IMG/VR virus record: IMGVR_UViG_2554235177_000006
Strand: one strand, 5' to 3'
DNA from: a virus
Lineage: Duplodnaviria > Heunggongvirae > Uroviricota > Caudoviricetes
DNA length: 9,293 bases
Shown here: positions 1 to 9,293 of the stretch, one piece after another
Layout of the letters: the number at the start of each line of letters is the position of its first letter
Numbering within the stretch: position 1 is the first letter of the stretch
Notes under the pieces: generated by a model
The model's database searches: none
What the model was told of the DNA's origin: nothing
The model's input: the letters and a program-made list of their open reading frames with translations, nothing else
Position numbers and translations under genes: made by a program

Positions 1-78
1 GGTGAGTTTGTCACTTCATTACAGGCATTGAAAGAGATCGGAATAAAAGCTGGCTTTTCTGCTTTTGCAGAAGAATAA
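1..78 (+). CDS. 3' end of an upstream ORF (partial, product unknown)
   Basis: Frame open from the window edge to TAA at 76-78 (...GEFVTSLQALKEIGIKAGFSAFAEE*). No start visible, identity not determinable. Confidence 0.3.
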   Translation, partial: GEFVTSLQALKEIGIKAGFSAFAEE

Positions 79-144
79 ACTCATCTACAATCTTGCGCGG
101 GGCTGAACTCCCGCTGAGTAACACCGTGCCACCGGAGAAAACCG

Positions 145-423
145 ATGGCACGCAACGCAAAATATTACAATCATGATAATTCGACCGTTCTTGCCCACAC
201 GCACGAGCGGTATTCTCATGCATTTAAGTCAGACTGGTACCAGCATCCCCCATGCACTGAAGAACAGGCCGAGTGGCTAATTCAGTGCTACCGCAGACAC
301 GGATACGAGATTAAGAAAGCCCTCAGCCTCGATTATCGTCACTGGATAATCTCCGTCAGGCTCCCTTACTCCGAACGGCCACCGCGTCCGTCCCGCACAT
401 TCCAGCAACGCATCTGGAGGTAA
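145..423 (+). CDS. Hypothetical small nin-region protein (92 aa)
   Basis: ATG at 145 preceded by GGAG about 8 nt upstream; the stop TAA at 421-423 is 1 nt before the GTG start of the next gene, suggesting translational coupling. Family not recognised. Confidence 0.5.
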   Translation: MARNAKYYNHDNSTVLAHTHERYSHAFKSDWYQHPPCTEEQAEWLIQCYRRHGYEIKKALSLDYRHWIISVRLPYSERPPRPSRTFQQRIWR

Positions 424-424
424 C

Positions 425-1483
425 GTGCGGGTATTACTTCGACCTGTTCTGGTACCGGAACTTGGGCTGGTGGTGCTAAAACCGGGCCGTGAATCCATGC
501 CGGTATTCCACAATACCCGGGTACTGGTGGAGCCGGAACCGAAAAGCATGCGTAATCTGTCGTCCGGGGTCGTTCCTGCCGTTCGCCAGCCGCTGGCGGA
601 GGATAAATCATTACTGCCATTTTTCAGCGACGAACGAGTGATTCGTGCTGCTGGTGGCGCTGGCGCATTGTCTGACTGGTTACTGCGCCATGTTAAATCC
701 TGCCAGTGGCCACACGGCGATTATCACCACAGTGAAACCGTCATTCACCGTTATGGTACCGGCGCAATGGTGTTGTGCTGGCACTGCGACAACCAGCTGC
801 GCGACCAGACCTCCGAATCACTCGGGCAACTTGCTCACCAAAACCTGTCTGCATGGATGATTGACGTCATACGCCATGCAATGAATGGCTCGCAGGAACG
901 GGAATTATCGCTGGCTGAATTATCCTGGTGGGCGGTCCGCAATCAGGTGGCGGACGCGCTACCGGAAGCGGTATTACGTCGTTCGCTGGGGTTGCGTGCG
1001 GAAAAAATCCGCTCAATGTACCGTGAAAGCGACATCGTACCGGGAGAGCAGACCGCCACCAGCATACTGAAACAGCGCACAAAAAATCTTGCGCCGCTGC
1101 CTCACGCCCACCAGCAACAGAACCCACCACAGGAAAAGACGGTGGTCAGCATTGCCGTTGATCCGGAATCTCCGGCTCAGTATCTCCAGCGCCAGAAACC
1201 ACAACGGGAAGAGATGCCTGTATACACGCGCTGGGTAAAAACGCAGAAATGCATGACGTGTGGCAATCAGGCAGATGATCCGCATCACATCATTGGTCAT
1301 GGACTGGGAGGGATGGGAACAAAGGCTGACGATTTGTTTGTTATTCCGCTGTGTCGTAAATGCCATAACGAACTACACGCCGGGGTAAAAGATTTTGAAG
1401 AAAAACACGGTAGTCAGTTGTTGTTGCTGATTCGTTTTTTAATGCACGCGAGAAATTCGGGTGTTCTGAAGTGGAAAGCATAA
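425..1483 (+). CDS. DUF968/YdfU-like prophage protein with C-terminal HNH-type Cys/His motif (putative nuclease)
   Basis: GTG start 5 nt after GGAGG; 352 aa. C-terminus reads CMTCGNQADDPHHIIGHGLGG...LCRKCHNELH, i.e. CxxC...HH...CxxCH, the HNH pattern. Overall resemblance to Rac/Qin YdfU is from memory; position directly upstream of rusA fits the nin region. Confidence 0.65.
   Translation: MRVLLRPVLVPELGLVVLKPGRESMPVFHNTRVLVEPEPKSMRNLSSGVVPAVRQPLAEDKSLLPFFSDERVIRAAGGAGALSDWLLRHVKSCQWPHGDYHHSETVIHRYGTGAMVLCWHCDNQLRDQTSESLGQLAHQNLSAWMIDVIRHAMNGSQERELSLAELSWWAVRNQVADALPEAVLRRSLGLRAEKIRSMYRESDIVPGEQTATSILKQRTKNLAPLPHAHQQQNPPQEKTVVSIAVDPESPAQYLQRQKPQREEMPVYTRWVKTQKCMTCGNQADDPHHIIGHGLGGMGTKADDLFVIPLCRKCHNELHAGVKDFEEKHGSQLLLLIRFLMHARNSGVLKWKA
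466..473 (+). other. Chi octamer GCTGGTGG
   Basis: Exact match read in sequence. Confidence 0.9.
650..657 (+). other. Chi octamer GCTGGTGG
   Basis: Exact match read in sequence. Confidence 0.9.
1056..1063 (-). other. Chi octamer (CCACCAGC on + strand)
   Basis: Exact reverse-complement match. Confidence 0.9.
1108..1115 (-). other. Chi octamer (CCACCAGC on + strand)
   Basis: Exact reverse-complement match. Confidence 0.9.
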
Positions 1484-1852
1484 ATGACCGAACGCATAGA
1501 ATTTGTTTTGCCTTACTCGCCGACGGTGAACACTTACTGGCGACGCCGTGGCAGCACATATTTTGTATCAAAAGCCGGGGAGCGTTATCGCCGGGCAGTG
1601 GCGCTTATTGTTCGCCAGCAGCGACTGAAATTAAGCCTGTCCGGACGGCTGGCAATAAAAATTATTGCAGAGCCACCGGATAAGCGTCGTCGTGACCTGG
1701 ACAATATTCTGAAAGCACCACTGGATGCGCTGACGCACGCGGGGTTGTTAATGGACGATGAGCAGTTTGATGAAATCAATATTGTACGTGGCCAGCCAGT
1801 ATCTGGTGGACGGCTGGAGATAAGAATTACAGAGGTGGGTGTGCATGAATAA
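1484..1852 (+). CDS. rusA: Crossover junction endodeoxyribonuclease RusA (Holliday junction resolvase)
   Basis: 122 aa; shares the RRRDLDN catalytic-region motif and the GGRLE(I/L)xITE(V/M)G C-terminus with E. coli RusA (120 aa). ATG immediately follows the upstream stop (TAAATG). Confidence 0.9.
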   Translation: MTERIEFVLPYSPTVNTYWRRRGSTYFVSKAGERYRRAVALIVRQQRLKLSLSGRLAIKIIAEPPDKRRRDLDNILKAPLDALTHAGLLMDDEQFDEINIVRGQPVSGGRLEIRITEVGVHE

Positions 1853-2534
1853 CCAGTATTTACAGTTTGTTCGTGAGCAACTCATGATTGCCACTGCAGA
1901 TCTCAGTGGGTCGACAAAATGCCAGCTGGAAGCCTGGCAGGAAAATGCCCTGTTCGATACAGGGCGTTACAGACGCAAAAAAATTCGTTACCGCGATGAG
2001 GTAACCGGAAAAATGATCACGCGGGATAATCCCCCGATCCAGGGTAAACAATCACTGGCGAAAGGCTCATCAATTGCGCTGGTCAGTCCTGTTGAGTTTG
2101 CAACATCATCGTGGCGGCGTGCTGTTCTGGAACTGGAAGAACATCAGAAGGCGTGGTTGTTGTGGTGTTATGGCGGAAACATTTGCTGGGAGCATCAGAT
2201 CGCGATAACGCAGTGGGGGTGGAGTGAATTTAAAACTCAGTCCGGCTCCAGAAAAATTGCAGTGAAAACGCTGGAGCGTGTGAAGAAGTTGATCTGGCTG
2301 GCGGCACAGGATGTCAGAGGATGGGTTACCGGGTGTGAGGTCTACCAGAGACAGGAGCTTGCCAGACTGTGTGGAGTTAAGCCTGATAACTGGAGCCATA
2401 ATTATGCGAACTACTGGCGTGAGATGTGCGATATTTTTAAGCGCCTCGATAGAGAATCCTTGATTTGCTCCGTGAAAATAAGAGCGCAACAAAAAGCGAC
2501 CTTTTCACGACGAGATATTGCAAAAGTCAATTAA
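1845..2534 (+). CDS. Putative late-gene antiterminator Q (QuuQ-like family), identity by position
   Basis: 229-aa ORF whose ATG overlaps the rusA stop (ATGAATAA); lies between rusA and a strong intrinsic terminator, upstream of the lysis genes, exactly where Q sits in lambdoid phages. Not lambda-Q-like in sequence (no obvious zinc finger); family assignment unverified. Confidence 0.5.
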   Translation: MNNQYLQFVREQLMIATADLSGSTKCQLEAWQENALFDTGRYRRKKIRYRDEVTGKMITRDNPPIQGKQSLAKGSSIALVSPVEFATSSWRRAVLELEEHQKAWLLWCYGGNICWEHQIAITQWGWSEFKTQSGSRKIAVKTLERVKKLIWLAAQDVRGWVTGCEVYQRQELARLCGVKPDNWSHNYANYWREMCDIFKRLDRESLICSVKIRAQQKATFSRRDIAKVN

Positions 2535-2593
2535 ATCGCGTATGTTTCGTATAAATCTGATATTTTGCCGATTTTGTACGTGATGGCAAAGTA

Positions 2594-2623
2594 AGAAAAA
2601 ACCACCGCCAGGTGGTTTTTTTT
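2594..2623 (+). terminator. Rho-independent terminator (tR'-like) downstream of Q
   Basis: A-run, perfect 7-bp stem AACCACC/GGTGGTT (2600-2606 / 2611-2617) with 4-nt loop, then T8 run. Likely ends the short constitutive late-promoter transcript. Confidence 0.7.
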
Positions 2624-2655
2624 ATGTCCGAAAATCGCGTCAGTACAGTAAACGC

Positions 2656-2663
2656 GCTGGTGG
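2656..2663 (+). other. Chi octamer GCTGGTGG
   Basis: Exact match read in sequence. Confidence 0.9.
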
Positions 2664-2746
2664 TTGCGAATACGGGTCTTTCAGCTTGCCGGCTTTTTCG
2701 ACAAGAGTTATTGGTATGTCACGTTAACCGGAAAAGGGAAAAAGAC

Positions 2747-2944
2747 ATGCTAAAACAGCAGGATATGACAGAAGCCGCCAGAGTGGTGTTTAATGAATTA
2801 AGCGTTACCGACCCGGCGACAGTCAGGGAGATTGCACAGAATACTTACCTTTCACGCGAACGCTGCCAGTTAATACTGACCCAGCTTGTTATGGCGGGTC
2901 TGGCAGACTATCAGTTTGGTTGTTACAGACACCTTCAGTCCTGA
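2747..2944 (+). CDS. Hypothetical small protein (65 aa), possibly helix-turn-helix; alternative start at ATG 2624 would give 106 aa
   Basis: ORF in the Q-S cargo region; ATG 2747 follows a purine-rich AAGGGAAAAAG stretch. Segment TVREIAQNTYLSRERCQLILTQL looks HTH-like by eye. Start ambiguous. Confidence 0.4.
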   Translation: MLKQQDMTEAARVVFNELSVTDPATVREIAQNTYLSRERCQLILTQLVMAGLADYQFGCYRHLQS

Positions 2945-2956
2945 AGGCTTTTTTAT
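2932..2956 (+). terminator. Putative intrinsic terminator after the 2747-2944 ORF
   Basis: 6-bp stem CCTTCA/TGAAGG with 4-nt loop, then CTTTTTTATTT; overlaps the stop codon of the preceding ORF. Confidence 0.5.
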
Positions 2957-2972
2957 TTGTGGTAAATGGGCG

Positions 2973-2980
2973 GCTGGTGG
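2973..2980 (+). other. Chi octamer GCTGGTGG
   Basis: Exact match read in sequence. Confidence 0.9.
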
Positions 2981-3257
2981 GTGTGGTGGTTGTTGCTTTC
3001 CCGTTGCTGAAAAAGAAAACGCCAGACTGTTAGCCGGGTATCAGTTAGCGGGAGAAATTTTTAAATACTTCACAATTCAGGCGGTTGACTGTTGTCTGGT
3101 TTGCGGGGAGTTTGTTAAAAGAAACTGGCATGGTGAATCCCCCTGTGCGGAGGGGCAATCAGCGAGTAGGTATATGGGATAATCGCGGATTCAGGTGCTG
3201 GTACTGAATTCACCGGGAGGCACCCGGCACCATGCAATGGCACATAGCGCCACTCTC

Positions 3258-3294
3258 CAGCCCCTCTCCGGAGGGGCTGTTTATATTGATTTTG
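3258..3294 (+). terminator. Intrinsic terminator (GC-rich hairpin plus T-rich tail)
   Basis: Perfect 9-bp stem CAGCCCCTC/GAGGGGCTG with TCCG loop (3258-3279), then TTTATATTGATTTTG. Confidence 0.6.
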
Positions 3295-3313
3295 TCAGAT
3301 GTGAGTAAACTCC

Positions 3314-3649
3314 TTATGGACTTTGTTGTTTTAGCCCATAAGGACATATTTGCAGAGTGCAACGGTTATTAAAGCATTCATTCAATACGTTATCTGTATT
3401 TGTAGGGCATTCCTGGCTGTTTTTGATTAAATTCCAGAATGTTTTATTGAATGGTACTACGTTGTAAATGGTTACAGGTAGCACTTTGTTATTGAGCATG
3501 ATACCTGTGTGAGTCAGTGTAAATATACTTTCAGGAGGTAAGAAAGCATCCGATTGATACCAGATTATTAATTTTATTTTACTCCATATGACTGAAAAAG
3601 ATATTCCGCATGATGGCTGGATAACTGTATCAATCACAATCCACTTCAT
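3314..3649 (-). CDS. Hypothetical protein (111 aa) in an AT-rich island, opposite to the late operon
   Basis: Clean 336-nt ORF in strongly AT-rich DNA, where stop codons are frequent, so unlikely by chance. AGGAA about 5 nt upstream of the ATG; candidate sigma70 promoter upstream on the minus strand (TTTACA, about 15-16 nt spacer, TATACT). No recognisable family. Confidence 0.4.
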
Positions 3650-3909
3650 TTAGTTTCCTTGTTTATGCCTTGCTGGTGATGTTCTGAAAAGTATAAATGA
3701 TATTTTTGATTGTAAACCATAGAGCAGAATTATTTTTCTGATGTTGTTTATTGTTTATTTAAATGCAGGGTGGTTTATATCTCGTCTTGTAGTTTATCCA
3801 TGCATATCTGCTTGATGATGAGGTTTTTATTTAAGGTATGGTTTTGTGTTTTTTCTGTATTACATGTCAGGTATTTTAAAGAATCATTTTTCAGATGGTG
3901 GAAAGAACC

Positions 3910-4098
3910 ATGGCATTTAAACACTATGATGTTGTCAGGGCGGCGTCGCCGTCAGATCTTGCGGAAAAGCTGACACATAAACTGAAAGAGGGCTGGCAGC
4001 CGTTTGGTAGTCCGGTGGCCATAACCCCTTATACCCTGATGCAGGCGATTGCAGCAGAAGGTGATGTGGTGGTCAGTGGTGCAACTGAGCCGGAGTGA
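3910..4098 (+). CDS. Small prophage protein, DUF1737-like (62 aa)
   Basis: ATG 3910 preceded by GGTGGAAAG; about 60-aa protein (MAFKHYDVVRAASPSDLAEKL...EGWQPFGSPV...) resembling, from memory, the small DUF1737 proteins found between Q and lysis genes in enterobacterial prophages. Confidence 0.55.
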   Translation: MAFKHYDVVRAASPSDLAEKLTHKLKEGWQPFGSPVAITPYTLMQAIAAEGDVVVSGATEPE

Positions 4099-4256
4099 TA
4101 CTACGTCATCGTACTGGCCCGGCATTCCAGGCCATAAAAGACGGTCTGGCAGTGGGACTAAATGCACTGACGCTGACGGATATTACCAAAAATGCAACGT
4201 ATGGCGTTGAGATAGAAAGTCTGGTGCTGGAGATAAATGCACCGGCATCATCATAA
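4095..4256 (+). CDS. Small hypothetical ORF (53 aa) possibly translationally coupled to the upstream gene
   Basis: GTG at 4095 overlaps the upstream TGA (GTGA), with GGAG just upstream; runs to TAA at 4254-4256. Below the ORF-track length cutoff; found by manual translation. Speculative. Confidence 0.3.
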
Positions 4257-4341
4257 AAAGTGAGCCAGTCAAATGGAAGGTATCGTTAAACTCACCGGTA
4301 GTGTCAGTGGGTCGTCTGAGACGCCTGCATGAGTTATCAGA

Positions 4342-4371
4342 GCCATCAGTACTTAACTGGTGGCTTTTTTA
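4342..4371 (+). terminator. Putative intrinsic terminator immediately upstream of the lysis cassette
   Basis: 8-bp stem GCCATCAG/CTGGTGGC (one G-U wobble) with 7-nt loop, then TTTTTTATTGTTG. Would insulate lysis genes from cargo-region transcription unless RNA polymerase is Q-modified. Confidence 0.5.
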
Positions 4372-4405
4372 TTGTTGTCAGCTTCCGGATAACGGGAGAC
4401 GGGGT

Positions 4406-4621
4406 ATGTACCAGATGGAAAAAATCACAACAGGTGTGTCATACACCACGTCAGCGGTGGGAACGGGCTACTGGTTCCTGCAGTTGCTGGACAGGGTTTC
4501 CCCGTCTCAGTGGGCGGCAATAGGCGTGCTGGGGAGTCTGCTGTTTGGGCTGCTGACATATCTGACTAACCTGTATTTCAAAATCAAAGAGGACCGGCGT
4601 AAGGCGGCGCGGGGAGAGTAA
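4406..4621 (+). CDS. S: Class II holin / pinholin, phage 21 S21-like, with dual start motif
   Basis: 71 aa from ATG 4406, with a second in-frame ATG at codon 4 (4415) giving 68 aa, the S21-71/S21-68 arrangement. Core GYWFLQ...[15 protein letters not shown]...[11 protein letters not shown](K/R)[10 protein letters not shown] closely matches S21 as I recall it. Confidence 0.85.
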
Positions 4622-4625
4622 AGTG

Positions 4626-5516
4626 ATGAATAAAAAATATGAACTGGTTGTTAAGGGGATAAATAATTACGGGGATAAGGTTACTGTTACTGTGAAGTCG
4701 GAAGGTGACGGGCAAGCGTCGCTGTTGTTGCCAGATGTGGCGATTAGTCTTGACCGTACTGAAGGTGCCACGCTGGAGTTTTACGAAGCTGAGGCGAAAA
4801 AGCAGGCGAAGCAGTTTTTCATGGATGTTGCTGCCGGGTTATGTGAATGGAACGAACCGTTGCCGGAAAAGCGCCCCGTAATTTTAGAGGCGCAGGATGT
4901 GTTGATAACCTACAAAGGAAAGCTACCGGGAAGAATTACTTGTTCTCTGAAGATGCCGCCGTCAACACTGCGGTCAGAAAAAGATGATGTTGAATCACGT
5001 ATTGAAAAACTGGAGAGCTACGTCGTTGAGCTGAATAAGAAATGGTCGATATTGGTGCCTTCTGGCGATGAAAAGCAGTTTGCTGCGTTTGACGATTATT
5101 GTCGGAAAGTGATGAGCAGAAATCTCGCAGAGTGTTTCAGTATTCATAATGATAATTTCAGTGACCCGGAATGGGAGTGTAACCGGCCATCCTTTGTTGT
5201 ATCCGGTGATGCTGGGAAAATAACCATCTCAGAAAATGGGAAAGTAACACCTCCATCGCACCAGCACAGTGAGGAGCTCATTGAATTTGCCATTGATTAC
5301 CTGAAGAACAATAAAAAGCAGGGGCTGATGAAGCGCGTTGGCCGTTGCATGGGATATCTTCAGGTAGCCGCTGAGATTGAAGCGCTGGCCAGTGGTGCTG
5401 ATAAGGATGCAATTGTGCGGGAGGCTCTTCTTCGTGATTTTAATACTCCACCCTTTAAAAAAGTGCCGGCTTACTGGCTTCATCCGGGGCTGACTTATCT
5501 TAAAGTGCGTATTTAG
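4626..5516 (+). CDS. Hypothetical protein (296 aa) inserted between holin and endolysin; function unknown
   Basis: ATG 4626 lies 4 nt after the holin stop, with GGGGAGAG upstream; long clean ORF ending TAG 5514-5516, 36 nt before the endolysin start. No transmembrane segment or catalytic motif recognised by eye; contains a charged helical stretch (RSEKDDVESRIEKLESYVVELNKKW). Confidence 0.7.
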   Translation: MNKKYELVVKGINNYGDKVTVTVKSEGDGQASLLLPDVAISLDRTEGATLEFYEAEAKKQAKQFFMDVAAGLCEWNEPLPEKRPVILEAQDVLITYKGKLPGRITCSLKMPPSTLRSEKDDVESRIEKLESYVVELNKKWSILVPSGDEKQFAAFDDYCRKVMSRNLAECFSIHNDNFSDPEWECNRPSFVVSGDAGKITISENGKVTPPSHQHSEELIEFAIDYLKNNKKQGLMKRVGRCMGYLQVAAEIEALASGADKDAIVREALLRDFNTPPFKKVPAYWLHPGLTYLKVRI

Positions 5517-5552
5517 TGGGCCAGGGACAGCGGCTGAATATTTAATATATCC

Positions 5553-6086
5553 ATGAACACCAAAATCAAATACGGCCTGTCGGCTGCCGTTCTGGCGCTG
5601 ATTGCCGCTGGTGCGCCTGCGCCTGACATTCTCGACCAGTTTCTGGATGAAAAGGAAGGCAACCACACCACGGCATACCGTGATGGTGCAGGTATCTGGA
5701 CCATCTGCCGTGGTGCCATCATGGTGGATGGCAAACCTGTCGTTCCGGGCATGAAGTTGTCGAAGGAAAAATGCGACCAGGTTAACGCCATTGAGCGTGA
5801 TAAAGCGCTGGCGTGGGTGGAGAAAAACATCAGAGTGCCGCTGACCGAACCCCAGAAAGCGGGGATCGCGTCATTCTGTCCGTACAACATTGGTCCCGGT
5901 AAGTGTTTCCCGTCGACGTTTTACAGACGAATTAATGCTGGTGATCGAAAAGGTGCCTGCGAAGCGATTCGCTGGTGGATTAAGGACGGTGGCAGAGACT
6001 GCCGTATTCGTTCAAACAACTGTTACGGTCAGGTATCCCGTCGTGACCAGGAGAGCGCGCTGGCGTGCTGGGGTATCGACAGATAA
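5553..6086 (+). CDS. R: SAR endolysin (T4-lysozyme-like, GH24; R21-like)
   Basis: N-terminal weakly hydrophobic Gly/Ala-rich segment (YGLSAAVLALIAAGAPA) typical of a signal-anchor-release domain; catalytic E-x8-D-x5-T spacing in EGNHTTAYRDGAGIWT. Confidence 0.9.
   Translation: MNTKIKYGLSAAVLALIAAGAPAPDILDQFLDEKEGNHTTAYRDGAGIWTICRGAIMVDGKPVVPGMKLSKEKCDQVNAIERDKALAWVEKNIRVPLTEPQKAGIASFCPYNIGPGKCFPSTFYRRINAGDRKGACEAIRWWIKDGGRDCRIRSNNCYGQVSRRDQESALACWGIDR
5971..5978 (+). other. Chi octamer GCTGGTGG
   Basis: Exact match read in sequence. Confidence 0.9.
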
Positions 6087-6242
6087 GCAGAATATTTTGC
6101 TGAAAAATGAGGAATGGCCACGCGGGCGGATAACACGAAATCCTGCGAACTGGCGAAACGTAAGTGAATAAAAGTAAAAACCCCGTTTGTTGGCACCAAG
6201 CGAGGTTTTGTGTTTCTGACCTTGAGTAAGGCAAGGGAGAAC

Positions 6243-6425
6243 ATGGCGAAGTGTAAACGAATTCTGTTGAGGTTGACTATGAAAAATGGCCTTGAACTGA
6301 AAGCGCCTGTAACTGATGACATCAGCAGAGCACTGGCTTTTGCCATTAAGTGGGTGGCGGTCGGTGTTGCTGTGTCCCCGATGCTGTATGGGCTGGCAAA
6401 ACTGGTCATTGCGTTGAAATCGTGA
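6243..6425 (+). CDS. Small putative membrane protein (60 aa) between endolysin and Rz
   Basis: ATG 6243 preceded by AAGGGAG; C-terminal hydrophobic stretch [27 protein letters not shown]. The stop is followed directly by the strong RBS of the next small ORF. Confidence 0.35.
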
Positions 6426-6439
6426 AGGGAGGATTAAGC

Positions 6440-6571
6440 ATGTCAGACAAACTCATAACGCTGGCGAAGATCCTCTGTGTAATTGTCGGCATTTCATTTT
6501 CACTAATGCTGGTTGCTCTTTTTCTTTCCATGGCCTGGATGATGTTGTCTTCGTCGGGGTTGCTGGGGTGA
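6440..6571 (+). CDS. Small putative single-pass membrane protein (43 aa) coupled to Rz
   Basis: Strong RBS GGGAGGA 7 nt upstream of ATG 6440; hydrophobic core [26 protein letters not shown]; stop TGA overlaps the GTG start of Rz (GTGA). Confidence 0.45.
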
Positions 6572-7041
6572 ACATAAACCGAATGCTTTCCGCGTTTATC
6601 GTTATTCTGCTGGTGGCCTGTGGTGCGCTGTGGATGGCAACAGACCATTACCGTGATAACGCGATTACCTACAAAGCGCAGCGCGATAACAAAGCCAGTG
6701 AACTGAAGCTGGCGAACGCAACCATTACTGATATGCAGGTGCGCCAGCGCGATGTTGCTGCGCTCGATGCAAAATACTCGAGGGAATTAGCCGATGCGAG
6801 AGCTGAAAATGAAACTCTTCGCGCTGACGTTGCCGCTGGTCGTAAGCGCCTGCGGATCAACGCCACCTGTCCAGGCTCCGTGCGTGAAGCCCCCACCACC
6901 TCCGGCGTGGATAATGCAACCGGCCCCCAACTGGCAGACACCGTTACACGGGATTATTTCACCCTCAGAGAGCGGCTGATGACGATGCACAAGCAACTGG
7001 AAGGGGCACAGGACTATATCCGCACTCAGTGCCTGAAATAA
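6568..7041 (+). CDS. Rz: Rz i-spanin (inner-membrane spanin subunit)
   Basis: Translation closely matches lambda Rz ([14 protein letters not shown]...DMQ(V/M)[12 protein letters not shown]...[10 protein letters not shown](M/I)TM(H/Q)KQLEG). Start either GTG 6568 (coupled) or ATG 6583. Confidence 0.9.
6609..6616 (+). other. Chi octamer GCTGGTGG
   Basis: Exact match read in sequence. Confidence 0.9.
6794..6979 (+). CDS. Rz1: Rz1 o-spanin (outer-membrane lipoprotein) embedded in Rz in the +1 frame
   Basis: 61 aa with lipobox-like LVVSAC and proline-rich [14 protein letters not shown]...WQTPL(H/N)GIISPSE, closely matching lambda Rz1. GAGGGAA upstream of ATG 6794. Confidence 0.85.
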
Positions 7042-7351
7042 GTTTTGTTGATGCGCCGTATCGTCGCTATATTCCCTCATTAACAGAGACCGCAGCCCGA
7101 CAGGGAGACTCCTCTGCGCGAGTGTGCGGGGATAATTAAAAACGATGCACACCGGGTTTTTACCGCGTTAATGATTCGCGGGTTTATCCCGGTGCGATGG
7201 TGGAAGAAACAGGAAGCTGTATTACAGAAAGTGCTACTACTGTATCCCGATGCGATGTATGTAATGTGAGTCAGATAATGGCACAGGATGTGGTGATGTG
7301 GCAGTCTGGAACACAGGATATATTGTCAGAATAAGACCCGTAGGAATAAAA

Positions 7352-7678
7352 ATGAAAAGACGCCTTTTACTACTTTTTCTGTTATCTGTCCTGGCAGTGG
7401 GATGCTCGCAGCAAAAAGCTGATGAGCCCCGGCAATTAGTGACGGTGTATCCACGATATCCGGAATATGCTGCAGCAAATTATATCAAGGGGCTGGTTGA
7501 GGTTAAGTTCGATATTGGTGCTGATGGGACTGTGACACGGATCGTTTTTCTCCGCTCAGAGCCTCATAATTTGTTTCGTGATGAAGTGGTGAAGGCCATG
7601 GCGAAATGGCGATTTGAAAAGAATCGCCCCTGTCAGGGAGTGAAGAGACAATTTATCTTTACGCCGTCACGTCCTTGA
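7352..7678 (+). CDS. Putative lipoprotein with TonB C-terminal domain (108 aa)
   Basis: AGGA 6 nt upstream of ATG; N-terminus MKRRLLLLFLLSVLAVGCSQQ is a signal peptide with a Cys at the likely lipidation site. The rest (GLVEVKFDIGADGTV...LRSEPHNLFRDEVVKAMAKWRFE) matches the TonB_C pattern G.V.VKFD...DG.V...S.P...F..EV..AM..WR.E. Confidence 0.7.
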   Translation: MKRRLLLLFLLSVLAVGCSQQKADEPRQLVTVYPRYPEYAAANYIKGLVEVKFDIGADGTVTRIVFLRSEPHNLFRDEVVKAMAKWRFEKNRPCQGVKRQFIFTPSRP

Positions 7679-7769
7679 TGCTTCCAGGTAGAGAGGGGCT
7701 GGACGCAGGAGAAAAATGAAAGAGCCAGCGGTTATATTTTTGTCATGGCTGACGAGGAATGATGGAAGA

Positions 7770-7794
7770 AGGCGTTGTATGCCACACAACGCCT
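7770..7794. terminator. Putative bidirectional hairpin terminator between convergent genes
   Basis: Perfect 9-bp stem AGGCGTTGT/ACAACGCCT with 7-nt loop, between the + strand TonB-C gene (ends 7678) and the minus-strand ORF (ends 7801); pyrimidine/T-rich flanks on both sides. Confidence 0.45.
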
Positions 7795-7800
7795 CACTGT

Positions 7801-7980
7801 TCATTTCTTCTTTTTCTCTGGTGGAACCCGATGAATAAGAGTTGCACTGGTTTCCGATGAGATGGCGATATACTCGGGCAAAGTATGCTGGCAGTTTTCC
7901 AACTGGTCAAAAATACCTGCTCTCGTCTGTTGCAATGCCTGCAGCATGCGGCGGCAATGCGCCTTGCTTTTACTAACCAT
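7801..7980 (-). CDS. Hypothetical small protein (59 aa); may extend upstream to ATG 8154 (117 aa)
   Basis: Very strong RBS (AGAGGAAGGAAAG) immediately upstream of ATG 7980. The upstream in-frame extension (IRIYLVLHDEFTQRLIEEGK) looks like a ribbon-helix-helix beta strand plus helix, but its ATG at 8154 has no RBS and overlaps the next ORF. Confidence 0.35.
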   Translation of the reverse strand: MVSKSKAHCRRMLQALQQTRAGIFDQLENCQHTLPEYIAISSETSATLIHRVPPEKKKK

Positions 7981-8041
7981 CTTTCCTTCCTCTATCAGTC
8001 GCTGCGTGAACTCATCATGTAATACCAGGTAAATGCGGATG

Positions 8042-8293
8042 TTATCGGTTTTGGCTACGCAGCATAGTACAAAACGGACAGGTGCATCCCGGGACGGGGG
8101 AGGCGTCACATGTCCCTGTGATGGTTGTTCCGGGTAATGCACTGTGTGGGGCATAAAAATGTCCGATAATTTTACTTTCTACCGCAGTTAGTTGATTCGT
8201 TGGTCCTGGTAGCACATTGGGCGAGGATTTAAATGCCAGGCAACTGAAGGATGATGTTGCAAGGGAGATAGCGAGAATATTTCTGATTTTCAT
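8042..8293 (-). CDS. Hypothetical small secreted protein (83 aa) with N-terminal signal peptide
   Basis: ATG 8293 with AGAGG about 9 nt upstream; N-terminus MKIRNILAISLATSSFSCLA is signal-peptide-like; candidate sigma70 promoter (TTACAG, 18-nt spacer, TATTAT) between it and cos. Its 3' end overlaps the long form of the neighbouring ORF in another frame. Confidence 0.35.
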   Translation of the reverse strand: MKIRNILAISLATSSFSCLAFKSSPNVLPGPTNQLTAVESKIIGHFYAPHSALPGTTITGTCDASPVPGCTCPFCTMLRSQNR

Positions 8294-8441
8294 TTGATGA
8301 TGCCTCTGTGTGAAATGACGGTAAACGACGCACTTGTGCCGGCACATAATAGCAAGCACCATAATAGATCAGATTCGATTCTTGCTGTAAGTGATAATTA
8401 TTCTCGTTTTCGGGTCCTTTCCGTCGATCCAACAGGTTACG

Positions 8442-8453
8442 GGGCGGCGACCT
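8442..8453 (+). other. cosN: lambda-type 12-nt cohesive-end sequence GGGCGGCGACCT
   Basis: Exact GGGCGGCGACCT followed by CGCGGGTTTTCGCTATTTATGAAAATTTTCCGG, as at the lambda left end; preceded by lambda-right-end-like CGGGTCCTTTCCG..GATCC.ACAGGTTACG (the cosQ side). Confidence 0.8.
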
Positions 8454-8490
8454 CGCGGGTTTTCGCTATTTATGAAAATTTTCCGGGGAA

Positions 8491-8605
8491 AATCATGTCG
8501 GTACTTCTCGAACATAACTATTTGTTTTTTCTAATATCGAATCCGTAAAAGGTCCGACATGAAAACGCCTAAAAAAGTCATTTTCGGGCACTTTCATGTC
8601 GGCCC
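8491..8605 (+). promoter_or_regulatory. cosB: three copies of a TTCATGTCGG-like element (putative terminase small-subunit R sites), two direct and one inverted
   Basis: CATGTCGG at 8494-8501 and 8595-8602 (direct) and CCGACATG at 8554-8561 (inverted), between cosN and the Nu1 start, mirroring the lambda R3/R2/R1 layout but with different sequence. Confidence 0.6.
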
Positions 8606-8629
8606 CTGTATTTATTGTGAGACTGTTTC

Positions 8630-9175
8630 ATGAAGGTTAATAAAAAGAAACTTGCCGAAATTTTCAACGTGGATCCGCGAACGATTGAACGCTGGCAGTC
8701 TCAGGGACTCCCTTGCGTCTCCGGAGGTGGTAAGGGCGTTGAATCTGTATTTGATACCGCCATGGCAATTCAGTGGTATGCGCAGAGGGAAGCTGATATC
8801 GAAAATGAAAAACTCCGTAAAGAGGTTGAGGATTACAGGGCTGCCAGTGAGGCAGATCTCCAGCCTGGGACTATTGAGTACGAACGCCATCGACTTACGC
8901 GTGCGCAGGCCGACGCACAGGAGCTGAAAAATGCCAGAGACTCCGCTGAAGTGGTGGAAACCGCATTCTGTACTTTCGTGCTGTCACGGATCGCAGGTGA
9001 AATTGCCAGTATTCTTGACGGGATCCCTCTCTCGGTACAGCGGCGTTTTCCGGAACTGGAAAACCGACATGTTGATTTCCTGAAACGGGATATCATCAAA
9101 GCCATGAACAAAGCAGCCGCGCTGGATGAACTGATACCGGGGTTGCTGAGTGAATATATCGAACAGTCAGATTGA
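8630..9175 (+). CDS. nu1: Terminase small subunit Nu1
   Basis: 181 aa; C-terminal two-thirds (ADIENEKLR...[59 protein letters not shown]...) near-identical to lambda Nu1 as I recall it; N-terminal DNA-binding part diverged. Confidence 0.95.
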
Positions 9176-9293
9176 TATTCTGCGGCGTGATGTACGCGCC
9201 GGGCTGCGAGCCCTGTTCAGGCCGGAGCCACAGACTGCCGTTGAATGGGCGGATGCCAGTTACTATCTCCCGAAAGAATCCGCATACCAGGAA
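9150..9293 (+). CDS. A: Terminase large subunit A (N-terminal 48 codons; continues beyond the window)
   Basis: GTG start overlapping the end of nu1; translation (M)NISNSQ...[34 protein letters not shown] matches the lambda gpA N-terminus. Confidence 0.9.

Follow-up and report, generated by a model that had tools for sequence, protein, structure and literature searches.

Clustered Chi sites in the cos-proximal right arm of a lambdoid Escherichia coli prophage without recognisable Gam or Rec genes

We analyzed a 9,293-nucleotide stretch of viral DNA (hereafter, the window), which corresponds to the nin–Q–lysis–cos end, or right arm, of a lambdoid prophage of 49 kb that lies at potC in E. coli. 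The window contains eight Chi octamers, an excess that is real, far beyond chance and specific to Chi; these sites are clustered toward the right end of the prophage, their position and orientation can be read relative to cos, and the prophage has no recognisable Gam or Rec genes. From these features we infer the function of Chi in the element: the window is probably the right arm of a lambda-like prophage that carries neither a recombination module nor a RecBCD inhibitor and relies on host RecBCD and RecA. The same features support the reading of the original prediction that the element may be adapted to RecBCD. The pattern itself is already known, having been described for prophages in 2013 (Bobay et al.) and for isolated phages in 2025 (Zheng et al.), and no new biology is added here. 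The value for this element lies mainly in annotation, and a reading of the raw sequence alone rediscovered a real, experimentally backed principle.

An exact count of 5'-GCTGGTGG-3' over the 9.3 kb window recovered all eight octamers listed in the original prediction, with the same coordinates and strands. Four of them lie in a DUF968/HNH-domain gene of the YdfU family (425..1483, + strand): two on the top strand at 466..473 (codons G-L-V-V; 7.97 kb from the right end) and 650..657 (conserved AAGG motif, GCT GGT GG), and two on the bottom strand at 1056..1063 (GCC ACC AGC, A-T-S) and 1108..1115 (A-H-Q-Q), the bottom strand being inactive for right-end entry. Two further top-strand sites are non-coding, one at 2656..2663, approximately 40 bp beyond the terminator-like hairpin that follows Q (2596-2621), and the other at 2973..2980, between Q and the holin gene (non-coding according to the RefSeq annotation). 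The last two, also on the top strand, lie in the lysozyme gene (5971..5978; R-W-W, CGC TGG TGG) and the Rz gene (6609..6616; L-L-V-A), the latter being the Chi nearest to the right end. Six sites are thus coding and two non-coding, and the top-strand sites lie 1.8, 2.5, 5.5, 5.8, 7.8 and 8.0 kb from the right end. The whole prophage (49,153 bp) contains 10 Chi sites, eight on the top strand and two on the bottom strand.

The exact lambda 12-nt cohesive end, GGGCGGCGACCT, was found at 8442..8453 on the + strand (cosN), which places the right end at approximately 8441. It lies 188 bp upstream of the start of Nu1, the small terminase subunit gene (8630..9175, +) with which the Chi-free structural arm begins, and this spacing is the same as in lambda. 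Because the exact lambda cosN is on the + strand, the + strand corresponds to the lambda top strand and Chi on it is top-strand Chi, which is actively oriented towards RecBCD that comes in from the right end (Zheng et al. 2025, PMC12315714). The claim that the six + strand sites are actively oriented for right-end entry therefore holds, each being an exact octamer placed relative to cosN so as to be met from its 3' side. According to the RefSeq annotation, the prophage follows the lambdoid gene order of int/xis, early-left operon, cI/cro, replication genes, nin, Q, lysis, cos, Nu1/A, head and tail, and the RusA Holliday-junction resolvase gene (1484..1852, +) is located within the Chi cluster.

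To what extent the Chi count departs from chance was evaluated in several ways. The uniform random expectation of 0.28 given previously is arithmetically correct, and dinucleotide shuffles of the window yielded a mean of 0.41 Chi and a maximum of 3, none of 200 reaching eight. A codon-preserving shuffle, which had been named as a check, was run on the coding part, with protein sequence and codon usage held within each gene; it gave 0.81 expected sites against the six coding Chi observed (0 of 3000 shuffles reached six), which leaves the count unexplained. Chi ranked first in the window among 168 octamers of equal base composition (8 versus a mean of 0.49, with a runner-up at 3) and was the joint commonest octamer of any kind. 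Moreover, the ratio of exact to one-mismatch Chi was 8:21 in the window versus 0:64 in the structural arm of head and tail genes (Fisher's exact test, P = 4e-5).

We compared these values with those of the host. The chromosomal flanks (97 kb) contained 22 Chi sites, or 0.226 per kb, which corresponds to 2.1 expected per window (Poisson P = 1.5e-3); the local host density, the second control named at the outset, is thus approximately 4-fold below that of the window, although one 9.3 kb host stretch holds six Chi. Across the 49.15 kb prophage as a whole, the density of 0.20 Chi per kb equals that of the host, and the unusual feature is the clustering of Chi. Eight of the 10 sites are packed into 6.15 kb (scan-statistic P ~1e-4), at a density of 1.3 per kb, approximately six times the host mean. 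On a cos-to-cos map, all 10 lie between 0.54 and 0.96 and eight between 0.84 and 0.96 (Kolmogorov–Smirnov test against uniformity, P = 1.8e-4 with all sites and P = 0.0037 with those on the top strand), and no Chi occurs in the 26 kb structural arm.

The host data also bear on a different explanation, in which Chi was kept or gained for host fork repair while the prophage resides in the chromosome and not for the lytic cycle. The sites had been described as mostly in the active orientation, and the 6:2 split is real; however, its evidential weight is nil (two-sided binomial P = 0.29). In the host flanks, 18 of 22 Chi lie on the leading strand, and since the top strand of the prophage is the leading strand, the 6:2 split matches this host bias. 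In genomes with an identical module, every copy examined was at potC in a single orientation, so that a phage origin and a host origin of the orientation are confounded. Residence is also widespread: parts of the module were found in 5233 of 5426 E. coli genomes, many of these probably in cryptic prophages, and the host-like prophage-wide density agrees with that of Bobay et al. (2013, PMC3784561). Nevertheless, host repair seems an unlikely source of the pattern. It sits poorly with a cluster six times denser than the host mean, with structural genes that have the same residence time and no Chi (true of two head modules), with phage LLS, which was isolated as a virus and has the same right-end top-strand cluster, and with the finding of Bobay et al. 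(PMC3784561) that phages and prophages do not differ.

A Gam homologue, the presence of which had also been proposed as a check, was absent from the whole prophage by Pfam, PHROG and six-frame searches, as predicted. Neither profile scans of the early-left proteins (Pfam, PHROG) nor six-frame tblastn of the prophage detected Gam, GamL, Abc2 or MuGam, a result that refers to recognisable homologues, sequence searches being blind to very divergent or novel RecBCD inhibitors. Likewise, no homologue of Bet, RecT, Erf or Exo was detected in the whole prophage by Pfam, PHROG and six-frame searches, and no SSB family member by the Pfam scan of the early-left proteins. The six-frame queries were lambda Gam/Bet/Exo, phi80 GamL/RecT/Exo, P22 Abc1/Abc2/Erf/Arf and Mu Gam; the positive controls worked, no query gave a match at E < 0.08, and the inhibitor queries (lambda Gam, phi80 GamL, P22 Abc1/Abc2 and Mu Gam) gave none below E = 0.6. 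The early-left operon encodes only int, xis, a RecE N-terminal/DnaQ-like fusion, DUF1482, DicB, Rha and small uncharacterised proteins. The fusion protein, encoded beside xis, is 818 aa long and joins the RecE N-terminal region (PF06630) to a DnaQ-like exonuclease (PF16473). DnaQ-type genes beside int are not classed as Rec-module genes by Zheng et al. (2025, PMC12315714); if this protein were counted as a Rec nuclease, the prophage would belong with the 'nuclease only' phages (Tritos type) of their class B, likewise rich in Chi.

Taken as a lytic function, dependence on RecBCD and RecA would proceed as follows. Terminase would cut cos and hold the left end, leaving the right end (~8441) open. 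The entry of RecBCD at the right cos end, as originally proposed, stands; the free end, however, would arise when terminase cuts cos to begin packaging and not in the packaged genome. RecBCD would enter there and travel leftward, unwinding and degrading the DNA, and would meet the top-strand Chi sites from their 3' side, the first after 1.8 kb and the last after 8.0 kb. Recognition of Chi would switch the enzyme from degradation to RecA loading, and the end would then invade a sister genome to generate concatemers or recombination-primed replication needed for cos packaging. Only about one encounter in three with a single Chi leads to its recognition. Serial sites may offset this partial recognition; at about one-third each, six sites would stop approximately 90% of the enzymes. 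RusA, encoded inside the cluster, could resolve the junctions made by RecBCD/RecA recombination. The two bottom-strand sites face the 'wrong' way for right-end entry and are not predicted by this model. Pseudogenes are present in the lysis region (DUF1737, YdfR), and the prophage may therefore be only partly functional.

We further analyzed related elements. In 37 related right arms, Chi occurred at 0.36 per kb versus 0.008 per kb in their head modules, with 82 sites on the top strand and 50 on the bottom strand (just 62% top), and in the dereplicated set (366 kb) Chi again ranked first of 168 same-composition octamers (132 versus a mean of 13). A sister prophage with a shared insertion site gave 0.77 versus 0.11 Chi per kb, and the head module in the common form of the prophage, which is a different one, is likewise without Chi. 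The junction between modules falls 35 bp rightward of cosN, this right arm occurs with at least two distinct head modules that have no Chi, and identical Nu1/head modules are found behind Chi-free and Chi-rich right arms alike. This mosaicism, together with the turnover of Chi sites, would fit a history in which the right arm was shaped in another Rec-less lineage and acquired by recombination, its Chi sites now being neutral, and module shuffling of this kind was proposed by Zheng et al. (PMC12315714). We consider such neutrality improbable, given that the prophage is without a recognisable Gam or Rec module and the conditions favouring Chi hold now; furthermore, the scenario concerns history and is compatible with a present function.

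Site by site, the top-strand Chi sites were conserved no better than neighbouring octamers (percentiles 0.34, 0.62, 0.59, 0.16 and 0.79, in up to 70 diverged haplotypes), and site-level purifying selection was rejected. Since these sites are not additionally conserved, the case for selection rests on the number and position of Chi. The exception is the Trp-Trp site at 5971, kept in 13 of 13 diverged haplotypes, where coding for Trp-Trp forces the octamer. The best conserved of all were the bottom-strand sites, intact in 90% (1056) and 97% (1108) of diverged haplotypes.

Conservation at background level would also be expected if Chi were an unselected by-product of proteins whose Leu-Val, Ala-Gly-Gly, Trp-Trp and Ala-Thr-Ser motifs are spelled with the codons that E. 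coli prefers. Five or six of the six coding sites lie in motifs whose coding easily yields Chi (LV, AGG, WW, ATS), and RVLVE, AAGG, CWW and ATS carry Chi also in DUF968 homologues at 42-55% identity. A sixth-order Markov model built from the 7-mers of Chi itself expects 8.7 sites versus the eight observed; we rejected this maximal-order test as near-circular, the Chi sites supplying eight of the 12-13 copies of each 7-mer. The by-product explanation is nonetheless very improbable in view of the shuffles that keep amino acids and codon usage (0.81 versus 6), the seven deep DUF968 lineages that sum to 17 observed versus 5.5 expected Chi, the two non-coding sites, the first rank among 168 same-composition words, and the contrast between lambda, which has no Chi, as stated in the original prediction, and LLS, which has 23 despite near-identical amino-acid and codon usage.

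The DUF968/HNH gene shows an arrangement of its own. Its top-strand Chi sites occur at gene positions 42, 99, 168 and 226 in varying combinations, and the bottom-strand pair at positions 632 and 684 is nearly invariant. Because the top-strand sites are all 5' of the bottom-strand pair, the two sets face each other across a core of approximately 400 bp. If the gene were a two-sided Chi trap, that is, a built-in RecBCD-dependent recombination hotspot, a double-strand break in the core would have an active Chi no more than 450 bp away on either side; such a break might come from the HNH nuclease itself or from module exchange, and the hotspot might drive Q-lysis module exchange between lambdoid prophages or repair a self-inflicted break. 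Across the seven deep lineages, which may not be independent, six bottom-strand Chi were observed versus 0.8 expected, and GCC-ACC-AGC is retained amid DNA otherwise just 50-64% identical. The facing layout recurs in distant homologues, mostly by way of peptide motifs prone to yield Chi when encoded, and this recurrence is only suggestive. The sites sit in preferred codons, LLS and several other lineages have no bottom-strand Chi inside the gene, and such a trap appears far-fetched. Three apparently distant DUF968 matches (L188-L190) were dropped as frameshifted pseudogenes.

These results fit a division among phages between those with their own recombination system and RecBCD inhibitor, in which Chi is avoided, and those with neither, in which the exposed end is loaded with Chi. 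For the potC prophage, a widespread element in E. coli, lytic growth is accordingly predicted to need host RecBCD and RecA, and the nin–Q–lysis arm is predicted to be a recombination-prone segment, which fits the position of the module junction so close to cosN. No tRNA genes were found by scan, and promoter-like sites between positions 2400 and 4500 were no more numerous than in shuffles, so that the late promoter was not placed.

Among known systems, the prophage resembles the class 'no Rec module, high Chi, right-end clustered' of Zheng et al. (2025, PMC12315714), the prototype of which is LLS; in that study, 62 of 68 phages without a Rec module were Chi-rich, with right-end clustering in 48. 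Besides a lambdoid genome and the lack of an anti-RecBCD protein and of any strand-annealing protein, SSB or Rec-module nuclease in the early-left operon, class A calls for at least four (typically at least eight) Chi on the top strand, few on the bottom one, and right-end clustering at KS P < 0.1; the prophage has eight top-strand and two bottom-strand sites and P = 0.0037 for the top strand. It shares with LLS the lambda-like gene order and lambda-type cos, the lack of a recognisable strand-annealing or anti-RecBCD protein, Chi as the commonest octamer followed by TGCTGGTG, a right-end cluster of mainly top-strand Chi, a DnaQ-like exonuclease beside xis (57% identical) and the DUF968/HNH gene upstream of Q (54% identical to LLS gp47). 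However, LLS has 23 Chi (20 top, 3 bottom), six of them in its left 17 kb, whereas the prophage structural arm has none; the DnaQ-like domain of the prophage is fused to the RecE N-terminal region; and the element is known only as a prophage. Dependence on RecBCD/RecA has been demonstrated for LLS and three other isolates only (Zheng et al. 2025, PMC12315714).

The Rec-/Inh- lambdoids of E. coli and Salmonella in Bobay, Touchon and Rocha (2013, PLoS Genet, PMC3784561; a set with 237 prophages) show no difference in kind from the prophage: they have no recombinase and no Gam/Abc2, their Chi density of approximately 0.2 per kb equals that of the host, and their Chi sites gather in the stretch from the replication genes to cos that precedes the structural genes, which is the region of the window. 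The lambda red gam chi+ mutants (Lam 1974; Faulds 1979; Kobayashi 1982, as cited in PMC12315714) are single-Chi laboratory mutants; they have the identical cosN and the same rule linking cos orientation to active Chi orientation, and by the same logic a properly oriented Chi rescues growth via RecBCD and RecA when Gam and Red are lacking, whereas the present element is natural and has six actively oriented Chi within 8 kb of its right end. Phage P1 (PMC12315714) is also Chi-dense, with Chi as its commonest octamer and with the dependence on host RecBCD and RecA that the element probably shares, but it is unrelated, uses headful packaging with terminal redundancy, and its Chi sites circularise the genome via recombination between terminal repeats.

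The window contains eight exact copies of the RecBCD recombination-hotspot octamer Chi (GCTGGTGG), six on the + strand (positions 466, 650, 2656, 2973, 5971 and 6609) and two on the – strand (1056 and 1108), as the original prediction had counted. Its uniform expectation of 0.28 sites was also correctly calculated; dinucleotide-preserving shuffles of the window gave an expectation of 0.41 and a maximum of 3, and none of the 200 shuffles reached 8. The window begins with the end of rem (1–78) and a hypothetical gene (145–423), followed by a DUF968/HNH gene (425–1483), RusA (1484–1852) and Q (1845–2534). Half of the Chi sites (4/8) lie within the single 1,059-bp DUF968/HNH gene, where those at 466 and 650 correspond to the peptides G-L-V-V and A-G-G, and those at 1056 and 1108 to A-T-S and A-H-Q-Q on the other strand. 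Two sites are non-coding (2656 and 2973), located in the gap between Q and the holin gene (4406–4621) beyond a terminator-like hairpin (2596–2621), and the last of the six coding sites are found in the lysozyme gene (5971, R-W-W; gene at 5553–6086) and in Rz (6609, L-L-V-A; gene at 6583–7041). The exact lambda cohesive end GGGCGGCGACCT forms cosN at 8442–8453 on the + strand, at a distance from Nu1 (8630–9175) of 188 bp, as in lambda. The + strand is therefore the lambda top strand, with the mature right end at approximately 8441, and the top-strand Chi sites are 1.8, 2.5, 5.5, 5.8, 7.8 and 8.0 kb from this end.

Wild-type lambda was said in the original prediction to lack Chi, and our count agrees (0 exact sites). 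No Gam homologue was recognised in the prophage: in a six-frame tblastn search of the whole prophage, lambda Gam, Bet and Exo, phi80 GamL, RecT and Exo, P22 Abc1, Abc2, Erf and Arf, and Mu Gam gave no match better than E = 0.08, and as a positive control the same queries found their own genes in lambda. The early-left operon encodes int, xis, an 818-aa protein, DUF1482, DicB, a Rha/Ash regulator, a 124-aa protein of no assigned family, DUF1391 and the repressor. The 818-aa protein, which adjoins xis (6971–9427, – strand, in L001, the first of the two records, L001 and L002, that hold the prophage with its flanks), joins a RecE N-terminal region (PF06630), which is the non-catalytic part of RecE, to a C-terminal DnaQ-like 3′-5′ exonuclease (PF16473).

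Two earlier studies have already described the phenomenon: one of 2013 for prophages, and one of 2025 for isolated phages, which included experiments. Bobay, Touchon and Rocha (2013, PMC3784561) examined E. coli and Salmonella lambdoids, 275 phages and prophages in all, and reported that those without a recombinase or RecBCD inhibitor carry about 0.2 Chi/kb, which equals the host density and is over-represented for their composition, with no difference between phages and prophages. Zheng, Casjens, Davidson, Amundsen and Smith (2025, PMC12315714) isolated phage LLS, which has no Rec module and carries 23 Chi sites, 20 of them on the top strand (our recount of its sequence gave the same numbers), in a right-end cluster; it grows less well on recB and recC hosts, though not on recD hosts. 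Among their phages without a Rec module, 62 of 68 were Chi-rich and 48 of 68 had right-end clusters. Beside xis, LLS has a DnaQ-like gene on its own, which shares 57% identity with the C-terminal part of the 818-aa protein, and upstream of Q it has a DUF968/HNH homologue 54% identical to that of the window. By the sequence-level criteria of Zheng et al., the prophage would be placed in class A (Chi-rich phages without a Rec module), although this depends on whether the xis-side exonuclease is regarded as a Rec-module gene; if it is, the prophage would belong to class B as a nuclease-only type, another Chi-rich group.

From the genetics of lambda red gam chi+ and from LLS, we infer that the Chi cluster, whose sequence features were observed directly, probably allows this Gam-less and Red-less phage to exploit RecBCD. 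RecBCD would enter at the cos-cut right end, and one of the six serial Chi sites would switch it from degradation to the loading of RecA; the right end could then recombine with a sister genome to give packageable concatemers, and RusA, encoded inside the cluster, might resolve the junctions. The right-end entry invoked in the original prediction is the mechanism given by Zheng et al. (2025, PMC12315714), in which terminase blocks the left end and RecBCD, entering at the right, meets top-strand Chi from its 3′ side. Our analysis confirms the Chi observation and supports this RecBCD interpretation.

Host-type selection on Chi during prophage residence might also account for the sites. The window matches E. 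coli chromosomes at 100% identity and belongs to a 49.15 kb lambdoid prophage adjoining potC. The host flanks (97 kb) contain 22 Chi sites (0.226/kb), 18 of which are on the + strand of the window, indicating that this is the leading strand. This rate predicts 2.1 sites in the window (Poisson P for 8 or more = 1.5e-3), and one 9.3 kb host stretch has 6; relative to the host, the enrichment is roughly 4-fold, which is not extreme. The original prediction had treated an equal local density and the same strand bias in the host as evidence against an adaptive reading; the strand bias was indeed the same, whereas the local density was not equal. The 6:2 split is not significant alone (two-sided binomial P = 0.29) and is indistinguishable from the leading-strand bias of the host (82%). 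The entire prophage has 10 Chi sites (0.20/kb, equal to the host density), and their distribution, not this overall density, is the striking feature: eight lie within 6.15 kb (scan-statistic P ~1e-4), one in int and one in the exonuclease gene, and no exact Chi occurs in the structural arm, whose 26 kb reach from Nu1 to the tail fibres. On a cos-to-cos map the ten sites are placed at 0.54, 0.575 and 0.838–0.963 (KS test against uniformity, P = 1.8e-4 for all Chi and 3.7e-3 for top-strand Chi). Host-type selection is favoured by the equal overall density and by an orientation confounded with the leading-strand bias; however, it is opposed by the 6-fold local density, by the lack of Chi in the structural arms and by LLS, and we regard it as unlikely.

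In 37 dereplicated IMG/VR loci anchored on related Nu1 genes (10 kb each side), the upstream right arms contain 132 Chi sites in 366 kb (0.36/kb; 82 top, 50 bottom), and the downstream head genes 2 in 257 kb, where octamers of the same composition average 11. The upstream counts are bimodal (0–1 or 5–11), and Nu1 genes with 99–100% amino-acid identity are found behind both Chi-poor and Chi-rich right arms, which together indicate module shuffling at cos. The commonest prophage form (L193), carried for example by E. coli DA33135 (NZ_CP029576.1), is identical through 8487, 35 bp past cosN, and then carries a different lambda-like Nu1/head module. This junction (8487/8488) is sharp: more than 100 E. 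coli genomes are ~100% identical over 1–8487 and then switch, and the head-module version of the window itself occurs in only three records; neither of these two head modules contains Chi. At the same potC site, a sister prophage whose head is of the HK97 type carries 0.77 Chi/kb in its right arm and 0.11/kb in its structural genes. Counted against its one-mismatch neighbours, exact Chi stands at 8:21 in the window, 0:64 in the structural arm (L001 28442–49293 plus L002 1–5360; Fisher P = 4e-5 against the window) and 0:71 in lambda (L165). By these counts, and by the 2 sites in the related head genes, lambda-type head modules appear to avoid Chi. That the Chi sites are a legacy of mosaic exchange with no present role would fit the module junction at cos, but Gam and Red are now missing from this prophage, and we consider this explanation quite improbable.

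In synonymous-codon shuffles, which fixed the protein sequence and codon usage within each gene (5.67 kb of coding sequence), 0.81 Chi sites were expected against 6 observed, and none of 3000 shuffles reached 6; for the DUF968 gene by itself the numbers are 4 observed and 0.46 expected (P = 3e-4). Chi ranked first among the 168 octamers of the same composition (G5 C1 T2), with 8 occurrences against a mean of 0.49 and 3 for the runner-up. These shuffles, this ranking and the existence of non-coding sites make it very improbable that Chi is a by-product of coding. The one-mismatch ratio given above agrees with these controls, as does the octamer count: Chi was, jointly, the most frequent octamer of the window, followed by TGCTGGTG, which shares seven bases with Chi by overlap; the same order is reported for LLS and P1 (Zheng et al. 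2025, PMC12315714). A sixth-order Markov expectation of 8.7 sites was set aside as uninformative, because the 7-mers of Chi derive mostly from the Chi sites themselves.

In up to 70 diverged haplotypes, top-strand copies of Chi were kept no better than neighbouring octamers (intactness percentiles 0.34, 0.62, 0.59, 0.16 and 0.79); the Trp-Trp site at 5971 reached 0.97 because coding forces the octamer, and the bottom-strand pair 0.89 and 0.97. None of 97 unique DUF968 genes was without Chi. Their top-strand sites occupy alternative gene positions (42, 99, 168 and 226) and average 1.70 per gene (0.43 expected), and the bottom-strand pair hardly varies (1.88 per gene, 0.11 expected). Sites therefore turn over while their number stays about the same, which is weaker evidence than site conservation; Zheng et al. 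(2025, PMC12315714) anticipated that Chi sites 'come and go'. Every top-strand Chi in DUF968 is 5′ of the bottom-strand pair, the two sets facing each other across a core of ~400 bp. In DUF968 homologues (42–55% identity) from Enterobacter, Kosakonia, Phytobacter and Symbiopectobacterium, Chi again falls on the same motifs of the protein: RVLVE, AAGG and CWW for top-strand sites, and ATS (GCC ACC AGC) for bottom-strand sites. The DNA surrounding the bottom-strand Chi is only 50–64% identical between lineages, and hence is not a recently exchanged segment. Seven deep lineages contain 17 Chi sites against 5.5 expected (bottom strand, 6 against 0.8). Bottom-strand sites are not predicted by the right-end-entry model, and preferred codons together with non-independence of lineages could explain their excess; that the facing sites form a two-sided Chi trap or a module-exchange hotspot seems extremely unlikely. 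Enterobacterial-type DUF968 prophage genes also occur on contigs from MAGs labelled Veillonella parvula, Geobacteraceae and Caulobacter segnis (L175, L177 and L183), which are probably mis-binned.

In the genome of the window, potC (potC/int junction, L001 5386–5553) marks the left boundary of the prophage; on the right come a truncated ompW, then yciE (L002 5360–5545) and the trp operon. In K-12 the potC and ompW/yciE/trp loci lie ~130 kb apart, suggesting either an assembly artefact or a deletion or rearrangement by recombination between two prophages. Between Q and iraM, a full-length match to the STnc100 sRNA (Rfam RF02076; 3099–3288, + strand; 132 bits against a gathering score of 47) includes a terminator-like hairpin (3258–3279) and overlaps an opposite-strand RefSeq pseudo-CDS. 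An open 297-aa frame at 4623–5516 (+) matches DUF1327 (YdfR) over its first 100 residues, the remaining ~200 having no Pfam match; RefSeq annotates only a truncated YdfR pseudogene (4626–4961) and leaves 4962–5552 empty. Two genes appear to be cargo in the late region: the anti-adapter gene iraM in the Q–holin gap (3314–3649, –) and, in the gap between Rz and cos, a gene for a 108-aa TonB C-terminal domain protein (7352–7678, +).

Follow-up and report, generated by a model that had tools for sequence, protein, structure and literature searches.

The question raised by this locus is what, if anything, is encoded between positions 2957 and 3294 of a 9,293-nucleotide stretch of phage DNA (the whole stretch is referred to below as the window). 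A sequence-only reading of the window had described the interval as a terminator-bounded unit of about 300 nt with no convincing ORF, and had proposed a small RNA (sRNA) or a leader-peptide locus in the Q-to-S cargo site. The analysis below addresses the position of the interval in the prophage, the identity and structure of its RNA, its likely start and end, and its relation to known prophage sRNAs.

Genomic context

The gene order in identical E. coli DNA is DUF968, RusA, Q, a 65-aa ORF, the interval 2957-3294, iraM, holin and lysozyme. The locus is the Q-to-lysis cargo ('moron') site of a lambda-like prophage. The flanking features are as follows.

1845-2534: antiterminator Q (annotation of identical DNA in E. 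coli chromosomes)
2747-2944: hypothetical 65-aa cargo ORF (annotated; phrog_331, E 5e-36)
2932-2956, + strand: intrinsic terminator of the 65-aa ORF, stem 2932-2947 followed by the T-run CTTTTTTATT
3314-3649, - strand: iraM (anti-adapter), convergent (annotation)
4406-4621: holin (annotation)
5553-6086: lysozyme (annotation)

A terminator scan listed 17 terminator-like sites in the window versus 10.2 ± 3.2 in shuffled sequences. Both + strand terminators of the sequence-only reading were recovered (2932-2947 with its T-run; 3258-3279 with a U-rich tail). The first is the left boundary of the interval and lies outside the sRNA. The terminators stand, but the single transcript of about 300 nt that they had been taken to bracket does not, as the RNA comprises only the last ~160-190 nt. 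The interval is made up of two parts and is not one unit: the remnant of a DUF3927 gene (2959-3033) and an sRNA gene (~3092-3294).

DUF3927 remnant and mosaic junction

Two features lie in the upstream part.

2959-3033, + strand: remnant of a DUF3927 (PF13064) gene, 5'-truncated, reading VVNGRLVGVVVVAFPLLKKKTPDC and then a stop; small hydrophobic protein
2973-2980, + strand: Chi site, at a mosaic junction

A DUF3927 gene normally stands ahead of the STnc100 sRNA, and the segment 2959-3033 is what remains of that gene, its decayed 3' end. The segment is called 'DUF3927 family protein' by PGAP in copies 100% identical to the window, and its 24-residue product matches Pfam PF13064 with 32 bits (cut-off 25) over profile positions 32-53 of 53. 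The absence of a convincing ORF is correct only insofar as the remainder is a truncated gene; the remnant itself had been overlooked. The relative L272, which carries a full 43-aa DUF3927 gene, matches the window without a difference over ~2981-3236 and has unrelated sequence further upstream, and in Stx2 phages the homology to the window spans 2602-2984. Because the Stx2 homology ends at 2984 and the L272 identity starts at ~2981, the window is a recombinant with its junction at the Chi site (GCTGGTGG), which the sequence-only reading had rightly listed. Judged from these alignments, the 5' half of the DUF3927 gene was lost through recombination next to Chi.

Of 51 tblastn hits, about 42 have a small DUF3927 ORF on the same strand, 50-130 nt upstream of the sRNA, and the PasD1 and PasD2 loci (see below) are among them. 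L272, L273 and L274 carry the gene in full, while the sRNA of the window is preceded only by the 24-codon C-terminal remnant. The sRNA gene appears to travel with DUF3927, a linkage seemingly not described before. A type I toxin-antitoxin relation, with DUF3927 as the toxin and the sRNA as the antitoxin, was considered and rejected. In a crude test the energy of the duplex between sRNA and DUF3927 mRNA was no better than that of shuffled sequences (7 of 40 and 19 of 40 shuffles at least as good), and the relation is unsupported because the sRNA has no excess complementarity to the mRNA.

Identification of the sRNA

When the window was compared with all Rfam families, a single strong match was obtained.

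3099-3288, + strand: full-length match to STnc100 (RF02076), 132.4 bits, E 1e-29, model positions 1-206 of 206

The gathering cut-off of RF02076 is 47 bits. According to the annotation of identical copies, the match sits between Q/pR' and the lysis genes. The RNA 3128-3288 folds at -69.5 kcal/mol (z = -2.96), with none of 200 shuffles as good, and its minimum-energy fold recovers the helices P0, P1, P3 and P4 described below together with the terminator; the segment 2957-3098 gave no fold signal against shuffles (z = +0.32). A tRNA or degenerate tRNA was rejected, ARAGORN having found 0 tRNA or tmRNA genes in the window. The RNA-family scan proposed with the sequence-only reading has thus returned STnc100 and no tRNA, and the small RNA suggested for the cargo site is borne out by a full-length, high-scoring match.

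The segment 3128-3288 (3099-3288 by the Rfam model) is assigned to an STnc100-family sRNA gene with a probability of about 0.85, as the sense member among the sRNA genes of this prophage site; the confidence in its mode of action is lower than that in its identity. The idea of an RNA was right, but the element is not new, because STnc100 is already catalogued as a prophage sRNA family.

STnc100 ranks among the most frequent bacterial sRNA annotations, with no function assigned (PMC9029176). Strain EDL933 contains 11 copies, one of which (STnc100_4) was seen on a Northern blot, and ribosome footprints were reported on some of its copies (PMC5331693). The sRNA EcOnc27/sRNA103 overlaps an STnc100 annotation downstream of stx2B, and STnc100 copies adjoining stx2 have been linked to clinical outcome (PMC12711010). 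The same 163-nt sequence as in the window is found in 2,786 of 5,426 complete E. coli genomes, in up to 11 places per genome, and at an identity of at least 99% in 1,933 records. None of the RefSeq rows inspected carried an RNA feature on the sRNA sequence, and an antisense pseudo-CDS is often laid over it by PGAP. For annotation, this means that an sRNA present in about half of the complete E. coli genomes goes unmarked as RNA and is often masked by a spurious antisense pseudo-CDS.

Coding potential of the interval

A protein or leader peptide could be read from the TTG frame 2886-3182, from the antisense frame 3115-3243 or from a 14-codon Trp-rich ORF. These frames exist, the antisense frame is annotated in many genomes as a partial 'hypothetical protein' (pseudogene) over the sRNA, and the footprints on EDL933 copies (PMC5331693) might be read in the same direction. 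However, neither 2886-3182 (+) nor 3115-3243 (-) belongs to a Pfam or PHROG family. The former (98 aa) is present, as had been noted together with its lack of a credible start, and a search there for a conserved protein, which had been named as an observation that would overturn the RNA reading, yielded no Pfam or PHROG family. It also reads across the terminator, and passes the DUF3927 remnant in a different frame. Substitutions in the structured core are compensatory for RNA helices, and the core varies in length from ~95 to 141 nt.

The Trp-rich ORF does open at ATG 2966 with MGGWWVWWLLLSRC and a stop, and it lacks an RBS, as had been noted; the leader-peptide role assigned to it does not hold. 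It is out of frame with DUF3927, its ATG belongs to the portion missing from L272, and no same-strand gene follows because iraM is convergent. A leader peptide or attenuator was rejected on these grounds and on the missing fold signal of 2957-3098. Overall, a coding function of these frames is very unlikely beside the STnc100 assignment.

Structured core and pseudoknot

The part of the RNA that is shared among relatives is given below, with the helices as found in the window and the pair changes counted over the family.

3128-3235, + strand: conserved structured core, 108 nt (own covariance model R1, 101.7 bits)
3128-3135 with 3228-3235: P0, double changes in 6 of 8 pairs
3139-3143 with 3149-3154: P1, bulged A3151 and loop UGUGC, double changes in 4 of 5 pairs
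3158-3163 with 3197-3202: P2 (pseudoknot), assessed by a register-free pairing test
3188-3194 with 3204-3210: P3, double changes in 7 of 7 pairs
3213-3217 with 3223-3227: P4, loop AGGCA, near-invariant, in part since the search motif covered P4

Both GC-rich hairpins of the sequence-only reading exist. The first is CCCCC/GGGG at 3139-3143 with 3149-3154; the second, CCGGG/CCCGG, lies at 3213-3217 with 3223-3227 and had been placed ~9 nt too far to the right (3222-3236).

Homologues were gathered by two exact core motifs, so that P4 and the conserved unpaired bases are biased towards invariance. The set comprised ~110 species-representative genome loci and more than 120 viral contigs, and the genera with the core include Kosakonia, Enterobacter, Klebsiella, Raoultella, Citrobacter, Trabulsiella, Buttiauxella, Erwinia and Pantoea. 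Conservation is confined to 3128-3235; the sequence 5' of 3128 and that 3' of 3236, terminator included, is unconserved. With a covariance model made from 36 diverse cores, 136 matches were obtained in 100 sources (the window and 99 genome loci), and pairs were counted in 128 distinct sequences. The helix partners were paired in 81% of cells versus 71% in shuffles and 42-49% when the partners were slid. The covariation score was 0.297 versus 0.118, and the observed value was reached by none of 500 shuffles. The covariation and structure check across relatives that had been called for thus came out in favour of a conserved fold. In P1 the family loop is UNNGC, and a variant GCGGC...GC-A-CGC replaces the usual CCCCC...GG-N-GGG. 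A role as a CsrA decoy was rejected, since the GGA in the P1 bulge is unconserved (A, U or C).

The pseudoknot is formed by the 9-nt loop of P3, which pairs with a segment beginning 4-5 nt past P1. Counted in the model-fitted alignment, this pairing reaches only 30%, because the helix is unmodelled and its register shifts; the register-free test was used instead. By this test the helix has a mean of 6.0 contiguous bp versus 4.2 for shuffled loops, and it reaches at least 6 bp in 73% of the sequences versus 10% of the shuffles. Dozens of differing sequence pairs are involved. The Rfam structure of STnc100 lacks the pseudoknot, and it begins 29 nt before the first helix.

These data also bear on the idea that the sequence is conserved as DNA only, as a patch of homology for recombination between mosaic lambda-like phages. 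Mosaic junctions do fall at Chi and at the core edges (2981-2984, 3236/3237 and ~3279-3284), and identical cores are found with different tails. Against this, covariation keeps the pairing in P0, P1, P3 and the pseudoknot, relatives are expressed and bound by Hfq, and recombination at the core may result from the core being conserved. Conservation as DNA alone is scarcely credible, and the core is treated below as part of an RNA.

Probable promoter and 5' end

The region just upstream of the core contains a putative promoter.

3092-3121, + strand: putative sigma-70 promoter, -35 TTGTCT at 3092-3097, 18-nt spacer, TG at 3113-3114, -10 TAAAAG at 3116-3121

Between the -10 element and G3128, the first base of P0, there are 6 nt. 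The promoter of PasD2, a published sRNA of EPEC, has the same geometry (TTGACT-18-TAAAAA-7-G), and the RNA-seq-estimated start of PasD2 (NC_011601 position 741157) is the G homologous to G3128. Because the promoter geometry and this mapped 5' end agree, the sRNA would start at about G3128 and be ~160 nt long. Among 180 non-redundant upstream regions of the wider family, 96 have a TANNNT whose last base lies 5-6 nt ahead of the first P0 base, and the peak of TTGAY is another 29 nt upstream. From this positional enrichment it follows that most members are independent sigma-70 units starting at the P0 base.

The window and other E. coli-type copies have a weaker version of the promoter. Against the consensus this promoter is weak, its -10 element TAAAAG being without the final T, and a consensus promoter scan did not list it in the window. 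The RNA could therefore be processed, in the manner of a 3'-UTR-derived sRNA, from a longer transcript, either the late transcript from pR' or the upstream DUF3927 mRNA. A same-strand DUF3927 ORF in most hits, PasD1 and PasD2 included, would fit such processing, and the Rfam model begins 29 nt before P0, which would allow a 5' end close to 3099. In the window, however, DUF3927 is truncated and lies just past a terminator, yet the sRNA is intact; throughout the family, -10 and -35 motifs are enriched at these positions, and the 5' end of PasD2 falls where its promoter predicts. Processing is accordingly held to be quite unlikely, and it would alter how the RNA is made and not what it is. Transcription of the STnc100-type sRNA from its own promoter remains the preferred reading.

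Linker and terminator

Downstream of the core, two further elements complete the gene.

3236-3257, + strand: variable linker of 22 nt, AAUGGCACAUAGCGCCACUCUC; candidate target-pairing (seed) region
3258-3294, + strand: intrinsic terminator of the sRNA, stem-loop 3258-3279 (9 pairs, 7 of them G-C) with the U-rich tail UUUAUAUUGAUUUUG

The stem at 3258-3279 is the top-ranked terminator in the window and is followed by TTTATATTGA. Its U-tail is interrupted (UUUAUAUU) and is poorer than those of typical Hfq-dependent sRNA terminators. Linkers and terminators differ among copies with identical or near-identical cores. In PasD, the seed UGUGAG and the RIL-seq chimeras of PasD1 map to the segment equivalent to the linker of the window. 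Because it varies between copies with the same core and because the PasD seed and chimeras map there, the linker is likely to be the target-pairing element.

Comparison with known prophage sRNAs

STnc100 (RF02076), first listed in Salmonella and present in multiple copies in EHEC and Salmonella prophages, has the same helices, the same type of terminator and the same prophage location as the sRNA of the window. In strain Sakai, convergent pairs of Hfq-bound sRNAs occupy the moron site downstream of pR' in eight prophages (PMC4104026; review PMC7873438), the antisense members being the anti-sRNAs AgvB and AsxR (PMC4104026). EcOnc27 was found to bind Hfq by CRAC (PMC7873438). EcOnc27/sRNA103 and the sense members of the convergent pairs occupy the same site as the sRNA of the window, between the Q/pR' cargo and the lysis genes.

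AgvB and AsxR share this prophage site and are usual neighbours of STnc100; they differ from the sRNA of the window in being on the opposite strand, only 51-60 nt long and unrelated in sequence. Neither gave a match in the window in the Rfam scan at E values up to 1, and in the positive control locus L214, AgvB was found abutting STnc100. A convergent anti-sRNA partner, present in that control, was rejected for the window, where it is missing.

PasD1 and PasD2 (homologues of EcOnc13 in EPEC E2348/69) are abundant sRNAs with Hfq-dependent stability, RIL-seq partners and a length of 172-173 nt (PMC8550237), and PasD and STnc100 have been reported as related (bioRxiv 10.64898/2026.05.13.724894). 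Their loci have DUF3927 upstream, as in STnc100 relatives. They have in common with the window P0, P3, the P2 pseudoknot and the layout of core, linker with seed, and terminator. They score 29 bits with our own covariance model and fall below the Rfam cut-off. PasD is without the P4 hairpin, which the window keeps, and its P1 loop is shortened; the PasD linker is 47 nt long with the seed UGUGAG, whereas that of the window is 22 nt long and has no UGUGAG. Membership of the window sRNA in PasD by sequence or seed was rejected on the missing UGUGAG and the retained P4.

IpeX (DLP12) and StxS (a short pR' transcript) are likewise prophage sRNAs of the Q-to-lysis region. Identity with IpeX was rejected because the DLP12 Q-nmpC-essD region of K-12 gives no Rfam match at the gathering score, which separates IpeX from STnc100. 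RNAs of the StxS type arise at pR'/tR', which would lie here at ~2541-2625, outside 2957-3294.

Proposed mode of action

Most probably the sRNA has its own sigma-70 promoter, from which transcription starts at G3128. The nascent RNA would fold at once into the 108-nt pseudoknotted core, followed by the 22-nt linker, and transcription would end at the intrinsic terminator 3258-3279. Published relatives are discrete, Hfq-bound RNAs of ~170-190 nt, and the stability of PasD depends on Hfq. By analogy with them, the sRNA may act in trans, pairing with mRNAs of the host or the prophage in an Hfq-assisted manner. The pairing would presumably involve the variable stretch made up of the linker and the terminator's 5' side. 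If the linker is the seed, targets would share a motif complementary to CACUCUCC. The conserved core could serve as the common scaffold.

The core might instead act in cis, as a sensor or attenuator that controls read-through of the terminator in the late operon. The pseudoknotted four-helix core with near-invariant unpaired bases in many genera and the terminator after it are compatible with such a role, and L008, L009, L014, L033, L050, L051 and L053 have an RBS and an ORF 25-60 nt past the core with no terminator. However, the ORFs downstream of these leader variants belong to unrelated phage families, and the next gene in the window is convergent. In most members a promoter of their own is positioned for a start at P0, and relatives are found as discrete sRNAs that bind Hfq and have many partners in trans; moreover, terminators and linkers are not conserved alongside the core. 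Control in cis is considered unlikely, and an sRNA acting in trans is preferred. A riboswitch was rejected, as the conserved core is followed by terminators or by unrelated PHROG/DUF phage ORFs and not by a consistent gene set. An antiterminator RNA like put of HK022 was likewise rejected, since the relatives terminate efficiently and give discrete sRNAs.

A pseudoknotted core conserved to this degree is uncommon among sRNAs that work by base pairing alone, and it suggests an extra function. It is proposed tentatively, and is on balance doubtful, that the core, with P0-P4 and with junction and loop bases that hardly vary, works as an independent functional module. If it were true, the core could dock a protein, a ligand or the transcription or translation machinery. 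Temperate phages of Enterobacterales would then reuse it as a scaffold with exchangeable 3' cassettes of seed and terminator, and also in tandem arrays and as the 5' leader of phage mRNAs. STnc100 and PasD would in that case represent a modular, programmable phage RNA family and not ordinary Hfq sRNAs. What is added here to a known family is modest: a pseudoknot, a transcription start placed on the first P0 base, a 3' cassette that can be exchanged, and the linkage to DUF3927. As a starting point for work on function, these additions offer a pseudoknotted scaffold beginning at the first base of the RNA, a variable linker as the likely specificity element, and the company of DUF3927.

The iraM neighbourhood

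Loci with convergent pairs have an abutting anti-sRNA, whereas the window has the convergent iraM instead. The end of iraM lies 35 nt past the stem of the sRNA terminator, and the block 3070-3700, comprising the sRNA and iraM, recurs as one piece in three phage records with 96.8% identity. The iraM side is the place where related prophages have the convergent anti-sRNA.

Relatives of the sRNA core

The STnc100-type core also occurs as an mRNA leader, since a sub-group of cores with the P1 variant GCGGC..GC-A-CGC has a small phage ORF and its ribosome-binding site within the next 25-60 nt, in place of a terminator. The ORFs 3' of these cores belong to differing PHROGs/DUFs (phrog_204, 7311, 3722). 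Tandem arrays of 3-5 STnc100-type units at a spacing of about 250 nt were found in other Enterobacterales (e.g. Superficieibacter); every unit has its own promoter-like -10 and a variable linker, and a terminator is present in at least one unit of the L026 array. A DUF3927 ORF recurs upstream of STnc100/PasD cores, PasD being the related EPEC sRNAs: about 42 of 51 hits have it on the same strand at a distance of 50-130 nt. It encodes a small, hydrophobic protein of 43-52 aa with a basic tail at its end. Mentions of the DUF3927 family are very scarce in the searched literature, and it is essentially unstudied.

Features at homologous loci and viral contigs (L-numbers) and in the window
L008 2315-2443, minus strand, GCGGC-variant core
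L009 4084-4214, minus strand, GCGGC-variant core
L033 1533-1655, minus strand, GCGGC-variant core
L014 1787-1922, GCGGC-variant core
L050 3696-3818, GCGGC-variant core
L051 980-1102, GCGGC-variant core
L053 1733-1855, GCGGC-variant core
L026 6323-7018, minus strand, tandem array
L092 5406-6576, minus strand, tandem array
L025, L041, L119, L135 and L166, further tandem arrays
Window 2959-3033, DUF3927 ORF
L272 1436-1567, DUF3927 ORF
L273 959-1117, DUF3927 ORF
L274 1062-1220, DUF3927 ORF

Separately, the related viral contig L165 carries a C4 antisense RNA and isrK pair in three tandem repeats (9709-11209, minus strand; Rfam, above cut-off).

Sequence upstream of the sRNA

A bidirectional terminator, AAAAAACCACCGCCAGGTGGTTTTTTTT (2596-2621, both strands), lies shortly past the stop codon of Q (2534). 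The interval 2535-2625 gave weak Rfam matches below the cut-off, to Phe_leader (plus strand) and STnc370 (minus strand). It is where pR' and tR' would be expected, and thus also a short transcript from the late promoter that is StxS- or 6S-like. Between tR' and the sRNA interval is a 65-aa ORF (2747-2944, phrog_331), common to many Stx2-converting phages at 92-94% identity, with a TrmB-type helix-turn-helix match that stays below threshold (19.4 bits vs 25.6).

Over its 9.3 kb the window contains eight Chi sites (GCTGGTGG), six of them on the plus strand; the expectation from shuffled sequence is 0.41 ± 0.63. Stx2-phage-like sequence meets L272-like sequence at a mosaic junction that coincides exactly with the site at 2973-2980.

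Chi sites in the window
466, 650, 2656, 2973, 5971 and 6609, plus strand
1056 and 1108, minus strand

Just upstream of the sRNA, the block TCACAATTCAGGCGGTTGACTGTTGTCTGG (3070-3099) is kept among E. coli-type copies. Within it, TTGAC is flanked by an imperfect inverted repeat (CAGRC ... GTCTG), both arms of which change in concert in some relatives; the repeat may serve as an operator or form a small hairpin.

Antisense strand and iraM

In many RefSeq genomes the strand opposite the sRNA core carries a PGAP call of an 'incomplete hypothetical protein' pseudogene (3118-3243, minus strand). The frame is without family support, and the annotation is probably an artefact of the absent ncRNA feature. 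The sRNA and the convergent iraM, the RssB anti-adapter gene, recur as a single block (3070-3700) in the phage records vB_EcoS-733R4, -716R1 and -813R8 at 96.8% identity. The minus strand of the sRNA terminator has no U-tract, so iraM transcripts may extend antisense across the sRNA.

Follow-up and report, generated by a model that had tools for sequence, protein, structure and literature searches.

Within a 9,293-nucleotide stretch of a virus of the Caudoviricetes (IMG/VR record IMGVR_UViG_2554235177_000006; hereafter, the window), one short region carries, in AT-rich DNA, an open reading frame (ORF) on the strand opposite to the late operon. Is this ORF a gene and, if so, what does it encode? 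The sliding GC profile dropped from ~0.50 to 0.31 to 0.36 between positions ~3290 and ~3895, position 3304 marks the start of the 587-nt stretch with the lowest GC in all 9.3 kb, and the GC fraction was 0.325 in 3314-3900 versus 0.497 in the remaining window, in agreement with the AT-rich island at ~3300-3900 that an earlier note, made from the sequence alone, had described. Based on the composition profile and a 100-nt GC scan, we delimited an island of ~32% GC at 3290..3894 (no strand assigned), which consists of the ORF at 3314-3649 (GC, 0.345) and a 245-bp upstream spacer at 3650-3894 (GC, 0.294). On a 100-nt scale, GC starts to fall at ~3290, just past a terminator hairpin at 3258-3279, and the low-GC tract ends at ~3895, where the DUF1737 gene starts (3895..4098, plus strand; Pfam PF08410, E=4e-17). 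This gene, the first on the late strand past the island, bounds it and is annotated as truncated in the RefSeq record of E. coli strain 7/2.

The ORF (3314..3649, minus strand) runs from an ATG to a TAA, encodes 111 amino acids and is preceded, as described earlier, by a good ribosome-binding site, AAGGAA (3655..3660, minus strand), whose AGGA core, as read from the sequence, lies 6 nt 5' of the ATG. Generic caution allows for a chance open frame in an AT-rich spacer that is no gene at all, ORF lists being mechanical. In 5000 dinucleotide-preserving shuffles of 3300-3900, however, searched in six frames, only 0.56% yielded an ORF of 111 codons or more (the longest ORF averaged 56 codons), which upholds the earlier claim that such a length is improbable by chance; the probability that a single frame stays open over 111 codons, given the ORF's own base frequencies, was 3e-4. 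The ORF is also kept, at a nucleotide identity of at least 90%, in ~1440 of 5426 complete E. coli genomes (~27%), and dN/dS is far below 1 (0.10-0.18 between the iraL, Stx2-phage and iraM lineages introduced below, with dS saturated); iraL is thus under strong purifying selection. Together with a match to a curated family that has a solved homologue and a function published at the protein level for an identical protein, these results refute the chance-frame reading, to which we assign next to no probability. A 67-aa ORF at 3770-3973 (plus strand), which runs from within the spacer into the DUF1737 gene, past its start, was treated as spurious, since it has neither a family match nor a RefSeq annotation.

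The earlier note could name no match for the protein. We found that it is 100% identical to IraL of uropathogenic E. coli CFT073 (WP_000871291.1), an RssB anti-adaptor of the IraM/IraL/RssC family, and the ORF is very probably iraL, which is carried by prophages and is paralogous to the anti-adaptor gene iraM of K-12. The CFT073 copy at 1343465-1343800 carries the same accession and is the gene iraL (c1429); 334 of 336 nucleotides are identical between the two, both differences being synonymous. Hryckowian et al. (2014, PMC4045071) defined iraL by a nucleotide identity of at least 95% to the CFT073 gene, and the window ORF lies above this threshold. The product in strain 7/2, which differs from the window at 1 of the 8450 bases compared, is likewise WP_000871291.1, and a megablast search of 3200-3950 against complete E. 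coli genomes returned 100% matches labelled "anti-adapter protein IraM." At the family level, the IraM-family model NF007393 of NCBIfam matched residues 1-110 of 111 with 162 bits (cut-off, 121), the solved IraM chain 8TWD matched at E=9.1e-32 with 65% identity (51/78) over residues 1-78, the portion with the PmrD-like fold, and the residues that contact RssB in the IraM structure are largely conserved. An hmmscan against Pfam returned nothing for IraL, a K-12-like IraM or a distant member, even at E<=10. In the homologue table, nearly all IraM-family proteins carry a precomputed PF11183 assignment, which hmmscan with Pfam-A did not reproduce. The iraL gene, its mechanism and its distribution have already been published, so the feature is correctly recognized without being new; what would be new relative to the literature is confined to side observations, namely, a linkage to the small RNA (sRNA) STnc100, a paralogue in Stx2 phages, a Cys-rich tail and a PhoP-like box.

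Is the gene expressed from its own promoter? Upstream of the ORF, on the minus strand, a -35 element TTTACA (3711-3716) and a -10 element TATACT (3690-3695) are separated by a 15-nt spacer and form a promoter (3690..3716) that is of the sigma-70 type according to Hryckowian et al. (2014). The mRNA 5' end mapped by rapid amplification of cDNA ends (5'-RACE) for CFT073 iraL, ACATCACCAGCAAGGCATAAACAAGGAAACCA (Hryckowian et al. 2014, PMC4045071), agrees with the window in 31 of its 32 bases, which places the transcription start at 3682, leaving a 33-nt 5' untranslated region (UTR) (3650..3682, minus strand). Because this end falls 7 nt downstream of TATACT, the promoter named in the earlier note, with exactly these hexamers and a short spacer, gains experimental support. 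A generic promoter scan missed it because the scan requires a spacer of 16-18 nt rather than 15 nt; the two minus-strand promoters that the scan proposed instead, at 3757-3729 and 3598-3571, have no supporting evidence and were set aside. In published complementation constructs, the -100 to -1 region, which corresponds to 3683..3782 (minus strand) in the window, was enough together with the gene for native expression in CFT073 and K-12, and the window sequence is nearly identical to that of CFT073 over this region, with few substitutions in the promoter and UTR. Across 82 collected iraL loci, the -10 element TATACT is invariant, and the window carries the commonest promoter variant (49/82). 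The -35 element, TTTACA in the window and CFT073, also occurs as TTTAAT (n=11) and as TTTATA (n=6, including phage vB_EcoS-640R1); strain JJ1886 has a second iraL copy with a reported -35 point mutation, which may correspond to one of these two forms. Past the iraL stop codon, we found no intrinsic terminator on the minus strand, the only hairpin there (3258-3279) lacking a U-run on that strand.

Given that the RefSeq product name and the NCBIfam subfamily model both read IraM, we asked whether the ORF might be IraM proper, controlled by PhoP/PhoQ and induced by Mg2+ starvation, rather than IraL, which acts in log phase. One observation fits this reading: a PhoP-box-like direct repeat, TGTTTA-TTGTT-TATTTA, with one mismatch, lies at 3745..3761 (plus strand), at -79 to -63 with respect to the iraL transcription start and in inverted orientation, and its position is kept in the Stx2c-phage paralogue, where a one-mismatch box, CGTTTA-TTCTT-TGTTTA, occurs at the matching upstream offset. 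However, an equally good match arose in 4.4% of shuffles of the AT-rich spacer, so we treat the repeat only as a weak lead. Moreover, the protein is 62% identical to K-12 IraM (71% at the nucleotide level) versus 100% identical to IraL, and the upstream regions of iraL and K-12 iraM fail to align; K-12 iraM lies just past the annotated end of the e14 prophage with neither STnc100 nor a DUF1737 gene as a neighbour. The window locus thus differs from that of K-12 iraM in sequence, e14/ycgX context and regulatory region. We therefore regard IraM proper as a very improbable identity for the ORF and retain IraL. The two proteins (the K-12 one is also known as YcgW or ElbA) share a family, a fold, RssB as their target and RpoS stabilisation as their outcome. 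They differ in that iraM is induced by PhoP upon Mg2+ starvation, whereas IraL is active in unstressed log phase, and in that IraM binds both domains of RssB, whereas IraL binds only the N-terminal one.

What the protein does is known from CFT073, where iraL was found by screening for DNA that raises RpoS in an RpoS-destabilised strain (Hryckowian et al. 2014, PMC4045071). In that study, deletion of iraL lowered log-phase RpoS in CFT073 and Shigella sonnei and reduced the half-life of RpoS from ~5 to ~2.5 min, while iraL with 100 nt of upstream DNA complemented the deletion from attTn7 and raised RpoS in K-12. IraL was also shown to co-purify with RssB and, in two-hybrid assays, to bind the RssB N-terminal domain (Hryckowian et al. 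2014, PMC4045071). By analogy with the identical CFT073 protein, whose promoter differs at a few bases, a lysogen carrying the prophage of the window would transcribe iraL from its own sigma-70 promoter, counter to the silent late operon, and the 111-aa product would bind the response-regulator-like adaptor RssB. Since RssB bound in this way would no longer deliver RpoS (sigma-S) to ClpXP, RpoS would persist ~2 times longer in exponential phase. The regulation of iraL could differ here, because the prophage shows signs of decay (the truncated DUF1737 gene and, per RefSeq, a YdfR pseudogene).

The likely mode of binding can be read from the crystal structure of IraM(1-78) with RssB, in which a PmrD-like beta-barrel spans both RssB domains and covers the alpha4-beta5-alpha5 face, the site of RpoS. 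By extension, the N-terminal PmrD-like barrel of IraL would dock on this face of the RssB receiver domain. All five cluster I residues, which contact the RssB N-terminal domain in the structure, are identical in IraL (5/5), versus 3/5 for cluster II (C-terminal domain contacts; the others are T13S and L75I) and 2/4 for cluster III (linker contacts; H63N and I64V), and Pro66 is retained. In our reading, this pattern fits the published binding of IraL to the N-terminal domain only. An AlphaFold2 model built from 16 homologues was of low confidence (mean pLDDT, 54.8; tail, <50) and consists of strands followed by a helix at 69-77; its top three matches in the PDB were 8TWD and then two PmrD structures, 4HN7 and 2JSO. 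PmrD resembles IraL in its unusual beta-barrel and in binding the receiver domain of a response regulator, PmrA. It shares 15% identity with IraL but shields phosphorylated PmrA from dephosphorylation instead of blocking an adaptor, and it lacks a Cys-rich tail. The anti-adaptors IraP and IraD similarly inhibit RssB and stabilise RpoS, although their sequences do not resemble that of IraL (Hryckowian et al. 2014, PMC4045071). Salmonella RssC is reported to be an IraL/IraM-like anti-adaptor with 47-49% identity (Hryckowian et al. 2014, PMC4045071).

These functional data bear on what the gene gives its host. The earlier suggestion of an independently expressed, horizontally acquired cargo gene holds, in that the transcript of a gene for the identical protein has been mapped by RACE and the gene is carried by lambdoid prophages and sequenced phages. 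The accompanying suggestion of a lysogenic-conversion or exclusion factor holds in its first half only: iraL serves lysogenic conversion, by changing how the host responds to stress, and nothing indicates phage exclusion. In E. coli, RpoS levels govern stress resistance, biofilm formation and virulence traits. By carrying an anti-adaptor, a prophage can retune this master switch in its host, and iraL has been reported to be enriched in uropathogenic, prostatitis and Shigella isolates.

The low GC content of the region (29-35% over the gene and promoter region) raises the further question of whether iraL, even if intact, is silent here as xenogeneic AT-rich DNA repressed by H-NS, with no contribution in ordinary growth. 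The title of a 2012 paper by Battesti reportedly links H-NS to iraM and iraD, which would favour such silencing. So would the rise of CFT073 iraL mRNA by +1.6 log2 when the temperature goes up from 23 to 37 C (Hryckowian et al. 2014, PMC4045071), a response that is frequent for H-NS targets, although the connection to H-NS is our own. Against this, an identical gene with a nearly identical promoter is expressed and works during unstressed log phase of CFT073, S. sonnei and K-12, the gene is under strong purifying selection, and the high-affinity H-NS motif TCGATAAATT is not enriched, with 10 matches in the window versus 9.45 expected and 1 inside the island, such that no specific site is supported. 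The log-phase activity of IraL and the lack of motif enrichment argue against full silencing, which we consider unlikely, and an iraL gene expressed in log phase remains our reading. According to published work on the identical protein, IraL levels also go up in a fur mutant.

The setting of the gene is that of a prophage moron. The window corresponds to the Q-to-terminase part of a lambdoid prophage, containing a DUF968 gene (425-1483), rusA (1484-1852), Q (1839-2534), a holin gene with a P21 holin S domain (4406-4621, RefSeq coding sequence), the genes for lysozyme (5553-6086), Rz (6568-7041) and Rz1 (6794-6979), and the Nu1 terminase gene (8630-9175), with iraL between Q and the lysis genes and opposite to the late operon. 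This placement is shared with CFT073 and phage vB_EcoS-640R1. The gene has its own promoter, lies between phage modules and differs in GC from its surroundings (0.33 versus 0.50), as expected of a moron, although the classical promoter-gene-terminator form is only partly present because no minus-strand intrinsic terminator was found. Because late transcription toward the lysis genes must cross iraL in the antisense direction, Q-antiterminated transcription would run against it, and iraL is probably expressed in the lysogenic state only; that antisense transcription shuts off iraL is our conjecture from the anatomy of the locus. We did not locate a late promoter between Q and iraL. Terminator-like hairpins on the late strand occur in this interval at 2596-2621 (seemingly bidirectional), 2932-2947 and 3258-3279, and a 65-aa ORF (2747-2944) lies between them. 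The region 2541-2665 gave only sub-threshold Rfam matches, and a tRNA scan of the window found none.

Comparison with CFT073 shows how far the shared module extends. The two loci have in common the identical 111-aa protein, the promoter hexamers, the mRNA 5' end (31/32) and an opposite-strand site in a lambdoid prophage, with the Q/STnc100 region on one side and the DUF1737-holin genes on the other. The block from ~3000 to 4600 is 97-100% identical, whereas its flanks are ~84-88% identical or unaligned; the CFT073 Q gene does not align with the window, and the CFT073 interval between Q and iraL holds an IS200 element and three tRNA genes where the window has a small ORF. The mosaic unit thus extends beyond the AT-rich island, since the CFT073-like block spans ~3000-4600. 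In all of the collected iraL loci (82/82), the order DUF1737, spacer, iraL, STnc100 is the same. Four sequenced phages carry iraL at 98%, and 292 IMG/VR stretches encode a relative, the best 80 of the 292 being identical in protein. A species-level scan detected the family in Escherichia, Shigella and a single Citrobacter and nowhere else, apart from one match at 32% identity; the peptide patterns used in that scan did not recover Salmonella RssC.

The neighbour at the 3' end of iraL is itself a known element. The prophage sRNA STnc100 occupies 3099..3288 (plus strand; Rfam RF02076, 132 bits against a gathering score of 47), ends in the terminator hairpin at 3258-3279 and converges on iraL, whose stop codon lies 25 nt away. 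This convergence between STnc100 and an IraM-family gene is kept in CFT073, phage vB_EcoS-640R1, E. albertii and the Stx2c phage 2851, and in the compared loci, the sRNA lies at 33250-33439 (L003), 4835-5046 (L004, phage 2851), 4862-5050 (L005) and 2862-3050 (L006). STnc100 was present beside all of the phage-borne IraM-family genes examined, with a gap of 10-25 nt, including the 70%-identical module of the Stx2c phage, and absent from chromosomal iraM loci. The pair sits just upstream of the DUF1737 gene from uropathogenic E. coli prophages to Stx2 phages, despite a sequence identity of ~70%. Published work on Stx2 phages places STnc100 75 nt downstream of stx2, and neither a preprint on the Pas sRNA nor a paper on outer membrane vesicle sRNAs, both of which discuss STnc100, mentions an IraM-family neighbour.

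In phage 2851, that neighbour is an intact IraM-family ORF of 107 aa (NC_049943.1, 24239-24562, minus strand; 4501-4824 in L004) with 75% amino acid identity to IraL, its own ribosome-binding site and a TATAAT -10 element, located between stx2cB/STnc100 and the DUF1737 gene. It belongs to a third IraM-family lineage, found directly past stx2AB in Stx2c and Stx2a phages. Like iraL, the ORF converges with STnc100, diverges from the DUF1737 gene and opposes the late operon, and it retains all cluster I residues and the four cysteines of the IraL tail; unlike iraL, it encodes 107 aa, has a different promoter sequence and lies directly past stx2AB. Most of the Stx2c/Stx2a phage records among the matches listed have no feature annotated at this position, and a literature search found no experimental study of the paralogue. 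Of 5426 complete E. coli genomes, 236 carry it, and a sampled listing of these consists mostly of O157:H7 and other Shiga toxin-producing E. coli. A survey by BLAST and PCR at an identity of at least 95% found enterohemorrhagic E. coli (EHEC) with high log-phase RpoS but without iraL (Hryckowian et al. 2014, PMC4045071). A paralogue that is 75% identical would have escaped this survey and, if it is functional, might explain the high log-phase RpoS of such EHEC strains.

A broader proposal would join these observations: iraL, instead of being a moron on its own, would be one half of a conserved cassette of STnc100 and an IraM-family gene that tunes the stress response, antisense transcription upon prophage induction would switch the anti-adaptor off and so tie RpoS stability to lysogeny, the PhoP-like box and the Cys-rich tail would be further possible inputs, and the Stx2-phage paralogue would possibly account for RpoS in EHEC. 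We offer this as a tentative and, taken as a whole, rather doubtful extension of the identification of iraL.

The tail named in this proposal comprises residues 81-111 of IraL (window positions 3314-3409) and contains four cysteines, in the arrangement CP-x9-C-x4-C-x4-CPYG, that are invariant in homologues down to 53% identity. C81-P82, C92, C97 and I101-C102-P103-(Y104)-G105 are kept in all family members, Y104 being invariant in the first alignment and variable in the alignment of 16 sequences. The tail was removed from the crystallised IraM, where it was described as less conserved and flexible, and its pLDDT of <50 makes the AlphaFold2 model uninformative for it. Judging from the conserved cysteines, a metal-binding or redox site is possible.

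Some features of the window lie downstream of iraL. Directly past the holin gene, a 297-aa ORF (4623-5516, plus strand) matches DUF1327 (YdfR-like) over its first ~100 residues and has no family over the remainder; RefSeq annotates only a truncated YdfR pseudogene there in strain 7/2, and the high identity to CFT073 is lost at ~4600. A small ORF resembling a TonB_C lipoprotein (7298-7678, plus strand) follows Rz/Rz1, and phage vB_EcoS-640R1 has Bor near this position on the opposite strand. Two minus-strand ORFs of 117 and 106 aa without a family lie within 7801-8362, a stretch of lower GC before the Nu1 terminase gene. The ORFs around 7298-7678 (plus strand) and 7801-8362 (minus strand) may be further cargo genes of this prophage.

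Follow-up and report, generated by a model that had tools for sequence, protein, structure and literature searches.

The window analyzed here, the whole 9,293-nt stretch of IMG/VR virus record IMGVR_UViG_2554235177_000006, is the late region of an Escherichia coli lambdoid prophage, and its features are collected in Table 1. The holin gene is labeled "class II holin family protein" by PGAP, and the N-terminal stretch of the SAR endolysin is rich in Gly and Ala (YGLSAAVLALIAAGAPA). Upstream of the lysis cassette, the IraM-like gene resembles a typical acquired cargo gene, and the DUF1737 fragment is the N-terminal remnant of a NanS-p/YjhS-type esterase gene of approximately 650 aa, the full form of which fills this place in Stx phages. 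Downstream of the endolysin, the two small ORFs at the R-Rz junction encode hydrophobic C-terminal or central segments, indicating that this junction carries inserts too.

Table 1 Features of the window, with the parts of the 296-aa protein listed below its gene
Feature	Position	Strand	Remarks
DUF968	425-1483		
RusA	1484-1852		
Antiterminator Q	to 2534		
Hairpin with T-run, tR'-like in look	2596-2621		Directly after Q
IraM-like anti-adapter gene	3314-3649	-	In a 31-34% GC island, interval between Q and the lysis genes
DUF1737 fragment	3895-4098	+	Pseudogene in PGAP
Second hairpin, 12 pairs, with T-run	4339-4367		39 nt 5' of the holin start
S21-type class II holin (pinholin-like), 71 aa	4406-4621	+	PF04971, E value 7e-33; phrog_9876/phrog_20
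Long-form YdfR-family protein, 296 aa	4626-5516	+	phrog_1085, E value 3e-190
N-terminal DUF1327 domain, aa 1-75	4626-4850	+	Three beta-strands and a long helix, pLDDT 70-91
Linker, aa 76-118	4851-4979	+	Predicted disordered (pLDDT < 40), basic (pI 9.0)
Helical/coiled-coil segment, aa 119-179	4980-5162	+	Helices 122-143 and 149-171, pLDDT 52-62
Conserved C-terminal core, aa 180-296	5163-5513	+	Three short strands and four helices
R21-type SAR endolysin, 177 aa	5553-6086	+	PF00959, E value 2e-24; "lysozyme" in PGAP
Two small ORFs at the R-Rz junction	6243-6425, 6440-6571	+	PHROG 1115 and 4906 ("unknown function")
Rz i-spanin, end of the lysis cassette	6568-7041	+	PF03245, E value 2e-47; phrog_13
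Rz1 o-spanin, embedded in Rz	6794-6979	+	Lipobox VVSAC
TonB_C lipoprotein-like gene, 108 aa	7352-7678	+	3' of Rz/Rz1
Nu1	8630-9175		

The gene under study occupies the space between the holin gene (S) and the endolysin gene (R). It is 891 nt long including the stop codon (ATG at 4626, stop at 5514-5516) and begins 4 nt after the holin TAA (4619-4621), and its end is separated from the endolysin ATG by 36 nt, in agreement with the coordinates and gaps given in an earlier note made from the sequence alone. A Shine-Dalgarno-like motif, GGAGAG, is located 8 nt 5' of the ATG within the 3' end of the holin gene and is likely the ribosome-binding site of the ORF. A Kyte-Doolittle scan (19-residue mean) gave a hydropathy maximum of 0.75, so the scan found no transmembrane segment; a signal peptide was not found either, as the note had stated, and the protein is therefore predicted to be cytoplasmic. 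The note had also described the gene as somewhat AT-richer than its neighbors, which is right, if modestly so. The G + C content of the ORF is 46.1%, compared with 54.2% for the holin gene and 54.5% for the endolysin gene, and the corresponding GC3 values are 46.8%, 68.1%, and 60.1%.

A crude consensus scan, which is suggestive only, showed no sigma-70-like promoter site on the + strand at 2500-7300. It can thus reasonably be inferred that the ORF would be transcribed together with the late operon, as the earlier note had proposed for the lysis genes. The same scan showed no strong terminator-like hairpin where the ORF ends; the one such hairpin in that stretch, a weak stem of 7 pairs (5475-5492), lies within the ORF. 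A minus-strand ORF at 5229-5666 was rejected as a real antisense gene, since it has no family match and does not resemble the convergent ORFs found at other loci.

The family of the protein was determined by profile and pairwise searches. PF07041 (DUF1327) was matched with 137.9 bits against a cut-off of 25 (E value, 1.3e-40; aa 1-100 on profile positions 1-88 of 93), and PHROG 1085 ("unknown function") was matched end to end (aa 1-296 on profile positions 1-296). BLASTP analysis demonstrated 49% identity over 74 aa with YdfR of E. coli K-12 (window aa 5-74; E value, 4e-20), and RefSeq names the ORF "YdfR family protein". Judged by sequence, the ORF encodes a long version of a family already on record, YdfR/DUF1327, in the slot that this family usually occupies. 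In K-12, the prototype ydfR is flanked by essQ and rrrQ in the Qin prophage, an order equivalent to that of S, the ORF, and R in the window. The view that this is an undescribed insertion was thus not borne out. The same is true of the premise that the holin and endolysin genes of phage 21-type cassettes are contiguous, because the slot is filled in Qin, in many other prophages, and in BP-4795 (114 aa), Stx2 phage 86 (268 aa), Stx2_95 (329 aa), and PhiR5_1 (211 aa). A survey of cassettes agreed with the suggestion of a variable slot between conserved S and R genes, as similarity to other cassettes is lost at about 4630 and regained at 5547.

Membership in a known family did not bring a defined function with it: the confident match to a family of defined function that would have refuted the view of the earlier note was not found. 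NCBIfam gave no match for the ORF, and no similarity to a known holin, antiholin, or lysis regulator or accessory protein was found in Pfam, PHROGs, or NCBIfam. A literature search found no papers using the term "YdfR family" and a single, incidental mention of DUF1327, and the gene goes undiscussed in a survey of Stx-phage lysis cassettes (PMC8136144).

Identical copies of the locus are common in public data. DNA 100% identical to the S-R region occurs in many complete E. coli genomes (e.g., NZ_CP023820), the identical 296-codon frame is intact in hundreds of genomes, and the exact 296-aa sequence is present in at least 1000 public contigs as "YdfR family protein" or "DUF1327 domain-containing protein". 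In window-identical genomes, PGAP annotates only 4626-4961 (aa 1-112) as a pseudogene, "YdfR family, partial, missing C-terminus", and gives no feature for 4962-5552; in other PGAP runs, the 296-aa protein is annotated as intact. Because the frame is intact and conserved, the pseudogene call is an annotation artifact.

The 33-kDa protein of 296 aa is built of four parts, in order the DUF1327 domain, a linker predicted to be disordered, a coiled-coil segment, and the C-terminal core, which is conserved (C-core; Table 1). The domain boundaries were taken from alignments and from two AlphaFold runs, the first with 38 close sequences (pLDDT 53.8) and the second with Salmonella relatives added (pLDDT 65.7). 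The N-domain is acidic (pI 4.8). Short forms of the family, such as ORF47 of BP-4795, end within the linker, where the PGAP "partial" feature stops too. The coiled-coil segment is rich in indels in alignments and is facultative in the family, some architectures being without it. The C-core reached a pLDDT of 81-94 over aa 200-270 and contains eleven invariant residues (L226, G239, R240, L245, Q246, A248, P276, K278, W284, P287, and Y291) within the motifs GRxMGxLQxAAE and NPPFK...W..PG..YL. Against diverged homologues, dN/dS was 0.17-0.35 for the C-core and 0.14-0.75 for the N-terminal part, with N-domain values of 0.5-0.75 among close relatives and 0.14 in comparison with K-12. The C-core is the most constrained part of the protein and is under purifying selection.

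Profile and structure searches, which the earlier note had proposed, placed the protein in DUF1327 and PHROG 1085 and yielded no relative of the C-core. In Pfam, no match to the C-core was found in any of 83 family members at E values up to 1, where only DUF1327 and weak coiled-coil-type matches appeared. The best hit of a sequence-profile search of the PDB had an E value of 0.12 and was a 39-residue chance match to oligopeptidase A, and a Foldseek comparison of both AlphaFold models with the PDB gave nothing below an E value of 0.27. Low-probability Foldseek rows for the N-domain (dsRBD proteins, NTF2-like or curved-sheet designs) were not counted as evidence. By these searches, the C-core is an undescribed domain that resembles nothing in Pfam or among PDB sequences and folds.

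When 1.84 billion representative proteins were searched exhaustively by HMMER with aa 116-296, 25 relatives were recovered, every one a member of this family. The distant relatives found by profile search are Salmonella enterica prophage proteins with the same layout, and profile-profile comparison related their N-domain to DUF1327 with a probability of 92% (E value, 6e-7). The reading frame is kept in homologues down to about 27% identity, and both Salmonella and a more distant lambdoid lineage, the third, retain the fusion of N-domain and C-core at 25-30% overall identity. Since Escherichia and Salmonella relatives share the fused layout, the fused form is considered ancestral. Homology of the short forms to the long forms stops at window position 4961 or 5038 and resumes at 5547, indicating that the short forms are deletion derivatives. 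YdfR of K-12 (b1555, DUF1327; 103 aa, Qin cryptic prophage) resembles the window protein in slot, N-domain, and cytoplasmic location. In contrast, the linker, the coiled coil, and the 117-aa C-core are missing from it, its final 30 residues are of unrelated sequence, and the window protein is nearly three times as long. Because the fusion recurs across lineages, the K-12 protein looks like a truncated form when the sequences are compared.

The surroundings of the gene differ among the three lineages. In the Salmonella prophages, the homologue follows Q and HicAB and lies just 5' of the holin gene, which belongs to one of two holin families, both with SAR-like lysozymes; the HicA/HicB toxin-antitoxin pair is found between Q and the homologue (L014-L019, about 3400-4500). 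In the third lineage, the homologue lies one gene upstream of an S21-type holin. The long form is thus located at the 5' side of a small-holin/SAR-endolysin cassette in all three lineages.

Other arrangements of the modules were also found. A stand-alone 185-aa protein composed of the coiled coil and the core is encoded between S and R in E. coli, and in Stx phages the modules are split and swapped, with a 213-aa coiled-coil-plus-core protein followed by a separate 75-aa DUF1327 gene. Some E. coli members have tandem DUF1327 duplications and no C-core (P0047, P0054, and P0063). Among 80 IMG/VR loci with a near-identical core, about 40 were fused, 29 were stand-alone without DUF1327, and 11 were truncated; these loci are near-identical E. 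coli prophages only and thus provide architecture counts and no new contexts. Full-length S-R homologues with 70-88% identity are carried by inducible Stx phages, for example gp05 of Stx2-converting phage 86 and BCI50300 of Stx2_95 (PHROG 1085), and the Stx phage homologues differ from the window protein by indels in the middle segment, which give variants of 268, 287, 329, and 333 aa. C-module DNA was detected in 877 of 5426 complete E. coli genomes, including Stx-phage lysogens and ST131 isolates, the latter with near-identical copies. The C-core was present in five of 50,697 sequenced phage records, and the family locus was found in one of 100,044 species-representative genomes, as far as the pattern used for that scan could reveal.

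The sole experimental lead on function is a link to RNase E, which comes from one paper and concerns the short K-12 protein only. Residues 1-72 of K-12 YdfR were recovered in a two-hybrid screen with RNase E (Gopel et al., RNA Biol 2026, PMC13232886). The full-length K-12 protein co-purified Rne 1-598, the catalytic half, and gave a two-hybrid signal with Rne 1-597 only (PMC13232886). Eluates of Strep-YdfR contained DNase-resistant nucleic acid, for which the authors could not exclude a contaminant as the RNA carrier; overproduction changed few transcripts and left growth unaffected, and ydfR was nearly silent in K-12 under standard growth, with almost no reads (PMC13232886). The 49%-identical stretch of the window protein corresponds to the fragment reported to bind RNase E. 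A Keio ydfR mutant that appears in the supplementary lists of an envelope screen (PMC3879167) was discounted, as its kan cassette could drive the downstream lysozyme gene.

The reading that we tentatively prefer, with a probability of roughly 0.3, is that the long form acts late and in the cytoplasm as an accessory protein, with the N-domain docking it on RNase E and/or RNA and the C-core exerting its effect. The protein would be made with the lysis proteins, yet stand outside the lysis machinery. By analogy with the first 72 residues of K-12 YdfR, the N-domain might attach the protein to RNA and/or to the catalytic half of the host's RNase E, the coiled coil might oligomerize the protein, and the C-core might supply the actual activity or a second contact. 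The expected outcome would be a change in RNA decay late in infection, such as protection of the long late transcript or altered turnover of host mRNA, and K-12 YdfR and other short forms would be truncated remnants reduced to the docking domain. Conservation of the fusion across three lineages and the adjacent, swapped modules of the Stx phages both argue that the modules work together. Functional phages carry only a short form (BP-4795) or other variants, so lysis does not need the long form.

Two properties of the N-domain argue against the docking model: its acidity is unusual for an RNA binder, and dN/dS values of 0.5-0.75 among close relatives indicate a fast evolution that is surprising if the partner is as conserved as RNase E. 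In addition, the C-module occurs without DUF1327 at the 29 stand-alone IMG/VR loci, which suggests that the core can act, or at least persist, without the proposed docking domain. T7 gp0.7, T4 Srd, and phiKZ Dip are phage proteins that target RNase E, and they are early or middle products. They would share a target with the window protein only if the K-12 YdfR result transfers, and they differ from it in that their sequences are unrelated and the window gene belongs to the late operon. A more far-reaching version, that long-form YdfR proteins constitute a new late-effector class in which a fast-evolving DUF1327 domain docks on the catalytic half of RNase E and a C-core with a new fold reprograms RNA decay or couples decay to holin timing in the final minutes of infection, seems to us distinctly unlikely.

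The position of the gene raises the alternative of a cytoplasmic lysis-timing regulator, which would delay or sharpen triggering by contacting either the small holin at its cytoplasmic tail or the SAR endolysin before its release. We regard this as rather unlikely. Its support is confined to the conserved neighborhood to small holins: a small-holin/SAR-endolysin cassette adjoins the gene in all three lineages, and all associated endolysins have Gly/Ala-rich, SAR-like N-termini. The E. coli gene directly follows S with its ribosome-binding site inside S, the Salmonella gene is placed just upstream of two different holin families, and a single gene separates the homologue from the holin in the third lineage. 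Given that the ORF has no promoter-like site of its own, the protein would also be made at the same time as S and R. In function, such a protein could be likened to T4 RIII or P1 LydB, cytoplasmic antiholin-type regulators that are small to medium in size, soluble, holin-adjacent, and made at the same time. Adjacency is the only feature that they share with the window protein, and no sequence or fold similarity to them was detected.

Further points weigh against regulation of lysis timing. No known holin, antiholin, or lysis regulator resembles the protein in Pfam, PHROGs, or NCBIfam, many cassettes are without the gene, and the gene is not always found at the same place with respect to the holin; a convergent ORF may separate it from the next lysis gene in Salmonella and Stx phage 86. 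The interval between Q and the lysis genes moreover takes up cargo in lambdoid phages generally (stx, nanS-p, HicAB, and IraM), and adjacency alone is therefore weak evidence.

The highly mosaic nature of the slot, whose modules may be exchanged, separated, duplicated, or missing between conserved S and R genes, would also suit a moron-type cargo gene for phage-phage conflict, i.e., superinfection exclusion, anti-phage defense, or anti-defense. The lower G + C content of the gene, the very narrow family (25 of 1.84 billion proteins; one of 100,044 species genomes), and the small conserved convergent phrog_1853 ORF that accompanies the gene in some phages are consistent with this, and a fast-evolving N-domain beside a conserved core would fit a variable recognition part joined to a constant effector. 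The defense or anti-defense role raised in the earlier note nevertheless appears fairly improbable, and nothing points there specifically. PADLOC-DB 2.0 defense models gave no significant match (best, PbeC; E value, 0.018; 11 bits; 60 coiled-coil residues), and no sequence or fold similarity was found to any structure solved in the PDB, which would include solved anti-defense proteins. The classic moron layout with its own promoter and terminator was not found by the crude, suggestive consensus search, and the gene is probably silent in lysogens, which argues against a defense that protects the lysogen. Reads from ydfR were also nearly absent in K-12 under standard growth (PMC13232886).

The RefSeq pseudogene call implies a remnant in decay or without function, or else two neighboring genes joined by accident, and the "partial" feature with its unannotated rest, the 11 truncated IMG/VR loci, the five phage records with a C-core, and other remnants in the same prophage such as the DUF1737 fragment would agree with it, but this is highly improbable and is contradicted by purifying selection (core dN/dS well below 1) and conservation across genera (the fusion kept at 25-30% identity in Salmonella and the third lineage), as well as by the intact identical frame in hundreds of genomes, its intact annotation in other PGAP runs, and the long form in inducible Stx2 phage 86.

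What is new here is the conserved C-terminal domain, the ancestral status of the long form together with the apparent truncation of the K-12 protein, the split and swapped modules, and the pseudogene artifact in RefSeq. Hundreds of RefSeq genomes dismiss the gene as a pseudogene. The operon to which it belongs also drives the release of Shiga toxin. With the long form recognized as ancestral, the C-core as an undescribed domain, and the N-domain as the counterpart of an RNase E-binding fragment, this insertion has become a well-defined object that simple genetics can address. Should the RNase E link extend to the long form, host RNA decay manipulated by a temperate phage would have a new example; otherwise, the gene would be one of many accessory ORFs in lambdoid late regions. 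If the late-effector reading is true, lysis and late gene expression, that of stx-linked transcripts included, would be subject to a further layer of control by RNA turnover.

Two neighboring gene types were also noted. A convergent ORF of approximately 100 aa belonging to PHROG 1853 ("unknown function") lies directly 3' of the YdfR-family gene in Stx2 phage 86 (L003, 2644-2958, minus strand) and in a Salmonella prophage (L018, 5771-6091, minus strand). The two ORFs share 41% identity (E value, 3e-27), PHROG 1853 is absent from the window, and unrelated small convergent ORFs occupy this position in other loci; the ORF may be a partner gene or mark a second cargo slot. The 108-aa protein encoded 3' of Rz/Rz1 has a lipoprotein-type signal (MKRRLLLLFLLSVLAVGC) and a TonB C-terminal domain, and similar genes are found at three other loci (L008, L010, and L101). 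Its family is labeled "Rz-like spanin" in PHROGs, probably from position only, and the product could interfere with TonB-dependent uptake.

Follow-up and report, generated by a model that had tools for sequence, protein, structure and literature searches.

Two short genes for predicted membrane proteins between the endolysin and Rz genes of a Qin-like lambdoid prophage: a candidate accessory insert of the late operon

The question raised by the window (the whole 9,293-nucleotide stretch of DNA analyzed, IMG/VR record IMGVR_UViG_2554235177_000006) is why two short open reading frames stand between the endolysin gene R and the spanin gene Rz. The upstream neighbor of the insert, R, encodes an SAR-type phage lysozyme on the plus strand (5553-6086; PF00959, 2.4e-24; "lysozyme" in PGAP) with an N-terminal hydrophobic stretch at residues 9-27 (best 19-residue Kyte-Doolittle window, KD19, 1.74), and the S21 holin gene of the window is at 4406-4621 (PF04971, 2e-32). 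Rz, the i-spanin, is at 6568-7041 on the plus strand (PF03245, 2e-47), and Rz1, the o-spanin lipoprotein, is embedded in it on the same strand at 6794-6979 (PF06085, 4.4e-20). Between the end of R at 6086 and the start of Rz there are about 481-496 nt, depending on the Rz start that is used, and these hold, also on the plus strand, ORF1 (6243-6425, 60 aa, WP_001446668.1) and ORF2 (6440-6571, 43 aa, WP_001280932.1). The first-pass annotation had reported about 480 bp with hydrophobic ORFs of 60 and 43 aa at this place and had contrasted it with the direct junction of R with Rz/Rz1 in lambda and phage 21, and both descriptions hold: the coordinates agree, and the direct junction is the usual state, as R abuts Rz with no insert in 61 of 77 R-anchored loci with R21-type cassettes, and it does so in Qin of K-12. 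The explanation that we favor, and to which as a whole we give slightly less than an even chance, is that the insert is accessory, lies inside the late operon that Q controls in a Qin-like lambdoid prophage of E. coli, consists of two separable pieces, and has a late, membrane-active role.

Judged by sequence variation, ORF1 and ORF2 are genuine protein-coding genes under purifying selection. The ratio pN/pS is 0.256 for ORF1 and 0.337 for ORF2, compared with 0.114 for R, 0.428 for Rz and 0.495 for Rz1; variable columns at codon positions 1, 2 and 3 number 17, 7 and 37 in ORF1 and 21, 13 and 26 in ORF2, variation being enriched at third positions, and the antisense frames have worse pN/pS scores than the sense frames. 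Among 35 distinct DNA variants, indels are found only at 6103, 6176 and 6427-6428, none of them within either ORF, but it should be noted that the loci were collected by similarity to ORF1, so that the sample is biased to intact copies of ORF1. Of 150 loci anchored on ORF1, 124 have an intact ORF2 and 3 a frameshifted one (3 of 127 copies); the first-pass annotation had named lack of conservation, with frameshifts or stops tolerated, among the findings that would count against its reading, and what is seen is conservation with rare frameshifts. Both proteins belong to cataloged families, all listed as of unknown function: ORF1 matches phrog_1115 (3.7e-42), phrog_4493 (1.9e-28) and phrog_3246 (4.3e-19), and ORF2 matches phrog_4906 (2.1e-23). 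Two overlapping frames on the minus strand were rejected as genes. One, of 126 aa (6029-6409), has a pN/pS of 0.47 against 0.26 for the sense frame, contains stops in 3 of 39 variants and crosses the hairpin described below; the other, of 80 aa (6406-6648), is not clearly separable from the sense frame by pN/pS (0.39 against 0.34), and the other evidence gives it no support.

The first-pass annotation had also called both products membrane proteins, and both are predicted to be inner-membrane proteins from Kyte-Doolittle hydropathy and, for ORF1, from the C-terminal helix of an AlphaFold2 model. In ORF1, a basic helix at the N terminus and a conserved MKNG turn precede a long C-terminal helix, which includes the membrane segment; the model places helices at residues 2-14 and 23-59 (pLDDT 75). 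Its best 19-residue window (1.88, compared with 1.70 for TMD2 of S21 and 2.46 for the TMD of Rz) covers residues 38-56, and ORF1 is thus hydrophobic in its C-terminal half only. The segment is moderately hydrophobic, includes Lys36 and Lys53, and leaves 4 residues to the C terminus. With 187 proteins over the Enterobacterales, the superfamily of ORF1 appears to be a widespread and uncharacterized group of small tail-anchored inner-membrane proteins. ORF2 is of another family and is a predicted single-pass membrane protein of high hydrophobicity (KD19 2.89, residues 11-29), with about 14 residues after the segment. From charge and hydropathy, by which the topology of both was judged, the two proteins would insert into the inner membrane with the N terminus inside. 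ORF1 has alternative starts at GTG 6210 (71 aa) and at an internal ATG, 6279 (Met13, 48 aa); sequences like a Shine-Dalgarno precede both Met1 and Met13 (GAGG for the latter), Met13 is kept throughout the superfamily, and internal initiation there is possible.

The insert begins with a plus-strand spacer 3' of R (6087-6176; no Rfam match) that moves together with the 3' end of R. Its sequence is 85-90% conserved in Shiga-toxin phages, also in those that lack the hairpin and ORF1 downstream of it; in 195 phage records the match is limited to query positions 1-155, and in Sp5 of strain Sakai the first ~85 nt of the spacer are kept and the sequence diverges beyond. The ORF1 gene unit is bounded on the left by a GC-rich hairpin (6177-6209, terminator-like site 6184-6202) flanked by an A-tract and a U-tract in the manner of a bidirectional intrinsic terminator. 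It is followed by a 33-nt plus-strand leader (6210-6242), containing a U-rich tail, a small stem (CCTT..AAGG) and the ORF1 Shine-Dalgarno GGGAG, so that the hairpin lies 33 nt upstream of the ORF1 start. Over 24 variants of the hairpin, 92.6% of cells are paired, and the pair 25-39 is seen as UG, GC or AU, conservation being accompanied by covariation; the window copy departs from the consensus CGGGG with CGAGG, which gives a single C-A mismatch. Such a hairpin lies upstream of the ORF1-family gene in all but one of the units read, 30-65 nt before it, in unrelated flanks and genomic positions, and the leader is conserved along with it across all ORF1 contexts. That the hairpin is simply the terminator of the preceding gene is an insufficient explanation, as the upstream genes at two loci (L281 and L287) have a terminator of their own a few bases before it. 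The first piece of the insert therefore appears as a compact unit of hairpin, leader and ORF1, to which the hairpin itself would belong.

This unit would have been placed into many different junctions of the late operons of Enterobacterales prophages. Members of the ORF1 superfamily are found in the R-Rz gap, among baseplate genes, after tail-fiber genes and after a capsid gene, and the ORF1-ORF2 pair is also found behind an unrelated holin (phrog_217) and an unrelated endolysin (phrog_315). An apparent holin-ORF1 fusion (P0239), seen on a contig of 554 nt, was set aside as a probable chimera. On this comparison of cassettes, ORF1 and ORF2 are dispensable for a working S21/R21/Rz cassette, and neither is specific to pinholin systems.

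The second piece, ORF2, is set close against Rz. The 14-nt plus-strand spacer that separates it from ORF1 (6426-6439) tolerates the 2-nt indel at 6427-6428 mentioned above and bears a strong Shine-Dalgarno, GGGAGGA, the sequence preceding ORF2 being aaGGGAGGAttaagcATG. The ORF2 TGA overlaps the GTG of Rz at 6568 as GTGA; Rz may start at this GTG or at ATG 6583, the PGAP call, the usual ATG of Rz being ATA here, and the Shine-Dalgarno of Rz is weak. The strong ribosome-binding site and the overlap of stop and start had been pointed out in the first-pass annotation, as had membership of ORF2 in the lysis operon, with which the position of both ORFs in the late (lysis) transcription unit and the tight coupling of ORF2 to Rz agree. 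The same GTGA overlap joins R to Rz in cassettes that carry no insert. Directly 5' of Rz there is in every case a short ORF (type A, B or C) tightly coupled to it, with 0-8 nt from stop to start, and shuffling, fragments and fusions are seen in this slot. ORF2 is full length in all 276 of the phage records that hold it, at 65-100% identity and with length and hydrophobic character kept; most are Shiga-toxin phages, in which its neighbors are ant on one side and Rz on the other, with coupling to each. ECs_5707 and ECs_5741 of O157:H7 Sakai (in Sp5 and Sp15), annotated as hypothetical, are homologs in the same position with ORF1 absent; together with PHROGs 4906, 1115, 4493 and 3246 they are the direct homologs of the two proteins, and they are annotation entries only. 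ORF2 thus seems to ride immediately 5' of Rz, or of whichever gene is next, with translational coupling on both sides, and it may additionally bring ribosomes to the poorly initiated start of Rz.

No sigma-70-like site was found on the plus strand in 5400-7400 or in 6087-6700, including the gap between the hairpin and ORF1, and it is from this and from the gene order that late-only transcription is inferred. Q-modified polymerase would read through the hairpin, so that ORF1 and ORF2 would be made late, along with S, R and Rz, whereas in the lysogen the hairpin, possibly with a cis-antisense RNA, would keep ORF1 silent; such silencing would make sense if the ORF1 protein harms membranes. Our best guess is that the two products are late-expressed, membrane-active accessory proteins, silent in the lysogen, which may act as non-essential modifiers of the end of infection, affecting when and how completely lysis and release take place. 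A role of ORF1 in lysis is a guess, given the positions of its relatives away from lysis genes, and any late or lysogenic membrane function fits equally well.

The possible antisense RNA leads to a reading in which the unit resembles a type I toxin-antitoxin system, with ORF1 as membrane toxin and a cis-antisense RNA of ~75 nt as the antitoxin that silences it in the lysogen, a reading that we consider unlikely as it stands. A sequence scan gives a weak promoter-like site on the minus strand at 6250-6279 (TAGTCA, an 18-nt spacer and TACACT, most relatives having TATACT), and the RNA that it would start would run from 6243 to ~6168, over the ribosome-binding site of ORF1, and end at the hairpin, which has a good U-tract on the minus strand too and, as noted, is present even behind genes with their own terminator. 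However, the -10 of the window matches at 4 of 6 positions, and no -35 of any quality was found. In 10 of 13 units, compared with 20 of 109 control genes (Fisher p = 3.7e-5), the minus strand has a hexamer like a -10 (TATACT, TATAAT, TACAAT or TAAAAT) at about +6 to +15, but the units are mutually related, so that the p value overstates their independence, and AT-rich 5' coding ends easily yield such hexamers. Synonymous variation is suppressed in codons 1-18 of ORF1, which the internal start at Met13 with its GAGG could instead explain. The predicted fold of the antisense RNA, with a free 5' anti-Shine-Dalgarno stretch, a small stem-loop and a terminator (z = -5.65 in locus L105), fits the reading, as do the size and hydrophobicity of ORF1: at 60 and 43 aa, with a membrane segment each, both proteins resemble the small hydrophobic proteins (under about 60 aa) of type I systems. 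Against it are the lack of a sense promoter for the toxin, the presence in one array (L136) of some ORF1-core genes without a hairpin, and the absence of any Rfam match in 6087-6571 when both strands of the window were scanned. Neither ORF has a Pfam or NCBIfam match to known toxin families (Hok, Ldr, Ibs, TisB, Zor and others). Anti-sRNAs of the AgvB/AsxR type were set aside, since they are sited at the moron site downstream of PR' and not in the R-Rz interval, on which the Pas sRNA preprint also has nothing.

The nearest described system of this kind, and a precedent for the late role preferred above, is hokW-sokW, a small membrane toxin locus of the Stx2 lambdoid prophage Sp5 that is described as facilitating phage release (PMC8621323). 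Like ORF1 and ORF2, HokW is a small hydrophobic membrane protein from a lambdoid E. coli prophage, but there is no sequence relationship, and neither ORF has a Hok match in Pfam or NCBIfam. Control of hokW-sokW is by a cis-antisense RNA over the translation start, and an RNA in the corresponding position over ORF1 is possible, although predicted only. Hok differs further in having its own promoter and an N-terminal membrane segment, whereas no sense promoter was found for ORF1 and its segment is C-terminal. A membrane toxin, one of the roles suggested in the first-pass annotation, is a possible identity, and the layout of terminator and possible antisense RNA fits this description better than that of a regulator of SAR release.

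A lysogenic-conversion moron, whose proteins are made in the lysogen and protect it or the prophage, for instance through exclusion of superinfecting phage at the inner membrane, an activity of other small membrane proteins of prophages, is likewise doubtful. Lambdoid morons include bor and lom of lambda and gene 15 of HK97; classical morons are flanked by an upstream promoter and a downstream terminator, and the lysogen expresses them. The ORF1-ORF2 insert shares with them the character of extra genes, often for small envelope proteins, between late genes that are adjacent in relatives, in mosaic order and at varied sites, and the ORF1 unit is inserted at many late-operon junctions, including the end of the prophage past the tail fibers. 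Of 5426 complete E. coli genomes, 990 contain the module, phages PhiR5_2 and PhiR12 carry it at 96% identity, and in Yersinia enterocolitica genomes an ORF1 relative adjoining Rz is retained in a decayed prophage remnant. However, the terminator-like hairpin is not downstream of the gene but upstream, where it would prevent and not permit expression in the lysogen; the 33 nt between hairpin and ORF1 contain no sigma-70-like promoter; and Rz follows ORF2 directly without a gap. PADLOC defense profiles matched no family to ORF1, ORF2 or the type B ORF.

A more far-reaching reading is that the insert exemplifies an undescribed mobile cassette of Enterobacterales temperate phages, consisting of hairpin, short leader and one or two genes for small tail-anchored membrane proteins and working like a type I toxin-antitoxin system, in which a cis-antisense RNA with its end at the hairpin would silence expression in the lysogen, Q-antiterminated late transcription would override it, and ORF2-type proteins would be unrecognized partners of Rz in most lysis cassettes of Shiga-toxin phages. 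Taken with all its parts, this is speculative and probably too much to expect of the locus.

The first-pass annotation had suggested, among other roles, that the two proteins could be antiholin-like or control SAR release, and a function as regulators dedicated to the pinholin/SAR-endolysin system we regard as improbable. The genes are located within an S21/R21 cassette, and dual translational starts, which are possible in ORF1, are a hallmark of holin/antiholin genes. The membrane segment of ORF1 is identical to TMD2 of S21 at 8 of 23 positions (E = 0.01 in a single comparison, shuffle z = 3.6), but this is the level expected for membrane helices, and a relation of either ORF to S21 TMD2 or to the TMDs of Rz was rejected, shuffle z values of 3.3-4.3 representing ordinary membrane-helix similarity. 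A role specific to this system is not sustained, given the unrelated holin and endolysin of other contexts, the baseplate, tail-fiber and capsid sites, and the roughly four-fifths of R21-type cassettes that have no insert. Known antiholins and lysis regulators, such as S21-71, S107 of lambda, RI of T4, LydB of P1 and the releasin gp25 of Mu, are comparable as small membrane proteins of lysis cassettes that tune lysis without being required, but no homology to them was detected, and ORF1 and ORF2 are neither specific to a holin type nor confined to lysis cassettes. Pfam, NCBIfam and PADLOC gave no holin, antiholin, spanin or defense match for either ORF, sequence searches of the PDB gave no meaningful match, and literature searches by accession and topic found nothing on the genes or their identifiers. 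Identity as spanins was rejected: there is no PF03245 or PF06085 match, tails of 4 and ~14 residues follow the membrane segments, where a spanin would have a lipobox or a domain reaching across the periplasm, and separate Rz and Rz1 genes are present. Finally, that the ORFs have no protein function, being recombination scars or mere ribosome couplers to Rz after foreign DNA had split it from R, would account for the coupled ORF always found before the weakly initiated Rz and for the disorder of that slot, but is very improbable in view of purifying selection on the amino acid sequences comparable to that on Rz, the constancy of ORF2 over its 276 phage records, and the C-terminal IRWW that related ORFs keep even where there is no following gene (L280).

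The proteins were already cataloged as hypothetical, and their existence is by itself no discovery. About one in five complete E. coli genomes, however, has ORF1 and ORF2 or close relatives, and a homolog of ORF2, often unannotated, is present in most sequenced Shiga-toxin phages. If the late, membrane-active proteins proposed here change when lysis happens or how complete it is, there would be consequences for phage yield and for the release of toxin. Units of the ORF1 superfamily with the hairpin placed first recur at many late-operon junctions, sometimes in tandem arrays, and this architecture may be a general means by which phages carry membrane-active genes safely.

ORF1 (6243-6425, plus strand, 60 aa) and ORF2 (6440-6571, plus strand, 43 aa), which lie between the SAR endolysin gene R and Rz, are real, conserved genes. 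In a sample of about 280 related loci, drawn from IMG/VR and annotated records, pooled pairwise comparisons give pN/pS values of 0.256 (ORF1) and 0.337 (ORF2), as compared with 0.114 for R, 0.428 for Rz, and 0.495 for Rz1 in the same loci; variable columns are enriched at third codon positions (17/7/37 by position in ORF1 and 21/13/26 in ORF2), and the antisense frames fare worse (pN/pS 0.47 and 0.39). In 35 distinct DNA variants of the R-Rz interval, no indel falls within either ORF, and the sites that have them are 6103, 6176, and 6427-6428. The loci were gathered via ORF1, which biases its intactness; ORF2 played no part in their selection. The observation made in the first-pass annotation is confirmed. 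Both match PHROG families labelled as of unknown function (phrog_1115, 3.7e-42, for ORF1 and phrog_4906, 2.1e-23, for ORF2), and neither has a match in Pfam, NCBIfam, PADLOC, or the PDB. A 126-aa minus-strand ORF was rejected, having stops in 3 of 39 variants and an antisense pN/pS worse than that of the sense frames. In the spacer after R, a 24-codon TTG-initiated frame (6096-6171, plus strand; MLKN...RITRNPANW..VSE) is open in several variants; no ribosome-binding site was seen for it and it is probably not a gene.

The region of the window concerned is 100% identical to many Escherichia coli chromosomes and corresponds in strain 7/2 to a Qin-like lambdoid prophage with the order hokD, rem, a DUF968 gene, RusA, Q, IraM (minus strand), a class II holin, a YdfR-family gene, lysozyme, two hypotheticals (WP_001446668.1, 60 aa, and WP_001280932.1, 43 aa), a lysis protein (Rz), a TonB-family protein, and terminase; the ORF1 and ORF2 proteins are already catalogued as hypothetical. 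Pfam identifies an S21-type holin (PF04971, 2e-32), a DUF1327 protein between S and R, R itself (PF00959), Rz (PF03245, 2e-47), and Rz1 (PF06085). Between holin and endolysin, the 297-aa DUF1327/YdfR-like gene (4623-5516, plus strand) makes a second insertion in this cassette; its match to phrog_1085 is full-length (296/296), yet PGAP calls only a truncated pseudogene at its counterpart in a 100%-identical genome. Directly after Rz/Rz1 is a lipoprotein gene with a TonB C-terminal domain (7352-7678, plus strand), at the position of bor in lambda; the PHROG label of its family, phrog_1267, is "Rz-like spanin," which seems doubtful. Downstream of Q there is a strong match to the STnc100 sRNA family (3099-3288, plus strand; RF02076, 132 bits, E = 1e-29), and the minus strand carries, between the Q and holin genes, a gene for an IraM-like anti-adapter (3314-3649), a moron in the customary position downstream of PR'.

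On the Kyte-Doolittle scale (maximum over 19 residues), ORF2 is strongly hydrophobic (2.89), and ORF1 is moderately so in its C-terminal half only (1.88 versus 1.70 for TMD2 of S21); an AlphaFold2 model of ORF1 from a 22-sequence alignment has helices at residues 2-14 and 23-59 joined by a loop (pLDDT 75). The sequence GGGAGGA stands six bases ahead of the ORF2 ATG, and the ORF2 TGA shares bases with a GTG at 6568 (GTGA). The earlier suggestion that the ORF2 stop overlaps the start of Rz is reasonable, because a comparison of Rz 5' ends shows that the GTGA overlap also links R to Rz in insert-free cassettes and that related Rz genes start with ATG AAC CGx, the ATG being replaced by ATA in the window, so that Rz must start here at GTG 6568 or ATG 6583. 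It is not certain, as PGAP uses ATG 6583. This arrangement of the Rz 5' end (6568-6585 in the window) is common to 77 loci. Any small ORF that precedes Rz ends 0-8 nt from its start, and the Shine-Dalgarno sequence of Rz itself is weak; translational coupling of the small ORF into Rz is therefore likely.

The insert between R and Rz is accessory. Of 5426 complete E. coli genomes, 990 contain the interval at ≥80% coverage, and in a second sample of 77 loci, anchored on R and not on the insert, R abuts or overlaps Rz in 61, as rrrQ adjoins rzpQ in K-12 Qin. Twelve of the 77 have an insert of about 290-300 nt, which in 11 contains another small membrane ORF, with the C-terminus ...IGQIRWW, in most cases preceded by the hairpin that stands before ORF1; the others comprise two loci with a four-small-ORF array, one disrupted by an IS, and one with a 328-nt insert. 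Among 150 distinct ORF1-anchored loci, ORF1 is followed by an intact ORF2 in 124, a frameshifted ORF2 in 3, a 28-aa ORF ending AIRWW in 3, a 49-aa membrane ORF in 14, a lipoprotein gene directly in 4, and other sequences in 2. In two loci (L053, 2426-2646, and L060), the slot holds, in this order, ORF2, the 3' part of another ORF1 copy, and the 28-aa ORF, and ORF2-ORF1 fusions exist among database proteins (e.g. P0214), which indicates frequent shuffling within the slot.

A role tied specifically to the pinholin and SAR endolysin, as proposed initially, is not sustained, although the broader notion, that small membrane proteins are produced together with the lysis genes, holds up. About 45 of the 150 ORF1-anchored loci have no S21 or R21 relative upstream, and in the two that were read, L092 (1447-3534) and L105 (1976-3537), the order is phrog_217 holin, phrog_315 endolysin, hairpin, ORF1, ORF2, and a 60-aa lipoprotein (phrog_7528), with no recognizable Rz or Rz1 in these cassettes; the endolysin is, judging from its sequence, presumably GH108-like. 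The ORF1-ORF2 pair is not restricted to cassettes with a pinholin or SAR endolysin.

A profile search of 1.84 billion representative proteins with ORF1 gave only 20 clusters, whose common pattern runs from an N-terminal basic helix through a conserved Met-Lys-Asn/Asp-Gly turn and DAP to a membrane helix; many members of this wider superfamily, to which ORF1 belongs, end in IRWW. The 28-aa ORF (shuffle z = 5.6 against ORF1) is a shortened member, and the ...IGQIRWW ORF is, more weakly, a probable one. A second search gave 187 proteins, all named hypothetical, from Escherichia, Salmonella, Klebsiella, Serratia, Yersinia, and Enterobacter. Their genes lie between baseplate genes (L286, L291, L295), at prophage ends after tail-fibre assembly genes (L281, L287, L292), after a lambda-type capsid gene as three tandem units (L294, 2440-3403), and beside Rz in a prophage remnant across Yersinia enterocolitica genomes (L282-L285, 3001-3601). 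With contexts so varied, the distribution is that of mobile late-operon accessory genes, not of a lysis-specific factor. In the Yersinia chromosomes, the remnant has decayed and a 49-aa ORF1-family gene (P0243, listed in >1000 contigs) and Rz persist together beside host genes.

The hairpin (6177-6209) consists of an A-tract, a GC-rich stem, and a U-tract and is found 30-65 nt ahead of ORF1-family genes in all contexts read, including those with unrelated flanks, except the Yersinia remnant, which has a different hairpin. In 24 variants 92.6% of cells are paired, and one pair occurs as U-G, G-C, or A-U; the covariation score was reached by 0 of 500 shuffles, with a fairly high -1 slide control and five invariant pairs. 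A separate terminator serves the upstream gene in L281 and L287, a few bases ahead of the hairpin, so the hairpin belongs to the small-gene unit. No sigma-70-like promoter was found between hairpin and ORF1. The hairpin may stop sense transcription that is not antiterminated, it may terminate an antisense RNA, and near-identical tandem copies in L294 suggest a recombination linker; these three roles do not exclude one another. Each L294 unit combines its nearly identical GC hairpin with one or two small membrane ORFs, and the whole resembles an array of cassettes bounded by the repeated hairpin.

A cis-antisense RNA over the ORF1 start is possible, a lead rather than a result. A minus-strand -10-like hexamer (A2 and T6, ≥5/6 matches, within -5 to +35 of the start) is present in 10 of 13 units, as at least four different sequences, versus 20 of 109 annotated prophage genes (Fisher p = 3.7e-5, which is optimistic because the 13 units are related to one another); AT-rich 5' coding ends favor such hexamers, and the window's own -10 is weaker (TACACT) with a poor -35. 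Synonymous variation in ORF1 is almost absent from codons 1-18 and ordinary beyond, which a conserved internal start (M13, preceded by GAGG) could explain just as well. In the predicted 75-nt RNA, a 5' stretch complementary to the ribosome-binding site would be left free, followed by a small stem-loop and the terminator; no Rfam family matches.

ORF2 is a separate family, travelling with Rz, whose homologues were all found in phages and prophages of E. coli and Shigella. By tblastn, 276 phage records, most of them Shiga-toxin phages, have a full-length copy, often unannotated. In Sakai it is ECs_5707 and ECs_5741 (Sp5 and Sp15), between the antirepressor gene ant, with a TGATG overlap, and Rz, which starts 8 nt downstream. 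A comparison of 279 Shiga-toxin phages gives the lysis cassette as S, R, and Rz/Rz1, and the passages searched do not mention ORF1 or ORF2 (PMC8136144); no paper was found that cites their accessions.

No characterized family, whether of holins, antiholins, spanins, Hok-type or defence proteins, includes either protein. Their distribution is moron-like, but the promoter-gene-terminator layout of a moron is lacking. With type I toxins they share size, hydrophobicity, and a possible cis-antisense RNA, but no toxin promoter was found; as a precedent, a small membrane toxin locus of a lambdoid prophage, hokW-sokW of Sp5, is described as aiding phage release (PMC8621323). The preferred reading is that ORF1 and ORF2 are late-expressed, membrane-active accessory proteins, tightly silent in the lysogen, and ORF2 would additionally couple translation into Rz. 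The hairpin-first unit is noteworthy, as is a gene, ORF2, that is near-universal in Shiga-toxin phages and often unannotated there.

Follow-up and report, generated by a model that had tools for sequence, protein, structure and literature searches.

A putatively lipid-anchored TonB C-terminal domain encoded beside the lysis genes of a lambdoid prophage: a candidate decoy for TonB-dependent import

Why should a lambdoid prophage encode, between its lysis genes and its cohesive end, the docking domain of TonB as a small lipoprotein? The question arises at positions 7352-7678 of the window, by which we mean the whole stretch of DNA that was analysed (9,293 nucleotides). A preliminary description of this DNA had noted there a lipoprotein with a TonB C-terminal domain, and had suggested that it acts as a decoy for the TonB boxes of outer-membrane transporters. 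The existence of the gene is not new, since it is already catalogued, and its database annotation is already "TonB family protein". In the literature we found no functional study of the phage 21/E. coli lipoprotein, nor any mention of the gene in the paper on the phage 21 genome. As far as we found, the new leads are a separate clade, Fur boxes upstream of relatives, and a parallel in lipoproteins built on the TolA domain.

By gene content, the window is a Qin-like lambdoid prophage, with the gene order DUF968, RusA, Q, IraM-like, holin, YdfR/DUF1327, lysozyme, Rz/Rz1, lipoprotein, cos, and small terminase subunit. The lipoprotein gene lies about 760 nt 5' of cosN, at the right end of the virion chromosome, and positions 7052-8441 match the right end of the phage 21 genome at 98.7% identity. 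Moreover, phage 21 encodes the identical protein as CPT_21_73 ("TonB C-terminal domain protein"), and RefSeq lists it as WP_000830178.1. The gene had been placed in a cargo slot downstream of Rz comparable to that of bor in lambda, and both parts of this claim stand: Rz ends at 7041, with the gene 310 nt beyond Rz/Rz1, and in phage 21 it is bor that stands between Rz and the TonB_C gene. The sequence GGGCGGCGACCT corresponds to a lambda-type cohesive end. The features that frame the gene are:

6583..7041 (+): Rz i-spanin (Pfam Phage_lysis, E=2e-47; RefSeq annotation)
6794-6979 (+): Rz1 o-spanin, embedded in Rz (Pfam, E=4e-20)
7042..7351 (+): spacer from Rz to the lipoprotein gene, 310 nt, without a convincing sigma-70 promoter or terminator
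8442..8453 (+): cosN cohesive end GGGCGGCGACCT, where the phage 21 right-end identity stops exactly

Elsewhere in the prophage, positions 3099-3288 (+), 3' of Q, match the sRNA STnc100 (Rfam, 132 bits against a gathering score of 47), and a low-GC (34.5%) cargo gene at 3314-3649 (-), between Q and the holin, is annotated in RefSeq as anti-adapter protein IraM. A 297-aa ORF of the DUF1327/YdfR family (PHROG 1085) occupies 4623-5516 (+), between holin and endolysin; its counterpart in strain 7/2 is called an incomplete pseudogene by RefSeq. Approximately 30 nt left of cosN, at 8387-8411, the Fur-box-like TGATAATTATTCTC (15/19) is identical in phage 21 and is located upstream of an unannotated minus-strand ORF (8042-8362), in which an internal Met-to-Ala stretch resembles a signal peptide. 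The Fur-box likeness of this site may simply reflect the AT-rich cos region. Phage 21 further carries the sitABCD iron/manganese ABC transporter as cargo (L098 9968-13417; phage 21 record 21967-25416), which was rejected as a regular companion of the lipoprotein gene, being missing from the strain 7/2 prophage with an identical TonB_C gene.

Alignment with the O157 allele divides the spacer into two parts, of which 7042 to about 7160 belongs to a 90%-identical Rz segment, while about 7160-7350 is diverged, with indels. The apparent conservation of 7042-7160 is thus that of the end of the Rz segment. A structured RNA in the 310-nt spacer was considered and rejected, with no Rfam match there and a fold z-score of just -1.2. 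At the boundary between conserved Rz and the diverged cassette, there is a long imperfect hairpin at 7150-7194 (CACCGGG...CCGCG-loop-CGCGG...CCCGGTG); no U-run follows it on the plus strand, and the whole spacer folds no better than shuffled sequence. The spacer also holds an ORF of 45 aa at 7197-7334 (+), corresponding to the hypothetical protein CPT_21_72 of phage 21. It is probably not a conserved gene, and it was discarded as a partner gene because indels break the ORF in the O157 allele.

The 108-aa ORF that had been reported at 7352-7678 is present with its ATG, TGA and plus strand all as described. Likewise, the lipoprotein-type signal peptide was confirmed, since MKRR-LLLLFLLSVL-AVGC-S matches the lipoprotein pattern and Cys18 is constant across the aligned close relatives (n=7). 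The gene and its product are laid out as follows:

7342-7345 (+): ribosome-binding site AGGA, 6 nt 5' of the ATG, shared by the O157 allele and part of the phage 21 annotation
7352..7678 (+): lipoprotein TonB_C gene, ATG 7352, TGA 7676-7678, 108 aa (ORF and translation)
7352..7405 (+): lipoprotein signal peptide, residues 1-18 (pattern match; MKRR, hydrophobic core, lipobox AVGC)
7394-7405 (+): lipobox AVGC, with the lipidated Cys18 predicted at 7403-7405
7406..7426 (+): tether SQQKADE, residues 19-25, from the lipid anchor to the folded domain (low pLDDT; variable between alleles)
7427..7666 (+): TonB C-terminal fold, residues 26-105 (AlphaFold2, Foldseek, PDB sequence matches)

Lipoproteins with a residue other than Asp at position +2, and therefore no Lol avoidance signal, are sorted to the outer membrane. 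The +2 residue is Ser19 in the window protein and Ser, Thr or Ala among alleles. Both the lipobox and the non-Asp +2 are kept across alleles, and Ser19 predicts outer-membrane sorting of the protein.

The TonB_C-like motif passed the Pfam HMM check that had been suggested for it: PF03544 matches residues 33-99 at E=7.3e-13, with 49.2 bits against a cut-off of 24.6, and TIGR01352 scores 47.4 bits against 27.1 (NCBIfam). No match to any other family was found for the protein, the Pfam scan (E<=1) giving TonB_C alone, and no PADLOC defence profile matched at E<=0.1. The protein is 41% identical to E. coli TonB 150-230 over 81 aa (BLASTP), a region that all but coincides with the TonB fragment (81 residues) in the BtuB crystal structure, and its top PDB sequence matches are all TonB domains. 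It is not the TonB energy transducer. The NCBIfam equivalogs (PRK10819) all failed, with 45-69 bits against cut-offs of 265-448, and matched over the last ~85 positions only. Furthermore, TonB proper can be rejected since the uncleaved N-terminal membrane helix that couples to ExbB-ExbD and the proline-rich spacer are both missing. Indeed, the absence of an energy-transducing N-terminus had been claimed beforehand and is borne out, with the signal peptide and seven linker residues leading directly into the domain.

An AlphaFold2 model built from 17 sequences reaches a pLDDT of 96-98 over about residues 30-100; values are below 60 at residues 1-20, where residues 4-15 form a low-confidence helix, and climb beyond residue 26. 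The modelled order of a short strand, helix 38-42, strands 47-55 and 61-70, helix 76-83 and strand 94-103 corresponds to the helix-strand-strand-helix-strand fold of solved TonB C-terminal domains, and includes the counterpart of TonB beta3, the strand that pairs with TonB boxes. In Foldseek searches, the best structural matches of the model were TonB domains without exception, among them TonB from the BtuB complex (2gsk_B, TM 0.92, 1.0 Å) and from the FhuA complex (2grx_C, TM 0.92, 0.9 Å); the viral structure library gave no significant match.

In the alignment with TonB, the YP motif is kept (Y36-P37 for TonB Y163-P164), and F53, F75, W86, F88 and F103 align with TonB F180, F202, W213, Y215 and F230, which are functionally important aromatics. 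R158, Q160 and R166, the positions of TonB most frequently connected with binding of the TonB box, correspond to T31, Y33 and Y39 in the window protein, so its specificity may differ from that of TonB. At the Q160-equivalent position, the window allele has Tyr and the O157 allele Leu.

The gene was found in 1617/5426 complete E. coli genomes, including UTI89, ATCC 25922 and O157:H7, and is intact in 1612 of them; it is also present on 218 IMG/VR viral contigs. Strain K-12 is among those without it. Two old alleles are distinguished, one of at least 99% identity in 1202 genomes and the other of about 73% nucleotide identity in 392 genomes. Both share the 108-aa length, the lipobox and the domain, and between them dN/dS is 0.12 at a dS of ~1.5, denoting purifying selection. 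Because of these values, the ORF is a working gene, and not a chance frame or relic. The amino-acid differences between the alleles include residues 31-33 and 99-100, which sit beside the predicted TonB-box site.

An exhaustive HMMER search retrieved many relatives of 107-133 aa, with 35-49% identity and mostly with lipoboxes. A neighbour-joining tree (no bootstrap) groups these relatives with the E. coli phage alleles, in a clade apart from genuine TonB C-terminal domains; by sequence, then, the gene is not a clipped tonB but a member of an older small-lipoprotein family. Chromosomal relatives occur near lacZ/lacI in Klebsiella and Raoultella, next to dsbB-nhaB in Serratia, and next to ahpCF or a PTS gene elsewhere; plasmid relatives amount to 96 records, IncF plasmids included. 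In four further phage or prophage contexts (an O157:H7 prophage, Klebsiella phage ST13-OXA48phi12.4, a metagenomic phage, and a Salmonella plasmid-prophage) the gene is directly 3' of the spanin genes and 5' of the terminase, on the same strand. Since the chromosomal and plasmid copies have no lysis neighbours, this fixed position looks like a cargo hot-spot, and not like a functional tie to lysis.

The relatives also give an indication of how the family is expressed. A Fur box of at least 14/19 stands within 100 nt 5' of the start codon in 10 of the 12 non-E. coli homolog loci, against five such sites in the remaining 114 kb of the same loci, although several of the 12 loci are orthologous and the nominal P value overstates their independence. 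These boxes lie 10-75 nt 5' of the start codon (loci L004-L009, L011, L100, L103, L104). The perfect box TGATAATTATTATCA is found upstream of the gene in Klebsiella and Raoultella, a perfect box is retained by the metagenomic phage copy, and in Serratia a 17/19 match overlies a TTGACA-17-TATTTT promoter. In the O157 allele, the same position holds a degenerate palindrome with a 13/19 Fur match. In the window allele, a 13-nt deletion has removed the right half of this palindrome, leaving:

7323..7337 (+): TTGTCAGAATAAGAC, left half of the AT-rich palindrome (alignment with the O157 allele; Fur-box scans)

Within 350 nt upstream of the window gene, no Fur box was found, the best match being 11/19. 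The family thus looks iron-starvation-inducible, and the window allele appears uncoupled from Fur. More generally, the boxes of the relatives predict an uncharacterised Fur-regulated family of outer-membrane lipoproteins. The window gene shares the strand of the late genes and falls within their transcription unit; a search around it gave neither a convincing sigma-70 promoter nor a terminator. In lambda, the lysis genes are read from pR'. With no promoter or terminator of its own and half of the Fur-like site lost, the window allele is probably read through from the late promoter together with the lysis genes, late in lytic growth; nothing in the sequence supports its expression in the lysogen.

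TonB and TolA are the two hubs exploited by colicins and many phages. In this context, mobile elements were also found to carry lipoproteins with the TolA C-terminal domain (loci L107 653-1024, L109 1512-2245 and L110 3297-3725).

On a Klebsiella IncF plasmid, a member of the window family lies 6 kb from a 123-aa TolA C-terminal-domain lipoprotein (lipobox LTAC), and the TolA lipoprotein is present on 724 plasmids. Klebsiella ColRNAI plasmids of 10 kb encode it together with tRNase bacteriocin, immunity and lysis genes; there, the TolA lipoprotein gene overlaps by 4 nt, in an operon, the gene of a Sec-exported TonB_C protein. In the lambdoid phage mEp460, a TolA C-terminal lipoprotein with the lipobox IIGC is located between Q and the lysis genes. 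The export of anchor-less TonB and TolA domains by mobile elements, including bacteriocin plasmids, points towards defence.

What, then, would such a protein do? Our tentative answer, held at somewhat short of even confidence, is that the protein, un-energised and tethered to the outer membrane, binds TonB boxes in competition with TonB and so damps or blocks TonB-dependent import. The small lipoprotein would be exported and lipidated at Cys18 and, having kept the fold and the edge strand, could bind TonB boxes, either those of outer-membrane transporters or those of incoming group B colicins. Having neither a membrane-spanning N-terminus nor a proline-rich rod, it would not couple to ExbB-ExbD, so that the boxes would be bound without delivery of energy. 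Competition with the real TonB would then damp or block TonB-dependent import, and the outcome would be the exclusion of TonB-dependent phages (T1 and phi80 types), colicins and microcins. For the window allele, transcription would start at the late promoter and take in the lysis genes; its relatives would be switched on by iron starvation through Fur; the Fur boxes of the relatives would tie expression to the very condition that induces TonB-dependent receptors.

Published work offers the mechanism some footing. Exported TonB 33-239, 103-239 and 122-239 inhibit the TonB system (bioRxiv 10.1101/2020.01.05.895219), and cross-links of TonB to the FecA TonB box arise without energised TonB (PMC11658791). 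In addition, TonB Q160L restores the activity of inactive TonB-box mutants of colicin M and FhuA, and group B colicins require their own TonB box for contact with TonB (PMC11658791). The decoy proposal is further supported by the recurrence of the gene as mobile-element cargo, in the phage-21-like prophage, in four phage contexts and on IncF plasmids. Several points weigh against it. To make a blocker under iron starvation would carry a cost, and the Fur-controlled chromosomal relatives, located among housekeeping genes, are equally compatible with a helpful part in iron uptake. Moreover, the window allele may be made late in lytic growth only, when exclusion is of limited value, and the equivalents of R158, Q160 and R166 are not conserved. 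On balance, the decoy is an unproven but plausible mechanism, for which laboratory constructs set a precedent; that the protein reaches the outer membrane, binds TonB boxes, inhibits import and brings an ecological benefit is what we infer.

The main rival is an accessory role in iron uptake, in which the protein, as a fitness gene of the lysogen, aids or tunes TonB-dependent uptake under iron starvation instead of blocking it. It could hold or protect exposed TonB boxes, or even out the rivalry of the many induced transporters for a limited supply of TonB. Genes repressed by Fur mostly serve iron acquisition, and the strong Fur boxes just 5' of chromosomal homologs (the perfect TGATAATTATTATCA; 17/19 in Serratia), the non-phage neighbourhoods of these homologs and the sitABCD genes of phage 21 would all suit such a role. 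However, no mechanism is known that would let a second, un-energised binder of TonB boxes accelerate transport, and its engineered equivalents inhibit it. The link to bacteriocin plasmids and the TolA-domain lipoproteins fit defence better, and the window allele has lost its Fur site. We consider an accessory role unlikely.

A narrower version of the competing domain would be a trap for bacteriocins, the tethered domain catching the TonB boxes of incoming group B colicins, klebicins and microcin carriers, while the transporters would for the most part keep working and supplying iron. The dependence of group B colicins on their own TonB box is compatible with this, as is the operon of a secreted TonB_C protein and a TolA lipoprotein on bacteriocin plasmids; the allele differences at residues 31-33 and 99-100 likewise adjoin the predicted TonB-box site. 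Nevertheless, sequence does not separate the TonB boxes of colicins from those of transporters, and the trap is a variant of the decoy, not an independent alternative. Taken by itself, we regard it as quite improbable.

Position invites another explanation, namely that the protein is an accessory of lysis or of the envelope, binding peptidoglycan or an outer-membrane partner and affecting spanin action or envelope integrity. In its own prophage and in the four other phage contexts the gene is always directly 3' of the spanin genes on the late strand, it matches PHROG 1267, labelled 'Rz-like spanin', at E=5e-43, and in Anabaena a connection of TonB-like domains with the structure of the septal wall is reported. 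A spanin identity was rejected, since a complete Rz/Rz1 pair is already present upstream, the lipoprotein has no C-terminal membrane helix (its C-terminus, FIFTPSRP, is not hydrophobic), and relatives exist without nearby lysis genes. These same points, the absence of lysis neighbours extending to close chromosomal and plasmid relatives, speak against a wider lysis role, and the lysis-terminase junction is a known cargo slot, holding bor in phage 21; such a role is thus very unlikely. The PHROG 1267 label looks like an annotation error derived from the position beside lysis genes.

Finally, that the gene is a decaying, functionless remnant of a captured tonB is scarcely credible: some phage records do carry the labels 'TonB fragment' or 'partial tonB-like' and a few database copies are truncated or frameshifted, but a truncated tonB pseudogene is ruled out by purifying selection (dN/dS 0.12, dS ~1.5) and by a clade separate from true TonB C-terminal domains, and length, lipobox and domain are kept in two old alleles and intact in 1612 genomes.

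Returning to the decoy, a broader proposal follows, which we put forward with considerable doubt. Mobile elements of Enterobacterales may share an undescribed general strategy of tethered or secreted decoys, made of the docking domains of TonB and TolA, that would shut both import routes to colicins, microcins and many phages. The TonB version would normally be wired to Fur, appearing when TonB-dependent receptors are induced, and would have been re-wired to the late operon in phage 21 and in the roughly 30% of complete E. coli genomes that have the gene. Should the protein be a decoy, this common gene would lower sensitivity to a whole class of phages, colicins, microcins and siderophore-linked antibiotics, all of which enter through TonB-dependent routes. 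It would then bear on phage therapy, on bacteriocin competition in the gut and on Trojan-horse drugs, and the protein would be a natural dominant-negative TonB and a ready tool to probe TonB-box engagement. With Fur boxes in the relatives and TolA lipoproteins on bacteriocin plasmids, the idea can be tested at little cost.

Among known systems, E. coli TonB itself has the same C-terminal fold, with the YP motif and five aromatics in common, whereas the window protein lacks the N-terminal membrane helix, the proline-rich spacer and the terminal strand after beta3. The engineered TonB 33-239, 103-239 and 122-239 share the domain, are exported through a fused signal peptide without the energy-coupling N-terminus, and are dominant-negative inhibitors of TonB-dependent transport. 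Those fragments are soluble, longer and over-expressed laboratory constructs; the window protein, in contrast, is natural and, by prediction, lipid-anchored, begins at the equivalent of TonB residue 150, stops just past beta3, and is 41% identical to TonB.

Lambda Bor/Iss is likewise an outer-membrane lipoprotein of prophages, encoded in the cargo region between Rz and cos. It belongs to another family, lies on the opposite strand, is expressed in the lysogen and acts in serum resistance, and phage 21 has both genes side by side. The TolA lipoproteins resemble the window protein in being phage- or plasmid-borne and in placing the C-terminal docking domain of a trans-envelope energy transducer behind a lipobox, and differ in that the domain is that of TolA (Pfam PF06519). 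They are a parallel and not a precedent, being themselves uncharacterised as far as we found.

The closest functional comparison is with Llp of T5 and Cor of phi80, N15 and HK022, small phage lipoproteins of the inner leaflet of the outer membrane. They act on a TonB-dependent receptor from the periplasmic side and block phages, colicin M and ferrichrome; the lipid anchor of Llp favours the complex with the receptor by confining both partners to the plane of the membrane. No kinship with the window protein was seen in the Pfam scan (E<=1) or in the structural matches of the model, and Llp and Cor, of unrelated fold, recognise FhuA specifically and remodel it. If our proposal is right, the window protein would instead act on every carrier of a TonB box. 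The mechanism, if real, would thus be a variation on the Llp/Cor theme, with a mimic of TonB itself and a potentially broad range.
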